DNA of 64,000 nt from an uncultured Thermococci archaeon (GTDB lineage: Archaea; Methanobacteriota_B; Thermococci; Methanofastidiosales; B48-G16), in contig CAZQQT010000001.1 of NCBI GenBank assembly GCA_964595645.1, positions 128,001 to 192,000 on the forward strand. Direction: 5' to 3'. The translations under genes and the position numbers were made by a program. Below, in pieces: positions 1 through 64,000 of this stretch. The notes beneath the pieces are model-generated. The model did not search any database. It saw nothing but the letters and a program-made list of their open reading frames with translations, and was not told the origin of the DNA. How positions within the stretch are numbered: position 1 is the first letter of the stretch; every line of letters starts with the position of its first letter.

Positions 1-567
1 AATAAGAAGCCTGAGCAGTTGAAAAAACCGTTTTTAATGTACATCGACAAGGTGCACTCCATTAAGGGAGTGGGCACTGTGGTGACCGGGAGGGTGCGGC
101 AGGGAGTTGTGGAGAGTAATACAGCGCTCTATCTCGGCCCCTTTGATGATGGATATAAAACGATACGCGGACAGAGCATCATGGAGCACTACCACTACCT
201 CGACAAGGCGGAGGTCGGAGATGTTGTTGGTATTGCCCTTAAAAATGTAGAAAAAGAAGAGATACGGCGTGGTATGATTCTCACAAAAGAGATGGGGAGA
301 AGAACGAAGGAGTTCGTCGGTGACGTGTTCATTCTCTCTCACCCAACGACAATAAAGGAGGGATATGAGCCGGTGTTGCATTTGGAAACTATCTCCGAGA
401 GTGTTGCGTTTGAGGAGATATATGGAAAGGAGTATCTCAGCGTAGGGGATCGAGCAAAAGTGAAAATGAGATTTAAATACAATACCTACCACATAGAAGA
501 AGGAGAACGATTTATTTTTAGAGAAGGAAAGTCAAAAGGAATCGGTGGCGTAGAGGAAGTTTTATAG
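1..567 (+). CDS. Translational GTPase (GTPBP1/aGPBP-like), C-terminal domains II-III; 5'-truncated by window edge
   Basis: Frame open from base 1; EF-Tu-like domain II (GVGTVVTGRV, IRRGMIL) and domain III (HPTTIKEGYEPVLH, FIFREGKSKGIG). Confidence 0.85.
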   Translation, partial: NKKPEQLKKPFLMYIDKVHSIKGVGTVVTGRVRQGVVESNTALYLGPFDDGYKTIRGQSIMEHYHYLDKAEVGDVVGIALKNVEKEEIRRGMILTKEMGRRTKEFVGDVFILSHPTTIKEGYEPVLHLETISESVAFEEIYGKEYLSVGDRAKVKMRFKYNTYHIEEGERFIFREGKSKGIGGVEEVL

Positions 568-575
568 GTGAGAAA

Positions 576-3005
576 ATGGATAAAATAGTAATAGATGAGG
601 AACTGGATTTATTATCTTTGGAAGATTACGTATTCATAGGGAGAAAATCGAGTGTATTTGAAAAGTATAAAGATAGAGCGGGGATGTATATTGGCAAAGT
701 AGCAGAAATGCCTGAGGGTGGTGAGTATTACGGAAAAAATGTACTCGCAGATTCTATTTCCCCCCATGCCATATTTATCTGCGGAATGCGAGGTTCAGGA
801 AAGTCGTACACCCTGGGAGTACTGGCAGAGGAAATTGCGTTAAAAAACGACGCAGTCGGCGTGATTGTTATCGATCCCATGGGAATATTTTGGTCCATGA
901 AACAGGAAAATACTGTGGACTCAGAGAGACTGATTCTGGAAGATTGGGGTCTTGATCCCCATGGTATTCGGTCGGTGAAAGCATTTATTCCCAAAGGACA
1001 GAAAAAAGAAGCACCCAGAAGTACGTGGGATGAAATATTCACGATAAAACCCTCGGAACTCACGATTGAGGACTGGTGTCTCACCTTTGGCATGGATCGA
1101 TTTGGGACCATGGGACTGCTTCTGGATAAGGCACTGGACTGCGTGAGGAAAGGCTACTCAACTAAAAAGGGAAAACATATCGAGGGGAAGGCGAAGAACT
1201 ACAGTGTCGATGACATCATTCACGCAATCGAGAACTCGAAGGCGATTCTTTCCAAGGGGAAAGGATTTAAGACCACGACCCGACGAGCACTAATTGCTCG
1301 GCTCAAAGGCGCGAAAAACTGGGGAATTTTTGATGAAAGAGGCACTGAATTAAAAGATCTCTCTAAACGAGGTCAGATTTCTGTTATCGATATTTCTTTC
1401 CTCGATGACAACGTGCGCGCCCTCGTCGTAGGAATTCTTGCGAGGAATATCCTCCATACCCGAAAAATGGTCTCGCGACAGGAGGCTTCCGGCGGCATCT
1501 CGAGTATGGTGGGAGGAATCCCCGTCACATGGCTGCTCATCGACGAGGCACACATACTCGTTCCTGGAAGAGGACAAAAAACAGCAGCGTCTGATGCACT
1601 GCTCGAGTACGTTCGACAGGGGAGACAGCCCGGCTGTTCGATAGTGCTTGCCACACAGCAGCCATCCGCTGTAGACTCACGAATTCTCTCCCAAACAGAT
1701 ATTCTCTTCTGCCATAAATTAGTGTATGGAGACGATATAAGTGCTGTCACACGGCGAATGCCTGCAGAGATCCCCTCCATGCTCAAGAACAAAGAATTTA
1801 TCCAGAATTTACCGGTAGGAATGGCCGTCGTCGGTGATAAACAGAAGGAGAGCTCACGGTCATTTTTGGTGAACATACGCCCGCGAATATCACAGCACGA
1901 AGGGAGAGAGCGGCAGCCCATCTTCGAGATCGATCCTGATGTCATGAGAAAGAATGTCAAAAACATTATCGCCGAAAAGTACGGTGAGGAGAGCAGAACG
2001 GATCTCCAGAAGATCATCGAGATGGTGAACGAGGAGTACAACCTCGATCTGGATCTTGAAGGAATTCTCTACGAGTTACGAGAAGAAGGGAGGATAAAGA
2101 AAGAACAGGAGGAACCGCCGGAGGAAGAGGAGGAAACGACAGAGGAGACGGAAGAAGAAAAAGAAAAAGAGATCACGAAAAGCCCCACCGATGCGATAGA
2201 GACGAAAAAAGAGGTACCAAAACCTGAAGCCGAGCCAAAACTGAAAGAGCTCAACTACAAGAAAGCTCCGGTTCTCACAGGGGATGTCACAGAGGAAGAT
2301 CTCTTTGAGATTGCAAAAAACCACAGAAAACGAGGATTTTTTAGAAGGTCAGAAGCGTTGGAAACAATCTACAGGGTTTACTATCCAGTCTACAGAGTAC
2401 TTTTCGATTATTTCCCTGAGAAGGGTGATTACACAAACCTTTCATGTGTTGTGGATGCTATTACTGGAGAAATTATCAAAAAAGGTAGAAATATTGAAAG
2501 AACACGCGGACTGAGAGACTTAGCATCTCTTGGCGATGACGAGATAAATTTCATGCTGTATTTAATAAAACGGGAACATGCCACACAGATGGAGATAAAA
2601 AACGAAACAAAGCTAAGTAAACGGAAGATAAAGTCACTTTTACGTTCTATGATGCAGGAAGGGCTTGTCAAAATTGAGAAAAAAGGAAAGTTTGAAGAAA
2701 TACGGCCGGCAGGAGAATACGATATCATCTGGGATCCCCGAAATGATGAAGTCAACTTTGAGTATGGCATTACGGAAAAGTTCCTCGATCTTGATGCAAC
2801 GCTTCCTCAGGCAATCACAGAGAAGGAGCTCTCCAGAATTTTGAAGATCTGGGGGCGAACAAAGATATGGAAAACAAAGAGACTTTACTACCCATACTGG
2901 ATCGCATATTACAAGGGGAAAGAATCACGGATTGAGATCTTTGACGGCCTCTTCGGTCAGAAAGACGAGTACGCGAAGCGAATGATTCGGCATCGAATTG
3001 AGTAA
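576..3005 (+). CDS. HerA/FtsK-family (DUF87-type) ATPase with acidic linker and C-terminal wHTH-containing extension
   Basis: Walker A GMRGSGKS, IDPMG, Walker B LLIDEAH, LATQQP; RBS GGTGA upstream. Confidence 0.8.
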   Translation: MDKIVIDEELDLLSLEDYVFIGRKSSVFEKYKDRAGMYIGKVAEMPEGGEYYGKNVLADSISPHAIFICGMRGSGKSYTLGVLAEEIALKNDAVGVIVIDPMGIFWSMKQENTVDSERLILEDWGLDPHGIRSVKAFIPKGQKKEAPRSTWDEIFTIKPSELTIEDWCLTFGMDRFGTMGLLLDKALDCVRKGYSTKKGKHIEGKAKNYSVDDIIHAIENSKAILSKGKGFKTTTRRALIARLKGAKNWGIFDERGTELKDLSKRGQISVIDISFLDDNVRALVVGILARNILHTRKMVSRQEASGGISSMVGGIPVTWLLIDEAHILVPGRGQKTAASDALLEYVRQGRQPGCSIVLATQQPSAVDSRILSQTDILFCHKLVYGDDISAVTRRMPAEIPSMLKNKEFIQNLPVGMAVVGDKQKESSRSFLVNIRPRISQHEGRERQPIFEIDPDVMRKNVKNIIAEKYGEESRTDLQKIIEMVNEEYNLDLDLEGILYELREEGRIKKEQEEPPEEEEETTEETEEEKEKEITKSPTDAIETKKEVPKPEAEPKLKELNYKKAPVLTGDVTEEDLFEIAKNHRKRGFFRRSEALETIYRVYYPVYRVLFDYFPEKGDYTNLSCVVDAITGEIIKKGRNIERTRGLRDLASLGDDEINFMLYLIKREHATQMEIKNETKLSKRKIKSLLRSMMQEGLVKIEKKGKFEEIRPAGEYDIIWDPRNDEVNFEYGITEKFLDLDATLPQAITEKELSRILKIWGRTKIWKTKRLYYPYWIAYYKGKESRIEIFDGLFGQKDEYAKRMIRHRIE

Positions 3006-3186
3006 GCTCTACCCCTTGTTGTTGGAGAGGAGAAATAGAAGAGTTGGTGTCTCCTCTCCTCAAAAAGGAGGTGATGTACCGGGATCACTTCTCCCTTTTA
3101 AAGGTTTGGGCTATGTGCGGGATTTTTACGCGCATATTACCTCATCAAGTATTTATAGGTAGAAAATATATACTCACAAGATTTTC

Positions 3187-4047
3187 ATGAAAAGAGACGT
3201 AATCGGTAAAAGAATAGCTCTATTCGCAATGATTGTAGTAGTGGTAACAAGCATCTGTGTAGGATGCACGGAGAAGGATGATACCGCTACCAACGAGATG
3301 ATACAGATGATGCCGAAGACGAGTGAGTATGTGATGATCATTGATTTTAAAGCGGCACGAGAGGAGCAAGGACTGCAGGATCTTTACAGTGTTGTCACGG
3401 AAGATTCTACCGCATTTCTCGCGAGTACGGACAGTGTCGATACTATGGCAGTTGGATCGAGTTCCTCCGAAGAGTTTTATTTCCTGCTTCTCCGAGGGAG
3501 ATTCGGTGATCAGATGCCCGCTGTAGAAGAAGGCTGTAGTAGCGTAGAGACGTACAACGATACTGAAATCCTGACTAACTGCCAGGAGAGTGCAGGCGAT
3601 GATGCACGAGTGATCTTCAGCGATGAGATGATCATGCGGTGCAAGGTAGGAGCCCAAGAGACGGTAAAAATGATCGTCGATATTGTGAAGAATGGCGGCA
3701 CCTCAGCATACGAGGCGGATCAGGACATCAGAGATGTCGTTGATAGGTTACCGCCGGAGAGACTCATCACCACTATTGTGAGACAGGGGTATGGGAACAC
3801 ATGGCAGAGTCTCGTTGCAGGATTTTCAATCACTGTACATACAGCGGAAACAGCACAGTTTAAGATAGTACTCAAGTACGCCACACAAGAGGATGCCACC
3901 ACGTACAAGTCCAACGTACTGGATGATCTTAAGAATCAAAATGTCGAGTTATCTGATCTTTCGACCACACAGGATAGCGGGATTGTTGAGATTACGGGGG
4001 TTCTCCCCATGAAAGATATTTCCAAGTTTATCGGATTTTCATCGTGA
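3187..4047 (+). CDS. Putative secreted lipoprotein
   Basis: Basic N-terminus, hydrophobic core, lipobox-like CVGC; acidic mature region. Confidence 0.65.
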   Translation: MKRDVIGKRIALFAMIVVVVTSICVGCTEKDDTATNEMIQMMPKTSEYVMIIDFKAAREEQGLQDLYSVVTEDSTAFLASTDSVDTMAVGSSSSEEFYFLLLRGRFGDQMPAVEEGCSSVETYNDTEILTNCQESAGDDARVIFSDEMIMRCKVGAQETVKMIVDIVKNGGTSAYEADQDIRDVVDRLPPERLITTIVRQGYGNTWQSLVAGFSITVHTAETAQFKIVLKYATQEDATTYKSNVLDDLKNQNVELSDLSTTQDSGIVEITGVLPMKDISKFIGFSS

Positions 4048-4127
4048 AACCAGCGATTTCTCTCTAATTTTTAATGAATCAAAATATTTACATAGAGTTA
4101 CTTACGTATAATGAATGGAGTGATTGC

Positions 4128-4490
4128 ATGCCGACACTCGTCCATTTTGAAATCCCCGCAGACGATGTGAAGCGGGCGAGAACGTTTTATACCAAGCTTT
4201 TCGACTGGAAAATAGAAACAGCGGAAGGATACCCCGATTACTGGTATGTCACCACGACGGGCGAGAACGCTGTGCACGGGGGCATGATGGAACGACAGGA
4301 TCCGCAGCAGCAGATTGCCCACTACATCGATGTTCCTTCGGTGAGCGAGTACGTGGAGAAGATTGAAGACCTTGGTGGCAGGATACTTGTTCCCAAAACA
4401 GTCGTACCAGGAATGGGATACATGGCGATGTGTCTCGACACTGAACACAACGTTTTTGGTATCTGGGAGGAAGATAAAAGCGCAGAGTAA
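4128..4490 (+). CDS. VOC/glyoxalase family protein
   Basis: VHFEIPADD...FYTKLFDW, DTEHNVFGIWE; ATG 4128 follows GGAGTGA. Confidence 0.85.
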   Translation: MPTLVHFEIPADDVKRARTFYTKLFDWKIETAEGYPDYWYVTTTGENAVHGGMMERQDPQQQIAHYIDVPSVSEYVEKIEDLGGRILVPKTVVPGMGYMAMCLDTEHNVFGIWEEDKSAE

Positions 4491-4503
4491 TGGTTTCGCC
4501 ACA

Positions 4504-4521
4504 TTTTTTCTTTTTTTCTTT
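4504..4521 (+). terminator. Oligo-T tract, probable archaeal intrinsic terminator
   Basis: T-rich run just downstream of the VOC stop codon. Confidence 0.5.
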
Positions 4522-4616
4522 CAACACCCTATCTTGTGTCCCCTCTTTTTAATCACATACAATGAATCGAAACCTTTTTATATATTGAGTTACAGCAAAT
4601 ACTCGAGAGTGATTTA

Positions 4617-5474
4617 ATGAGAAAAATCAAAGGAGGAATAATAGCGGCGACATTTGTTGTGTCGTTATTCAGTGTTCTTTTAGTTCAGTTAATTATCAAC
4701 CCGGTGAGTGCAGAAAATAACTGTGGTATCGTGATCAATGAGATTAATACAGGGGGCGTTGATTGGGTGGAGCTCTACAACTACGGGCCACCGCGGGATC
4801 TTTCTAACTGGCAGTTTTACTGGCAGGATGAACGGGGATAAACTGGCTGGTACACGATCCCTGCAGGATTTGTTTTAGGCCATCACCAATTTGTAATTCT
4901 TCACGAAGACAGTGGAACGAATACTGCAACAGATCTCTATTTCGACAGCAATATTATGTGGACAGACGATAGCAGCGATGGTATTGCCGGTGCTCTCTTC
5001 AACAGTAGCGGAAAATGCATAGATTACTTCAGAGCAGAGGGGTCGACAGATGTCCCACCAGCAGGATCATGGGGTAGCCCCGATATGCCGTATCCTGTAT
5101 CGGATAATGTCGGCTACAGAAACTCCGATACGGATACAGATACAGGTAACGATTGGACTGTGGGAGGATCAAACACTCCACTTGCTCTGAACCCCGGTCA
5201 AACTGGTATTTGTATATCAACAGTCAATCCCGTCGTTGCGTTCATGCCTGTAGCAAATCACCATCTACGAATGGTACTAGTATGCCAACAGTGCATTGAA
5301 GAAAATTTGCCGGAGGACGTCCCAGAGGATGTACAGGATCTTTTAGACGAGATGCAGACCCATCTCGACAACGCGAACACAACAGGGAACAGCGTCTACG
5401 CGAACAATGAGCTACTGAACGCACTGGACTGCTGTGAGTCCATCCAGGAAAAACTCGGTATTACCTGCTCGTAA
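4617..5474 (+). pseudogene. Secreted lamin-tail-domain (LTD) protein interrupted by one in-frame TAA (4839-4841)
   Basis: Signal peptide + IVINEI...DWVELYN LTD motif; ORFs 4617-4841 and 4956-5474 are in the same frame and read through as DERG*TGWYTIPAGFVL. Confidence 0.75.
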
Positions 5475-5599
5475 CTTTTTCTTTTTTTCTTATAACGTTG
5501 CCACGTCCTCTCTCATCTCGATTTCTGAATTAACGTGATTCTTGTCGGATAGAAATCTAAGATTAGAATATAGGTCCCAAAGCAAGGATATGAGAAAAG

Positions 5600-5674
5600 T
5601 GCTCCCGTCGGGATTCGAACCCGAGTCACAGGCTCGAGAGGCCCGTATGATTAACCGGACTACACTACGGGAGC
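5600..5674 (-). tRNA. tRNA-Glu (CTC)
   Basis: Acceptor GCTCCCG/CGGGAGC, anticodon arm CGGGC-CT-CTC-GA-GCCTG, GGTTCGAATCC T-loop; CCA not encoded. Confidence 0.95.
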
Positions 5675-5756
5675 GTACTACTACAACGAAGAGATGGTTT
5701 AAAAATCTTGTCGTGATGGGCGTAACCATATAAATGAAACACACAGAGAATAGATA

Positions 5757-7673
5757 ATGAGAGACCCGGTGAAGCTCTTTGAGCAGCTCTGCATCTTTCT
5801 CGCCGGTGAGGGATTTCATCTTCCTGCGTATATCCTCTCTACATTATGCTGTTTCTCCATTGCAGAGTACCTCTGGCATAAACGGAAAGTACTGAGAATT
5901 TTTTCCATTCTCCTGTTTTTCTTTGGGATATACCTCTTTATAAGAATTGGATGGTTATTTTTCCTTGTACTCATCGTAGGAGGAAGAGTTCTCAATCTTC
6001 TCTACACAGCAATGGTACGGTACGAGATTGAAAGAGAAGTTACTCCCAAGGAGCTTCCATTCTACCTGATATTTCTCTACCAGAAGCTCTGTGAGAAGAT
6101 CTTTGGAAAATGGTATAAACCGGTGTTCTTCCTCTCTACCGCGTATATTCTTCCCGGCGTCCTCTGGTTCTGGACAAGAAAACGGAAGGTGGCGAAGGGC
6201 GTCTCCCTTCTATTGTTGGTACTATATGGTGCGCTCTTTTTCAGCGGTTGGTGGATACTTGTCCTAATATTTTTTGTTGCAGGGGTTACCATAGGAATTT
6301 TCGTAAAATTCGTGGCATTTCTCTATAGATATTTCAAAATTGAAGAAAAAGAAAAAGTAGTAGTAGAAAAAGAAATGTTAGGGATACTTGATCTTGTATC
6401 GTTAGGACTGATCGCCTTCATTTTCGTTTCATTTGTCGTCAACTGGTATAAGTTTGTACCAAACTGTGTGGACACGTGGTACCATCTGGCTGTCGGAAGA
6501 AAGATTCTGGAGTTAGGCACCATTCCTATCTGGGATTCGTGGGAGTTCGCCCCGGCAGGAAGACCACATCTCTATCCCCCGCTCATCCATCTACTTATCG
6601 CCGCTGCCTCGGGAACAATGGAGCGTGTTGTGGAAGGAGGGAAGGTCCTTCAGGCACTCTTTTACCCGCTCTCGCTTTTCACGAACTGGATCTTCTTTCG
6701 GTATTTTTTTGATAAGAAAATCGCATTTCTCGCACTGGTATTCCTTTCGATGGATATCGGATTTCTCATGATAAATACAATGATCCTTCCAACTATGTTG
6801 GTGAATATTCTTCTCCCCCTCCTGTTAATATGTTTCTTCAAAAAGAAATTATTCCTCTCTGTTATCCTGATGACACTCTGTCTCTACTCTCATCTGAGTT
6901 TTCCCTTTGTGATTCTATTCTTTCTCTTTCTCATTGCCAGAAAGTACGAATATATGGTTTTTTACAAAAAGTTCGCTATCTTCTCGTTGATCCTCTACCT
7001 CCCGTGGTTTCTGCGCATCCTCGAGTATCGTGGCGCTTTTTCCTCGCCAACACCGTTACTTCTTGGCATTGTCATGCTCCAGTTTTTTAACGTTATTCTC
7101 ATCCCCTTGGGAATCATCGGTTACCGACGGGCTGGAGACCGGTACACCGTCATTAAGATGATTCTTCTGGGAAGCCTCCCCATTCTCGTCGTGTATGGTG
7201 GGCGGTACTGGTTTCACACGATGCCCTTTTGGGCGATCATGATCGCCGTCTTCGCAGAAAAATATCTTGTATCCAGAAAACGAGTCGCACTCTTTCTGAT
7301 ACTTGCGTTTGTCCCCACCATTGACGTGATGCTATTTGAGGGCCCCGGCGTGATGCCGAGTCTTACAGGAGGAGACGCCGCACTCATGATGTGGTCGGAG
7401 GAGGGTGTCGTATTCGATCCACTGTACGGTGAGGACTGTGAAGAATTAAGAGCGTATCTTCTCGCCACGACCGGTGAGAATGAGATCATCGGCGTTGAGG
7501 AGCCATGGGTGGGAGATATGATCGTGGCACTCACGGGGAGGAGGGTTACCACTGGCGCGTGGTGGGAGATTTCTTCGGTAGGAGAAAAAGCAGAAAATAT
7601 AAAAGTTCACGTTTCCTTAACTCCTATAAGCACGCATAAAATCGGAAGATTCTATATCCAAAAGGTGAGCTGA
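5757..7673 (+). CDS. Polytopic membrane protein, GT-C/STT3-like glycosyltransferase fold
   Basis: Many TM segments; external loop VDTWYH...GRPHLYPPLIH resembles the first loop of GT-C enzymes. Confidence 0.55.
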   Translation: MRDPVKLFEQLCIFLAGEGFHLPAYILSTLCCFSIAEYLWHKRKVLRIFSILLFFFGIYLFIRIGWLFFLVLIVGGRVLNLLYTAMVRYEIEREVTPKELPFYLIFLYQKLCEKIFGKWYKPVFFLSTAYILPGVLWFWTRKRKVAKGVSLLLLVLYGALFFSGWWILVLIFFVAGVTIGIFVKFVAFLYRYFKIEEKEKVVVEKEMLGILDLVSLGLIAFIFVSFVVNWYKFVPNCVDTWYHLAVGRKILELGTIPIWDSWEFAPAGRPHLYPPLIHLLIAAASGTMERVVEGGKVLQALFYPLSLFTNWIFFRYFFDKKIAFLALVFLSMDIGFLMINTMILPTMLVNILLPLLLICFFKKKLFLSVILMTLCLYSHLSFPFVILFFLFLIARKYEYMVFYKKFAIFSLILYLPWFLRILEYRGAFSSPTPLLLGIVMLQFFNVILIPLGIIGYRRAGDRYTVIKMILLGSLPILVVYGGRYWFHTMPFWAIMIAVFAEKYLVSRKRVALFLILAFVPTIDVMLFEGPGVMPSLTGGDAALMMWSEEGVVFDPLYGEDCEELRAYLLATTGENEIIGVEEPWVGDMIVALTGRRVTTGAWWEISSVGEKAENIKVHVSLTPISTHKIGRFYIQKVS

Positions 7674-8341
7674 TGGGCGTTGAAAAGGCGAAATTTGAGG
7701 AAAAACCTCTGAGAATACAGAAAAATCATTTTGTTGATCTCGAAAAACTGCATCCCCATGAGGCGTTAGATCCAGTGGAATCGAGGCTGTTAATTGGGAG
7801 TATCAATGAGAAGGGTGTATTTTATAAACCGATGCTCGTGGCCAGAAACTCCTTCGTGATTCTTGACGGTCACCACCGGTGGGACGGGCTGATGAAGATG
7901 GGAGCGAAGAAAGGACCATGCATTCTGTTGGATTATTTTGATGACGAAATCAAGCTGTACACGTGGTACCCTCTTCTTGAGGAGCCCCTTGAGACGGTGC
8001 TTGAATCCTTTGATCACGATCCTCTTAATGGATACAAAAATCATCTCGATGAGTATCCCTTTATCGCAACAGATGGAACAACGTACTACGGGATAACAAA
8101 GGAAAATATGATCTCAGTGGTAGAAGAACGAGGGCACGAGTTTGGCTACGTCGATACACTGGAGACTGCTCTTAGTGAGGCTGGAAATACGAAAACAGCG
8201 TTTGTACGACGGGCACCTACAAAACAGGAAGTTATCGACAAGGCCTCGAATGGCGAGGTCTTCCCTCCGAAAACAACGAGACACTGGTTCCCCTACAAGT
8301 ACCCGTATATCTACATACCGAAGGAGGAGTTGATCAAATGA
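7673..8341 (+). CDS. serK: ADP-dependent free serine kinase SerK (ParB/Srx fold)
   Basis: MGVEK start, PHE, KPML, DGHHRW, YTWYP, R.PTK.EV, PKTTRH motifs as in Thermococcus SerK. Confidence 0.8.
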   Translation: MGVEKAKFEEKPLRIQKNHFVDLEKLHPHEALDPVESRLLIGSINEKGVFYKPMLVARNSFVILDGHHRWDGLMKMGAKKGPCILLDYFDDEIKLYTWYPLLEEPLETVLESFDHDPLNGYKNHLDEYPFIATDGTTYYGITKENMISVVEERGHEFGYVDTLETALSEAGNTKTAFVRRAPTKQEVIDKASNGEVFPPKTTRHWFPYKYPYIYIPKEELIK

Positions 8342-8562
8342 AGAAGGATATCTCTTTTGAGGTGGAGAAGGAGTTCTGGGATGACGCAGTGAAAAACCTC
8401 TGCAATATCCTTGGCGAGGATAAAGGAGACGTGGAGCGGGCAGTTCTGTTCTTTTTTGGAAAACACTGCGGTGATTACCTAGAGATATTCTGTGGAGATG
8501 TGGATGAAAAAACACAAAAAGAATTAAAAATCGCTATGCTCCACTCACAACAGGAGAAGTAG
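8338..8562 (+). CDS. Hypothetical small acidic protein
   Basis: ATGA overlap with serK, GGAG RBS, abuts next gene. Confidence 0.6.
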   Translation: MKKDISFEVEKEFWDDAVKNLCNILGEDKGDVERAVLFFFGKHCGDYLEIFCGDVDEKTQKELKIAMLHSQQEK

Positions 8563-9243
8563 ATGAAGGAGAAAGTGAAGGAGGCACATGAACGAGAGGT
8601 GACCTACTCAGAAAAGCGATGGGAGCGTCTGGAGACGTTACGGAAAACAGCTCTCCAGGTCATGAGCCTTTTAAAGGGATATTACTGTATCGTGTATGGC
8701 AGTGTGGCGCGGGGGGATGTCACCCCAAAAAGTGATATCGATATCTTCGTGGAGGCCAAAAGCTATATGGTGGAGATCTTGTTGAGAGAGTTCACGTTTC
8801 TCGAAAGGAAGATCGTGCAGGCGACGCCCTGGCAGGCAGTGAAGGGAACCATCGTACTTGAAAACAATGTAGAGATATCATTCCCTCTTGGCAAAATGAA
8901 AAAAGAAGAAGAGGAATTCTACTTATATGGAGGCGCTCTCACCTATGAGGCGTTAAAAAAGGGAAAGCGAAGTTGTGGCGTGGACAAACGCCTTCTTCTC
9001 ATTACACCCACGGAGAATGGGCATCGGGAGAGCAGTATCAAAGGACGGGAGGGTGAAGTTGCGAAACGTCTCGATATTTCGATAGAGACGGTGAAAGAGC
9101 GGGTACAGGTGCTCTCACGTCGTGATAAAGTAGGACGTACAGGTGTCTACCTCCAGCGGACACTCGCACCTACCGAAGGGTTCGGTGAGGTGCTGAAGAA
9201 GATTATGGATACGGATGCGAATGTACGACGTCGCTACTTATAA
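8563..9243 (+). CDS. Predicted archaeal nucleotidyltransferase (Pol-beta superfamily)
   Basis: YGSVARGD...SDIDIF motif; GVDKRL, RRDKVGRTGV conserved blocks. Confidence 0.8.
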   Translation: MKEKVKEAHEREVTYSEKRWERLETLRKTALQVMSLLKGYYCIVYGSVARGDVTPKSDIDIFVEAKSYMVEILLREFTFLERKIVQATPWQAVKGTIVLENNVEISFPLGKMKKEEEEFYLYGGALTYEALKKGKRSCGVDKRLLLITPTENGHRESSIKGREGEVAKRLDISIETVKERVQVLSRRDKVGRTGVYLQRTLAPTEGFGEVLKKIMDTDANVRRRYL

Positions 9244-9247
9244 ATTC

Positions 9248-9850
9248 TTATTTGTGTGACCAGTTGTCAGGCTTATCGCTACTGGGAGATAACCCCAAGA
9301 TATCACCTGTTGTGTCTACTCCCAGTCCAAGGACTGTCCTGTTCGCATAAGCAAAATACGCCACGACCTGGTTTACCTCGAGGATCTCGCCGTCGTCATA
9401 TCCCTGGGATCGCATCTCATCGATGAGACTCTTATCTATATGCGCTGGATCCTCTGTCAGTGCCTTTGTATATTTTAGCAGTGCAATCTCCTTTTGTTCG
9501 AATGCATCCCCAAATGATTCAGTTTCCAGTGCCTCTCGTATCGCCTTCGCCTTCTCGTCGTCGTTAAGAAGCCGTTTCAGCCCATTAAAATGGTGCTCCA
9601 CACAGTACTGGCAGCCATTTAACATACTCGTGTAGACGCCGAGTGTTTCGAGCAGCCACTTTGGTATGGTGTTTTCGTAATGGTGCAGCACATTTTTGTA
9701 CATTTTCATATGCGCTTCGAGTGTGTGGGGGCGCAGTCCGTGGATCGTGAGAATGTTGTCCAGGTAGTTATCCGGTCCTTTTATTTTATCGTAAATTTTT
9801 TTGAGCTTCCCTTCAGCTTTTTCATACGAAATATGTCGTATCCATGGCAT
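9248..9850 (-). CDS. AhpD/CMD-family peroxidase-related enzyme
   Basis: NGCQYCVEHH (CxxC), AYFAYANR; likely start MPWI at 9850. Confidence 0.85.
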   Translation of the reverse strand: MPWIRHISYEKAEGKLKKIYDKIKGPDNYLDNILTIHGLRPHTLEAHMKMYKNVLHHYENTIPKWLLETLGVYTSMLNGCQYCVEHHFNGLKRLLNDDEKAKAIREALETESFGDAFEQKEIALLKYTKALTEDPAHIDKSLIDEMRSQGYDDGEILEVNQVVAYFAYANRTVLGLGVDTTGDILGLSPSSDKPDNWSHK

Positions 9851-9896
9851 AGTTTTTCCTCTCTTTATTTTTATAATCTCCAATACTTGATCTTCC

Positions 9897-11654
9897 CTAC
9901 GCTTCTTTATAGGACTTTCGCAGTTCTTCGGCTTCTTCCTCAATGTCCTTCTCGATCTGGCTGAACTTCTCCTCGACCTCGTCCTCCGGCACGATCTTCA
10001 TTCGCGCGATCTCTTCTTTCACCTTCATACCTGCGACATCTTCGAACTCGATAGCATCGATAATCTCGGAGAGTTTTTCGTAGAACTTGATACAGATCTT
10101 CAGCATCCGGACCTGCTTTTTCTGAGAACAGTAGGTATCGATATCGTGGAACGCATTCTGTTGGAGGAAGTCCTCCCGCAACATCTTCGCAGCCTCCAAT
10201 GTGAGCCGCTGTTTCTTGGGCAGTGCGTCTGGTCCAACGAGCTGTACGATTTCCTTCAGTTCTTCTTCTTTCTGCAGGATCTGCATGGCTCTTTTCCGCA
10301 ACGCAGCCCAATCCTCCTTTACAGTCTCATTCCACCAATCTTCTACCTCACCGAGGTACAACGAGTACGAGGTCAGCCAATCTATTGCAGGAAAATGTCG
10401 TCTATCCTTCAGCTCTCTGTCCAGGGCCCAGAAGACCTTTGTCACGCGCAGTGTGTTCTGCGTGACAGGCTCCGAGAAATCTGAACCCGGCGGCGAGACA
10501 GCGCCTATCACAGAGAGGGATCCCTCCTTCTCGTTGAGCGTAACGACTCTTCCGGCCCGTTCGTAGAATTCAGCCAGTTTCGATGCAAGATACGCAGGAT
10601 ATCCTTCCTCTCCTGGCATTTCCTCCAGTCTTCCTGAGATCTCTCGCAGTGCTTCAGCCCATCGTGAGGTAGAGTCTGCCATCAACGCGACGCTGTACCC
10701 CATATCTCTGTAGTACTCTGCTATGGTGATCCCTGTATAGATAGACGCTTCTCGTGCTGCCACAGGCATATTTGAGGTATTTGCAATCAGCACCGTCCGC
10801 TCCATCAGTGGTTTTCCTGTTTGTGGGTCCTCCAGCTCCGGGAACTCTCTGAGCACCTCGGTCATCTCATTTCCTCGCTCACCGCATCCCACGTAGATGA
10901 TGACCTCAGCGTCCGCCCATTTCGCGAGCTGATGCTGGATAACCGTTTTTCCAGTTCCAAAACCACCGGGAATTGCAGCTGTTCCACCCTTTGCCACAGG
11001 GAAGAAGGTATCCAGTACCCGCTGTCCTGTAAGCAGTGGAATAGACGGATCAGATTTTTCTGTGACGGGTCGCGGCTGTCGTACCGGCCACTTATGACTC
11101 ATGGCAATTTCTTTCCCATTTACCGTGGCTACCGGGTCATTGACGGTGAACTCACCTTCCTCTATATCATCCAGAGTCCCCTCTCCAAAATTCGGGGGAA
11201 CGAGAATACTGTGTTTGATCAGTTCTGTTTCATCCACGTAGCCGATGACGTCGCCCGAGCTCACTGTATCTCCTTTCTCCTTTGTAGGGATAAAGTGCCA
11301 TTTCTTTTTCTCTGGAATTGCATTCACCTTCACACCCCGCTCGATGAAGGCACCAACCTCTTCCCGTATTAGATTTAACGGCCTCTGCACACCATCGTAT
11401 ATTCCCGAGGTCAGTCCGGGCCCCAGTATAACAGATAGTGGTCTTCCTGTCGGTATTATTTTCTCCCCGGGTGTTAATCCTGTTGTATCCTCATAAACCT
11501 GAATAATCGCTTTGTCTTTTTCTAATTCGATGATCTCCCCCATGAGCTCCTCTTCTCCCACCTTCACGAGTTCATACATTTTACATCCTTTCATACCTTT
11601 CGCTTCAGCAACGGGTCCACTTATTCGTATTATCTTTCCTTCCATACATCTCAC
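9897..11654 (-). CDS. atpA: A/V-type ATP synthase subunit A
   Basis: P-loop [28 protein letters not shown]. Confidence 0.98.
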
Positions 11655-11923
11655 CTCAGTTCTATGCCGATAGATCGCTTGACTAGTGAAGCTATCGGAT
11701 CTTCCTTTCGTATGCTTCCCTTTTTATCCGGTATTTCAACGATGATTCTTCCTTTTTCTTCAAGTACGTCCAGATCTTCACGCAGTACATCTGCCACCTT
11801 TTCAGTTACGATAATGAAATTTGAGTCTATGTCGTTGATATCCATTCCTTTCTTATATACGTATCCCTTTACACCGACAATGCCGAACGCATTCACGGTA
11901 TCTTCATCCCCTATGACAATCAT
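11651..11923 (-). CDS. atpF: A/V-type ATP synthase subunit F
   Basis: [23 protein letters not shown]; operon position. Confidence 0.9.
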
Positions 11924-12918
11924 ACTATCACGTCCTCTACTATCTCTTCACACTCTTCCTTCTTCGCCGCGTATACACCCAGGGCATCATTCACTTCCTT
12001 CTCCCGCAGATGGATGTAGTACAGCGCCTTCCCTGCAGCATACGGGTGGAGCGATGCCATACGTTTCACCCGTTTCATGAAGTATTTTTTCAGCTCTTTT
12101 TCAAATATGAATAATGATCCGGTGTCTACATATTTCTCTCGCAAATCAGAGAGAAACTTATACTTTGTGTCTGTGAGGAGATCCAGTACTCCCTCTACAT
12201 CTCGGGCCTCAGCAAGGTTTTTGAGTTTCCACTGCTGGAGTTCGTATCCAATGGGGATGACGTAGTCAAGTACATCCTCAACGCCATACTTTTTTAACCG
12301 GAGGATCGTGAGAAGATTCCTGATATCTACCTCAGTTTTTACGTACTGCTTGAGGAGGGTTGCGTTTTTTGTATCTGTTTTTTGGGCGGCGGCAAGCAGT
12401 TCTTTGTAATAGACAAAGTCTATGTCTCGCTCTATCTCCGCTGGAGGTCTTTCGAAGGAGAGGTTCTCGTAGACTGTCCCTTCGAGTTTTGAGCTGTACT
12501 CTGAGAGGGGCGTTTCTCGAAGTTTCCGTATCATTTCCCGGGTAAAAATCCCGTAGGGTTCCGGCTCACTGCCCCTCACCATCTTTTTGAGGACCTCTTT
12601 TTCATACCGAAGGTCGAGTTTCCGAAAGAATACCTCCACACTATCAGGCGATGATCCTGTAACCTTTTTAAAGTCTTTCTTATAATCTTTATCAAATTTC
12701 GTCATAAAATTCTCAAGCTCGTAAATATCCATTTCTTTTATTTTTGATGAATCCTGTACCTTGCTCTTTAATCCAGAGATTTTCGCGTTAAAAAATCCAA
12801 AAGAAGCGATATCAAGGATTTCTTTGAAAATTCCAATAAATATGATGATGCCTATGGATACGGCAACTGCTATCAGTACGACGAATACCGTTATGTCCAT
12901 TGTTACATCCATTGTCAT
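11920..12918 (-). CDS. atpC: A/V-type ATP synthase subunit C (d) with N-terminal TM helix
   Basis: NAKI, EVDIRNLLTILRLK, REKEVN motifs; operon position. Confidence 0.85.
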   Translation of the reverse strand: MTMDVTMDITVFVVLIAVAVSIGIIIFIGIFKEILDIASFGFFNAKISGLKSKVQDSSKIKEMDIYELENFMTKFDKDYKKDFKKVTGSSPDSVEVFFRKLDLRYEKEVLKKMVRGSEPEPYGIFTREMIRKLRETPLSEYSSKLEGTVYENLSFERPPAEIERDIDFVYYKELLAAAQKTDTKNATLLKQYVKTEVDIRNLLTILRLKKYGVEDVLDYVIPIGYELQQWKLKNLAEARDVEGVLDLLTDTKYKFLSDLREKYVDTGSLFIFEKELKKYFMKRVKRMASLHPYAAGKALYYIHLREKEVNDALGVYAAKKEECEEIVEDVIV

Positions 12919-13472
12919 TCACTCTCAAACAATATCTGAGCTATTCCGACCCTCAGATCTTTCTTTTTCCTTTCCATAAGCTTTTTAATTCGATTATCTA
13001 CTGTGAGGCTTCCATCTTTTTTTCTTACAATAACACCAGGTTCCTCAATACTCTCTTCTGCGAGTTCGTATTCTTCGACGAACTTCCTGTCCTCCTCTCT
13101 GACTATTACTTCATACTCTTCTATCTCGGCGTCCTCGATTAATTTTTTCAGGAGATCCTCATACACGGACTTGTCCTTCACAATTCGGTCACTTACCTCA
13201 GATATTACCTTTGAGATGAGCGCATCTTTTTTGTTCAGTATCTTACTTTTCGTTTCAAGATTTTTTGAAGAAAGTATCCGCTGTTTTTCCAGTTCAGCTT
13301 CTTTTTTTCCTTGTTTTATTATTTCTTCTTTTTTTCCTTCTCCTTTCTCTTTCGCTTTTTTGAGCAGTTTTTTCCGTTCTTTCTCTATTTTTTTGTTTAT
13401 TTCTTCGATTTCTTTTTCTGCATCCTTTTCTATTTTATTGAGTATTTTTTCGAGGCTCATTTTCTCACCCAA
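12915..13472 (-). CDS. atpE: A/V-type ATP synthase subunit E
   Basis: Coiled-coil N-terminus, GVIVRKKDGSLTVDN, IAQILF; start may be MSLEK at 13460. Confidence 0.9.
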   Translation of the reverse strand: MGEKMSLEKILNKIEKDAEKEIEEINKKIEKERKKLLKKAKEKGEGKKEEIIKQGKKEAELEKQRILSSKNLETKSKILNKKDALISKVISEVSDRIVKDKSVYEDLLKKLIEDAEIEEYEVIVREEDRKFVEEYELAEESIEEPGVIVRKKDGSLTVDNRIKKLMERKKKDLRVGIAQILFESE

Positions 13473-16365
13473 ATAGATTCAATCCGTAGAGGATCAGTAT
13501 CGCGATAAGGAGTCCAAAGATAGCAAAGGTCTCCGACATCACGGAGAATATCATACCCTTGCTGAAGGCTTCACTGTTTTTCATTGTGGCTGTAATGCTC
13601 CCTCCTGCAGTAATCCCTTGTCCGATGGCGGAAACTCCAGCGATTCCGGCGGCAAGTCCTGTACCAACAATGGCAATACCGGTGACATACTCTAGTTCGA
13701 TAGCTCCCGAAAGCAGACCTGTGAAATATAATATCAAAATTGCAACCAACAATCCGTAGATCGCCTGTGTCTCGGGTAACACCGAGAACACCATCCCCTT
13801 GCCAAACATTTCATCCTTCTCGGTGACAGATGATACTCCGGATCCAGCTGCAATTCCTTGACCGATACCAGAAAGACCTGCCACACCAATAGAAAGCCCT
13901 GCGCCAACACATGCGATCCCTACACTCAATGGTATTTCTTTGACGACACCCGACAATAGTCCTGTGAAATAGAGGATAAGTATTGCAATGAGCAATCCAT
14001 AGATAGCTTGGGTCTCAGGCAAGACTGAGAATACCATTCCTTTTCCAAACATCTCGTCCTTCTCGGTGACAGATGATACTCCAGAGCTGGCTGCGATCCC
14101 CTGCCCAATGGCAGACAATCCAGCGACGCCGATGGAAAGCCCTGCGCCAACACATGCGATCCCTACGGCTAGTGGAATTTCTTTAATCGTTCCTGATAAT
14201 AACCCTGTAAAATAGAGGATAAGTATTGCAATGAGCAATCCATAGATAGCTTGGGTCTCAGGCAAGACTGAGAATACCATTCCTTTTCCAAACATCTCGT
14301 CCTTCTCGGTGACAGATGATACTCCAGAGCTGGCTGCGATCCCCTGCCCGATACCAGAGAGTCCAGCGACGCCGATGGAAAGCCCTGCGCCAACACATGC
14401 GATCCCTACGGCTAGTGGAATTTCTTTAATCGTTCCTGATAATAACCCTGTAAAATAGAGGATAAGTATTGCAATGAGCAATCCATAGATAGCTTGGGTC
14501 TCAGGCAAGACTGAGAATACCATTCCTTTTCCAAACATCTCGTCCTTCTCGGTGACAGATGATACTCCAGAGCTGGCTGCGATCCCCTGCCCAATGGCAG
14601 ACAATCCAGCGACGCCGATGGAAAGCCCTGCGCCAACACATGCGATCCCTACACTCAATGGTATTTCTTTGACGACACCCGACAATAGTCCTGTGAAGTA
14701 TAATACGAGTATCGCGATTAATAGTCCGTAGATCGCCTGTGTCTCGGGTAACACCGAGAACACCATCCCCTTGCCAAACATTTCATCCTTCTCGGTGACA
14801 GATGATACTCCGGATCCAGCTGCAATTCCTTGACCGATACCAGAAAGACCTGCCACACCAATAGAAAGCCCTGCGCCAACACATGCGATCCCTACACTCA
14901 ATGGTATTTCTTTGACGACACCCGACAATAGTCCTGTGAAATAGAGGATAAGTATTGCAATGAGCAATCCATAGATAGCTTGGGTCTCAGGCAAGACTGA
15001 GAATACCATTCCTTTTCCAAACATCTCGTCCTTCTCGGTGACAGATGATACTCCAGAGCTGGCTGCGATCCCCTGCCCGATACCAGAGAGTCCAGCGACG
15101 CCGATGGAAAGACCTGCGCCGATACACGCAACCCCAATACTCAACGGTAGTTTTTCGACCCTTCCTGAAAGCAGACCTGTGAAATATAGTATCAAAATTG
15201 CAATCAATAGTCCGTAGATCGCCTGTGTCTCGGGTAACACCGAGAACACCATCCCCTTGCCAAACATTTCATCCTTCTCGGTGACAGATGCAACACCCGA
15301 TCCAGCTGCAATGCCCTGCCCAATGGCAGACAATCCAGCGACGCCGATGGAAAGCCCTGCGCCTACGCATGCGATCCCGATAGAGAGGGGAAGCTCTTCA
15401 ATTGTTCCTGATAATAACCCTGTAAAATAGAGGATAAGTATTGCAATGAGCAATCCATAGATAGCTTGGGTCTCAGGCAAGACTGAGAATACCATTCCTT
15501 TTCCAAACATCTCGTCCTTCTCGGTGACAGATGATACTCCAGAGCTGGCTGCGATCCCCTGCCCAATGGCAGACAATCCAGCGACGCCGATGGAAAGACC
15601 TGCGCCGATACACGCAACCCCAATACTCAACGGTAGTTTTTCGACCCTTCCTGAAAGCAGACCTGTGAAATATAGTATCAAAATTGCAATCAATAGTCCG
15701 TAGATCGCCTGTGTCTCGGGTAACACCGAGAACACCATCCCCTTGCCAAACATTTCATCCTTCTCGGTGACACTGGCAATGGCAGATGAAGCTGCGGCGC
15801 CTTGCCCCATGGCCGAGAGTTTTGTCACACCAACGGCGATGCCTGCACCGATACAGCCGAGACCTACAGGAACATTCTCTATTAACTCTCCGCTCATGAT
15901 ACCTGAGAAGTATAAGATGAGGATGGCAACCAACAATCCGTAAATCGCTTGTGTCTCGGGGAGGATAGAGAACACCATGCTCTTTCCTAATGTATCTTCT
16001 CTTTCAGAGACGGAAAGGATTCCGGATCCAGCTGCAATGCCCTGCCCAATGGCAGAGAATCCAGCAAATCCCACAGCAATTCCTGCGCCAAGACATGCAA
16101 GTCCAGTGGCAAGAGGGATTTCACTGGCACCTGAGACCACGCCTGTTTGGACGATTATCAGGACAGCGGTTAGCAATCCATAGATCCCCTGAGTTTGCGG
16201 GAGTGCTTGGAACATTAGCGCTCTGGAGAACTTTGACGAGTCTTCAGCGACAATTCGTGCACCCATACTTCCTGAAATTCCAGTACCGATACCCGAACCG
16301 AGTCCTGCTCCGCCTACGGCAATTCCCGCCCCTATCGCACAGAGTGCGGCTCCTTCAGTGATCAC
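13465..16365 (-). CDS. atpK: A-type ATP synthase subunit c/K with 12 fused helical hairpins (966 aa)
   Basis: 12 copies of an ~81-aa proteolipid hairpin; GQG and PETQAIYG in hairpins 2-11; located between atpI and atpE. Confidence 0.95.
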   Translation of the reverse strand: MITEGAALCAIGAGIAVGGAGLGSGIGTGISGSMGARIVAEDSSKFSRALMFQALPQTQGIYGLLTAVLIIVQTGVVSGASEIPLATGLACLGAGIAVGFAGFSAIGQGIAAGSGILSVSEREDTLGKSMVFSILPETQAIYGLLVAILILYFSGIMSGELIENVPVGLGCIGAGIAVGVTKLSAMGQGAAASSAIASVTEKDEMFGKGMVFSVLPETQAIYGLLIAILILYFTGLLSGRVEKLPLSIGVACIGAGLSIGVAGLSAIGQGIAASSGVSSVTEKDEMFGKGMVFSVLPETQAIYGLLIAILILYFTGLLSGTIEELPLSIGIACVGAGLSIGVAGLSAIGQGIAAGSGVASVTEKDEMFGKGMVFSVLPETQAIYGLLIAILILYFTGLLSGRVEKLPLSIGVACIGAGLSIGVAGLSGIGQGIAASSGVSSVTEKDEMFGKGMVFSVLPETQAIYGLLIAILILYFTGLLSGVVKEIPLSVGIACVGAGLSIGVAGLSGIGQGIAAGSGVSSVTEKDEMFGKGMVFSVLPETQAIYGLLIAILVLYFTGLLSGVVKEIPLSVGIACVGAGLSIGVAGLSAIGQGIAASSGVSSVTEKDEMFGKGMVFSVLPETQAIYGLLIAILILYFTGLLSGTIKEIPLAVGIACVGAGLSIGVAGLSGIGQGIAASSGVSSVTEKDEMFGKGMVFSVLPETQAIYGLLIAILILYFTGLLSGTIKEIPLAVGIACVGAGLSIGVAGLSAIGQGIAASSGVSSVTEKDEMFGKGMVFSVLPETQAIYGLLIAILILYFTGLLSGVVKEIPLSVGIACVGAGLSIGVAGLSGIGQGIAAGSGVSSVTEKDEMFGKGMVFSVLPETQAIYGLLVAILILYFTGLLSGAIELEYVTGIAIVGTGLAAGIAGVSAIGQGITAGGSITATMKNSEAFSKGMIFSVMSETFAIFGLLIAILILYGLNLFG
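13700..15780. repeat. 243-bp intragenic tandem repeat (c-hairpins 3-11)
   Basis: Anchor block recurs at 13754, 13997, 14240, 14483, 14726, 14969, 15212, 15455, 15698, exactly 243 bp apart. Confidence 0.95.
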
Positions 16366-18236
16366 TCAACCACCTCAGTGAGCTTTCTTTCCATTTTAAA
16401 CGGTGTGAATTCTTTTCCTCCGCTTTCGTAGAACTTCGAGAAAAACTCCACGTAATGAAGCCTGAGGGAGTGGACAAAGGATCCAAGCGCTTCCAAAACG
16501 AAGTTGAAGAGTTGACCACCGATAAAGACAATAACTGCAAGGATGATTCCCATGATGGGGAATCCGTATACCATTTTGGCGACAATATTTACCGTCATGG
16601 CAATCCCCGATGTTGCGAGTGCTAGAGCCAAAATTCGTGCATAGGAGAGCCAATCTCCCAAAAATCCTGTGAACTCGAAAAATGAGAGACCTTTTTTATC
16701 ATACGCTATCATTAGCGCACCGATGCCAGCACATACAATTCCAACAGTGTTCACTGTATCGGAGATAGTGAACCACTGGAAGAACTTTCCGATAAGGATT
16801 CCTCCACCTATCTGTGCGAAGTACCAGCTCACGTTCTCTAGGATAGCAGATTTGTATTTTTTGTCCATGATGTTGTTGGCCATTCCCAGTGTAATTCCAA
16901 TATTTAAATGGACAATACCGAGTATCAACGCCAGTTTTAAGATAGTCATCGGGTCGTTTATGGGATTTACCAGAGCGGGGAGCTGATACCCACCGTAATC
17001 GAGAATATCTCCAAAATAACTCCCCATCGCGATACCAGCGATCATTGTTGCTATACCGCAGGTGAGGAGGATGTAGGAAAAGTCTCGCATTCCTTTACTC
17101 TTTTTTCCTGCACCCTTGTAGAGAAAGAACGCGATTACTGTTTGTATGAATCCGTAGAAAAAATCTCCAAACATGATTGCATAAAAAAGTATATAAATCG
17201 GGGCGACGATGAATGTAGGATCGATCTCCGAGTACTTTGGTGTTCCGAACATATTTACGAGCATTTCGTATGGGCGTATTGGCGCAGGATTGGAGAGAGT
17301 AACAGGAGGATCCTCATTTTCCACTGTCTCTAGATGACAGTATCCCTCTGTAGTAGTTTCCACTTCTTCACTAAGCTTTTTTACTTCTTTTTCAGGTACA
17401 TACCCTGTAATGGCAATTGTTTTCTCAGTTCTCCCAAATTTTGTTGGGATATCTGCTCTCTCTTTTTCTATTTCCAAAATTTCTTGATATGCCTTAAAAG
17501 GGACTTCTTTCTTCTCCTTTGTTTCTTTTATTTCTTTTTCACATTCTTCTATTTCTTCCTCATGATTTTTTATTTCTTTTTCTATTCTTTTGAGGTTTTC
17601 GTTTGGTGTTCCTGTTTTATCCAGTTTTATCACACTTATTTTACCCTGCACCATATTCATTTTATCGGTAGGGACAATTACAAGAGAATACTCTCCTTTT
17701 TTATACACTTCTATTTCATCATCTTCTATTTCTTCTTTGAGTTTTCCTATAGCGATATAGATGAATTTTCCTCTCCCTAAATATTTTAGATCTATATCGA
17801 ACTTTATTTCTGAGAGCAGTGCATGTTCACTCTGAAGATACTCTATTTTTTCCCTCTTTTTCCTTATTTTTTCAGAAATATTTTCTATCCGATCGTAGAT
17901 TTTCTCGATCTCGTTGGAACGCTCTTCTAAAAATGTGTCGAACTCTGGGAATTTCCGTGTTTCCTTCTCTTTGTAACGTAAATACTCGTTTAAAAGAGAG
18001 GTTACCTGTTCTTTTTTTGTTTTTTCTTCTTTTATTAAAGAAAAAGTTTCAAATATCCTTTCTATTTTTGTTAAAAGAGAGTTTATTTCTCGTGAATGTT
18101 CTAGAGGAGCATCTTTCCCCATTTCAGCGGTACTGATTTGCATTACGCCCTTTTTGTGGAGATATTCTATTATTTTTTGCCCATATTCTTCTGTAGAAAT
18201 GATAAGAATTTTATTCATCCTCTGGGGCAGGAACAT
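16362..18236 (-). CDS. atpI: A/V-type ATP synthase subunit a/I
   Basis: PKYSEIDPT, MFGD, LSYARILAL (conserved Arg), HSLRLHYVEFFSKFY. Confidence 0.97.
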   Translation of the reverse strand: MFLPQRMNKILIISTEEYGQKIIEYLHKKGVMQISTAEMGKDAPLEHSREINSLLTKIERIFETFSLIKEEKTKKEQVTSLLNEYLRYKEKETRKFPEFDTFLEERSNEIEKIYDRIENISEKIRKKREKIEYLQSEHALLSEIKFDIDLKYLGRGKFIYIAIGKLKEEIEDDEIEVYKKGEYSLVIVPTDKMNMVQGKISVIKLDKTGTPNENLKRIEKEIKNHEEEIEECEKEIKETKEKKEVPFKAYQEILEIEKERADIPTKFGRTEKTIAITGYVPEKEVKKLSEEVETTTEGYCHLETVENEDPPVTLSNPAPIRPYEMLVNMFGTPKYSEIDPTFIVAPIYILFYAIMFGDFFYGFIQTVIAFFLYKGAGKKSKGMRDFSYILLTCGIATMIAGIAMGSYFGDILDYGGYQLPALVNPINDPMTILKLALILGIVHLNIGITLGMANNIMDKKYKSAILENVSWYFAQIGGGILIGKFFQWFTISDTVNTVGIVCAGIGALMIAYDKKGLSFFEFTGFLGDWLSYARILALALATSGIAMTVNIVAKMVYGFPIMGIILAVIVFIGGQLFNFVLEALGSFVHSLRLHYVEFFSKFYESGGKEFTPFKMERKLTEVVE

Positions 18237-18240
18237 CGAT

Positions 18241-18552
18241 TCACCTTTGCGTTATCTTTTCGAGACAGTATTCTATTGCTCTTTCCCAGTTTTTTTCTGC
18301 TTTTTCTTCTATATCTTTTAGTTTTTGTGCGCTCTGTTTTTCTATTTCCTTCGCCTTTGCTTCAGCTTCTTTTTTTTTCTGTTCTTTTATACGTTCTACC
18401 TCTCTTTTTGCATCTTCGGTAGCATCGTTTATGATCTCCTCGCTTTTTTTGTGTATTTTATTTAGTTCCGTTTCCATTCTTTCCTCGACTTCTTCCACTC
18501 TCTTTTTTGCTTTTTCTTCAGCATTCCTCACTTTTTCGACTGTTTCTTCCAC
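18241..18552 (-). CDS. atpH: A/V-type ATP synthase subunit H/G (peripheral stalk)
   Basis: 103-aa Glu/Lys/Ala coiled coil directly before atpI. Confidence 0.8.
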   Translation of the reverse strand: MEETVEKVRNAEEKAKKRVEEVEERMETELNKIHKKSEEIINDATEDAKREVERIKEQKKKEAEAKAKEIEKQSAQKLKDIEEKAEKNWERAIEYCLEKITQR

Positions 18553-18556
18553 AGGA

Positions 18557-19210
18557 TCACTCCATGAACATCTTTTTTACAAGGGGTACAACTCGTGCCT
18601 TTGCGAGAACCATGATTCTATCTCCTTCTTTGAGTTCTGTATTCCCTTTTGGGATGGTGAGATCACCTTCCTTGTTGTACACTGCCACAATCAAGAAATC
18701 CCGAGGAGATATGTTTTTAAGTTTTTTCCCTACTACCGGTGAGTTTTCACTTATCCTCATTTCGAGTATTTCGGCCTGACCCTCTGCGAGGACAGTAAGA
18801 TCGATCACATCGGGTTTCATTATCAACTTTTCTATATGAATTGCGGTAGTAAGCTCTGGAGAGACCACAGCACTCACACCGAGTTTTTCGAAGACCTCCC
18901 TGTTTTCGGGATTGGAAGTCCGTGCCACAGCTACAGGAACATCATAATCCTTTGCAAGAAGACATGCCATAAGGTTTATTTCATCCCGTTTTGTCAGGCC
19001 TACTAGTGCGTAGGCATCCTCAATGTTTGCCTCCTCCAATGCCTTTATCGTTGTACCGTCCTCGTTAAGAACAAGCGCATCTACCTCATTTGCAATGAAG
19101 TTAGCCCTCTCTTTATCCTTTTCTATCACGGTGACTTCATGTCCTGCATTTACGAGGAGTTTAGAGAGGTTGAATCCGATTCGCCCTCCTCCAACGATAA
19201 TTACATACAT
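18557..19210 (-). CDS. trkA: Trk potassium uptake NAD-binding subunit
   Basis: GGGRIG Rossmann motif, RCK N and C domains. Confidence 0.9.
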   Translation of the reverse strand: MYVIIVGGGRIGFNLSKLLVNAGHEVTVIEKDKERANFIANEVDALVLNEDGTTIKALEEANIEDAYALVGLTKRDEINLMACLLAKDYDVPVAVARTSNPENREVFEKLGVSAVVSPELTTAIHIEKLIMKPDVIDLTVLAEGQAEILEMRISENSPVVGKKLKNISPRDFLIVAVYNKEGDLTIPKGNTELKEGDRIMVLAKARVVPLVKKMFME

Positions 19211-19211
19211 C

Positions 19212-20873
19212 CTATCGTCCTACAATCTTCTTTATCATATTTCCATACGCTGGTCTTGTTATAAAGATACCGACGAGTATCCCAATAATAGTGACTATCG
19301 CGAACCCTCTCAACACACCCAGTTGCATGTACGCTAGAGGTGTCATGGCAATAACTGTAGTTGCCGCCGAGGCAAATATAATTGAAAAAGCTGCAGAGAC
19401 ACGTTTTACTAGGCTCTGTCGTGAGCGAGTTTTTCCTCGGAGTACCTCATCGGTAATGATTACCAGCTGGTCCACACCTGTACCCAATGTCGCGATAAGT
19501 CCTCCAATGGAAGGAAGGTCCAGCTGCTGAATTTGTGTTGCTATTCCCAGTACGATAAGTGTCTCGCTGAAGCCGGCAATCAGCAGGGGAATCACAATCA
19601 TACTCTCTTTATACCGCAGATATACGATAAACGCAACGGCGAGTATTGCGAGGATTATTGCAGAGAATACTCCTTTGAGGAAGTTTTTTCCAAGTACGGG
19701 ATCGACGTATCCTTCACTCACTATTTCTGGTTTCACAGGGAGAGAGCCTGCTCTCAGATGGGTTTCTAACTGTTGAGCTCTCTGTCTTGCTTCTTCACCT
19801 GTTCCGGTACTCGCGATTAATGTATTGTCAGTCCACACTCCACTTTTTATACTGGAGGCCAGTGACGTATTGAGAGGGGCCTTGAATACCTCCTTTTCAT
19901 CGAGGTACATGGCTATTGGATGGGCTTGCGGATTATCTGTAGCACCGTATTGAATCGTCATTTCAATGAATGTCTGAGCTGCCGAATTGGTGAGTTCAAA
20001 TGGTACCCCCCACGAACCTTGCATTCCTTCTCTTCTGTACGGACTGACTCTCTTGATTGAGGCACCTGTACAGATCCGTTCTGTTTTTGTCTCGTTGACG
20101 AATATTTTGATCTCGAATTTTCCTGGCTGTGCGACGTATTGACGTGCCTCTTCAAGGGGCATTCCGGCGAGATCAACGAGGATGTAGTCTTCCCCCCATG
20201 TTCTCACTCGTATATCCTTTAATCCGGCATAGTTCAGTTTTGTGTTAATGATATTCTTTGTCTGTTCTGTCGTGTGAGAAGATACACGATTTTCATAACT
20301 TATTAGTTCTATTCCTGCCTCATTTAATTGTTCCTCTAGTATTTCCTGAGATTTATTTTTTATTTCTTCTTCAGTCATCCCTTTCTTTTCTTCTTCGGAT
20401 AAAATAGGTCCTCGTATCTCGTATTTGCTCGTTTCGCCCTTTTCGAGAAGTAGAATTTCATGTTCTGTAATGTTTTCAAGGTACGATGCGATGGCACCTT
20501 CGTCTGTAATATTGAGCGTGACGGTGTTATCTTTGATTGTAGGTGTCCCGTATCCAAGCTCTTCTAGATTTTTGGCTGTTGCATTTCCATCTTTCACCGT
20601 AAATTCAATGGATTCTTCTCCCGAACTTGAGAGCTCGTATTGTTCTCCCAGTTCATAAGCGAGGATATCCTCTTTACTTCCTTGGAGTTCTACAATACTC
20701 CCCTCCAACCGTAGCTGTATGGATGAACCTCCGACGAAGTCCAGACCCATCTGGACATCCGTCGTAAAGTTTCCATTTTCATAGTTCGGGGAAATGGAAA
20801 TAACAGATAATACGATTGCAATGAGCAGTAAGATGATGCGGAAATCCTTGAAAAAGTCGAAGCGGGATCTCAT
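19212..20873 (-). CDS. secD: Protein translocase subunit SecD
   Basis: GLDFVGGS, LRAGSLPV, GTGVDQLVIITDE, LRGFA. Confidence 0.95.
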   Translation of the reverse strand: MRSRFDFFKDFRIILLLIAIVLSVISISPNYENGNFTTDVQMGLDFVGGSSIQLRLEGSIVELQGSKEDILAYELGEQYELSSSGEESIEFTVKDGNATAKNLEELGYGTPTIKDNTVTLNITDEGAIASYLENITEHEILLLEKGETSKYEIRGPILSEEEKKGMTEEEIKNKSQEILEEQLNEAGIELISYENRVSSHTTEQTKNIINTKLNYAGLKDIRVRTWGEDYILVDLAGMPLEEARQYVAQPGKFEIKIFVNETKTERICTGASIKRVSPYRREGMQGSWGVPFELTNSAAQTFIEMTIQYGATDNPQAHPIAMYLDEKEVFKAPLNTSLASSIKSGVWTDNTLIASTGTGEEARQRAQQLETHLRAGSLPVKPEIVSEGYVDPVLGKNFLKGVFSAIILAILAVAFIVYLRYKESMIVIPLLIAGFSETLIVLGIATQIQQLDLPSIGGLIATLGTGVDQLVIITDEVLRGKTRSRQSLVKRVSAAFSIIFASAATTVIAMTPLAYMQLGVLRGFAIVTIIGILVGIFITRPAYGNMIKKIVGR

Positions 20874-20875
20874 TT

Positions 20876-21775
20876 TTACCGCCTCCTCACTGGATATTTC
20901 TTTCCTTTGGACGATTCTCTAAGCAGGTACCATTTTAAAAGTCCCGCGTTGAACATCCACGTGTTCATGAGATCCACAGTAAGCCCCAAGGCCAAGATAG
21001 CAGCCATATCCATGAGAATATGGGTGCCGATCTCATAGGCAACAATAAAAAGAACGGTCATCGCCGCAATAGTCGTAAATGTCATTGTGAGTCCCGTCCC
21101 CATGGCTTCTCTTATTTTTTCATCTGTTTTCCCTCTTCTCTTCAACAATCGAGTGGTAAGGAGAATATCGCTGTCAACGGAGTAACCTATCATCATTAAA
21201 AGTGCTGCAATCGTCCCTAAACTCAATTTTATATTGAGGAGGTACATTATAGCCGCAGTGACAACGATGTCCGCAAAGGCAGAAATAATTACAGCAATGG
21301 AAGGGTACGGTGTTCTAAACACGATAAAAACGACAATAGTCATACCGATAAACGCGTAGAGGAGTGCTTCCATGGCCTGTCTTCTCAGATCTTCTCCAAG
21401 GGTGGCCCCCATATGTTCCGTACTCACCTTCGCATCAGGATATGTTGAGAGAATGGCTTCCTTCAACATGACAGAGTCAACTGATGCTGGGGCTTCAACT
21501 CTATACCTATCCCCCGAGCTCCTCACGGTGATTTCAGGGTCGTCAAACTCTTCTTGGAGCTTTTCTTCTAACGATCCCTCTTCAATTGTTATATTCTGAA
21601 TGTATGCCGCCGTTCCTCCTTCAAGTTCCATTCCATAGTCTATAGGTCTCCCCAAACGAAGGTAATTAGATCCTAGAAGGAGAAGAGCAATTATAAGCAC
21701 TGTTACTGGGATCAACATTAATTTTTTATAAGGGTATTTAGTAACATCTACCTTATCTATTATCTCCTTGAACAT
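20876..21775 (-). CDS. secF: Protein translocase subunit SecF
   Basis: GMELEGGT, IGYSVDSDILLTTR, DLMNTW.FNAG. Confidence 0.95.
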   Translation of the reverse strand: MFKEIIDKVDVTKYPYKKLMLIPVTVLIIALLLLGSNYLRLGRPIDYGMELEGGTAAYIQNITIEEGSLEEKLQEEFDDPEITVRSSGDRYRVEAPASVDSVMLKEAILSTYPDAKVSTEHMGATLGEDLRRQAMEALLYAFIGMTIVVFIVFRTPYPSIAVIISAFADIVVTAAIMYLLNIKLSLGTIAALLMMIGYSVDSDILLTTRLLKRRGKTDEKIREAMGTGLTMTFTTIAAMTVLFIVAYEIGTHILMDMAAILALGLTVDLMNTWMFNAGLLKWYLLRESSKGKKYPVRRR

Positions 21776-21846
21776 TGTATCTCTCCTAAATTATTTATAG
21801 TGTCGAATCAGTACAGTGCGTATATAAAGTTAACGGAGTTTTGCTC

Positions 21847-22590
21847 ATGATTTCAGAAGGAGATACAATACTGCTCATTGACAAAAAAGGGAAAAAATAT
21901 ATGAGGAAATGTAAAGGCGAGTTTCATTCGCACTATGGAGTGATGAATCTCGATGATCTTATAGGGAAAGAGTACGGTATCACTGCAAAAACTCATAAAG
22001 AGGAACGGTTTGCCGTGGTGGAACCCACCTTCATTGATTATATCGAGGAGATGAGAAAAATGCCGCAAATAATCCGGCCCAAAGATGCTGCGGTGATCCT
22101 CGCTGTCACCGGACTGAGTAGCGGCTGTAGAGTGGTGGAGGCAGGGGCGGGATCGGGAGCGCTCACTGTCTTTCTTGCTACTATTGTCGATCCGGGTCAA
22201 GTGTATAGCTATGAGATACGAGAAGACTTTGCACAGGTGGCCGAGAAGAATATCAACGGGTATGGACTCGATAATGTCTCTATAAAAGTAAAGGACGTGT
22301 ACGAAGGTATCGATGAGCGTAATGTGGATCTTGTGGCACTGGATCTGCCGGAGCCAGAAAAGGCACTGGAGACCGCGTACGAATCACTGAAATTTGGTGG
22401 ATTTGTTTTTGCGTACACACCGTCACTCGAACAGATGCTCCGCTTCAGAAAAAAAGCGAAAGATCACTTTCATGTGAGGACTGTAGAGTCTCTACTGAGA
22501 GAATATGAATCAAAAAAGATGGGAACAAGACCTAAAACGTTAATGATGGGCCATACAGGATTTTTAACCTTTGGAAGAAAAATATTTTAA
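21847..22590 (+). CDS. trmI: tRNA (adenine-N1)-methyltransferase
   Basis: PQIIRPKD, EAGAGSGAL, YEIREDF, LDLPEP, HTGFL. Confidence 0.93.
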   Translation: MISEGDTILLIDKKGKKYMRKCKGEFHSHYGVMNLDDLIGKEYGITAKTHKEERFAVVEPTFIDYIEEMRKMPQIIRPKDAAVILAVTGLSSGCRVVEAGAGSGALTVFLATIVDPGQVYSYEIREDFAQVAEKNINGYGLDNVSIKVKDVYEGIDERNVDLVALDLPEPEKALETAYESLKFGGFVFAYTPSLEQMLRFRKKAKDHFHVRTVESLLREYESKKMGTRPKTLMMGHTGFLTFGRKIF

Positions 22591-22744
22591 TTGCTATCAA
22601 CAAAAATAGTACTCCAGTGTCAATCCCCCACATGAATTCCGTTAATGGGCTTTTCGCGTCTGTTCTTTTGTGTTTAGAGCAAAAAGGGAGATTGTTTGGG
22701 ATCTTCCGAAAGTTTTTTTAATTTAGCTAGAGGCAGATAGTAAT

Positions 22745-24424
22745 ATGAGACCGATGCATTATGAAGAAAAACCTGAAGGCGAAATACGGCCGTACACAGG
22801 AACGGAGTTGCACTGCAAGACATGGGATGCTGAGGCCGCCCTCCGAATGCTCATGAATAACCTTTCTCCCGACGTCGCACTGGAACCCAATGAGCTTATT
22901 GTGTATGGGGGAAGTGGACGCGCCGCTAGGAACTGGAGAGAGTACAATAGGATTGTAGACGCATTGAAAAGATTAGAGTCCAATGAAACACTCTGTGTGC
23001 AGTCAGGAAAACCGGTATATATCGCGAAAACCTACGAAAGGGCCCCCAGAGTGATCATTGCAAACTCCAATATCGTCCCCAAATGGTCAACGCAGGAAAA
23101 TTTCAACAAGTACGATGAAATGGGGCTCATGATGTACGGGCAGATGACTGCAGGGAGCTGGATCTACATCGGTACCCAAGGGATTCAACAGGGCACCTAC
23201 GAGACCTATGCTGCCGCTGCACGACAGGAGTCTGGTTCCTCGATGAAGGGAAAACTCGTACTGACTGCGGGCATGGGCAACATGAGTGGTGCACAGCCGC
23301 TTGCTGCTACCATGAATAAGGGTGTGATCATCGATGTTGAAGTAAGGGAGAAACGAATCAAAAAGCGCGTGGATCAGGGGTCCTGCGATAGAATGACCCA
23401 TAGCATCGATGAAGCGATAGAGTGGGCATTGGACGCGAAAGAAAAGGGCGAGCCACTCTCCATCGGCCTTGTGGGGAATGCCGCAGAGGTCCACCCCGAG
23501 CTCGTAAAACGTGACATTATCCCCGATTTTGTCACGGATCAGACACCGGCCCACGATATCTACGAGTATATTCCTGTTGGCGATCTTGACGAGCTCGTGG
23601 AACTCCGAGAAGAAAATCCCGAGGAGTACAAGAAACGAGCACTAGCAGCTGTAAAGAAACACGTGAATGCGATTCTTGAAATGCAGAAACGAGGAGCTGT
23701 TGTATTTGATTATGGAAACAACCTGCGCGAACGGGCCGAAGAGGCAGGTGTTGAGATCGTGGATGGCGATGGAAAGTTGAAGTATCCTGGATTCGTGCCC
23801 GCCTACATCCGTCCGCTCTTTTGTGAGGGGAGAGGACCATTCAGATGGGCAGCGCTCTCCGGTGATCCTGAGGATATCTACAAAATTGATGATGCACTGC
23901 TAGAGCTCTTCCCAGGAGATGAAGTTCTCGCCCGATGGCTCAATTTAGCGAAAAAGAAGGTCCCCTTCGAAGGACTTCCGGCACGTGTCTGCTGGCTTGG
24001 ATATGGTGATAGAGCGAAGGCAGGAAAGATGATCAATGATATGGTATCAGACGGTACATTGAAGGCACCGGTAGTGATAGGGAGAGATCATCTGGATTGT
24101 GGAAGCGTCGCATCACCGTACAGAGAGACGGAGGAGATGAAGGATGGGAGCGATGCGATTGCAGACTGGCCACTGTTGAATTTTGCATTGAATACAGCCT
24201 GCGGCGCCTCATGGGTTTCCTTCCACAACGGAGGAGGTGTTGGAATAGGCCGAGCTCTCCACGCTGGATTTGTTATTGTAGCAGATGGTACAAAAGAGAG
24301 AGAAGAACGATTAAAACGTGTTTTAACAGCTGATCCTGGAATAGGAGTTGCACGGCATGTGGATGCAGGATATGACAAGGCGTTAAGAACTGCAGAAGAG
24401 AAAGGAGTGCATATACCTGATTGA
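22745..24424 (+). CDS. hutU: Urocanate hydratase
   Basis: [41 protein letters not shown]. Confidence 0.97.
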
Positions 24425-24425
24425 A

Positions 24426-25895
24426 ATGTTGATCGATGGAGAGTCTCTGACAATCGAGGATGTTTATCGTGTGGCATGTGCAGAAGAAAAAGTCGAGCTT
24501 GCCGACATTGTACGAGACAAAGTAGAGAGGAGCAGAAAGATCGTAAAGGAGTATAGGGAAAAGGAAGAGGTAGCCTACGGTGTGACCACAGGATTCGGTG
24601 AGCTCTGCAACGTGTTCATTGACAAGGATCATGTAGATCAGCTCCAGAAAAATCTTGTACGAAGTCATTCTGCCGGTGTTGGCGATTATCTCGACGAGAA
24701 GTTTGTGAGGGCAGCAATGCTGTTACGTGCGAACTCCTTGGCCAAGGGCTACTCTGGTGTTCGTTATGAACTCATCGAGCGATTGCTCTCCCTTCTCAAC
24801 AACAATGTCATCCCATACGTTCCTGAGAAGGGTTCCCTTGGCGCATCCGGCGATCTCGCTCCCCTGGCACATATTGCACTTGTACTGATAGGTGAAGGTG
24901 AGGCTTTTCATCGCGGTGAACTCCTCAAGGCAGAAGATGCCTTGAAAAGGGCAGGAATTCAGGCGATCGATCTGAAGGCAAAGGAAGGATTGGCACTAAT
25001 AAACGGCACGCCGATCATGACTGCAATTGCCGCATTGTGTATCTATGAGGCGAAAATACTGTTCGATAATGCATTGAAGGCCGCAGCAATGAGTTTGGAA
25101 GCATTACGTGGCACTGCTCAAGCTCTTTTAGAGGAAATACAGCAAGTACGCCCCCAGAAGGGACAAATAATGGTGGCACAAACGATGATGGATCTTCTGG
25201 AGGGCAGTGAGAATATCCTAAGCCATCGGCACTGTGAGAAGGTACAAGATGCGTATACGCTCCGATGTATCCCACAAGTACTCGGTCCATCGCTGGAGAC
25301 CGTCGAGTACGCCAAGAACATTGTGACCATCGAGCTGAACTCCGCTACTGATAACCCACTCATTTTTGATGTTCCCCGTTCAGGCGGGAATTTTCATGGA
25401 CAGCCTATTGCACTCGCAATGGATTTTCTCAGTATTGCGCTTGCAGAGATAGGAAACTTCTCGGAGAGGAGAATTAATCGACTTATGAACTCGCATCTCT
25501 CGAATCTCCCCCCGTTTTTAGCGAAGAATTCAGGACTGAACAGCGGGTTTATGATAGCACAGTACACGGCTGCCTCTCTCGTTTCCGAAAATAAAGGACT
25601 AGCACATCCCGCCTCTGTTGACTCGATTCCTGTTTCTGCCGATCAGGAGGATCATGTCTCTATGGGAACAATTGCGGCCAGACAGTGCTATACAATCCTG
25701 CAGAATGTAAAAAATATTGTAGCAATCGAACTTTTGGCAGCGGCTCAGGGTATCGATTTCTTAGAGCATCCTTCAAGCCCCACAGTACAAAAAATCCATA
25801 AAAAAATACGAAAGAAAGTCTCATTTATGGAACAAGACCGTCCACCCTACAAAGATATAGAGAAAATACGATCGTTGATGGAAAAAAGCCTTTAA
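24426..25895 (+). CDS. hutH: Histidine ammonia-lyase
   Basis: MIO-forming GASGDLAPL, YGVTTGFG, QDAYTLRC, GGNFHG. Confidence 0.96.
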   Translation: MLIDGESLTIEDVYRVACAEEKVELADIVRDKVERSRKIVKEYREKEEVAYGVTTGFGELCNVFIDKDHVDQLQKNLVRSHSAGVGDYLDEKFVRAAMLLRANSLAKGYSGVRYELIERLLSLLNNNVIPYVPEKGSLGASGDLAPLAHIALVLIGEGEAFHRGELLKAEDALKRAGIQAIDLKAKEGLALINGTPIMTAIAALCIYEAKILFDNALKAAAMSLEALRGTAQALLEEIQQVRPQKGQIMVAQTMMDLLEGSENILSHRHCEKVQDAYTLRCIPQVLGPSLETVEYAKNIVTIELNSATDNPLIFDVPRSGGNFHGQPIALAMDFLSIALAEIGNFSERRINRLMNSHLSNLPPFLAKNSGLNSGFMIAQYTAASLVSENKGLAHPASVDSIPVSADQEDHVSMGTIAARQCYTILQNVKNIVAIELLAAAQGIDFLEHPSSPTVQKIHKKIRKKVSFMEQDRPPYKDIEKIRSLMEKSL

Positions 25896-26110
25896 ACAGC
25901 TTTTACCTCTTTTATTTCAGGTATTTTTTCTTTCAGGAGTTTTTCCACGTAGTTTTTAATCGTCAGTTGTGAGAGTGGGCATCCTGCACAGGCACCCTTA
26001 AGTTTTACCTCGACGATGCCATCGGTGTAATCGACGAACTCGACATCTCCTCCATCCCGTTGCAGTGATGGTCTCACTTCCTCCAGTACGTCCTTTATTT
26101 TTTCTTCCAT
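25892..26110 (-). CDS. NifU-C/Nfu Fe-S carrier
   Basis: VRPSLQRDGGDVE, GACAGCP. Confidence 0.9.
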   Translation of the reverse strand: MEEKIKDVLEEVRPSLQRDGGDVEFVDYTDGIVEVKLKGACAGCPLSQLTIKNYVEKLLKEKIPEIKEVKAV

Positions 26111-26197
26111 ACTACCATTACCAGCTTCTTCTTTATAAAGGCTACATACCCTATTTCTTTCTCATATCATCACGTGAAGCTCATCTTTTTTGAGATT

Positions 26198-26995
26198 TCA
26201 TCCAAAATGTATATCAAACTCTATATTTTTTTCCACCTTATATTCTTCGAGCCTCTTTCTTAGATTTTTCCAATAAGTGTGTTCTTGAGAAAAGGTTATT
26301 TCTCTGTATTTTTCAGTATACTCTGGAAAAAACTCATTGAGGATTCCTTTAATATTTTTCCAGTTTGGATCAGCCTCGTTATCCATACTCAACCCATATA
26401 TTCCAATTGTATCAGCATACTCCCAAACTGTATTAATTATCTCTTCTACATTAGTAATAAAAGGCATTACTGGACAAAGAACAACGTCTGTTCTGATTCC
26501 TCCCTTTTTTACTCTTTTTAGGACCTTAATTCTCCCTTTGTTCGAAGGAGCGTTGTATTCAAAAATTCTCCTTGTTGATTCGTCTTGAAATGCTAGAGAG
26601 AAACCAATGGAAGGATTTACCATTTTTGTATATAGATCTATGTCTCGTATCACTATGTCCGATTTTGTTAACATACCCGCTGAGAATCCGTTTTCTAGTA
26701 GTATCTCTAATGTTTCTCTTGTTTGTCCATATTCTTTTTCTATCGGCTGATAGGGATCTGAATTCCATCCCATATAGATTTTTTGGGGAGGAAGGCCTGA
26801 TAGTTCCGTACTCAGCTGCTTTTTATAGTCTTCATAGATTCTTATTTCATTCTTCCAATCTGTTTCAGCCTCGTTTAACGCATAACAGTAGTAACAATGA
26901 TGTTCACATCCTATGTAGGGATCTATCTGATAATTTAACCCTTCCAGGGGACACGAATCCAAGATTTTATCTTTTTTACAGGTGTTGACCTTCAT
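26198..26995 (-). CDS. Radical SAM protein (SplB/Rv2578c-like)
   Basis: DPYIGCEHHCYYCYA, SDPYQP.E, TKSD; likely start MKVNT at 26995. Confidence 0.85.
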   Translation of the reverse strand: MKVNTCKKDKILDSCPLEGLNYQIDPYIGCEHHCYYCYALNEAETDWKNEIRIYEDYKKQLSTELSGLPPQKIYMGWNSDPYQPIEKEYGQTRETLEILLENGFSAGMLTKSDIVIRDIDLYTKMVNPSIGFSLAFQDESTRRIFEYNAPSNKGRIKVLKRVKKGGIRTDVVLCPVMPFITNVEEIINTVWEYADTIGIYGLSMDNEADPNWKNIKGILNEFFPEYTEKYREITFSQEHTYWKNLRKRLEEYKVEKNIEFDIHFG

Positions 26996-27021
26996 ATCAA
27001 TTAATCCTAGTATATATTGAA

Positions 27022-27741
27022 TTACTTTTCCATCGCCATCCACGATCTCCACACCTCCGGCATCTTCTCGATGGCATATCGGAGTGATGTTCACGGCATA
27101 GTCTCTCTGCGATCCGTTACAAATCGGAACACTTCTTCGGGATAATGGTTGGCTGCTTCCTTCAGCATCCATCCGTATCCCTTCTGTACGAGATCCTCTT
27201 TGTCGTGTAAAAGGATATCCGCGATTTCAAAGGCACTGTCAAGTAACTGCTTTCTTCTGAGGGAGTAGATGAGTGAGACGGCGGATGCGCGTCTCATCCA
27301 TCTATTTTCTGATCTCGTCCATTTTTTAATCTTCGGAACGAGCTCGGGAAACCGGTAGATGAGGCACCCAAGAGCATGGGTACAGAGATCATCACACGAT
27401 CCCCATCCAGTAACATACTTTTTCAGCCACGATTCGAAGATATTGAAATCGGCCGGTTCATACTGTTTTTTCAACTGAAATGCCCATTGAAATGCAATTG
27501 TTCGTTCTTCACTGTTTCGGAGCTCCAGGAGATCTTCGCACAATGAAAATATTTCCTTTTTCGATCCCGAATCAATCTTTTTGTAGTATTTCGTGGCAAT
27601 TTTTCGTACTCTTTCCGTTTTTACACCGTAGCATGTTATTTTATCTGTTCTATCCTCCTTTTTCATAAACTGCTGTATACCTTTACGGTATTTTGGATCA
27701 ACGTACTGTTTCAGTTCTTGCATGATTTCTTCAATGATCAT
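27022..27741 (-). pseudogene. AlkD-like DNA alkylation repair protein with premature TGA (27091-27093)
   Basis: W..CD, W.RR, VQKGYGWMLKE; the frame continues MP*TSLRYAIEKMP, matching the family MPRT.LRYAIE tail, so CGA to TGA is likely. Confidence 0.75.
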
Positions 27742-28293
27742 TTCTTTCACCTGTAAGTTTTACGTGATGGAGACGTGTCAACGGAGGGGTATCGTGGAGG
27801 TACACGGAGAGCGTGTCAAGCACGAAGGTTCCCTCTACTCGCAAGGAGAGAATTTCGTTGACTGTTTTCTCCGAGGCCGATGAAAGCTGAAAAAGCGTGC
27901 AGTGCGGTTTGTACGGATAGGGATTCTCTGTAAGACGAATGTCAGAATTCACAATGCGTTTGTGGAGTGCGTGAAACTGTTCATCGTTTTTCAGTGCAAG
28001 AAAGAAGACATCGGTATCTGGGAATCGCGATACTTTCCCAAAAGATGTCTTTATTGGCGCAGTTTCAGCGGCAATCTCATCGAGCAGTGTAAAGGCTTCT
28101 TTCTTGTCTTGCGATGGATCGAACCCTCCCATCCCACTCGAACCCACTATTCCTATCTCTACCACCGTGGAGTTCACGAACCAACACACTCCTCACATAA
28201 ATCACTGTACCGTTCTCGAATAGCGGTGATTTTCTTCGCCATCTTCTTGGGGAGGTCCAACACCACATATGTATCGTGATCAAATGTCGTCAT
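27731..28293 (-). pseudogene. 2H-phosphoesterase (2'-5' RNA ligase-like) family, frameshifted near 28160-28210
   Basis: ATG 28293 overlapping the thiI end gives MTTFDHDTYVVLDLP...RERY, closing at TGA 28174; the rest (GSSG...YKPHCTL) is in another frame; the 563-bp span is not a multiple of 3. Confidence 0.6.
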
Positions 28294-29416
28294 CTTTAAA
28301 CTCTCGCATATCCGCGTATTCAACTGCCTTTTGTAGTAACTCAGTATTTATTCTAGATTCTAGTTCTACTATCTCCTGCAAATCTGCACGTAATTCTGGG
28401 TGATCGGCGATCATGAAAGAACAGCAGTCTTGGTGGGGGAGAATGGAAATTTTGTATGTTCCTATATCTCTTGCTGTGGAGATTATCTCGTTCTTGTTCA
28501 TGCCCATTAGTGGCGTGAGTATGGGAAGTGTTGATGCGTGATAAATCACATTGAGGTTTTCTATCGTCTGGGATGCAACCTGAGAGAGACTATCACCGGT
28601 GACAATCCCCTGTGCTCCTTCTTTTTCTGCAATCATATTCGCAATTTTTATCATGGTTCGCCTATACACGATCATTCTGTACTTTGAAGGAACGTACTGA
28701 ACAATTTCCCGCTGTAGTTCTCCGAAGGGGATAAGATAGAGTTTCGAGTGCAGTTGTACCGTGGTGAGTTGTTCTATGAGCTGTTCTACCTTTTCTTCAA
28801 CCCCGTGTGTTGCAATACTCTCATTGAGAAAATGGATGGATATCACAGATGCACCCCGTTTCATGAGGAGGTAGGATGCTACAGGGCTGTCGATTCCACC
28901 AGAGAGTAAGGATACTACTGTTCCACCTGTTCCAACTGGCAGTCCGCCGACTCCACGGATTTTTTCATTGTAGATATACGCTCTTCCACGGCATATCTCT
29001 ATATATACTGTTAGATCAGGGTCGTCGAGATCCACGTTTATATCTTTCTTTTTCACAATGTATTCTCCCACGACTTCGTTTACTTCCATTGAAGTTAGTT
29101 CGTACTGTTTGTTCGATCGTTTCGTCTCTATTTTAAATGTTTCCTCATGTTTAACGAGAGTCAGAGACGTGTTTTTTATTGTTTCTATATCGAGATTGCA
29201 TTCAATACAAGGAGCAAAATACGCTATCCCAGGAAACAATCTCAGTCGTTTCTTTATTTTTTTATTGAAAGAGGATAAAATTAGTCTGTTTTCTCGTTTT
29301 TCTATGCTGAAATTCGGAAAAATTTTTTTAAGGTTAGAGATAAGTTTGTTTTCAAAATACACTTTATTTTTACCTTTTAAAAATATCTCATTGTAGTGGA
29401 TTACCGTACAGTTCAT
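28280..29416 (-). CDS. thiI: tRNA 4-thiouridine(8) synthase
   Basis: THUMP domain, GGLPVGT, SGGIDS PP-loop, QVASQT, DCC. Confidence 0.93.
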   Translation of the reverse strand: MNCTVIHYNEIFLKGKNKVYFENKLISNLKKIFPNFSIEKRENRLILSSFNKKIKKRLRLFPGIAYFAPCIECNLDIETIKNTSLTLVKHEETFKIETKRSNKQYELTSMEVNEVVGEYIVKKKDINVDLDDPDLTVYIEICRGRAYIYNEKIRGVGGLPVGTGGTVVSLLSGGIDSPVASYLLMKRGASVISIHFLNESIATHGVEEKVEQLIEQLTTVQLHSKLYLIPFGELQREIVQYVPSKYRMIVYRRTMIKIANMIAEKEGAQGIVTGDSLSQVASQTIENLNVIYHASTLPILTPLMGMNKNEIISTARDIGTYKISILPHQDCCSFMIADHPELRADLQEIVELESRINTELLQKAVEYADMREFKDDDI

Positions 29417-29418
29417 GG

Positions 29419-30447
29419 TTACTCCAACCCTTTGAAGAATGCGGGCCAAAAGGGGTCTTGTTCTGGAATTCTCAATGTCTCTTCTTTCCCATTGTGTCTC
29501 ATGATTGTTCTCCCTTCTTCCTTTGGCACAACATCTCCAATAATAGAGGAGGAGATGTTCTCTCTTTTAAGTTTTGTTACGATGTTGTTTGCATGTTCTT
29601 CCGGAGCTGTAATGAGAAGTGTCCCTTCTGAGATGGCTTCCAGTGGATCGATGTTGAGGAATTCCATCACACGTTTTACCTCGTCCGGACAGACGATTTT
29701 CTCTTCCTCCACGCGCATCCCCCTATTAGACGCATGGGCAATCTCAAAAAGTCCACCGATCACCCCTCCTTCAGTAGCGTCGTGCATGGCAGTGACCCCG
29801 CACGCCATTGCGGTGAGTGCATCCTTCACCACAGTCATATTGTGAAGATGATCCTTTGCCTTTTCTACTATTGTGTCGGGGAGTTCACGACGCAGTTCCT
29901 CCTCGTAAATGATCGCGAGGAGTCCGGTTGCTTCGATGGCTGGTCCCTTGGTGAGAATGATTTTGTCTCCGATTTCTGCACCCTTCGGTGTGACGTAACT
30001 ATTTTTCCCTGTGATTCCCCATACTGTAACCCCACCGATAATGGGTGTATTCACGGTAGGATAGTATCCAGTATGGCCTCCGCAGATGCAGATGTTCAGA
30101 TCCTTCGCTGTTTCGTGGATAGAGTCTACGATATTTGTGAGATCGTTCTCCGTTGTTTCTGGCGGCATGAGGAGGGAGTAGGTCATGTATTCAGGGTCCA
30201 CTCCCATAACTGCGATATCCGAGGCACCAATATGGACGATATACCATCCAAAGGTATCCAATGGCTGTTGCGGCACGGGAAATATTGGATCTTCGGCAAT
30301 CACAAGCACGTTATCATCTCCGATATCAATGACAGCGGCGTCTACCCCAGTTTGCGGCGGTACAAGGATATTTTTGTTTGTTGCACCAAGTCGCCTCGTC
30401 ACAATCTTCTCAAAGGCATCGAGGCTAATCTTTCCTATTTTTGGCAT
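29419..30447 (-). CDS. AIR synthase-related (PurM/HypE-like) protein
   Basis: GVDAAV, GASDIA.MG, GGHT, MHDATEGG, ISEGTLL. Confidence 0.85.
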   Translation of the reverse strand: MPKIGKISLDAFEKIVTRRLGATNKNILVPPQTGVDAAVIDIGDDNVLVIAEDPIFPVPQQPLDTFGWYIVHIGASDIAVMGVDPEYMTYSLLMPPETTENDLTNIVDSIHETAKDLNICICGGHTGYYPTVNTPIIGGVTVWGITGKNSYVTPKGAEIGDKIILTKGPAIEATGLLAIIYEEELRRELPDTIVEKAKDHLHNMTVVKDALTAMACGVTAMHDATEGGVIGGLFEIAHASNRGMRVEEEKIVCPDEVKRVMEFLNIDPLEAISEGTLLITAPEEHANNIVTKLKRENISSSIIGDVVPKEEGRTIMRHNGKEETLRIPEQDPFWPAFFKGLE

Positions 30448-31018
30448 ATGTCTCACTCAGTCTTATCGCTCCTTTCACCACATCCACTGCAGATCTTCCC
30501 AGCAGTACGGAGACCGGTTCTTTCCCGACGGCACCTGTTTCATAGGCAATGTCGGGGACCTGTCCGTCCACAGAACGTATTGCCTCTGCAACTTTCCACA
30601 CCATGGAACCGCCTTCTTCTTCTTTTCGTGCTTCTGGCTCCTTTGATCTATCTATCCACCCCAGTAAGAGGCCATTTTTCTTACAATACTCCTCAAGCCA
30701 TTGACCGAAGGTATCGTTGTGCATAAAATTGATTCCTGCTCGTATTTCTCCATCACGTTTTATTACCTCAATAATAAACCGGGCCATGTGTGATGATGCA
30801 CCTAATGTTGGATATCCCGCAGCTTTAGGATATCCCTTCACCGAGGTGATCCTACCGTCTACTCCCGCCACAGCGTCTTGTGTGCAGGCGTTGGGAAGAG
30901 CGTACACTAAATTCGTTCGTACCTCTGGAATGAGAGGGGCAAAAAAACGACATTCTTCAAGTATATGTATCGCTCTTACCATATTGCCAAGAACAGCGTC
31001 TCTTCGATTTTCTTCCAT
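30425..31018 (-). CDS. Stand-alone ThiN-domain (thiamine-phosphate synthase-like) protein
   Basis: IPEVRTNLVYA, VAGVDGRI, GASSHMAR, DRSKEP, GAVGKEP. Confidence 0.85.
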   Translation of the reverse strand: MEENRRDAVLGNMVRAIHILEECRFFAPLIPEVRTNLVYALPNACTQDAVAGVDGRITSVKGYPKAAGYPTLGASSHMARFIIEVIKRDGEIRAGINFMHNDTFGQWLEEYCKKNGLLLGWIDRSKEPEARKEEEGGSMVWKVAEAIRSVDGQVPDIAYETGAVGKEPVSVLLGRSAVDVVKGAIRLSETYAKNRKD

Positions 31019-31156
31019 TGTTATCCCTCATTTTAAACTGTGTAGGAACGAATATAAAAATTTTCGTGTATGTGCTCTCTATATTTTCATTTTTTCTATA
31101 CGTTTCCAATCAAATGACCAAAACCTTTATAAAGATAAACGTGAAATATAATTCAC

Positions 31157-31477
31157 ATGAAAAATAAATACCACCTATTTTTTGAGACACTGGGCACCAA
31201 GCTGAAAATAAACATAATCGGCAGTCTCCGCAAGAAATCATTCAGTGTCACAGAACTGGCACAGGAACTCGGAGAGGAACGAAGTAAGGTTTCCCATGCT
31301 CTGCTCTCACTTTTAGACTGTAATTTTGTCCAAGTGAAGAGAAAAGGAAAAAAAAGAATTTATTCCTTGAATAAGGATACGATTAATCCGTTATTAGATT
31401 TAGTTGAGGAACATGTCAACAAATACTGTAAAAAATGTAAAAAATTAGAGGTGAAAAAAAATGGAAGGAAAGGATAA
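31157..31477 (+). CDS. ArsR-type wHTH regulator
   Basis: SVTELAQELG...VSHAL; C-terminal CxxC. Confidence 0.8.
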   Translation: MKNKYHLFFETLGTKLKINIIGSLRKKSFSVTELAQELGEERSKVSHALLSLLDCNFVQVKRKGKKRIYSLNKDTINPLLDLVEEHVNKYCKKCKKLEVKKNGRKG

Positions 31478-32660
31478 AACGTATAATGTACCAGAAATAG
31501 CCGATGGTGTCTACTGGGTCGGTGTGAAGGACTGGGATCGACGGATCTTCGATGCACTTATCCCTCTTCCCCAGGGGACGACCTACAACTCATACCTTGT
31601 AAAGGGAGAGGAAAACACTGCGCTTATAGACACGGTAAATCCAGGGTTTGAGACGGTACTGGCTGAGAAAATCGGTCAGATAGTGGATGTGCACACTCTT
31701 GATTATCTTATAATGAATCATGCTGAGCCTGATCATGCCGGTGCAGTTCCGCATATTATGGGGTCAAACGAGGATATTGTGCTTGTAACGACGGAAAAAG
31801 GCGCAGAAATGGCACAAAATTATTACAAAATACCAAAAAAAAGAATAAAAACTGTAAAAGATGGGGACACGATGGAAATGGGCGGTAAAACACTGCAGTT
31901 TATTGAAGCGCCATGGCTCCACTGGCCAGAAACGATGTTCACCTACCTCCAGGAGGAAAAAATACTCTTTCCCTGCGATTTTCTTGGATCCCATACTGCC
32001 TTTGGGTTCTACGCCGATGAAAATGAAGAGCTCATGCCCCTCGCGCAACGATACTTCGGTGAAATCATGATGCCCTTCCGTACAATGGGTAAAAAAGCTC
32101 TTGAAAAGATAGATAAGTTAGAGATCGAGATGATAGCACCGAGTCACGGCCCCATCCATAAAAATCCTCAACAAATTCTCGAAAGATACCGAGCATGGAC
32201 AGCCGGTGAAACAAAGGAAAAGGTCACGGTGGTGTATGTCAGTATGTGGAACTCCACCCACACAATGGTAGACTCCATTGTCGAACAGCTGTTATCTGAA
32301 GGCATCGATGTCCGAGTTTACGATTTATCTGGTGCAGATATCGGGGATATTGCGAAGGATCTTGTCGATTCTCGGGCACTTGTACTCGGAACCCCCACAG
32401 TGTTAGGCGGAATGCACCCCCTTGCGATTTACGCTTCTTATCTAGTGAAAGCGCTGCGTCCACCAGTAGAGTATGCTGTGGTTCTCAGTTCCTACGGATG
32501 GGCTGGAGGAGCTTTACAGCAGATACAGGATATCCTCGGCTCAACGAAAATGGAAGTCGTGGACGCACTGACAATAGAAGGTTCTCCATCCGATAACGAT
32601 CGTCAAAAGATACGAGAAATAGGGAAAAAACTCTCGCAGAAAATCAAAAGAGGGAAGTAG
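31461..32660 (+). CDS. fprA: Flavodiiron protein (FprA)
   Basis: GTTYNSYL, HAEPDH, HWPETM, PSHG, flavodoxin domain (SYGW). Confidence 0.93.
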   Translation: MEGKDKTYNVPEIADGVYWVGVKDWDRRIFDALIPLPQGTTYNSYLVKGEENTALIDTVNPGFETVLAEKIGQIVDVHTLDYLIMNHAEPDHAGAVPHIMGSNEDIVLVTTEKGAEMAQNYYKIPKKRIKTVKDGDTMEMGGKTLQFIEAPWLHWPETMFTYLQEEKILFPCDFLGSHTAFGFYADENEELMPLAQRYFGEIMMPFRTMGKKALEKIDKLEIEMIAPSHGPIHKNPQQILERYRAWTAGETKEKVTVVYVSMWNSTHTMVDSIVEQLLSEGIDVRVYDLSGADIGDIAKDLVDSRALVLGTPTVLGGMHPLAIYASYLVKALRPPVEYAVVLSSYGWAGGALQQIQDILGSTKMEVVDALTIEGSPSDNDRQKIREIGKKLSQKIKRGK

Positions 32661-32661
32661 C

Positions 32662-32850
32662 ATGAAAAAACCGGTGGTAGATAAAGATACCTGTATTGGG
32701 TGTGGCATGTGCACGAGTATCTGTCCAGATGTGTTCGAGCTGCACGATGGGAAGTCCCATGTAGTGAATCCCAATGGATGCGACGCGTGCGACTGTCAGG
32801 ATGCCATTGACAGCTGTCCTGTGGATGCGATCTCGTGGGAGAAGAGGTGA
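32662..32850 (+). CDS. Ferredoxin
   Basis: CIGCGMC..ICP...CP. Confidence 0.92.
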   Translation: MKKPVVDKDTCIGCGMCTSICPDVFELHDGKSHVVNPNGCDACDCQDAIDSCPVDAISWEKR

Positions 32851-32855
32851 TTAGT

Positions 32856-34031
32856 ATGGGTGGAAAAGATAAAAAAAATATGATAAAAGAAGTGATAAAA
32901 AAGTTGCACGATGGAGCAGATCCCCAAGAAATGAAGGAGCAGTATGGAGAGGTTCTCAAAGAGATGACTCCCTCTGAAATATCAACGATAGAAGAGGAGC
33001 TCATTGAAGAAGGCATGGAACCAGAAGAGATTCGTCGTCTCTGTGATGTGCATCTCGCCATGTTCAAGGATTCGTTGGAAAAAGAGGAAGCGCTTGCACC
33101 CGAGGGACATCCTATCCATATCCTCATGGAGGAACACAAACTTATCCTCGAACATGCACACACATTACGGGATACAGCACAGCAGCTTACCGATACGGAA
33201 GAAGCCATCGAGGAACTTACACATCTCGTAGAGCATCTGGAGGAGTCGGAGGATCACTACCTGCGGGAAGAGAATGTGTTGTTTCCTTATCTAGAAAAAC
33301 ATGGCGTGACCCAGCCTCCAGCAATTATGTGGACAGAACACGACAAGTTGCGAAACATTAAAAAGGGAGTTCGCAACCTCGTCGATAGATACGGTGAAAT
33401 GGATTTTCAGACGTTTTTACAGCGATTAGAAGAGTTAGCACTGTCTCTTGCTGATGCACTCTCAGATCATATCTATAAGGAGAATAACATTCTTTACCCC
33501 ACTGCACTGGATGTCATAGGAGATGATGAATGGAAAGAAATACGGAATGATTTCGATAAAATCGGATACTGCTGTTATACTCCTACGCCTGTAGAAAAAG
33601 AGAAAAAAGAAACGGTAACTGTATCAGAAAAAGGTATTTCCTTTGAGACAGGATCATTGTCCAAAAAAGAGTTAAAAGCAATGCTCAATTCACTTCCTGT
33701 AGACATTACCTTTGTGGACAACGAGGATACAGTACGGTACTTTAATGATACAGAGGACAGAATTTTTGTGAGGACAAAGGCAGTTATTGGACGAAAGGTC
33801 CAGCAGTGTCATCCGCAGAGGAGTGTGCATAAGGTTAATGAAATACTCGAGGACTTTAGAAAGGGCACACGAGATAAAGCATCTTTCTGGATTACTATGA
33901 ATGAAAGGCTTGTATACATCCGATACTTTGCCGTGCGCGATCGAAATGGAACGTACCTGGGCACATTAGAGGTCACACAGGATATCACTGAGATACAAAA
34001 ACTGGAAGGAGAGAAGCGATTACTCGATTAG
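32856..34031 (+). CDS. DUF438 / hemerythrin / PAS domain protein
   Basis: LCDVH, GHPIH, HYLREEN.LFP, MW.EHD, PAS with CHP. Confidence 0.88.
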   Translation: MGGKDKKNMIKEVIKKLHDGADPQEMKEQYGEVLKEMTPSEISTIEEELIEEGMEPEEIRRLCDVHLAMFKDSLEKEEALAPEGHPIHILMEEHKLILEHAHTLRDTAQQLTDTEEAIEELTHLVEHLEESEDHYLREENVLFPYLEKHGVTQPPAIMWTEHDKLRNIKKGVRNLVDRYGEMDFQTFLQRLEELALSLADALSDHIYKENNILYPTALDVIGDDEWKEIRNDFDKIGYCCYTPTPVEKEKKETVTVSEKGISFETGSLSKKELKAMLNSLPVDITFVDNEDTVRYFNDTEDRIFVRTKAVIGRKVQQCHPQRSVHKVNEILEDFRKGTRDKASFWITMNERLVYIRYFAVRDRNGTYLGTLEVTQDITEIQKLEGEKRLLD

Positions 34032-34157
34032 AGTACCATCGCATAAATGATAGAGAAAGATAAATTTTTACATAGTATAAAAAATAGAATATATTTTTTT
34101 TCATGCGCAAACTATAAATATGTGGACTATACACATATAGCAGAAAAGGGATATTGA

Positions 34158-34403
34158 ATGGTCGTTGCATTTATTCAGGTGGTCGTAAGACCGGGAAGCG
34201 AAGAGAGAGTTAAAGGAAAAGTGAGAACGCTCTCCTATATGTCATGCAAGGTGGAAGAAGCGTATATGACCTATGGGAGTTTTGATATCGTGGTGAAAAT
34301 TCGTGCAGATTCAGCATCAGATATCCACAATTTTGTATTAAAACTGAGGGAGATTGATGGAATCAAAAAGACAGAGACGTCTCTGGTCCTTGGGCCAACG
34401 TGA
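34158..34403 (+). CDS. Stand-alone Lrp/AsnC ligand-binding (RAM) domain
   Basis: YGSFDIVVK...LREIDGI..TETSLV. Confidence 0.82.
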   Translation: MVVAFIQVVVRPGSEERVKGKVRTLSYMSCKVEEAYMTYGSFDIVVKIRADSASDIHNFVLKLREIDGIKKTETSLVLGPT

Positions 34404-34414
34404 ACGTATAGTAG

Positions 34415-35395
34415 ATGGAGATGGGCAGCATGTCGGAAGATACATACCATAGTGAAGTGGGTATTATTGGCGGAGGCGTAGCCGGTCTTGGAGCTGGTAT
34501 CACTGCGTCCTACAGAGGTTTATCGAATACAGTTTTTGAAGGAGGAGCGTTAGGAGGGATTGTATCTACACTGTACCCACATAAGGTCGTTGAGAACTAT
34601 CCCGGCACACCGAGTATTCTGGGCCGACGGCTCATCGATGAGTTCGTGATACAGGCGAGAGAAGAACAGGTAGAAATCCGCCAGGAACGGGTGATCAATG
34701 TACGTCCAGACAAAACAATCGTTACAAACGAAGGTACGTACAAATTTAAAACGATAATTATTGCCACAGGCTCACAGCCGGCGGAACTGGGCATTCCTGG
34801 AGAGAGAAAATTCAAGCGAAACGATAAAGGAGTTTACCACTTCGTGACAGATCCGAAGAAGTTCAAAAGAAAACAGGTACTTGTAGTTGGAGGTGGAGAT
34901 ACTGCTCTCGACGCAGTTCTTGAGCTTCATGGTACTGCAGAGAAGGTATACATCGTTCATAGACGGGATAGATTTAGAGGCGCAGAGAGCAAAGTGAAAG
35001 AGATCCGTAAAAAGGATATGGCCGAACTTGTGATGGACAGCGAACTCGTTCGGTTGGAAGGAGACAAAGAGCTGGAGAGAGCCGTGATAAAAAACAAAAA
35101 GACACAGTTGGAAGAGGAAGTGGAGATTGATAGATGTATACTTGCAGTGGGAATGAAAACCAACCTGGAGATTTTTTCCGATCTAGGTCTTCAGATAGAG
35201 GGAAAGTACATTAAAGTTGATAGAAAGATGCGAACCAACGTGGAGGGATTTTTTGCCGTGGGAGATGTCGTCTCACGGTACCAATTGATTGTGATTGCTG
35301 TGGCGCAGGGCGCGATTGCCGCTCACCATGCATACGAGATGATACGGAATCCCTACTGGGCAGAAGAAGAGCCTTGGCCTACTGAAATAGAGTGA
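34415..35395 (+). CDS. TrxR-fold FAD/NADPH oxidoreductase without CxxC (ferredoxin-NADP+ reductase type)
   Basis: GGGVAG, IIATG, GGGDTA, HRRD, AVGD; GVYHFVTD where TrxR has CxxC. Confidence 0.75.
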   Translation: MEMGSMSEDTYHSEVGIIGGGVAGLGAGITASYRGLSNTVFEGGALGGIVSTLYPHKVVENYPGTPSILGRRLIDEFVIQAREEQVEIRQERVINVRPDKTIVTNEGTYKFKTIIIATGSQPAELGIPGERKFKRNDKGVYHFVTDPKKFKRKQVLVVGGGDTALDAVLELHGTAEKVYIVHRRDRFRGAESKVKEIRKKDMAELVMDSELVRLEGDKELERAVIKNKKTQLEEEVEIDRCILAVGMKTNLEIFSDLGLQIEGKYIKVDRKMRTNVEGFFAVGDVVSRYQLIVIAVAQGAIAAHHAYEMIRNPYWAEEEPWPTEIE

Positions 35396-35396
35396 T

Positions 35397-35669
35397 TTAT
35401 CCGCCACCGATAGGCGAGAAGATCGAAACAACGTCTTCTTCCTCGAGTGTAGTGTTTATTCCATCAAGGAACGAGATGCTCCTACCGTTCACGATTATTA
35501 ACACATTCTTCAGTGCCAGTGGGTCTTGGTTTTTCACCAGAAGATCCTCCATTTTTTCATATTTTTCAGTAAGGATTTTTACGAGTTCTTTCACATTTTT
35601 TGCGTCAATATTCAGCTCTTTTTGACCTACAGGTTCACGAAAAACACCAAACAAACGAACGGTGACCAT
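35397..35669 (-). CDS. Ubiquitin-like SAMP/MoaD sulfur carrier
   Basis: Beta-grasp pattern, IIVNG, C-terminal PIGGG. Confidence 0.88.
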   Translation of the reverse strand: MVTVRLFGVFREPVGQKELNIDAKNVKELVKILTEKYEKMEDLLVKNQDPLALKNVLIIVNGRSISFLDGINTTLEEEDVVSIFSPIGGG

Positions 35670-35674
35670 TGTTC

Positions 35675-36406
35675 TCATCCTCCGCAGCTCGGACATTGTA
35701 GATTTCTCTCCACATCGATCAAGGTATACTGGAGATCCTTCCCACTGTAGAGTAGTAATTTGTTCGTGAGGATCGGCGATATTCCTGTGAAGAACTTGAT
35801 CACCTCAGTTGCTTGGATCGTACCGATTGTGCCTGGTGTAGTGCCGAGTACGGGTACTTTTTTCTCAGGGGGACTTGTGGGCATAATGCATCTGAGACAC
35901 GGCGTTTCTTGGGGGATGATGGTGGTTGCTCTTCCCTCAAATCCTTCACAGGCACCATGGAAAAAGGGGATATTCATCTCGACTGCCGCGTCGTTCAGTA
36001 TGAATCTTGTCCTAAAATTATCCATACAGTCGACAATAGCGTCCGTATTCTCCACCAGCCCCATTACCGTTTCTTCAGTGATTTTTCTCTCTTCTCCCCG
36101 GATTTCAATATCTGAGTTTAGTTCTTGGAGTTTTTTTACCGCTGTTTTTGCCTTACCTTTTCCTACGTCACGTTCACCATAGAGAATCTGTCTATTCAGG
36201 TTAGAGAGATCTACGCGTTCGTGATCGATGAGCGTGATATGTCCGATACCTGCAGCAGCAAGGTATATGCTCACCGCAGAACCGAGACCTCCGGCTCCCG
36301 CAATCACAATTCGAGCGTCGTGTAATTTTTTCTGTCCTTTTTTTCCAATCTCCTCAATTGTTATCTGCCTGTCATACCGTTCCGTATCACGATCTGAGAG
36401 TATCAT
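35675..36406 (-). CDS. ThiF/MoeB/UbaA E1-like adenylyltransferase
   Basis: RYDRQ, GAGGLG, SNLNRQ, CLRC and CPSC. Confidence 0.92.
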   Translation of the reverse strand: MILSDRDTERYDRQITIEEIGKKGQKKLHDARIVIAGAGGLGSAVSIYLAAAGIGHITLIDHERVDLSNLNRQILYGERDVGKGKAKTAVKKLQELNSDIEIRGEERKITEETVMGLVENTDAIVDCMDNFRTRFILNDAAVEMNIPFFHGACEGFEGRATTIIPQETPCLRCIMPTSPPEKKVPVLGTTPGTIGTIQATEVIKFFTGISPILTNKLLLYSGKDLQYTLIDVERNLQCPSCGG

Positions 36407-36414
36407 GGGAATCC

Positions 36415-36807
36415 CTACTGTGTTATGATTTTGTAGTCCCATTCTACTTCAACACCACTTTTCTTCATCTGTGCCAATGCGGAGCAGTACGTGTCTTGAC
36501 TCAGCATGATTGCCCGTTTCACTTTCCGTTCGTTGAGATTTCCTTTTATTTTATAGTAGAGTCTGATCGTTGTGAAGTATTTCGGATGTTCATCTCGTCG
36601 TTCTCCTTCAATTTCTACTTTCAGTCCCTCTACTGGCTCTCTGAACTTTTTTAAGGTATATATCACATCAAAGGAGGTGCATCCCGCTACCGAGAGGAGC
36701 ATCATCTGCATCGGAGAAACACGGGTTTCCTTCCCCATTTCCACGGCAATACCGTCGATTTTTCCGGTGAATTCCATTTCTTCCTTCCATTCTACTGTTC
36801 CCTTCAT
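36415..36807 (-). CDS. OsmC-family protein
   Basis: SP..M.L.SVAGC, YCS. Confidence 0.88.
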   Translation of the reverse strand: MKGTVEWKEEMEFTGKIDGIAVEMGKETRVSPMQMMLLSVAGCTSFDVIYTLKKFREPVEGLKVEIEGERRDEHPKYFTTIRLYYKIKGNLNERKVKRAIMLSQDTYCSALAQMKKSGVEVEWDYKIITQ

Positions 36808-36882
36808 AGTACTATTTTCCTGAGAGGTGTTAAAAAAGTATCGATGGAAAAAATATTTATTCTTGTGAGAGGATAGAAATTC

Positions 36883-37350
36883 ATGAGCAGAGGAAAGTTA
36901 GAAGGTGAACAACAATACCTTTCTTGTTGCGGCAAATACTATTGTGCCTTCTGTGACTACCATACAGGAAATATGGTGAAGACAGCAGAGGATCTTCTCT
37001 CATACGTGGAAAACCACAACTCACTTCCGCTGATAGCTGCCGGAACGGATACAAATTTCGATGCCTTCGTAAAAGGATTACAATGGCTCGCCTTGCACAA
37101 GGAGCCGTGCAAAGGATGCCGCTTTGGCGGGGGCTGGTCATGGAACCCTGACTGTGAGATACGGATCTGCACCATGGAAAAAGGAGTAGACTTCTGTTAT
37201 CAGTGTGAGGAGTTCCCGTGCAAAACATTACAGACAGAACCTTTTTTCGAACGTAAAAAAGGAATAATTGATGCAAACACACAAATTAAGGCTATAGGGA
37301 TCAAAAAGTACATGCAGACACTGAAGAAAAAATATACAAAGGTGAAATAA
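36883..37350 (+). CDS. Cys-rich DUF3795-like protein
   Basis: CCG.YC..C, C.GCR, C.IR.C, FC.QC.EFPC. Confidence 0.78.
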   Translation: MSRGKLEGEQQYLSCCGKYYCAFCDYHTGNMVKTAEDLLSYVENHNSLPLIAAGTDTNFDAFVKGLQWLALHKEPCKGCRFGGGWSWNPDCEIRICTMEKGVDFCYQCEEFPCKTLQTEPFFERKKGIIDANTQIKAIGIKKYMQTLKKKYTKVK

Positions 37351-37604
37351 TCAGGATTGGAATCCATCTCATCCTCACACCAGATAAGCTTTCTGAGGGG
37401 GTAAAACTTCGGAAAGAGAGAAAAATAACATCTCCAGAAGGTGTGAAAATCATTGAAGAGTACGTGTGGGATCTGAAGTTTCTTGTGATACTCGTTGAAG
37501 CTGAGGAAGTGAGGAATGTACTGGTATTTGTCCAAGAGTTCGCTGAATACGCTACAGATGTAGAGACAGGTGTGGTCACAAAACTGAAGGATCTCACAAG
37601 GTAG
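37350..37604 (+). CDS. Uncalled 84-aa DUF3303/GYD-like protein beginning with ATC
   Basis: Open frame (I/M)RIGIHLILTPDK...PEGVKIIEEY...LVEAEE...DLTR*; GGTGA RBS; TAATC where a TAATG stop/start overlap is expected. Confidence 0.55.
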   Translation: MRIGIHLILTPDKLSEGVKLRKERKITSPEGVKIIEEYVWDLKFLVILVEAEEVRNVLVFVQEFAEYATDVETGVVTKLKDLTR

Positions 37605-37668
37605 TTCAAGAACAATACTTTCCCATTTTCTTTACCTTCAGGGTTAAGAAGTAGTCAAGTATAGCGCG

Positions 37669-38247
37669 TCACTTTTCATCTATCATCTTCTTGCACATAT
37701 CAATAGCTGCGTATCGAAACTCGCCCAGTGTAACCACTGGCTTGACTTTTTTGTATCGATCCTCAATAGATGCATTGAAAACATCCTCATCGATACCGAC
37801 CTTCACTACCCGTCCGAAAATGATAATTTCATCGTCGTAGGTTGTGGTATACTCTTCGATACACTCGAGATGGATCGGACACTCTTTAATGCGTGGCGAC
37901 GTGACGACGGATGAAGATACTGCTGTCAGTCCTGCCTTCTCCAGCTCATTCACTTCAGGAGGATACTCCTTTGCTGTCTCCATTGCTTGCGCGATGATAT
38001 CCTCTCCTGCAATATTCACCACAAACTCATGCGTTTCGAGAATGTTCTGCGCTGTATGGTGGGCAAGGTTGCACCCAAAGGCAAGAATGGGCGGATCTGA
38101 GACCATATTCATGATATCCGACTTGACCGCCGCGTTCACACCACCATCTGCATCTACGGTGGTGACAATCACCATCTGTCCGAGGATCGGCAACTTGTTT
38201 CCCAATGGGCTCCGAAAACTCTCTAACTCAAGATCTATTTTTTTCAT
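37669..38247 (-). CDS. Flavin reductase-like FMN-binding protein
   Basis: VTT..ADG.VNAA, HTAQNI...EFVVN, PRIKECP.HLEC. Confidence 0.87.
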   Translation of the reverse strand: MKKIDLELESFRSPLGNKLPILGQMVIVTTVDADGGVNAAVKSDIMNMVSDPPILAFGCNLAHHTAQNILETHEFVVNIAGEDIIAQAMETAKEYPPEVNELEKAGLTAVSSSVVTSPRIKECPIHLECIEEYTTTYDDEIIIFGRVVKVGIDEDVFNASIEDRYKKVKPVVTLGEFRYAAIDMCKKMIDEK

Positions 38248-38638
38248 TTACTCCTCCGCATACCTCAAAATACTTCTTCCAGTCCATTTCCGTGAGTTGT
38301 AGCACATTCCCGTCAGGGTCGGTGAAGAGGAGTATCTTCCCACCCCAGATCGCGTCTTTCGGTCCTTCAACAATCGATACGTTTTTTTGTTTCAGTCGTG
38401 TGTGCGCTTCCTCAATATCATCGACGAGAAAGTTGATACACGGCTCACCTTCTCTCGGCTTCTCGCGCTCACCCCATGTTTTAAGTCCGATCTCGATACC
38501 GCCACAATCGAATCCGACGTAGTCCTTAAACTCGTACTTCTTTTGAAGCCCAAGTACAGTCTCATAAAATGTTACCGCGCGTTTTAATTCACTCACGGTA
38601 AGCGTGACATCCCATACTCTCCGAATCATACTACTCAC
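38228..38638 (-). CDS. VOC family protein
   Basis: FYETVLGL, FLVDDI, WGG...FTDPDGN. Confidence 0.87.
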   Translation of the reverse strand: MSSMIRRVWDVTLTVSELKRAVTFYETVLGLQKKYEFKDYVGFDCGGIEIGLKTWGEREKPREGEPCINFLVDDIEEAHTRLKQKNVSIVEGPKDAIWGGKILLFTDPDGNVLQLTEMDWKKYFEVCGGVNEKNRS

Positions 38639-38661
38639 CTTTTATAGGACACAACATCCCA

Positions 38662-39348
38662 TTACCTCTCTCCCTGCGCGTAGATATAAAATAGAGGATC
38701 TCCTAATGCGTACTCTCCATGTAATAGATACCGATATCCCTCCTTCTTCTCTCTGCGACTACGTTGCTCCCAGATTTCTCGTATCCGCGGCGTGAGATCT
38801 TCAACAGTGATATTGTTTAGTCCTGCCTCGCTCATCCATCGCCGAAAGTCGTCCTTTGTGGCGTTACAGAGGTATTCGAGGCCGATGGATCGAAATTCGT
38901 TCATCACAGCCTCCGGCAATTCTTCAGTCATGATCACGTCGGTGATCAGTATTTTTCCGCCCGGTTTGAGCACCCGAGCCATCTCGTTTTGGCTTATTTC
39001 TGTCGGTTTGGGAGTAGGGAAGATGATGAACTCGCTGAGCACAGCGTCAAATGTCTTATTAGGGTACGGAATCGTCTGACGTTCTGCTCTATTGAATGTG
39101 ATGGTCTCTTCCCATTCAGCGTGCTTCAAACGTTCTTTACTTTTCTTGAGGGATTTTTCATCCTATTCTAATCCCACAATTTCTCCGCTAAAATCATTTG
39201 TGCGGTTCATGAGCCAAAAGGCGACATCACCTTCACAGCTACACAGTACAAGAATGTTTTTTCCATCGAGTGGCTTCAATTCCTGATAGAACTTTTCCAA
39301 AATTACTGCACTCAATTTTTCCTTTTCCGTATCAGACCAGAGTGTCAT
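38662..39348 (-). pseudogene. Class I SAM methyltransferase interrupted by in-frame TAG (39163-39165)
   Basis: ORFs 39163-39348 and 38662-39129 share a frame: EIVGLE*DEKSLKK; FDAVLS, EMARVLKPGG. Confidence 0.75.
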
Positions 39349-39415
39349 ATACCTCCCCCATAATGGGCATGATATGTCTTTCCTATTTCTTTCTATTTAT
39401 ATATTCCTTTCGTTT

Positions 39416-40210
39416 TTATCGAGGAGTATAGTGCCGCTTCAACCATTTACAGAGTCCGTCGAGACCGGGAAACATGACGCGCTCGTTGATATTTGCTTGA
39501 TCCAGTTTATCCCGTACCTCCCACATGAGGGGCTTAGGAATGATTACCTTTTTGCAAAGTTCAGGGTGTTGGGCGAGGATCTCGTCGAGTAACACCGTAG
39601 GATCAGCGATCATAGAGTGCAACGCGTACTGATTCACAATACGTTCGTCCATGGACGGCGGCTCGAAGAACAGTATGAATGGGTCATCAGCAATCGAGTC
39701 GAGTTCCTGAAGTGACGTAACAATATCCGAAAGCATCTCCACGGTGAAGACGTTGGCACCTTCCTCTTGTAGTTTCTTCTTGAACTTCTTCGGAAGCATC
39801 CGATGGACTTCGACAAAGTCTACACACCACACTGCTCCATTCACTTCGTGCTCCGTAATTTCAACAGTAGCGAAATGCATCGCGGTAAAAGGAGAGTACG
39901 TCCAGTCCAGCAGTCGTGTGGGCAAACCGTGTTGCTGTGCCAGTGTCAACCATTTCCACGTGCTGTACTGCTTCGAGTCCTCAACTCTCGCGTACTTGAT
40001 AAAATTCCGCAGGAGATGGAACTCCAGTTTTGGATAGTCACCACCGAGCTGCATGAGTGACGTTTTTAGGTCCTGCCGTTTATCAGGCAATCCTCTGAAG
40101 GCATAGTTGGATCGGTACCGTTGGATGTCCTCCTGCCACGAGTTCGCGTACAGCTCCTCGATTAACTGGGGCCACGAGGTTACGGTGACCTCTTTCATTA
40201 CCTGACTCAT
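39416..40210 (-). CDS. FRG domain protein
   Basis: AFRG, LAQQHGLPTRLLDWT.SP, RIVNQ, FPGLDG. Confidence 0.9.
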   Translation of the reverse strand: MSQVMKEVTVTSWPQLIEELYANSWQEDIQRYRSNYAFRGLPDKRQDLKTSLMQLGGDYPKLEFHLLRNFIKYARVEDSKQYSTWKWLTLAQQHGLPTRLLDWTYSPFTAMHFATVEITEHEVNGAVWCVDFVEVHRMLPKKFKKKLQEEGANVFTVEMLSDIVTSLQELDSIADDPFILFFEPPSMDERIVNQYALHSMIADPTVLLDEILAQHPELCKKVIIPKPLMWEVRDKLDQANINERVMFPGLDGLCKWLKRHYTPR

Positions 40211-40304
40211 ACTATATTATGGTGTATGTAACTTTAAATTAGTTGGTTTCCCGAACATTTATTAACTGTGCGTGTGTATCACGCATAATAAGGAGCGAGT
40301 CTAC

Positions 40305-40574
40305 ATGAACCTGCGAAAGAATGAAAAGAAGGAACTCAAAGAGCACGGTTACTCACAAAAACAGATTCAGGAGCTTAGGGAGACATCAATGACTTTAAAA
40401 GAGCTCAAACACGAGCTCAAGGACATCTACAACGAACCTCTTTCTCATATGGATCAGACGGATAGGATGGTCGCTCCGTGTTCCCACTGTCGGCAACATA
40501 CCGTCTTTCGGAAGATTGAGTGTGAGGCGTTCTCTGACTATTTTTGTAGTCGTTGCGGAGAAATTAAGCGGTAG
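40305..40574 (+). CDS. Small protein with C-terminal zinc ribbon
   Basis: CSHC...CSRC; AAGGAG upstream of ATG 40305. Confidence 0.6.
   Translation: MNLRKNEKKELKEHGYSQKQIQELRETSMTLKELKHELKDIYNEPLSHMDQTDRMVAPCSHCRQHTVFRKIECEAFSDYFCSRCGEIKR
40517..40570 (+). repeat. 54-bp direct repeat, copy 1
   Basis: TGAGTGTGAGGCG...AAATTAAGCG identical to 41328-41381. Confidence 0.95.
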
Positions 40575-40578
40575 AGGA

Positions 40579-41031
40579 TCAATGGTTTTCTTCAGGATTT
40601 ATAATCTCAAAATATTTTTCGGCTACATTACACAGTTTCTTGTCAGCACATACAACTATCGGTTTAAACCTTTCAATATCATCAACAGCTGCTAGTTGCA
40701 AAGAATCAAGTGTTCTTACATTATCCTTTAAAATGAAATCGAGGCTTTTCTTAAAGTGTATTTCATTAAGTTCAATGATAATGTACCTTTTTATGACGTC
40801 TGAATAAAATTTGGACAGCACTATGTCCAATTCAGTAGATGATATTTTTCTTTCATTTTTCTTTCTTACAAAAGCAGATGTCGTTTCTATAATTGTCAGG
40901 TTAGAAATGATGATAACGCTATTTTTTCCTTTTATTATTTTATCAACAATTTTTGAGCCTTTTTCCTCATGGTATCGCTTAATAAGAGCTGAGGTATCAA
41001 AAAAGTAGAATTCTAAATTCTCAGCATTCAT
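40579..41031 (-). CDS. vapC: VapC PIN-domain toxin
   Basis: FFDTSALIKRY..E.GS, E, RTLDSLQLA, CADK. Confidence 0.9.
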   Translation of the reverse strand: MNAENLEFYFFDTSALIKRYHEEKGSKIVDKIIKGKNSVIIISNLTIIETTSAFVRKKNERKISSTELDIVLSKFYSDVIKRYIIIELNEIHFKKSLDFILKDNVRTLDSLQLAAVDDIERFKPIVVCADKKLCNVAEKYFEIINPEENH

Positions 41032-41234
41032 GTTCTTTTATTCCTTTCTTTCACGATTTCTTCTGCCATTTCTGTATCTATTTTTGAGAGTATTTTCCTT
41101 ACTTTCTCTATATCTTCATCCTTTGCCATTTTTTTTATGTATTCTAACAGAGGACTCTCCTTTGGTTTTTTCAGTAAAGTTTCTATTTCTTCTCTCGACA
41201 CAGTGTATTTTTTGTGTTTTTTAGTGAGGTCCAT
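41028..41234 (-). CDS. Putative VapB antitoxin
   Basis: Small charged ORF with ATGA overlap onto vapC; tail MAEEIVKER. Confidence 0.7.
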   Translation of the reverse strand: MDLTKKHKKYTVSREEIETLLKKPKESPLLEYIKKMAKDEDIEKVRKILSKIDTEMAEEIVKERNKRT

Positions 41235-41327
41235 TTTTTTCACCGCTTCATATCTTTTACACACAAATGTTTTTTAATGTTGTGTGTGTGGAAAAATTGC
41301 TCTGAGAAAAAAAATATCTAGGAAGAG

Positions 41328-41381
41328 TGAGTGTGAGGCGTTCTCTGACTATTTTTGTAGTCGTTGCGGAGAAATTAAGCG
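41328..41381 (+). repeat. 54-bp direct repeat, copy 2
   Basis: Identical to 40517-40570. Confidence 0.95.
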
Positions 41382-41433
41382 TTAATTACCCTTTTAAGAT
41401 ATTTCACATATTAAAAAAGAAAAAAAGATAATC

Positions 41434-41667
41434 TCAAAGTTTTAATACTAAGTCTCCTTTCTTTACTTTACCAGGCGTTTTTATCATTATTGATCCTTCG
41501 CCACGTTTTGCTTTCGTTACTTTGTCACTAGCTTTCATAATTTCTGCTTCGAATTCCATATCACCGATTTTCAGCTTGTCTCCTTCCTTAAAATCTACCA
41601 TCACATCGATTCCAGCCATACCTTTATCTGAAAAATACGTGTGAACTTCTCCTACTTTCGTTGCCAT
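41434..41667 (-). CDS. Small beta-barrel protein (EF-Tu domain II / U32 peptidase C-terminal-like)
   Basis: VGEVHTYFS...GD.LKI...VKKGD.V pattern; GGTGA RBS. Confidence 0.55.
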   Translation of the reverse strand: MATKVGEVHTYFSDKGMAGIDVMVDFKEGDKLKIGDMEFEAEIMKASDKVTKAKRGEGSIMIKTPGKVKKGDLVLKL

Positions 41668-41897
41668 TTATTTCACCATATCTTTATTTACCCTTGGATT
41701 TATATAGCTTTGCTTTATCAAATTATGATGCAACTAGGTACATGTATCCCTAGTAATCTATCTTCTTATAATACCTCGGGCATTGCACTACTCATGCATG
41801 AACACTACATTAGATATGTTGTGGGAACTGAAACCTTTTTAAGGTACACCATAGAGTAAAACATGGTACGTAGATTATAGAGCAAAACGTGGTGTAA

Positions 41898-43274
41898 ATG
41901 CAAACGAAAGTGGCCATTATCGGTGCCGGCCCATCAGGGCTTTTTGCAGCGCGGGAGTTGATAGAACAGGGTGTAGCGTGCCTGGTAATCGAGTCGGGGA
42001 AGGAAGCATTGGAGCGGGAATGTCCTGTGCCCGATAAGGATCTCTGCTTGAAGTGTAATCCCTGCCAGATCACTTCTGGTGTTGGAGGGGCCGGTGCGCT
42101 GTCCGACGGTAAGCTGAATCTCACGTATAAAATAGGGGGAAATCCTGCAGCGTTAAAACGGACGCCCGATGAGATTCAGAATCTCATCGACTACGTGGAC
42201 AAAATTTTTCTAGAGCACGGCGTGGAAGATAGTACTTACGGCGAGGATGGCGAGTCGTTGGAAAATTTAGAGCGAAAGGCGAGCAAGAATGGAATAGAAT
42301 TTATTGCTGGAAAACAGCGACATATTGGAAGTGACAGGACGAAACAAGTGGTGGATAACTTTTATCAAAGTTTAAAATCTAAAGGAGTAAAATTTTTACT
42401 AAATACAAAAATTTCAAAGATTGAGAAGAATAGACATTCATTTACCCTTCATAACGACGGGAAAAATATCGAAGCAGAGTATCTGATTGCAGCGCCAGGG
42501 AGAGCAGGTGCGTACTGGTTGCGTTCTCAGGCCTATAACCTCGGCGTGATCTCGCGGTACGGTCCCATCGATGTAGGTATTCGGATCGAGTTCCCCTCTA
42601 CCATCTACAAACCCATCGCTAGCGTGATGTACGACGCGAAGTTCAGACTCTTTACCCGCACCTACGATGATATGGTTCGTACCTTCTGTACGAACCCCGA
42701 GGGCTTTGTCACCGAGGAGAAGTACGACGGGTTTGTTCTCGTCAACGGCCACGCGAAAAAGAAGGAGAAATCTGAGAACACCAATCTGGCACTTCTCTCC
42801 CGCGTAAACCTCACCGATCCCGTGGAGGATACCACGAAGTACGGTCGTTCCATCGCGAAACTTGCTACCACTATCGGTGGGGGGAAGCCTATACTCCAGC
42901 GGTACAAGGATTTTATTAAGGGGAGACGGTCCACCTGGCACAGAATCAATAAAGGGCTTGTGAAACCGACGCTCCGAAATGTCACTCCGGGAGATATTTC
43001 CATGGCCATGCCTCATCGGATCGTCCTTAATCTCAAGGAAGCGTTTCAGCGGCTCAACTCAGTCATTGAAGGCATCGCTTCCGATTCCACACTGCTCTAC
43101 GCACCGGAGATAAAGTTCTACGATACGAAGTATCCCACCACGAAGTTCATGGAGAGCAATGTCGACAATATGTACATCTGTGGCGATGCGTCTGGACGTT
43201 CCCGGGGAATTATCTACGCTGCGGTCACCGGTGTACTGGCGGCGAGGGGTATCCTTCAGAAGGAGGGAGCGTAG
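41898..43274 (+). CDS. FAD-dependent oxidoreductase (uncharacterised family)
   Basis: IGAGPSG, GGAGALSDGK, RHIGSD, RTFC.NP.G, VNGH, GD.SG. Confidence 0.85.
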   Translation: MQTKVAIIGAGPSGLFAARELIEQGVACLVIESGKEALERECPVPDKDLCLKCNPCQITSGVGGAGALSDGKLNLTYKIGGNPAALKRTPDEIQNLIDYVDKIFLEHGVEDSTYGEDGESLENLERKASKNGIEFIAGKQRHIGSDRTKQVVDNFYQSLKSKGVKFLLNTKISKIEKNRHSFTLHNDGKNIEAEYLIAAPGRAGAYWLRSQAYNLGVISRYGPIDVGIRIEFPSTIYKPIASVMYDAKFRLFTRTYDDMVRTFCTNPEGFVTEEKYDGFVLVNGHAKKKEKSENTNLALLSRVNLTDPVEDTTKYGRSIAKLATTIGGGKPILQRYKDFIKGRRSTWHRINKGLVKPTLRNVTPGDISMAMPHRIVLNLKEAFQRLNSVIEGIASDSTLLYAPEIKFYDTKYPTTKFMESNVDNMYICGDASGRSRGIIYAAVTGVLAARGILQKEGA

Positions 43275-44035
43275 TGGACTTACGCGAAATTCAGAAGCGA
43301 ATTGAGAAGTTCGACGAAAAAAGAGGGTGGGATAAGTTCCCACCATCGCTCGTGCTCTCACACATTCTCGAGGAACTCGGAGAGATATCACGGTATATTC
43401 AGTTTGAGGAAGGATACAAAAAAGAGGGTATCGGCCACGAGTACAATGTGAAGGAATTGAAACGCGAGTTTGGCCAGGTGCTCGCACTTCTCTCTCAGCT
43501 CGCACTCCACTACGACATCGATCTCGAAGACGCCATTCTCGACGAGCTTGAGATTATGGAAACGCGATTTTCACCAGAGGAGTGGAGAACGTATATGGAT
43601 CAGTACGAGCCGCATTACCGTATCAAAAATGTGGTAACAGCTTTTTTGATGCATCACGATACTGTTCTGGTACTCAGACGTAGCACTGAGGTTTCCACCT
43701 ACATGGAACGATGGGCTGGAATATCGGGGACTATCGAGAATGAAGATCCCATTGACGCTGCGTATCGAGAAATTTTTGAGGAGACAAAGCTCAAAAAGGA
43801 CGATGTGCAGTTAATGAGCAGTGGGGAGGTAGTTACGGTACGGGACGATGAGTTGAGTACAATTTTTTACGTCCATCCCTTTTTGTTCGAACTAAAAAAG
43901 AAGAAGGACCTTGCACTTAACTTTGAGCATACAGAGTACCGTTGGGTGGACAAAACAGAGCTGGATAGGTTGGACACAGTTCCAAAACTCAAGGAAGCGT
44001 TGGAGACATGTTTGAAGAAGAATTCTTTCGGTTAA
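43274..44035 (+). CDS. MazG-like NTP pyrophosphatase fused to NUDIX hydrolase
   Basis: RGW...EELGEI...E (MazG) then G.SG.IE...AAYREIFEET (Nudix box), EH.EY.W. Confidence 0.8.
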   Translation: MDLREIQKRIEKFDEKRGWDKFPPSLVLSHILEELGEISRYIQFEEGYKKEGIGHEYNVKELKREFGQVLALLSQLALHYDIDLEDAILDELEIMETRFSPEEWRTYMDQYEPHYRIKNVVTAFLMHHDTVLVLRRSTEVSTYMERWAGISGTIENEDPIDAAYREIFEETKLKKDDVQLMSSGEVVTVRDDELSTIFYVHPFLFELKKKKDLALNFEHTEYRWVDKTELDRLDTVPKLKEALETCLKKNSFG

Positions 44036-44619
44036 TTCATACTCGTGAGTTTAAAAAGATGCAGGAGTTTCAGCAAAAGATAGCTGCGCACGTCGATAGA
44101 GCGTACCACGAGGTGAAGAAGCTCTATGGCGCAGATGTTGCGTACAAAGGGAGTAAGGCAGTGGCTGCTGTGGTATCGGAGGATTCTGAGGCGTACAAGG
44201 TAAAGGAGGTACGGTTTCCCTATGTGTCTACCTACTTTGCCTTCAGAGAGCTTCCTGTACTGTGGGATCTTCTTCAGGACTGTGATGGGTGCGTGATTTT
44301 TGATGGTCACGGGCAGCTCCATCCACGAAGAGCTGGGCTCGCTACCATGGCAGGCGTCATGCTGGGAAAACAGACGATTGGGACAGCAAAGGCTCTCATT
44401 TGTGGAGAAGTGCGGGAGAGGTACGTGTATGAAGGCGATGAAGTTATTGGGAAGGTGCTCACTGTGGAAAACGCAGAAAACCCGCTTTACGTCTCTATAG
44501 GAAATAAAGTTACTCTGGAACAAGCCTATAGTATTGTATCTGAAAACTGTGTGCACAGAACGCCGGAGCTGGTGAGAAAGGCGCACATAGTAGCTACTCA
44601 GATTGCAAAACGTATATAA
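44008..44619 (+). CDS. nfi: Endonuclease V
   Basis: GADVAY, FPYVS.YFAFRE, DGHG.LHPRR.GLA, YVSIG. Confidence 0.9.
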   Translation: MFEEEFFRLIHTREFKKMQEFQQKIAAHVDRAYHEVKKLYGADVAYKGSKAVAAVVSEDSEAYKVKEVRFPYVSTYFAFRELPVLWDLLQDCDGCVIFDGHGQLHPRRAGLATMAGVMLGKQTIGTAKALICGEVRERYVYEGDEVIGKVLTVENAENPLYVSIGNKVTLEQAYSIVSENCVHRTPELVRKAHIVATQIAKRI

Positions 44620-45520
44620 ACCGTGTGAGGCTCCTGTGCATTCTCATCTTCTCCGTATCGAGAATGGTGAATCCCAACCGTTCAAACTCGTACTCTCTAT
44701 CCATCACTACACAGGCCCGTTCGGAAACTCCGTAGATTTTCTCAAAGGCATTCTCATACAGATCTTTTTTCCGTTTCGTCGATCGTCCATATGGGACATC
44801 AGTAGCCACACTTTCCACACTCTGGAAGTACGAGTCCAGCTGTTCGGCGTCACCCTGCAGTATTGTAGAGTCTTTTACCTCATAGCGTTCGAGGTTTTTC
44901 TTGCATCCTTCCACCATTTTCTCCTCAATATCCAGCCCGTAGACCGTTAATCCCATCAATCCTGCCTCGATGAGGATTCCTCCCGTACCACAGAAAGGAT
45001 CGAGCACCTCTGTTCGTGCGCCGGCAAGGTTTACCAGCGCGCGTGCATACTTCGGATGGAGCGATGAAGGATGGAAGTACGGCCTAAACTGGGGTTTTCT
45101 CTCCTCATAACCGCTTCTATCGATATCCACCAGCGTTCTCCCCTTGTAGAGTGTGTCGGTGTACAGACAGTATATTTCATTGTCGGGATTCTCGAGATCC
45201 GTGGTGAGCGAGGGATTGCGTCGCTGTACCTCATCGGCAATCTCTTTTTCAAGAGAGGGGTCTGCCTTCCGCCTTCCCAGCGACTGCACCCGTACGGCGA
45301 AGGTACCCTCGAGGCTGATGTCATCATCCAGGTATTCCAATACCTTGTGACAGAGTCCGAGTCTAGAAAATGCAGCAGGATCGATATCCGTCTCTGCCAT
45401 CATGAGCTGACCGTCGCATTCGAGAATCTGGTGGTCCTTGTCCAGTCTGGTGAGAAGATAAATGATCTCCTTCTGTGAGAGCGATACGTGTTCTCCAGAG
45501 AGGTAAAATAACAGCTTCAT
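44594..45520 (-). CDS. tRNA (guanine10-N2)-methyltransferase, Trm11-like
   Basis: THUMP, RP.FHP.SLHP..ARA.VN, DPFCGTG, DVPYGRS, HRSL.R. Confidence 0.88.
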   Translation of the reverse strand: MKLLFYLSGEHVSLSQKEIIYLLTRLDKDHQILECDGQLMMAETDIDPAAFSRLGLCHKVLEYLDDDISLEGTFAVRVQSLGRRKADPSLEKEIADEVQRRNPSLTTDLENPDNEIYCLYTDTLYKGRTLVDIDRSGYEERKPQFRPYFHPSSLHPKYARALVNLAGARTEVLDPFCGTGGILIEAGLMGLTVYGLDIEEKMVEGCKKNLERYEVKDSTILQGDAEQLDSYFQSVESVATDVPYGRSTKRKKDLYENAFEKIYGVSERACVVMDREYEFERLGFTILDTEKMRMHRSLTRFIYVLQSE

Positions 45521-46428
45521 TGTACCACTTTGGCTACAAACATGCCGTGAGTATCGTGAATGTGTGGGAGGAACCGTTTGCACTTCCGTACTTCACTATC
45601 CAGTGCTTTTCCAAGGGGGTGTTGGAACCCATCCACAAGTTTTTCTCCATTAACAACGGTATTCACCTCCTCCAACGAGATATCGAAGGTCCGCAGTGCC
45701 CAGTCGATGACATGCTCATTCTCCTCTGGCTCAAAACTACACGTACAGTAGAGAAGTTCCCCTCCTTCTTCCAGCGCGTTAATACCCGTTCTCAACAGCC
45801 TTTTTTGCATTCTCTGGCAGAATTGAATATCCTCCATACTCCGCGAGTACTTTCTCGTGGGATCTTTTCGAATAATTCCAGAGCCCGTACACGGCGCGTC
45901 CAAGAGAATGTGCGAGGATTTTTGTGTGAGCGCTGTGGCGTCCTTTTCGAACACCACGCAGTTTTTTACTCCCATTCGCTGGAGGTTGTTTTTTAACGCC
46001 TCGATTTTATTTACATCATATGCGAGGATCGCTCCTTCGTTCCGCATGATTTCAGCGATCTGCGTTGTTTTTCCTCCCGGCGCCGCACACATGTCTATTA
46101 CCAGATCCTCATGGATATCAAAAAAGGGGACGATATTCATCTCTGCTTCCCCCTGGATGTAGAAGTACCCGAAGAGGTGTTCGGGACAGGAGCTGATGGA
46201 AAATGGTGAGGAGATAATTCTGAATCCATGAGAAATTTCTTTGAGTTGGACCCCTCGTTTTCGAAGTCTTCTTCCAAGCTCTTCTTTTGAAATTTTTAGG
46301 GTGTTTACTCTTATACATGTATTTTCTCGTTCATTTGCCTTTAAAAAAGAATCAATATCTTTAAAAAGTTTTTTATATCTTTCTAAAAACTCTTGCCTGT
46401 ACTTATCGGTACATGCTTCCTCTGTCAT
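45517..46428 (-). CDS. RsmB/NOP2-family RNA m5C methyltransferase
   Basis: DMCAAPGGKT, LLDAPC, YCTCS..PEENE. Confidence 0.92.
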   Translation of the reverse strand: MTEEACTDKYRQEFLERYKKLFKDIDSFLKANERENTCIRVNTLKISKEELGRRLRKRGVQLKEISHGFRIISSPFSISSCPEHLFGYFYIQGEAEMNIVPFFDIHEDLVIDMCAAPGGKTTQIAEIMRNEGAILAYDVNKIEALKNNLQRMGVKNCVVFEKDATALTQKSSHILLDAPCTGSGIIRKDPTRKYSRSMEDIQFCQRMQKRLLRTGINALEEGGELLYCTCSFEPEENEHVIDWALRTFDISLEEVNTVVNGEKLVDGFQHPLGKALDSEVRKCKRFLPHIHDTHGMFVAKVVQ

Positions 46429-46906
46429 AGAATACCAGTTTGTCTAACTCCTGTGCCAGTTTCATATCTAGTTTTTTCTGGGATTTGGAGAGTTTCTGAA
46501 GTGGCGTGTCAGAAAATGCGATCGGCCCCTGAAAGACATATTCCTCATCAATATCGAAGAAGGATTTTGGCGATATCCGTAGTACTTCTTCCACTGTCGA
46601 CTGGGAGAGTTCTCCCTGTTCCTTCAATTCCTCGAGTATTTTTTTTATTTTTTCTTCGCTGAGAGGTCTCCAACCAAAATCAAATCCATGGTCGATTTCT
46701 TCTTTTGTTTTTATTTTCCCACCGAGGCCTATTTTTTTGTACGGTGTGAGTATCTCCGTTTTTAATTGCCAAAGATGTCCATTTTTGTAGATGTAGAGAT
46801 CTAATCGTGAGCCCCTTCTTGAGGCGGATACCTTCCAACCTTCCGGGTCATCGTTGTACTTTTTTGACACTTCTTTGTAGATTTCTTCGTCCTGCGTTAT
46901 CTTCAT
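46403..46906 (-). CDS. Hypothetical protein
   Basis: 167-aa ORF tightly packed in operon; no family recognised. Confidence 0.6.
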   Translation of the reverse strand: MKITQDEEIYKEVSKKYNDDPEGWKVSASRRGSRLDLYIYKNGHLWQLKTEILTPYKKIGLGGKIKTKEEIDHGFDFGWRPLSEEKIKKILEELKEQGELSQSTVEEVLRISPKSFFDIDEEYVFQGPIAFSDTPLQKLSKSQKKLDMKLAQELDKLVFYDRGSMYR

Positions 46907-46907
46907 T

Positions 46908-47690
46908 CTATCTACCCATTCGTCTATTTCTCCTTTGATACTCGCGCAGTATCCTTAAAAAATCTATCCTCCTGAAAAAAGGGAAGTATATCTCTGTGAA
47001 GAACAGTTCAGAGTACGCCGACTGGAAGAGAAGAAAGTTACTCAGTCTTACCTCTCCTCCTGTTCGTATCACGAGATCGGGATCCGGGAGCCCTTCTGTG
47101 TAAAGATTATTTTTTATCATCTCGAGGCTGATCTCTTCCGGCGCGACCCCCTTTTCCATGATTTTTTTTGCAGCCTCAAGAATTTCCACTCGTCCACCGT
47201 AGGCAATGCAGATGTTAAGTATTTTATTCTTGTAGTGTTTTGTTGCCTCTTCCGCCTTTTTTATGGAGTCCAGTACATCATCAGGTAAAAGTTCGAGTTT
47301 TCCTATGGCCTTTATCCGCACCTTGTTTTTGTGAATTCGTGTATCCGTAATAATCGACTCGAATTTCTTTTTAAAGAGGTCCATGATGTGCGCCACCTCC
47401 GTATCATCCCTCTTAAAATTCTCCGTTGAGAAGGCGTATACAGTAATAATATCGATACCAAGGTCATTTATCCAGTCCAACATCTCTTCAAGTTTATCAG
47501 CGCCCTTGCTGTGTCCCCTCCATGGATCCATTCCAAATAACTCAGCGTATCTCCTGTTTCCGTCCATGATGATTCCAATATGGTTCGGTACCTTTCCCTC
47601 TTTAACCTTTCTTTCAAGAATTTTTTCATACACCTTATATATAGGTTTTAATACCGTCGAAAGTGTGAGCTTGAGAATATTCATGATCAT
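46908..47690 (-). CDS. uppS: cis-prenyltransferase (UppS family)
   Basis: HIGIIMDGNRR, YAFSTENF.R, RTGGE.RLSNFL. Confidence 0.94.
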   Translation of the reverse strand: MIMNILKLTLSTVLKPIYKVYEKILERKVKEGKVPNHIGIIMDGNRRYAELFGMDPWRGHSKGADKLEEMLDWINDLGIDIITVYAFSTENFKRDDTEVAHIMDLFKKKFESIITDTRIHKNKVRIKAIGKLELLPDDVLDSIKKAEEATKHYKNKILNICIAYGGRVEILEAAKKIMEKGVAPEEISLEMIKNNLYTEGLPDPDLVIRTGGEVRLSNFLLFQSAYSELFFTEIYFPFFRRIDFLRILREYQRRNRRMGR

Positions 47691-48166
47691 TTCCGTTGGA
47701 TATACTCTCGTGAGAGCTTGTAGTATATTTCCGCATTTTTCTGTATTTTTTCCTGCCACGATTTATCCAGTGTTTTTACCACCTTTCCCGGGACACCGAG
47801 AACGAGCGAGTTGTCAGGGATCTCTTTCTCTTCAGGCACGAGTGCGTGTGCACCGATGACGCAGTGGCTTCCTATTGTTGTATTGTCCAGTATGGTGGCA
47901 TGCATACCGACTATCACATTGGATTGTACTGTACACCCGTGGAGTACTGCATTATGTCCCACCGAGACGAAATCTCCGATGGAGGTAGGGTTATGGATGG
48001 AGATATTATCCTGAATATTCGTATACTTTCCTATCTCTACTTTTCCTCTGTCTCCCCGGAGTGAGGCAAAGGGCCAGATACTTGAGTTCGCTCCTACTTC
48101 CACATCTCCGGTGATAAATGCCTTTTCATTTATGTACGCACTCTCATCTATCTGGGGATTCTTCAT
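47687..48166 (-). CDS. Gamma carbonic anhydrase-like hexapeptide-repeat protein
   Basis: RGD, NIQDN..IH, GH.A.LHG, G.PGK. Confidence 0.88.
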   Translation of the reverse strand: MKNPQIDESAYINEKAFITGDVEVGANSSIWPFASLRGDRGKVEIGKYTNIQDNISIHNPTSIGDFVSVGHNAVLHGCTVQSNVIVGMHATILDNTTIGSHCVIGAHALVPEEKEIPDNSLVLGVPGKVVKTLDKSWQEKIQKNAEIYYKLSREYIQRK

Positions 48167-48278
48167 ATTTGAGGTAGGTTCCACGAGTTTAAAAATGTAT
48201 TCCGGTTATATACCTTGAAACTTCCAACAGCTTTTTTCAACCCAATAAATATATAAACGTAACCATTGTAGTGCTTTT

Positions 48279-48761
48279 ATGAAGAGAAAGGTTAAAAATA
48301 TACTACGGAGATTTAAGGATTTTAAAAAGGTACATCTTAAAGGCGGTCTTTGGGGGGCTGCCGCAGGATTGTTTTGTGTCTTCCTCTGGTTCTACGTAGG
48401 ATTGCCATCCTTTTTAGTAGTTTTGGGTGGAGTTGTAGGTGTTTTTGCAGTAAGAAAAGAGATTAGACTCAACAATGTAGAAGGGTTAAAAATAGGGATT
48501 ATTTCAGCAGTCCCACCAGCTCTATACGTGCTCTTTGTGCTGGTAAAGGGAGCAAGCGATATTAAAGCGTACATTTTGAAGCATGGCGTGGAGGAATACA
48601 TAGAGAAGTACAACCTCACTGTTGAGGATGTCCAGGTCTTCGAAAAGAATGTGTTGGAACACACGTATACGGGAGCGTTTCAGTGGGCATTAATGGTATT
48701 TATCCTTATACTTACAGGAGCGTGGATAGGACTTATTTTCTTCAAACCGAGGAAGAAGTAA
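48279..48761 (+). CDS. Hypothetical membrane protein
   Basis: About four hydrophobic segments. Confidence 0.6.
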   Translation: MKRKVKNILRRFKDFKKVHLKGGLWGAAAGLFCVFLWFYVGLPSFLVVLGGVVGVFAVRKEIRLNNVEGLKIGIISAVPPALYVLFVLVKGASDIKAYILKHGVEEYIEKYNLTVEDVQVFEKNVLEHTYTGAFQWALMVFILILTGAWIGLIFFKPRKK

Positions 48762-49052
48762 TTATTCCATCATTCTCTTAATGTTTTCTTCTACTATTTC
48801 ATCTATAATATCGAGAAGTGCAAAAATTTTTTCGTTCACAATGAAGTAGTATACTGTCTTTCCCTTTCTTCTATTATCAACGATTCCTGCGTCTTTCAGG
48901 ATTCGCAGATGTTGGGACACATTTGATTGTGTGGTTCCGATTTTGGGCCTGATCTCTCCCACACTTTTTTCGCCATTTTTTAGAAAATTTATTATTCTTA
49001 ATCTATTCTTATCGGCCAGTGCCTTCAGGATCTGAAGCTTTATTCTTTTCAT
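48762..49052 (-). CDS. ArsR/SmtB regulator
   Basis: KALAD.NRLRI, QSNVSQHL.IL. Confidence 0.88.
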   Translation of the reverse strand: MKRIKLQILKALADKNRLRIINFLKNGEKSVGEIRPKIGTTQSNVSQHLRILKDAGIVDNRRKGKTVYYFIVNEKIFALLDIIDEIVEENIKRMME

Positions 49053-49166
49053 TACTAATAAATTTGTATTAATATGTATTTAAATTTTTTGGTACCACTC
49101 TCTTCAATATTGAGTGATTTTTTTCTATGCGTTAGTTTTTTATACTCCCATTGAAAGTTTTGTGTG

Positions 49167-50999
49167 ATGTCCAGTGAAAAAAAGAAAAATGCAGAAGAAA
49201 TCGATCATGGATTAGGATACGAATTTGAGACAACAGAGGAGATCCCCATTCCAGACAACCTGATAGATCAGGTTATTGGACAGGATCGAGGCGTTGAGAT
49301 AATCAAAAAGGCTGCACAGCAGCGAAGAAATGTACTTCTTATCGGGGATCCGGGCAACGGTAAATCTATGCTCGGTCAGGCAATGGCAGAACTTCTTCCG
49401 AAGGAGGAGCTGGAGGACATCCTCGTGTACCCGAATCCCGATGATCCTAATACTCCACGAATTCGAGTTGTGAGGGCGAGAAAAGGGAGAAGGCTCGTTG
49501 ACGAGTATAAACAGCGGGCCCAGCGAGATGAACGAAGTAAACGAATGATGTTGATTCTCATCTCTATGTCAGTCGTCCTTTACGGATTTTACATCGGACA
49601 AGTGTTGATGGCAGTGTTTGTGGCCGTAATCACCATTTTCCTCGGCACACAGCTATTAAAATCAAAATCTGAGACGCTTGTTCCGAAACTTCTTGTCGAT
49701 AATGGTGATACTGATAAGGTACCCTTTGTGGATGCCACAGGCGCACACGCCGGAGCGCTTCTGGGTGATGTGCGGCACGATCCCTTCCAGTCAGGGGGTA
49801 TGGGCACACCGGCCCATGAGCGTGTAGAGTCAGGCATGATTCATCGGGCCCATAAAGGAGTGCTCTTCATCGACGAGATCTCCACATTCAAGATTAACAT
49901 GCAGCAGGCAATGCTCACAGCGTTACAGAATAAAGAGTACCCTATCACAGGTCAGAGTGAGATGTCGTCCGGTGCCATGGTAAGAACAAAAAAGGTCCCG
50001 TGCGATTTCATTTTAGTGGCTGCAGGAAACTTAGAAACGCTCAAGGCCATGCATCCAGCCCTCAGATCACGAATGCGGGGCTACGGTTACGAGTTCTATA
50101 TGAACAACACCATGCCTGACACTGTAGAAAACAGAAGAAAATTGGTACAGGTCGTTGCGCAGGAAGTAGATAAAGATGGGAAGATCCCTCATTTTACAAA
50201 AAATGCTGTGAAAGAAGTAGTGAACGAAGCAAGGAGACGTGCAGAGAGAAAAAACAGCCTCACGCTCATCATACGGGATCTCGGCGGCATGATCCGTTCA
50301 GCTGGTGATATTGCAGTGAAAAAAGGAGCCAAATACGTGACGGTAGAGCATGTGAAGGAGGCGAGATCCTTCGCCCGATCACTTGAACACCAGGTAGCAG
50401 ATAACTACACGGAGAAGAAAAAAGAGTACAGAGTATTCAACACATCTGGTTCAGAGGTTGGGAGAGTCAATGGCCTCGCTGTCCTTGGAGGAAAAAGTGG
50501 CATCATCATGCCCATAGAAGCTGAGGTGGCACCTGCCGAGAGTAAGAACGAAGGAAACATCATTGCCACCGGTAAGCTTGGTGATATTGCAGAAGAGTCT
50601 ATCCTGAACGTTTCCGCACTCATCAAGAAATATACAGGAAAAGAGATATCTAATTACGATATTCACATTCAGTTCTTACAGTCTTACGAGGGTGTAGAAG
50701 GCGATTCAGCAAGCGTGAGCGTGGCAGCTTCTGTGATCTCGGCGATTAAAAACCGACCGATACGACAAGACGTCGCCTTGACTGGATCGTTGAGTGTTCG
50801 GGGAAAGGTTCTGCCTGTTGGAGGAATCACCGCAAAAGTAGAGGCAGCGATAGGTGCCGGTATGAAGGAAGTAATTCTTCCTGAGTCCAATAAGGAGGAT
50901 GTGTATTTGGAGGAGAAGGACAGAAAGAATATCACGATCACTACGGTCTCCACGCTCGAGGAACTTCTTGAGCACGTATTCACAAAGGTGGAGGAATGA
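49167..50999 (+). CDS. lonB: Membrane-anchored ATP-dependent protease LonB
   Basis: GDPGNGKS, TM insertion, FIDE, EGDSAS, PVGG...K. Confidence 0.95.
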   Translation: MSSEKKKNAEEIDHGLGYEFETTEEIPIPDNLIDQVIGQDRGVEIIKKAAQQRRNVLLIGDPGNGKSMLGQAMAELLPKEELEDILVYPNPDDPNTPRIRVVRARKGRRLVDEYKQRAQRDERSKRMMLILISMSVVLYGFYIGQVLMAVFVAVITIFLGTQLLKSKSETLVPKLLVDNGDTDKVPFVDATGAHAGALLGDVRHDPFQSGGMGTPAHERVESGMIHRAHKGVLFIDEISTFKINMQQAMLTALQNKEYPITGQSEMSSGAMVRTKKVPCDFILVAAGNLETLKAMHPALRSRMRGYGYEFYMNNTMPDTVENRRKLVQVVAQEVDKDGKIPHFTKNAVKEVVNEARRRAERKNSLTLIIRDLGGMIRSAGDIAVKKGAKYVTVEHVKEARSFARSLEHQVADNYTEKKKEYRVFNTSGSEVGRVNGLAVLGGKSGIIMPIEAEVAPAESKNEGNIIATGKLGDIAEESILNVSALIKKYTGKEISNYDIHIQFLQSYEGVEGDSASVSVAASVISAIKNRPIRQDVALTGSLSVRGKVLPVGGITAKVEAAIGAGMKEVILPESNKEDVYLEEKDRKNITITTVSTLEELLEHVFTKVEE

Positions 51000-51586
51000 T
51001 TCGCGAGCATATCTCCACCGGAATGGATTCTAACGTGTTCGTGATAGATAATTCTAAAATTATTCTCATCGACGCGGGTACAGGAAGGAACAAATCGCTC
51101 ATCGACTTCATTGCTTCCTTTGAGATTGATCTTCTCATCAACACACACTGCCACATCGATCATGTAGGTGGTGATCCCAAGGACGTCCCCGTTGCCATAG
51201 GTGCCCACGATGCCGATGATCTTGAGAAAGGAACAAAAAAGACATTATACCACTTTGGTGTTTCTGCGTTTGATGGAGTTCCGGTGTCGAAACGGTTAAA
51301 AGAAGGAGACACGATAGAGACTGACGACTACCGACTGGAAGTTCTTCACACACCGGGACACACGAACGGCAGTATCTGTCTTTATGACGAAGCCAAAAAG
51401 ATCTTATTTTCCGGTGACACACTATTTGTGGATGGAATCGGAAGAACGGATTTCCCCTCGGGGAGCAGGAGTGATCTGAAGGACTCGTTGGAACGGCTGG
51501 CTGATCTGGAGATCGAGAAGATATATCCTGGTCATGGAAAAACAGGTGCATGCGATATTACGCGCATACTTAATTTCTGGTTTTGA
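50996..51586 (+). CDS. MBL-fold metallohydrolase
   Basis: THCHIDH, TPGHT, SGD, PGHG. Confidence 0.9.
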   Translation: MIREHISTGMDSNVFVIDNSKIILIDAGTGRNKSLIDFIASFEIDLLINTHCHIDHVGGDPKDVPVAIGAHDADDLEKGTKKTLYHFGVSAFDGVPVSKRLKEGDTIETDDYRLEVLHTPGHTNGSICLYDEAKKILFSGDTLFVDGIGRTDFPSGSRSDLKDSLERLADLEIEKIYPGHGKTGACDITRILNFWF

Positions 51587-51595
51587 GGTGTAACG

Positions 51596-53188
51596 ATGGA
51601 AAAGATATTCTGGTGTGACACACTGGTGGATGAAATTTTAGAGAGAGAGGATCAGTTAGAGGAAAAATCAGAGGAGTTTATCACAGAAAGTGGACTTGGT
51701 GCCTCCGGGATACCGCACATCGGGTCTGCAGGTGACGGTATTAGGGCGTATATGGTATACCTTGCACTCAAGGATAGGGAACTTAACGCCAACTACTACG
51801 CTGTCTCTGATGATAGAGATGGACTTCGAAAGGTACCCATTGGATTTCCAAAGGAGCTGGAGAAAGAGATAGGACGCCCCGTATCGCACATTGAAGATCC
51901 CTTTGGATGTCACGATTCCTATGGAGCGCATATGTCATCCCTTCTTATCGATGCGCTGGAGAAAGTGGGCGTCGAGTTTGAGTTTGTCTCCTCCGATAAG
52001 ATTTACGAGGAAGGAGTACTTGATACAGAGATTAAAGAAATTTTGGGGAACTATAAGCAAGCTGGAGAGATTATTAAGAGAGTGACAGATCAGGAGAAGT
52101 ACACTGAAGAGTACCCCTTTTTTGTTATCTGCGAGAACTGTGGAAGGATCTATACCACCCGTGTGACGGCGTTCCATGGAGATACCGTTGAATATGTCTG
52201 CGATGAGAGTTTCCTCGGGAAAAACTCGGAAACAGGGGAGGAAATCCCCGTAGAAGGCTGCGGTCACGAAGGAGAGGCCTCAATACGGAACGGGAAACTC
52301 CAGTGGAAGGTGGAGTTTGCTGCTCGATGGAGGGCGTTAAAGGTGAACTTCGAGGCCTTCGGGAAGGATATATTGGATTCTGTGAGGGTAAATGATGCAA
52401 TTTCTCGGGAGATACTGAATTTCGAACCTCCTGTTCACGCACTGTACGAGCTTTTCGTCGAGAAAGGAGGAGAAAGGATCTCCAAGAGTAAGGGGAACGT
52501 ATTCACTCCCCAAGTATGGCTGAAGTACGGTTCACCGGAGTCCATGCGACTCTTGATGCTGAAGCGGTTGAACTACACACGTGTAGTGAACCCTCAAGAG
52601 ATTCCGAAACTTATGGAGGAGGTGGATTACCTCGCCAATGTGTACTTTGGAGAGGAAGAGATCCAGAATGAGAGGGAACGATCCCATCTGACACGGCTGT
52701 ACGAGTACGTTCACCGTCTCAATCCACCCGATGAGAAACCACTCACCCTCTCGTACTCAACGCTCAGTAATATCTGCAGTGTGTTGCCACGGGAAGTAAA
52801 AAGTCGATATGATATAATTAAAGGTATTCTTCAGCGAACAGGGCTCCTTCCAAAGGATTTTGATGAGTCAGTGTTGCAGGAGAGAATAGAGTATGCAACG
52901 ACCTTTGTAGAAGACGTTGGAGAAGGTGAAAGGGAAAAAGTGCAGCTGGAACCCGAGGAAAAAAACGCTCTGGATGCATTCAGTGAGAAACTGAAGAGGG
53001 ATATGAAGGAGGAAGATGTGCAGACGCTCATATTCGAGACAGCAAAGGAACATGGAATACGTCCCGGGAATTTTTTCAAAGCCATCTATAAGGTAATTCT
53101 TGGTGTGGACCAAGGACCAAGGGCCGGCCCACTGATAAAAACTATTGGTGTGAAGCGAGTGAAGGAGTTAATCTCCAAGCATTCGTAA
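51596..53188 (+). CDS. lysS: Class I lysyl-tRNA synthetase
   Basis: SG.PHIGS, GKLQWKVE, ISKSKGN, GPRAG. Confidence 0.95.
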   Translation: MEKIFWCDTLVDEILEREDQLEEKSEEFITESGLGASGIPHIGSAGDGIRAYMVYLALKDRELNANYYAVSDDRDGLRKVPIGFPKELEKEIGRPVSHIEDPFGCHDSYGAHMSSLLIDALEKVGVEFEFVSSDKIYEEGVLDTEIKEILGNYKQAGEIIKRVTDQEKYTEEYPFFVICENCGRIYTTRVTAFHGDTVEYVCDESFLGKNSETGEEIPVEGCGHEGEASIRNGKLQWKVEFAARWRALKVNFEAFGKDILDSVRVNDAISREILNFEPPVHALYELFVEKGGERISKSKGNVFTPQVWLKYGSPESMRLLMLKRLNYTRVVNPQEIPKLMEEVDYLANVYFGEEEIQNERERSHLTRLYEYVHRLNPPDEKPLTLSYSTLSNICSVLPREVKSRYDIIKGILQRTGLLPKDFDESVLQERIEYATTFVEDVGEGEREKVQLEPEEKNALDAFSEKLKRDMKEEDVQTLIFETAKEHGIRPGNFFKAIYKVILGVDQGPRAGPLIKTIGVKRVKELISKHS

Positions 53189-53248
53189 GGCTGAATAGTT
53201 TCACTGTTCACCCTAAGATTTTTATGTAAAGCTATCGAGACTATAAGT

Positions 53249-54001
53249 ATGGATAGGAGTATTATAGGGTATGTAGCGTTAATTGTGTCTATAGTGTACT
53301 ACTCGATTCTTGCATCATTTATTGGCCAAGGTCTTTTTTCTCAAGCGAGCTTGGTGGAGCGATACGTCGTCGTCACTACATTATTTTTGATGATATTTTT
53401 CAATATATTCATCGGAAGCTACGTGCTTGGTGTAGAATCACAAGCTCAGAAGGGAGAGATAAGAGATCAGTTCTATAAACTTGAGCGATCTGAAGCAATC
53501 GACGAGATTATCTCTCATAAATTAAACAATCTCAACCAAGTTGCGTTAGGCTATCTTAACATGTTAGAGGAAGAAGAGATAACCGATAAAGGAAGAGATT
53601 ATTTAAAACGAGCCATCACCACTATTAGAAAGAGTGGAAGCACAATAGAGACGCTTAAACGGACAAAAAATATGGATAACTATGAGAAAGAAGAGATTGA
53701 GGTGAGTGAGATCCTTTCAGAGCTGGAAGATAAGTACAAAACAAGGAAGGAAATGAGTATAGATATCGATGGGAAATTTGTAGTGAGAACAACCCCACTG
53801 ATCTCCGATCTTCTCGAAGTAATCTTTTCTTCCGGCAGTAATTTACAGGTCCGTTCCCGTGAAGACATGAGGAATAAGTACCTAGTATTCAGAGGAGTTG
53901 GGGGGGACATGGATATCTCTCTCGCAAAAATGATTATCGAAGACTACGGTGATGTGATGATAGACGAAGAAGGCATCACCCTTCGATTTCCTAAGAGGTA
54001 G
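53249..54001 (+). CDS. Membrane protein with HisKA-like helix and degenerate HATPase remnant
   Basis: 2 TM helices, ISHKLNNLNQVALGYL; no N/G boxes seen. Confidence 0.6.
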   Translation: MDRSIIGYVALIVSIVYYSILASFIGQGLFSQASLVERYVVVTTLFLMIFFNIFIGSYVLGVESQAQKGEIRDQFYKLERSEAIDEIISHKLNNLNQVALGYLNMLEEEEITDKGRDYLKRAITTIRKSGSTIETLKRTKNMDNYEKEEIEVSEILSELEDKYKTRKEMSIDIDGKFVVRTTPLISDLLEVIFSSGSNLQVRSREDMRNKYLVFRGVGGDMDISLAKMIIEDYGDVMIDEEGITLRFPKR

Positions 54002-54126
54002 ATACAACGCACGTATAAGAGATCTTGTGTCTAAAGTAGCCTTCCTTGAGGTAGACTTTTCTTAATAGTGTCTGTGAGCATATGAAAACCGAGCAATCTT
54101 CTGATCAGCCATTAGTGAAGCAAGAG

Positions 54127-54199
54127 CGGACCCGGTGGGATTCGAACCCACGAAGACGAGGTCCGAAGCCTCGCGCCTTGTCCACTAGACTACGGGTCC
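54127..54199 (-). tRNA. tRNA-Arg (TCG)
   Basis: Acceptor GGACCCG/CGGGTCC, CGAGG-CT-TCG-GA-CCTCG, GTTCGAATC. Confidence 0.94.
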
Positions 54200-55885
54200 T
54201 TAAAACCATTCCTGCAACCGAGAAAGTACCTTCTCTTCATTGGTTATACCCGCTTGTTGAGTGAGCTCCCTATCGGTACCGGCGAGTATCAACACCAGTT
54301 GTTCATCTTCCCACACGTTTGTTTTTATAAACATTGTGGATGTTCCCTCCTCTCTCACCAGATCGATTTCATTTGCGTCCAGTGCAGTCTGGACGATATA
54401 GCCCACTCCATTATATGCATCGGGCCCACCGAGGATCACAAGTATCTTGTCCTCCTGATGTTCTGGGAAATCAGCCGCAGTGATTCTGGTGATACGCACG
54501 TTGTTCATATCGAGGAAGCTAAGAAAATCTTCGGCGAGGTTATAATCGATGTCATTTGCTACAACAGTTATCTGTACAGCGGTAACTTCGTAGGCTCCCA
54601 GATCAACTCCCTTTCCATAGGGTCTCGCCTTCCCCTCAAGGTCTGTTCCCGGTGCGTTTTCGGTCTTCCCAAAATCAATACAGGGCGAATTGATATCGAG
54701 TCTGAAGTTTTCGTTTTCTGCGTCAAGAAATCGAGGATTTTGGAATATATTGTATTCCATCTCGTACTGTTCGACTCCAGTGAAGTATCCGGGGGCAGGA
54801 TTCGGTGAAAAGTTATTGTAGCTTACTTCCACTGTTGATTCTTGGGAATATACAGCGTAATCTCCTCCAATAATGATATTGTTTTGGATCAATACATCTT
54901 GCGAGTTATGTGTCCATATATTTTCTGTGTTTTCGTAGAGTGTGTTATTCACTATTTTTGTGTTATCGCACCCAGAGAGCACAGAGATCCCATGCTTGTT
55001 TCCATAGAGAACATTGTTATAGAGCTTGCAGTTTTTTGACTCATACATTATTCTAATAGCATTTTCATTGGTATTTCTAATAATGTTTGAGTGTATAGTA
55101 TTATTAGGAGAGTTTTGAAGGTATATGCCCTTTTTTCCTCTCACTATTGTGTTCCCGTTGATAGTGGTGCTTTCCATATCTGTTGCCGCTATATGGGTGA
55201 TGTTATCCTGTAGAAAATTGTTTTCTATATATCCTTTTGATTTTTTGAAATTTATTCCTATGTCACAGTTGGTGATAACGGATTTTGAGATGGATATAAA
55301 CTGGGAGAGGGAGATCCCGATGCCAGTTGGCGAGTCGCTAATATTGGAGTTCACGATTGAGGAGTTAGAGACATTTTGGAAGTACACAGCGGATGCGTTG
55401 TGATTGGAGAAGCTCGTACTTTCCACAGAAGTGCTCGTGTTGTCTTCGCTGTGAAGACCGTACTCACAGGCATTCACGGTGCAGTTACGGATGCTCACCC
55501 CTCCGTTTCTTTCTACTTTTATTCCATAGGTACAGTTTTTCACTGTCAGAGAGTAGAGTATGGTACCCCCTGCGGTAATCTTTACGCCTTCAACCGCGTC
55601 TTGAACTGTCATTTTTGATATCTTCACATTTCGAGCCGTGATAGTGATACTTCCGCGTAGGATGGAGGAGTCCCCTTCCAGTGTCAGCCGTTTATTTATC
55701 GTGATGTTTTCTGTGTAAGTTCCCTTTCTGATCTGTATCCTGTCCCCAGATGCAGCGTGTGCGATGGCTTCTCCGATGCTGGGGTAATCGTCGGGTACGG
55801 TGATAACGCTGGCTTTTCCAGTAGGCACAGTACCTGCGAATATCAATAGTAGTATAATAGCAAACCCCAGCATGCAACGTTTCAT
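54200..55885 (-). CDS. Secreted NosD/parallel beta-helix surface protein
   Basis: Signal peptide, VPDDYPSI..AI, Asn-rich beta-helix repeats, DLGAYE, C-terminal ILGGPDAY...AGTDR domain. Confidence 0.82.
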   Translation of the reverse strand: MKRCMLGFAIILLLIFAGTVPTGKASVITVPDDYPSIGEAIAHAASGDRIQIRKGTYTENITINKRLTLEGDSSILRGSITITARNVKISKMTVQDAVEGVKITAGGTILYSLTVKNCTYGIKVERNGGVSIRNCTVNACEYGLHSEDNTSTSVESTSFSNHNASAVYFQNVSNSSIVNSNISDSPTGIGISLSQFISISKSVITNCDIGINFKKSKGYIENNFLQDNITHIAATDMESTTINGNTIVRGKKGIYLQNSPNNTIHSNIIRNTNENAIRIMYESKNCKLYNNVLYGNKHGISVLSGCDNTKIVNNTLYENTENIWTHNSQDVLIQNNIIIGGDYAVYSQESTVEVSYNNFSPNPAPGYFTGVEQYEMEYNIFQNPRFLDAENENFRLDINSPCIDFGKTENAPGTDLEGKARPYGKGVDLGAYEVTAVQITVVANDIDYNLAEDFLSFLDMNNVRITRITAADFPEHQEDKILVILGGPDAYNGVGYIVQTALDANEIDLVREEGTSTMFIKTNVWEDEQLVLILAGTDRELTQQAGITNEEKVLSRLQEWF

Positions 55886-56181
55886 TTATCTCACATATAT
55901 TGATACGTAAGCTACATTTATAAATTTAATGTCTGGCTAAGTAGACGTTAGTAAGAGATTCTACTTTATCTAAATAATATGTCCGAAATAACTAATATAC
56001 TATGAGTGTGTTCTTCTTCTATCATTCTCATTTCATTTGGAATCCTAGAAAAGGTGGTCCATACGAATTCTACTAAAGAAAATGAATTAGGTAGAATAAT
56101 GCTTAATGAGAGAAAATAAGTTAACCAAAGGGTTAAATTGGTGTTTGTGTATCTAGACACATTCTTTTTCCTGGTATAGTG

Positions 56182-56370
56182 CTATATCCCACCGCCAAAG
56201 ATGAAGAGTAACACTATCAGTATGATGGGGAATGCCATAAGAAGATATATGTATCGTTTTTGCTTCTTTACTCGATCTCTATAGTCATTTTCGCATTCTT
56301 CCGAACAGAATCGTTCTTCCGATGAGATCGTTTTCCCACATATCACACAGTGTCTATGAGGTTCTACCAT
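56182..56370 (-). CDS. DUF2116-type Zn-ribbon membrane protein
   Basis: PHRHCVICG...FCSEEC plus C-terminal TM helix. Confidence 0.82.
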   Translation of the reverse strand: MVEPHRHCVICGKTISSEERFCSEECENDYRDRVKKQKRYIYLLMAFPIILIVLLFIFGGGI

Positions 56371-56520
56371 GTATGCAGTATACTCAGTACGTTTAAAAGG
56401 TTTGTCATATCGAAGAGAAGAAATAAGATATTTCATTCTATTTCTAGCGCCCTATCACTTTACGAGTTTTTCTTTAGAGAACGAAACCCTTAAATACTAT
56501 ATTCAAGAGTATTCTTTTTA

Positions 56521-57558
56521 ATGAAGGAGAATATGAATATGCTGAAACTTGTATTCTCTGTTCTTGTGATAATAACAGTAGTTTTTATCCTCCTCGTCTC
56601 TCTAACTGTTCAAGGATCCACCGATGTGAGATGGGGACATGTAGGAGCTGAGATTGCTGTTACAGTTTTTGTATTCGGGTGGATACTCCTGTTTAGCTTG
56701 CTCATTAGACGGCGATATGTGGAGAGAAAGGTGTATATGCTCCTTCTCCCTGGATTCTGTCTAATGTACATGGGTGTGCTTCTCAATGTCTTGGATGATT
56801 TTTATGTGTTTAACCTCTTCTGGAGGACGCTGGAAGATGTAACAATAGTAATCAGTACAATTTTGGTCACGCTGGGCGTTTATCTTCATATCAGCGAGCT
56901 ACAACGAACACGTCGGGAAATGGAGTTTTATACCGATGCACTCGCCCGTGATATTGGGGATCTCAGTCAACTTGGACTTACACACCTTCAGATACTTAAG
57001 AGTGCCGATGATGAAGCGACAAAAAAAGAGGGAATAGAGGGTATCAAAAGCACGATACGAAAAACTTCACGTCTCGCAGAAGCTGTAAAAATACTGAAAG
57101 AGATAGAGGACACGAAATTAGAAAAAGTCGATCTCGATGAGTCATTAGAGACATCACTACGGAGAATACGAGAATACTCCAATCGAGAGATTGATGTGAA
57201 TCTCAGCATGGAAAAACGATGTTATGTTAGGGCCAATGAGTTTTTGGATACCATGTTCTTCAATTTTTTTGAACTGATGGTAGAGAAGAGCTCCCATGAT
57301 CCAGTGAAATTGTATATTCAGGTGACAAAGAAGTATGGGCTATGTGTTATTCACATTCACAACTACAGTCTCACTCTTACGTCGGAACGAAAGAAAGAGA
57401 TCCTAGAGACTCTTGAAAATCTCTCTAAAGACACGTACTTGGAACTTTACGTTGCAAAAAGAATTCTCGAACGTTTTCACGGAACCTTTACACTTCATGA
57501 CATGGATGAGGAAACAAGAGTGACTGTAAGCATTCCGCTCACGCCGGATGCGTATTAA
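56521..57558 (+). CDS. Membrane sensor histidine-kinase-like protein, catalytically degenerate
   Basis: 4 TM helices; LARDIGDLSQ (His replaced by Arg); eroded N/G1/G2 boxes. Confidence 0.65.
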   Translation: MKENMNMLKLVFSVLVIITVVFILLVSLTVQGSTDVRWGHVGAEIAVTVFVFGWILLFSLLIRRRYVERKVYMLLLPGFCLMYMGVLLNVLDDFYVFNLFWRTLEDVTIVISTILVTLGVYLHISELQRTRREMEFYTDALARDIGDLSQLGLTHLQILKSADDEATKKEGIEGIKSTIRKTSRLAEAVKILKEIEDTKLEKVDLDESLETSLRRIREYSNREIDVNLSMEKRCYVRANEFLDTMFFNFFELMVEKSSHDPVKLYIQVTKKYGLCVIHIHNYSLTLTSERKKEILETLENLSKDTYLELYVAKRILERFHGTFTLHDMDEETRVTVSIPLTPDAY

Positions 57559-57643
57559 TCAGCGTTTCTTTTTTTCTTTCACCGAAAAAATTTATATATA
57601 ATATTCAAATATGAACTGCAGAGTTATTAGAATGGTGATCAAT

Positions 57644-57718
57644 ATGAGAAAAATAAAAGGAGGAATTCTGGCAGTAATTTTTTTCTTTTTCTTATTTAAA
57701 AATTACTCCTTTTTTTAA
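57644..57718 (+). pseudogene. Signal-peptide relic paralogous to the 4617 gene
   Basis: MRKIKGGILAVIFF... versus MRKIKGGIIAATFV...; GGTGA RBS and TTTATATA upstream; stops after 24 codons. Confidence 0.5.
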
Positions 57719-58108
57719 AAACACTTTTTAAAATTTGATTAAAGGTTTAAATGCAACAATTCCGGTGTGAATGCTACTTTTTCTAAATATTGAGAAAAAT
57801 CTAGTTTTAAATAAGACATATGAGTGGGAGCAGAAAAAGAGACATTAGCTTGCGGAACAAGATCAGTTGCAGTAGCTTCTTCTGCTTACCCCTTCATGTT
57901 ATCGCGAAATCACGGTAAAAACTAAAGGAGAAGATTAAGCATTAGGATCGGATAAAAACTTAGAAAATATTTATTTTCTCAGTGATATCGGTACAGAGTA
58001 AAAAAGGACCAATGAACGTTTTTTAAATGAGTCTTTCGAGGAGTGATCTAGATAATTAGTACATAGTATTATCCTACATTAATAAGAAAATTCCACAGTG
58101 GTGATAAG

Positions 58109-59341
58109 ATGTGGCGATGGAATAGTAAATCGAAGATACTTGGCAAATGGGCTATTATTCTCATACTGTTGAGTGCGACACTCGTAGGGTTCATCGCGAG
58201 AATGAGTGTCTCCGTCGCACTCCCTTCCATAACACAGGAATTCAACTGGTCGAGTGTGCAGCAGGGAAGGCTTGGGGGTATCTTGTTGGGGATCTTTCTC
58301 ATAAGTTACGGATTCTCCAATGTTTTTCTTAGTCCATGGATCGATACACTTGGTGCGAAGGTCATGTTAAGTGCAGCTTCGCTGGTAACGGCAATTTCAT
58401 TATTGTTTGCCGGGGCGTTTGGACATATCTACTACTTATTTTTATTCTCTCGAATTTTGTTGGGATTGGCTCAGGGAGTTGTTTTTCCTTCTGCGAGTAA
58501 AGTTACGGCACAATGGTTTCCTATGAAAAAAAGAGCGCAGGCCAATTCCGTTTTTTTGAGCGGCGGACCACTCGGTTCTTTCCTCTCACCACTTATATTA
58601 ACACCGCTTATCACCTCTACCTCGTGGGAGATCGCCTTTTACTTTGTCGGGATTCTAAATTTCTTGGTTGTACTACCTATTCTTTTTTTATTAGATGAAA
58701 ACAAAAATCAAGCAACGAAAAATCCTAAAAACGACAAATTCACCATAAATCACAGTATACGAGAATTACTCGCCAAAAAACAATTTCAAGTGATACTCGT
58801 GACTTTTACCGTGACGTTAGTGATTTGGTGGGGTCTGTCTCTTTGGCTCCCCACGTATCTTGTCGATGTCAAAGGATTCGATTTAAGTGAGATGAAATAT
58901 GGTGCCAGTTTTACCTATCTCGGTGCAGCGTTGGGCATGTATGCAGCTTCCTGGATGAGTGATGTTACAGGCGGGAGGAAAACAGTGATTGTTTCATCAC
59001 TTACATTGACTACAGTCTTGATCCTCTCCCTCACAGTCTTAGATATACAATCCAAAACTGTGGGGTTACTCCTGCTCTTCACGATTTTCTTCGTTAGCAC
59101 AATGCCGTCTCCAGTATTCTTCACGATATTACAGACTAAAGTGCCCAATTCGCTTATAGGGTCTGCCTCAGGGGTCATGAATGGTGTGGGCAATGGAGTT
59201 GGAGTAATAGGTCCTCTATCGGTAGGGTTCGTAGTCTCGTTGACGGGTTCTTACAATTGGGGATTGATTCTCCTAGGCCTAATCGCCCTCACAGGTGGCC
59301 TTCTCTTCAAATGGCTGTACCATGAAGAAGATATTTCTTGA
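58109..59341 (+). CDS. MFS transporter
   Basis: About 12 TM helices, RILLGLAQG..FP, WFP..KR, SD..GGRK. Confidence 0.9.
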   Translation: MWRWNSKSKILGKWAIILILLSATLVGFIARMSVSVALPSITQEFNWSSVQQGRLGGILLGIFLISYGFSNVFLSPWIDTLGAKVMLSAASLVTAISLLFAGAFGHIYYLFLFSRILLGLAQGVVFPSASKVTAQWFPMKKRAQANSVFLSGGPLGSFLSPLILTPLITSTSWEIAFYFVGILNFLVVLPILFLLDENKNQATKNPKNDKFTINHSIRELLAKKQFQVILVTFTVTLVIWWGLSLWLPTYLVDVKGFDLSEMKYGASFTYLGAALGMYAASWMSDVTGGRKTVIVSSLTLTTVLILSLTVLDIQSKTVGLLLLFTIFFVSTMPSPVFFTILQTKVPNSLIGSASGVMNGVGNGVGVIGPLSVGFVVSLTGSYNWGLILLGLIALTGGLLFKWLYHEEDIS

Positions 59342-59442
59342 GAAATTGTTCGAAGGATCTTGCAGTAGAAAGATATGAGATAGTTCTTTAGGGGAGATCC
59401 CTCAGTAATTGTTGTGGATCAGGACTAAAATAGAATTACAAG

Positions 59443-59516
59443 TCCCGACGGCCGGATTTGAACCAGCGATCCGCGGATCTACAGTCCGCTGCCCTTCCAG
59501 ACTAGGCCACGTCGGG
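59443..59516 (-). tRNA. tRNA-Tyr (GTA), intronless
   Basis: C1-G72 acceptor CCCGACG/CGTCGGG, GCGGA-CT-GTA-GA-TCCGC, GGTTCAAATCC. Confidence 0.95.
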
Positions 59517-59615
59517 TACAGGTGTAGTTTGCAAAATGCATTTATTAAGTTTTCGGTAGAGTTTTTTCCCACTTCATGAGCAGAAATTTAAATGTATTCC
59601 ACTCATTCCATAGTA

Positions 59616-60272
59616 ATGGTCACGAATGAAAATATATCGACAGTATTGAAGACGCTCCATGAGTATCTGATGCAGTTCGAGGATCCGATCGTCACCGAGG
59701 TATCCCGAAAGCGGGATCCTTTTAAGGTACTCATCAGTACGGTGTTGAGCGCACGGACAAAGGACGAGGTAACACGAGAGGCATTTAACCAGCTCATAGA
59801 GAAGGCAGAAACGCCCGAAGAGATCTTAAAACTGGACAACATCGAGGAACTGATATATCCTGTGGGATTCTACAAGACGAAGGCGAAAAACTTAAAGATT
59901 CTCTCCAGACAGTTGCTCGAGGATTTTGATGGTGAGGTACCGGACACATTGGACGATTTGTTAACACTCCGGGGAGTGGGAAGGAAAACAGCGAATCTTG
60001 TACTGGTGTTAGCATTTGACAAGTATGGGGTCTGTGTAGATACCCATGTACACAGGATCAGCAACAGGTGGGGGTACGTGGACACGAAGACCCCGAAACA
60101 AACAGAGTTTGCCTTGAGAGAGAAACTTCCTAAAAAACACTGGAAGGAGTACAACGATCTTCTCGTTACCTTCGGCCAGAATGTCTGCAGACCGATAAAT
60201 CCACAATGCGAGCAATGTCCCATTACGCAGTACTGTCAACACTATCAAGAAAAGAAAAAAGAAAAAGATTAA
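59616..60272 (+). CDS. nth: Endonuclease III
   Basis: HhH LRGVGRKTAN, VDTHV.R, C-x6-C-x2-C-x5-C. Confidence 0.93.
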   Translation: MVTNENISTVLKTLHEYLMQFEDPIVTEVSRKRDPFKVLISTVLSARTKDEVTREAFNQLIEKAETPEEILKLDNIEELIYPVGFYKTKAKNLKILSRQLLEDFDGEVPDTLDDLLTLRGVGRKTANLVLVLAFDKYGVCVDTHVHRISNRWGYVDTKTPKQTEFALREKLPKKHWKEYNDLLVTFGQNVCRPINPQCEQCPITQYCQHYQEKKKEKD

Positions 60273-62416
60273 GCGTGTTGGTACATGTACTTTGCCGTTT
60301 CGTACGGTTTCGATTTGATGGTCATCCGTGCGTCCACCACAATGGCACCTTCTCCTTCATCCAGCACCATCAGTGGGTTGATGTCCATCTCTACGATTTC
60401 AGGAAACTCGTGGCTGAGATGGGAGATACGTGAGATCGTCTCAGCGATTGAGTCAATATCTTTTTTTCCTTCTCCCCTCACGCCGTAAAGAATTTCGTAA
60501 GATTTTATGTCGTGTATCATCTCCAGAGCATCCTTTTTCGTGATTGGTGCCACTCGAAACGCTACATCCTTCAGTACCTCCACGTGGATCCCTCCGAGCC
60601 CAAACATGACGACGGGTCCAAACTGTGGATCCTCAGAGCCTCCAACGATAGTTTCAACACCCTGTTCTACCATTTCGTTCACGAGAATACCCTTTATCCT
60701 CGCTCCTGGATGTTTTTCCTTTGCGTTGTTCATTATCTCGTTATACGCCTTTTTCAGCTCCTCTTCGTCCTTTATGCCCACCTTCACGCCGCCGATATCG
60801 CTCTTGTGAATGATATCTTCAGAGACGATCTTGAGTACCACGGGGTAGCCTGTCTCCTTTGCAGCCTCGACAGCCTCATCTACTGTTGTCGTCAGTTTGT
60901 ATTTTGGGAGATGCAGTCCACAGGCCTTCAGTATATCCTTTGCTTCGTGTTCCAGGAGCTGTGTCCTTCCATCCTCTCGTGCATTACGAATTATCGAATT
61001 TATTCTCTTCTTGTCTATTTCTACCGTAGTTTTCTTTTTCTTTTCTTCCTTTGTGTAGTTCCACCAGTCATACAGTGCCCCCAGCGAGTTTACAGCCCTC
61101 TCAGGTTGAGGGTAGGCGGGGATTTGATGTTTGTTAAGAATATCTAGAGCATTTTTGCTTTCCTCTCCACCAATAAAGTTGAAGACTATTGGTTTTTTTT
61201 CGTCGTCAGAGAGAGTCTCCACGTATTCCACAACTCTTTTTGAGAACTCCACGGTGTCGAAGGCAGCTGTTTCGCAGTTGAGTACGATTAACGACGAAAT
61301 TTTACCCGATTCCAGCGCTGTTTTAAAGGCGTTGAAATACTCCTCTACAGTTACCTGCCCCGTGAGATCAATGGGGTTTTTTGTGGAGCCAAAGGTGGGC
61401 ATGTATGGCCTGAATGTTTCTTCGAGGAACTCTTGGTCATCCAGCAGCGGAATTCCCTCTTTTTCACAGGAGTCTGTAGCCAGTACACCGACGCCCCCCC
61501 CGTTGGTGAGGATTACAACCTCTTCACCATCCGGTTTTGGGAGAGAAAACATTCGTGCCCAGTCAAATGCTTTTTCCATGGTATCGGCGCGGAGAATACC
61601 ACTCTGCTTAAATGCTGCCGAGTACACCTGGTCACTTCCTGCAAGGCTGCCTGTATGGGATGCGGCTGCCTTGGCACCCCTCTCACTTCTTCCCGATTTG
61701 ATAATCACGATGGGTTTTTTCTTTGAAACCTTCTCTGCCGTTTCAAGGAACTTCCGCCCTTCCTTCACCCCCTCCATATAGACAACAACGCCACGGGTAT
61801 TTTTGTCCTCAGAAAAATATTTGAGGAGATCATCATCATCGATATCTGCTTTATTCCCAACACTGACAACAGCGGAAAGTCCGATGTGTTCCAGCACAGT
61901 CCATCCGATGAGTGCACCGCCCAGCGCTCCACTTTGAGTAATACAGGCGACATCTCCAGGCATTACTTCTCGAGGGCCGAACGTCGCGTTGAGCTTGGAT
62001 GGCGTATAAATTACACCGAAGATATTCGGTCCAAGCAGTGCAATATTGTACCTTTCTGCGAGAGTAGTGAGCATCTCCTCCTCTTTCTCATTTCCCACCT
62101 CAGAGAATCCGGATGTAATAACTGCCGCGGCTTTTACTCCTTTTTTTCCACACTCTTTGAGTACTTTAGCTACAAACTTGGCCGGCACGACAATCACAGC
62201 AAGATCAATATCCTCTTTTACATCTAACACAGAGTTATACGCCTTTTTTCCCATTATTTCGTCTCTTTTAATGTTTATTGGATAAATTTTTCCTTCGTAT
62301 CCGTACTCGAGAATGTTTTCCATGATTTCGTACCCTATTTTTCCCTTCGTAGCAGATGCGCCGATCACAGCGATGCTTTTAGGAGTGAACAGGTACTGCA
62401 CGTTCTCTTCCGACAT
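60269..62416 (-). CDS. ADP-forming acetate/acyl-CoA ligase, fused alpha-beta
   Basis: AVIGAS, GPN, QSGA, AASHTGSLAG, NPIDL, HKSD.GGV, FGPVVMFGLGG, DINP. Confidence 0.92.
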   Translation of the reverse strand: MSEENVQYLFTPKSIAVIGASATKGKIGYEIMENILEYGYEGKIYPINIKRDEIMGKKAYNSVLDVKEDIDLAVIVVPAKFVAKVLKECGKKGVKAAAVITSGFSEVGNEKEEEMLTTLAERYNIALLGPNIFGVIYTPSKLNATFGPREVMPGDVACITQSGALGGALIGWTVLEHIGLSAVVSVGNKADIDDDDLLKYFSEDKNTRGVVVYMEGVKEGRKFLETAEKVSKKKPIVIIKSGRSERGAKAAASHTGSLAGSDQVYSAAFKQSGILRADTMEKAFDWARMFSLPKPDGEEVVILTNGGGVGVLATDSCEKEGIPLLDDQEFLEETFRPYMPTFGSTKNPIDLTGQVTVEEYFNAFKTALESGKISSLIVLNCETAAFDTVEFSKRVVEYVETLSDDEKKPIVFNFIGGEESKNALDILNKHQIPAYPQPERAVNSLGALYDWWNYTKEEKKKKTTVEIDKKRINSIIRNAREDGRTQLLEHEAKDILKACGLHLPKYKLTTTVDEAVEAAKETGYPVVLKIVSEDIIHKSDIGGVKVGIKDEEELKKAYNEIMNNAKEKHPGARIKGILVNEMVEQGVETIVGGSEDPQFGPVVMFGLGGIHVEVLKDVAFRVAPITKKDALEMIHDIKSYEILYGVRGEGKKDIDSIAETISRISHLSHEFPEIVEMDINPLMVLDEGEGAIVVDARMTIKSKPYETAKYMYQHA

Positions 62417-62878
62417 TTATTCCACCAATCTTATACCATGTATGTGTTTGCACATTTCAGTGAGAAAGGAGATATCAATAGAACCGGGATTTGATCGCAA
62501 TCCTTCAATCGTTTTTATCTTCTCATTGATAAATTTTCCAATGGTTTTCTCATCTTCCCCGATGAGCTCTACAACAATATCATGATCCCCAGCGGTAACA
62601 CCCACCATCTGAACTTTGTTGTATTTCGCGATCTTTTTTGCCACCTCGTTTATTTTTCCCGGATCAACGCTGAGTCCCAGAATAGCAAAGGAGCTGTATC
62701 CTAGCTTTTCATAGTTGATCACAGTTGAAAATCGTTCTATGATATCTTTTTTAATCATTTTTTTGATTCGAGAGTGAACTGTTGTTGTGCCGATTCCAAC
62801 CTTATCAGCTATTTTGTGGTACGGCATCTTTGCGTCCTCACGTAGAAGATCGAGGATCTTTCTATCTATCTTGTCCAT
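62417..62878 (-). CDS. Lrp/AsnC transcriptional regulator
   Basis: DKIDRKIL.LL..DA, HTH, G.HD. Confidence 0.9.
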   Translation of the reverse strand: MDKIDRKILDLLREDAKMPYHKIADKVGIGTTTVHSRIKKMIKKDIIERFSTVINYEKLGYSSFAILGLSVDPGKINEVAKKIAKYNKVQMVGVTAGDHDIVVELIGEDEKTIGKFINEKIKTIEGLRSNPGSIDISFLTEMCKHIHGIRLVE

Positions 62879-63115
62879 ATGGATCACCATATTAAATTAA
62901 ATTCTTCCCTTTATAAATTTTCCGAAAAAATATTCACCACAGGCCCCTTGATGACCATACCCTAAAGTAATATTTAGAATTTAGTATTGAAATGTCTATA
63001 AGACGGATCCGAAAATCTTTTAAATCAATGACCACAATGTTCTATAATGATGGAAAAAAATTTTGCAATATTAAAAAATGGAAGATTATTATTCTCATAA
63101 CTTTAAAGGTGTAAC

Positions 63116-63760
63116 ATGAAAACAAATGAGACTTCAGAAAACATCAAAAAAATCCGTTCCGAACCAAAAGGAAAATTTGAAAATTATACGTTTTCTATAG
63201 GAGAAACGATACATGTGGTACAGCGAGCATCGCCAGAAGACATACGCTCATTAAAAATGAATGAGGGCATGGGAAACTTTTTTGAAAACTTTGAAAATCC
63301 CCCAAAAGAAACAAAAAAGATGCTTAGCAGTCTTGCAAAGGAAAATATTGTATGTATCGCGTATAACAAAAACGATGAGATAATAGGCTATCTCTCTGTG
63401 GTAAGCCCGGATGATGATCGATTCGATCTTGAAAATGTTTATCAAATAGGTGCTATAGAAGTGAGCAAAAAGTATAGAAAGAAAGGAGTTGCTATGGAGC
63501 TCATGGACCTATTCAAAAGTGAATTTTTTGACAATAAAATTGTCTACACCTTTTGCTACTCGTGGCACTGGGACACACCGAAGAACAATAAAAAAACATA
63601 TAGAAAAAAACTCTTAAGTCTTTTACATTCCCAAAATTTCTCAGAAAAGCCTATAAATGATATCAATATAAAAATGGATGAATACAACATTTTTGCGGTG
63701 AGATATGGAGAAAAAACAGATCCAGAATTGATAGAAGAATTCAAAAAGAAACTTATTTAA
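63116..63760 (+). CDS. AcuA-like GNAT protein acetyltransferase
   Basis: IIGY, GAIEVS..YR..GVA, YSWHWD, YR..L. Confidence 0.75.
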   Translation: MKTNETSENIKKIRSEPKGKFENYTFSIGETIHVVQRASPEDIRSLKMNEGMGNFFENFENPPKETKKMLSSLAKENIVCIAYNKNDEIIGYLSVVSPDDDRFDLENVYQIGAIEVSKKYRKKGVAMELMDLFKSEFFDNKIVYTFCYSWHWDTPKNNKKTYRKKLLSLLHSQNFSEKPINDINIKMDEYNIFAVRYGEKTDPELIEEFKKKLI

Positions 63761-63799
63761 GTATCTCCCTTTGAATATTGCATATATGGGTGAATTGCA

Positions 63800-63999
63800 A
63801 TGAGCTGGAAAGAAAAGTATAGCGATAAAGTAATGCCTGTAAAAGAGGCGTTGGATGCAATAGAGAATGGAGATCGAGTGTTTATTGGTGGAGGTGCAGC
63901 TCAGCCCAAGACTCTTGTAGAGGGAATGTTGGAACGAGGAAAACAGCTGATGGATACGGAAATTATTCACACGCTCACCCTTGGTGTCACCCCATATAC
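63800..63999 (+). CDS. Acetyl-CoA hydrolase/CoA-transferase N-terminus; 3'-truncated by window edge
   Basis: Not in ORF track: MSWKEKYSDKVMPVKEALDAIENGDRVFIGGGAAQPKTLV...IIHTLTLG; GGTGA RBS. Confidence 0.75.
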   Translation, partial: MSWKEKYSDKVMPVKEALDAIENGDRVFIGGGAAQPKTLVEGMLERGKQLMDTEIIHTLTLGVTPY

Positions 64000-64000
64000 T

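What the first reader, a model, noticed from the sequence alone, without database searches (positions are those of the whole stretch)
13465..16365. 11 Na+ sites and one ion-blind seam: a V-type c subunit expanded into a synthesis-capable rotor
Seen: hairpins 2-11 carry GQG in the inner helix and PETQAIY in the outer helix. Hairpin 1 has GTG and PQTQGIY (no Gln, no Glu; CAA at 16195-16197). Hairpin 12 has GQG and SETFAIF (Glu kept, Gln/Tyr lost). Known: in Enterococcus hirae NtpK the Na+ site takes T/Q/Y from one hairpin and Q/E from the next, and two-hairpin V-type c subunits have exactly these two terminal half-types. Inference: each of the 11 internal junctions is a complete site, while the 12-to-1 seam lacks ligands on both sides. 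That gives 11 Na+ per 3 ATP (about 3.7), versus 6 per 3 for a V-type ring of equal size. The middle repeats look like hybrid donor+acceptor hairpins amplified between the two ancestral halves.
Basis: partly seen in the sequence, partly recalled or inferred. Interest (0 to 1): 0.82.

Follow-up and report, generated by a model that had tools for sequence, protein, structure and literature searches.

The report
Single-chain 12-hairpin ATP synthase rotor
An uncultured archaeon from microbial mats encodes the membrane rotor of its only rotary ATP synthase as one protein of 12 fused hairpins, predicted to carry 11 sodium sites plus one built-in blank; this is a new variant of a rotor design so far published only for Methanopyrus.

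Summary
[quoted passage not shown] It is the only c-type gene in a 99.96%-complete genome. Hairpin 1 has GTG and PQTQGIY (CAA at 16195-16197). Hairpins 2-11 have GQG and PETQAIY. Hairpin 12 has GQG and SETFAIF.

Across 91 multi-hairpin relatives, a hairpin lacking the acceptor residues always follows a hairpin lacking the donor residues (0 exceptions in 681 junctions). That supports 11 live sites and one dead N/C-terminal junction.

The two end hairpins are orthologues of the two halves of the NtpK-type two-hairpin K found in sister families of the same order.

Two parts of the reading do not hold. V-type c rings do synthesise ATP (PMC9171764), and the natural comparator is a 10-site ring (3.3 ions/ATP), not 6 sites. 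The "hybrid" descent of the middle hairpins is also unresolved.

The exact copy number is uncertain: the array holds a 354-nt exact repeat and no public contig spans it. The congeneric genome also has 12 hairpins.

The design is known from Methanopyrus kandleri (13 hairpins) and from the Acetobacterium woodii hybrid ring. This scan found single-chain rotors before on other DNA (Asgard, 15 hairpins). Verdict: new variant of a known kind.

The parts
13465..16365 (-). [quoted passage not shown] GTG start overlaps the stop of subunit I by 4 nt; a GAGGTG lies 5 nt upstream.
   Evidence: all 12 PF00137 matches in the genome lie in this gene
16126..16365 (-). Hairpin 1 (aa 1-80). The acceptor is dead: Thr28 (16282-16284) stands for the inner Gln and Gln57 (CAA, 16195-16197) stands for Glu. 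The donors L54, T58, Q59 and Y62 are kept.
   Evidence: it groups with hairpin 1 of two-hairpin K
13702..16125 (-). Hairpins 2-11 (aa 81-888), each with GQG and PETQAIY, so each is both acceptor and donor. Units 2 and 3 have one-to-one orthologues in the congener; units 4-11 turn over.
13468..13701 (-). Hairpin 12 (aa 889-966). The acceptor is intact (Q916, E945). The donor residues are lost in SETFAIF (13516-13536): Gln to Phe947 and Tyr to Phe950.
   Evidence: NtpK MVETYAIL; clade of last hairpins, support 95
14725..15078 (-). 354-nt exact repeat, copy 1 (from mid unit 6 to mid unit 7).
   Evidence: Logan unitigs end at 15078
13753..14106 (-). 354-nt exact repeat, copy 2 (from mid unit 10 to mid unit 11).
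   Evidence: Logan unitigs end at 14106
16362..18236 (-). Subunit I (a, stator), 624 aa.
   Evidence: PF01496
18241..18552 (-). Probable subunit H, 103 aa. It is named from its position and coiled-coil composition only; it has no Pfam match.
12915..13472 (-). Subunit E, 185 aa; its start overlaps the end of K.
   Evidence: PF01991
11920..12918 (-). Subunit C (d), 332 aa, with a hydrophobic N-terminal helix.
   Evidence: PF01992
11651..11923 (-). Subunit F, 90 aa.
   Evidence: PF01990
9897..11654 (-). Catalytic subunit A, 585 aa. Subunits B and D lie on another contig.

Best explanation
The gene encodes the complete membrane rotor of the organism's single A-type (A1AO) ATP synthase as one polypeptide. 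Twelve helical hairpins close into one ring, comparable in hairpin number to the Thermus L12 ring.

Each ion site lies between two neighbouring hairpins. Hairpin n gives the Leu backbone carbonyl, Thr and Gln, plus the Tyr that holds the glutamate. Hairpin n+1 gives the inner-helix Gln and the outer-helix Glu.

Junctions 1|2 to 11|12 have all of these, which is the full NtpK-type Na+ set. Junction 12|1, where the two chain ends meet, has neither the acceptor (Thr28, Gln57) nor the donors (Phe947, Phe950). One turn therefore carries 11 ions for 3 ATP (3.67), and the stator passes one uncharged position, as in the Acetobacterium woodii hybrid ring.

The end hairpins descend from the two halves of an NtpK-type two-hairpin K. 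The inner units are old, strongly constrained copies that are reshuffled by unequal recombination or gene conversion.

Shown: gene anatomy, motifs, homology of the ends, co-variation across junctions, and that this is the sole c gene. Inferred: a single-chain ring, Na+ as the coupling ion, the exact number 12, and working in the direction of ATP synthesis.
For: - The ORF is intact with 12 PF00137 domains. There is no other c-type domain in a 99.96%-complete genome, and there is one A, one B and one D subunit.
- NtpK alignment (E 1.5e-17): LPQTQGIY of hairpin 1 aligns with NtpK L61-P-G63-T64-Q65-G-L-Y68. Q108 aligns with Q110, E137 with E139, and MSETFAIF with MVETYAIL. The published ligands are E139, Q110, T64, Q65 and the L61 carbonyl.
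- Of 681 junctions in 91 multi-hairpin K proteins, 608 are intact on both sides, 52 are defective on both sides, and none has an intact donor followed by a defective acceptor. At least 7 different residue combinations occur.
- The congeneric genome G001 has 12 hairpins too, although its inner units have no one-to-one orthologues.
- Complete proteins of this clade have 6 (43 proteins), 12 (15) or 13 (16) hairpins, rarely 7-9, and never 10, 11 or 14. Six-hairpin forms also occur fused as 6+6.
- Units 4-11 differ by 729 synonymous against 183 non-synonymous codon changes. dN is 0.02-0.09 while dS runs up to saturation.
- The AlphaFold2 best model has pLDDT 91.4 and pTM 0.90 with 24 TM helices. 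The best solved folds are 2bl2_A and 4bem_J.
- The genome has an Mrp cluster and an Mbh/Mbx-like membrane arm with NuoD/NuoB-like subunits, but no McrA and no Rnf. A Na+-linked respiratory module is therefore on hand.
Against: - No read or contig spans the array. Logan assemblies break it into unitigs of 76-312 nt, and it holds a 354-nt exact repeat.
- Public assemblies of proteins with identical termini carry 13, 12 or 8 hairpins. Close relatives are assembled with 9 and 7 hairpins. So 12, and hence 11, could be off.
- Four of the five AlphaFold models were poor (mean pLDDT 74 to 34). I could not read coordinates, so ring closure is not shown.
- Ion specificity rests on a motif only.
- There is no expression data (0 RNA runs).
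Confidence: 0.68

Rival explanations
1. This is the same kind of rotor, but the assembled copy number is wrong. The real gene has some other number of hairpins (for example 10-14), so the site count is not 11.
For: The array holds a 354-nt exact repeat, and several units are 93-95% identical. No public contig bridges the array. Identical-termini proteins are assembled with 13/12/8 and 13/12 hairpins. Relatives at 79-81% identity are assembled with 9 and 7 hairpins, keeping just one of each distinct unit type, as a collapsed assembly would.
Against: The independent assembly of the congener also gives 12. The units fall into sub-families about 25% apart in DNA, which assemble well. The contig runs more than 190 kb through the array. 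Counts of 12 and 13 dominate complete proteins. Summed unitig depth is roughly that expected for the assembled length, but this is only a crude estimate.
Confidence: 0.22
2. The chain does not make a ring on its own. Two or more chains, or a partial arc plus something else, form a larger ring, so ions per turn would be 22 or some other number.
For: V-type rings with 20 hairpins exist: the E. hirae ratio of 3.3 implies 10 two-hairpin subunits. Ring closure could not be read from the model.
Against: Hairpin counts cluster at 12-13 and at 6 (half of 12), with 6+6 fusions. This is the only c gene in the genome. pTM is 0.90 for the single chain. A monomeric ring was deduced for the 13-hairpin Methanopyrus protein.
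Confidence: 0.06
3. The architecture is as described, but the physiological coupling ion is H+ (or both ions), or the enzyme mainly runs backwards as an ATP-driven ion pump in a fermenting cell.
For: Specificity is inferred from a motif. The genome lacks methanogenesis and Rnf.
Against: All NtpK ligands are present at 11 junctions. Mrp and Mbh/Mbx-like Na+-linked modules are present, as in Thermococcales, which make ATP this way (established knowledge, not tested here).
Confidence: 0.2

Closest known systems
Methanopyrus kandleri A-ATP synthase subunit K (1021 aa, 13 hairpins; Lolkema & Boekema 2003, cited in PMC2359735 and bioRxiv 10.64898/2026.10.01.756066)
   Same: A whole rotor in one gene of an A-type operon. 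It has the PETQAIY/GQG Na+ motif, and a monomeric ring was deduced from the sequence.
   Different: Methanopyrus keeps the full ligand set in all 13 hairpins, the first and last included, which gives 13 sites (4.3 per ATP). Here there are 12 hairpins, NtpK-type ends and one dead junction. Identity is only about 50%, and the first hairpin belongs to another hairpin type.
Enterococcus hirae NtpK (PDB 2BL2), the two-hairpin V-type Na+ c subunit
   Same: It is the best solved match by sequence (E 1.5e-17) and by fold. Hairpin 1 here corresponds to NtpK hairpin 1 (no Glu; T, Q and Y donors). Hairpin 12 corresponds to NtpK hairpin 2 (Gln plus Glu; ETYAIL against ETFAIF). The inter-hairpin site geometry is the same.
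   Different: NtpK has 2 hairpins and 1 site per chain, and its ratio is quoted as 3.3 ions per ATP. Here ten hairpins that both donate and accept lie between the two halves, giving 11 sites on 12 hairpins.
Acetobacterium woodii F/V-hybrid Na+ c-ring (PDB 4BEM; 9 one-hairpin c plus 1 two-hairpin c1)
   Same: It is a nearly full ring with one hairpin that carries no ion, and it still makes ATP. 4bem_J is the second-best fold match.
   Different: It is F-type and hetero-oligomeric. The blank comes from a separate subunit, not from the ends of a single chain. From memory, the blank position also holds Gln; I could not read that paper here.
Two-hairpin K subunits of sister families in the same order (loci L008, L010, L012, L018, L020)
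   Same: They have the same operon place and the same end types: LPQTQVIY or LPGTQGIY in hairpin 1, and MSEIAAVF or MVETYAIL in hairpin 2.
   Different: They have no inner hairpins and one site per chain.

Membership tests
ATP synthase subunit c/K (Pfam PF00137, ATP-synt_C) | Helical hairpin domain that matches the profile above the curated cut-off | tested here: met
   12 matches, 610 bits in all against a cut-off of 24; each domain scores 50-67 bits.
ATP synthase subunit c/K (Pfam PF00137, ATP-synt_C) | Gene lies in a rotary ATPase operon | tested here: met
   The gene order is H-I-K-E-C-F-A on the - strand, with overlapping stops and starts. B and D lie on contig 2.
ATP synthase subunit c/K (Pfam PF00137, ATP-synt_C) | Ion-binding carboxylate in the outer helix | tested here: met
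   Glu is present in 11 of 12 hairpins; hairpin 1 has Gln57.
Single-chain (monomeric) rotor of the Methanopyrus kandleri kind | About a ring's worth of hairpins (12 or more) in one ORF, which is also the only c gene of the genome | tested here: met
   12 hairpins; no other PF00137 match in the 99.96%-complete genome.
Single-chain (monomeric) rotor of the Methanopyrus kandleri kind | Every hairpin keeps the complete Na+ ligand set | tested here: not met
   Hairpin 1 lacks the inner Gln and the Glu. Hairpin 12 lacks the donor Gln and Tyr.
Single-chain (monomeric) rotor of the Methanopyrus kandleri kind | One chain closes into the ring | not testable with these tools
   The AlphaFold2 pTM of 0.90 and the 6/12/13 distribution of hairpin numbers agree with this, but no coordinates or native mass are available.
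V-type two-hairpin c subunit (NtpK type) | Four TM helices with one site per chain | tested here: not met
   24 helices and 11 predicted sites.
V-type two-hairpin c subunit (NtpK type) | The first hairpin has no Glu but has the L-P-x-T-Q-x-x-Y donors. The last hairpin has the inner Gln and the Glu but has lost the donors. | tested here: met
   Residue-by-residue alignment to 2bl2_A. First and last hairpins group with their counterparts when the trait columns are removed.
Na+-coupled c rings | Full ligand set: Glu, inner Gln, Thr/Ser, a backbone carbonyl and a second Gln, as in NtpK | tested here: met
   All are present at junctions 1|2 to 11|12. Actual Na+ binding was not tested.

The most novel reading that the evidence does not exclude
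In this archaeal family the number of live ion sites is set genetically at constant ring size. Paired knock-outs of donor residues in hairpin n and acceptor residues in hairpin n+1 are gained, lost and duplicated by recombination within the array. Congeneric species with 12 hairpins would then run at 11 sites (this genome, 3.67 ions per ATP) or 9 sites (G001, 3.0). That would be a hard-wired, evolvable gear ratio. The unique seam would also give a natural angular marker on an otherwise symmetric rotor.
Probability: 0.33. Interest if true: 0.72.

Novelty: new variant of a known kind. Interest (0 to 1): 0.55.

Why it matters
- A rotor whose stoichiometry is written in one gene removes the usual uncertainty about ring size. 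The ion-to-ATP ratio can be read from the sequence and changed by design.
- The single blank junction breaks the ring's symmetry at a known place. That would let cryo-EM and single-molecule rotation work assign absolute rotor angles, and show how the stator arginine passes a position with no carboxylate.
- The co-loss of donor and acceptor residues across junctions is evolutionary evidence for the inter-hairpin site geometry so far known from crystal structures.
- The papers I could search name Methanopyrus alone as a whole-rotor K protein. The protein search found about 30 complete 12- or 13-hairpin relatives. By their source labels these come from Methanopyrus, Nanoarchaeota/DPANN, unclassified Euryarchaeota and PKD-fused Thermoplasmata-like forms. 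It also found 15-hairpin Asgard forms.

Tried and rejected
- Read support for the copy number: only Logan contigs were on hand, and they break inside the array. A summed-depth estimate was too crude to use as evidence.
- RNA evidence: no RNA run holds the stretch.
- Naming the organism: record titles say only 'Methanobacteriota archaeon' and 'Methanomicrobia archaeon'. The Atlas look-up of subunit A gave bacterial V-type clusters and no taxonomy.
- The paper on the A. woodii ring structure (PMC4228694) is not held, so the Gln at its blank site is from memory.
- Literature searches for multi-hairpin c subunits outside Methanopyrus found nothing relevant.
- Foldseek of the whole model against PDB gave only two-hairpin chains (TM by target 0.75-0.85). 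It cannot test ring closure.
- The first hairpin tree showed the inner units clustering by species, which I first read as recent amplification. I rejected that after finding saturated synonymous divergence between unit sub-families.
- Five rows of that tree were misregistered by my hairpin finder and sit on a long branch. They do not affect the groupings I used.
Full report
**What is there.** Window 13465-16365 on the - strand is one open frame of 966 codons. It starts with a GTG that overlaps the stop of the upstream gene by four bases, behind a GAGGTG, and it runs eight bases into the next gene. Pfam finds twelve ATP-synt_C domains in it (E 4.8e-188). It names the neighbours as subunits I, E, C, F and A of a V/A-type ATPase. 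Subunits B and D lie together on another contig. A search of the whole genome (1.97 Mb, 14 contigs, 99.96% complete) finds twelve PF00137 matches, all inside this gene. This protein is therefore the only rotor subunit of the only rotary ATPase.

**The observation.** A script located the motifs:
- Hairpin 1 has G-T-G (aa 27-29) and PQTQGIY (aa 56-62).
- Hairpins 2-11 each have G-Q-G and PETQAIY.
- Hairpin 12 has G-Q-G and SETFAIF (aa 944-950).

The Gln57 codon is CAA at 16195-16197. Contigs from two microbial-mat runs cover hairpin 1 without any difference. A 95-99% relative from a different study has changes nearby (16204, 16228) but none in that codon.

The printed alignment shows:
- A-L-P-Q-T-Q-G-I-Y of hairpin 1 lies on NtpK L-L-P-G-T-Q-G-L-Y, that is L61, G63, T64, Q65 and Y68.
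- Gln108 lies on Q110, and Glu137 on E139.
- NtpK's own second hairpin reads M-V-E-T-Y-A-I-L, against M-S-E-T-F-A-I-F in hairpin 12.

The published ligands of the NtpK sodium ion are E139, Q110, T64, Q65 and the carbonyl of L61 (PMC2359735). A site thus takes the Leu carbonyl, Thr and Gln (and the Tyr that holds the Glu) from the outer helix of one hairpin. It takes the inner Gln and the Glu from the next hairpin. By that rule junctions 1|2 to 11|12 are complete. Junction 12|1 lacks the acceptors (Thr28, Gln57) and the donors (Phe947, Phe950).

**Evidence from relatives.** A search of 5.8 billion proteins gave 112 relatives of 531-1691 aa. I parsed 91 of them into hairpins. Of 681 junctions inside chains:
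- 608 are intact on both sides.
- 52 are defective on both sides.
- 21 have a changed donor only, mostly the Gln-to-Arg change of Methanopyrus.
- None has an intact donor followed by a defective acceptor.

The five junctions my parser skipped hold ordinary PETQAIY hairpins. The double defects come in at least seven residue combinations in different lineages. Examples are PETQ..M|PQTQ in DPANN-labelled proteins, PETH..S|PQTQ in this family, and SETH..F followed by an inner Leu in another group. Related sequences are not independent, so the Fisher p-value is not a true probability. The pattern is nonetheless what the inter-hairpin site model predicts.

The same holds for the ring-closing junction. 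Methanopyrus proteins are intact at both ends. All complete others start with x-PQTQ..Y and end with ETY..F, ETF..F or ETF..L.

**Is one chain one ring?** This cannot be shown here, but four things point that way.
1. Complete proteins of this clade have 6 (43 proteins), 12 (15) or 13 (16) hairpins, with a few at 7-9 and none at 10, 11 or 14. Three of the 12-hairpin proteins (P0008, P0019, P0020) are fused 6+6 forms with an internal seam.
2. The congeneric genome G001 has 967 aa and 12 hairpins. Only units 1, 2, 3 and 12 have one-to-one orthologues (72-77% DNA identity), while units 4-11 have been reshuffled.
3. There is no other c gene.
4. The best AlphaFold2 model has pLDDT 91.4 and pTM 0.90 with 24 long helices. 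The other four models were poor, and I could not inspect coordinates.

**Age and constraint of the units.** Units 4-11 fall into sub-families about 25% apart in DNA but about 90% alike in protein. Over 28 pairs there are 729 synonymous and 183 non-synonymous codon differences. dN is 0.02-0.09, with dS up to saturation. The array is therefore old and every unit is under purifying selection. Patches of recent conversion exist, the largest a 354-nt exact repeat (14725-15078 and 13753-14106).

**Origin.** Sister families of the same order have a two-hairpin K of the NtpK type. One has LPQTQVIY and MSEIAAVF, another LPGTQGIY and MVETYAILG; a third family has a one-hairpin K. I built a tree of 111 hairpins with the eight motif columns removed. 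In it, first hairpins, including those of the two-hairpin proteins, are split from middle and last hairpins by a branch with full support. The last hairpins of seam-type proteins form a clade (support 95) nested among middle hairpins.

Whether the middle units are recombinant hybrids is open. Against outside references, their inner half is closer to hairpin 2 (44% against 23%) and their outer half closer to hairpin 1 (48% against 32%). Against the protein's own ends, both halves are closer to hairpin 12. The direction of change is not fixed by an unrooted tree: it could be expansion of a two-hairpin gene or reduction of a long one.

**What does not hold.** The title contrasts a V-type subunit with a 'synthesis-capable' rotor. 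A purified A1AO enzyme with a V-type c makes ATP from about 87-90 mV, a lower threshold than the F-type enzymes measured alongside it (PMC9171764). The comparator of 6 sites on 12 hairpins is hypothetical: the E. hirae enzyme is quoted at 3.3 ions per ATP and Methanopyrus at 4.3. The predicted 3.67 lies between these. The gain over the likely ancestor is small, although it is reached with a smaller ring of fixed size.

**Direction and ion.** The genome has no McrA and no Rnf. It does have an Mrp cluster, an Mbh/Mbx-like membrane arm, and NuoD- and NuoB-like subunits. This is the kind of Na+-linked module that feeds Na+ ATP synthases in Thermococcales (established knowledge, not tested here). 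Na+ coupling and net ATP synthesis are therefore likely but inferred.

**Main caveat.** No public contig bridges the array. Proteins with identical ends have been assembled with 13, 12 and 8 hairpins, and others with 13 and 12. Relatives at about 80% identity appear with 9 and 7 hairpins, holding one of each distinct unit, as collapsed assemblies would. I put about one chance in five on a different true number here.

**Comparison with the known.** The single-gene rotor is known from Methanopyrus kandleri (13 hairpins, all sites complete). A ring with one ion-free hairpin is known from A. woodii. What is new here:
- The two features occur together.
- The blank derives from the chain ends of an NtpK-type ancestor.
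- The blank is conserved in many uncultured lineages.
- Congeners with the same ring size differ in the number of live sites (11 here; 9 in G001 by the same rule).

I found no paper on these points. This scan has reported single-chain rotors before on other DNA: Asgard 15-hairpin proteins and four- to five-hairpin F-type subunits.

**Verdict.** It is a new variant of a known kind, of moderate interest.

Noticed in passing
window 11920-12918 (-); L013 5431-6411; L008 2639-3460: Subunit C (d) begins with a strongly hydrophobic stretch of about 25 residues (for example ITVFVVLIAVAVSIGIIIFIGIF). The stretch is conserved in the congener and in a sister family with a two-hairpin K. The Pfam profile matches only from residue 127. 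It may be a membrane helix that plugs or anchors in the rotor ring.
   Followed up: partly
window 9248-11654; L041 4035-6049: The ATP synthase operon is split. H-I-K-E-C-F-A ends at A, followed by a CMD-family gene, and B-D lie together on contig 2.
   Followed up: partly
P0002 = L013 1975-4878 (G001): The congener's 12-hairpin K has two internal dead junctions (PETHAIS followed by PQTQVIY), made by a recent three-unit duplication (units 6/9 are 97% identical in DNA and units 7/10 are 100% identical). That gives 9 predicted sites on the same ring size.
   Followed up: partly
P0047, P0048, P0073 and about 40 others; P0008, P0019, P0020; P0005: Thermoplasmata-labelled K subunits carry an N-terminal signal peptide and PKD-like domain, followed by 6 hairpins with the same seam. 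Some are fused 6+6, with an internal seam, and one has 12 hairpins with 11 sites. An extracellular domain on a rotating ring is odd.
   Followed up: no
P0092-P0100 (Promethearchaeota); P0108, P0113 (Gracilibacteria): Asgard K proteins of about 1140 aa have 15 hairpins, all with LAEALxIYG. CPR bacteria have 751-901-aa c proteins with 10-12 VE[SV][AV]AIYG glutamate motifs, presumably one per hairpin. These look like independent whole-rotor fusions.
   Followed up: partly
L025, L026 (sister family f4): Genomes with the two-hairpin K also hold a separate one-hairpin c-like gene (VIPETIVIFGL, like Thermus L). This suggests a second rotary ATPase or a mixed ring.
   Followed up: no
L040 (G000 contig 4, 86000-102000) and G000 C4:13472-15493: The Mbh/Mbx-like membrane arm (MnhE, G, B, 4L, antiporter subunit and NuoH-like) lies about 80 kb away from the NuoD- and NuoB-like subunits. 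The complex is encoded in two places.
   Followed up: no
window 18557-19210 (-): A TrkA-N/TrkA-C potassium-transport regulator gene lies directly upstream of the ATP synthase operon, on the same strand.
   Followed up: no
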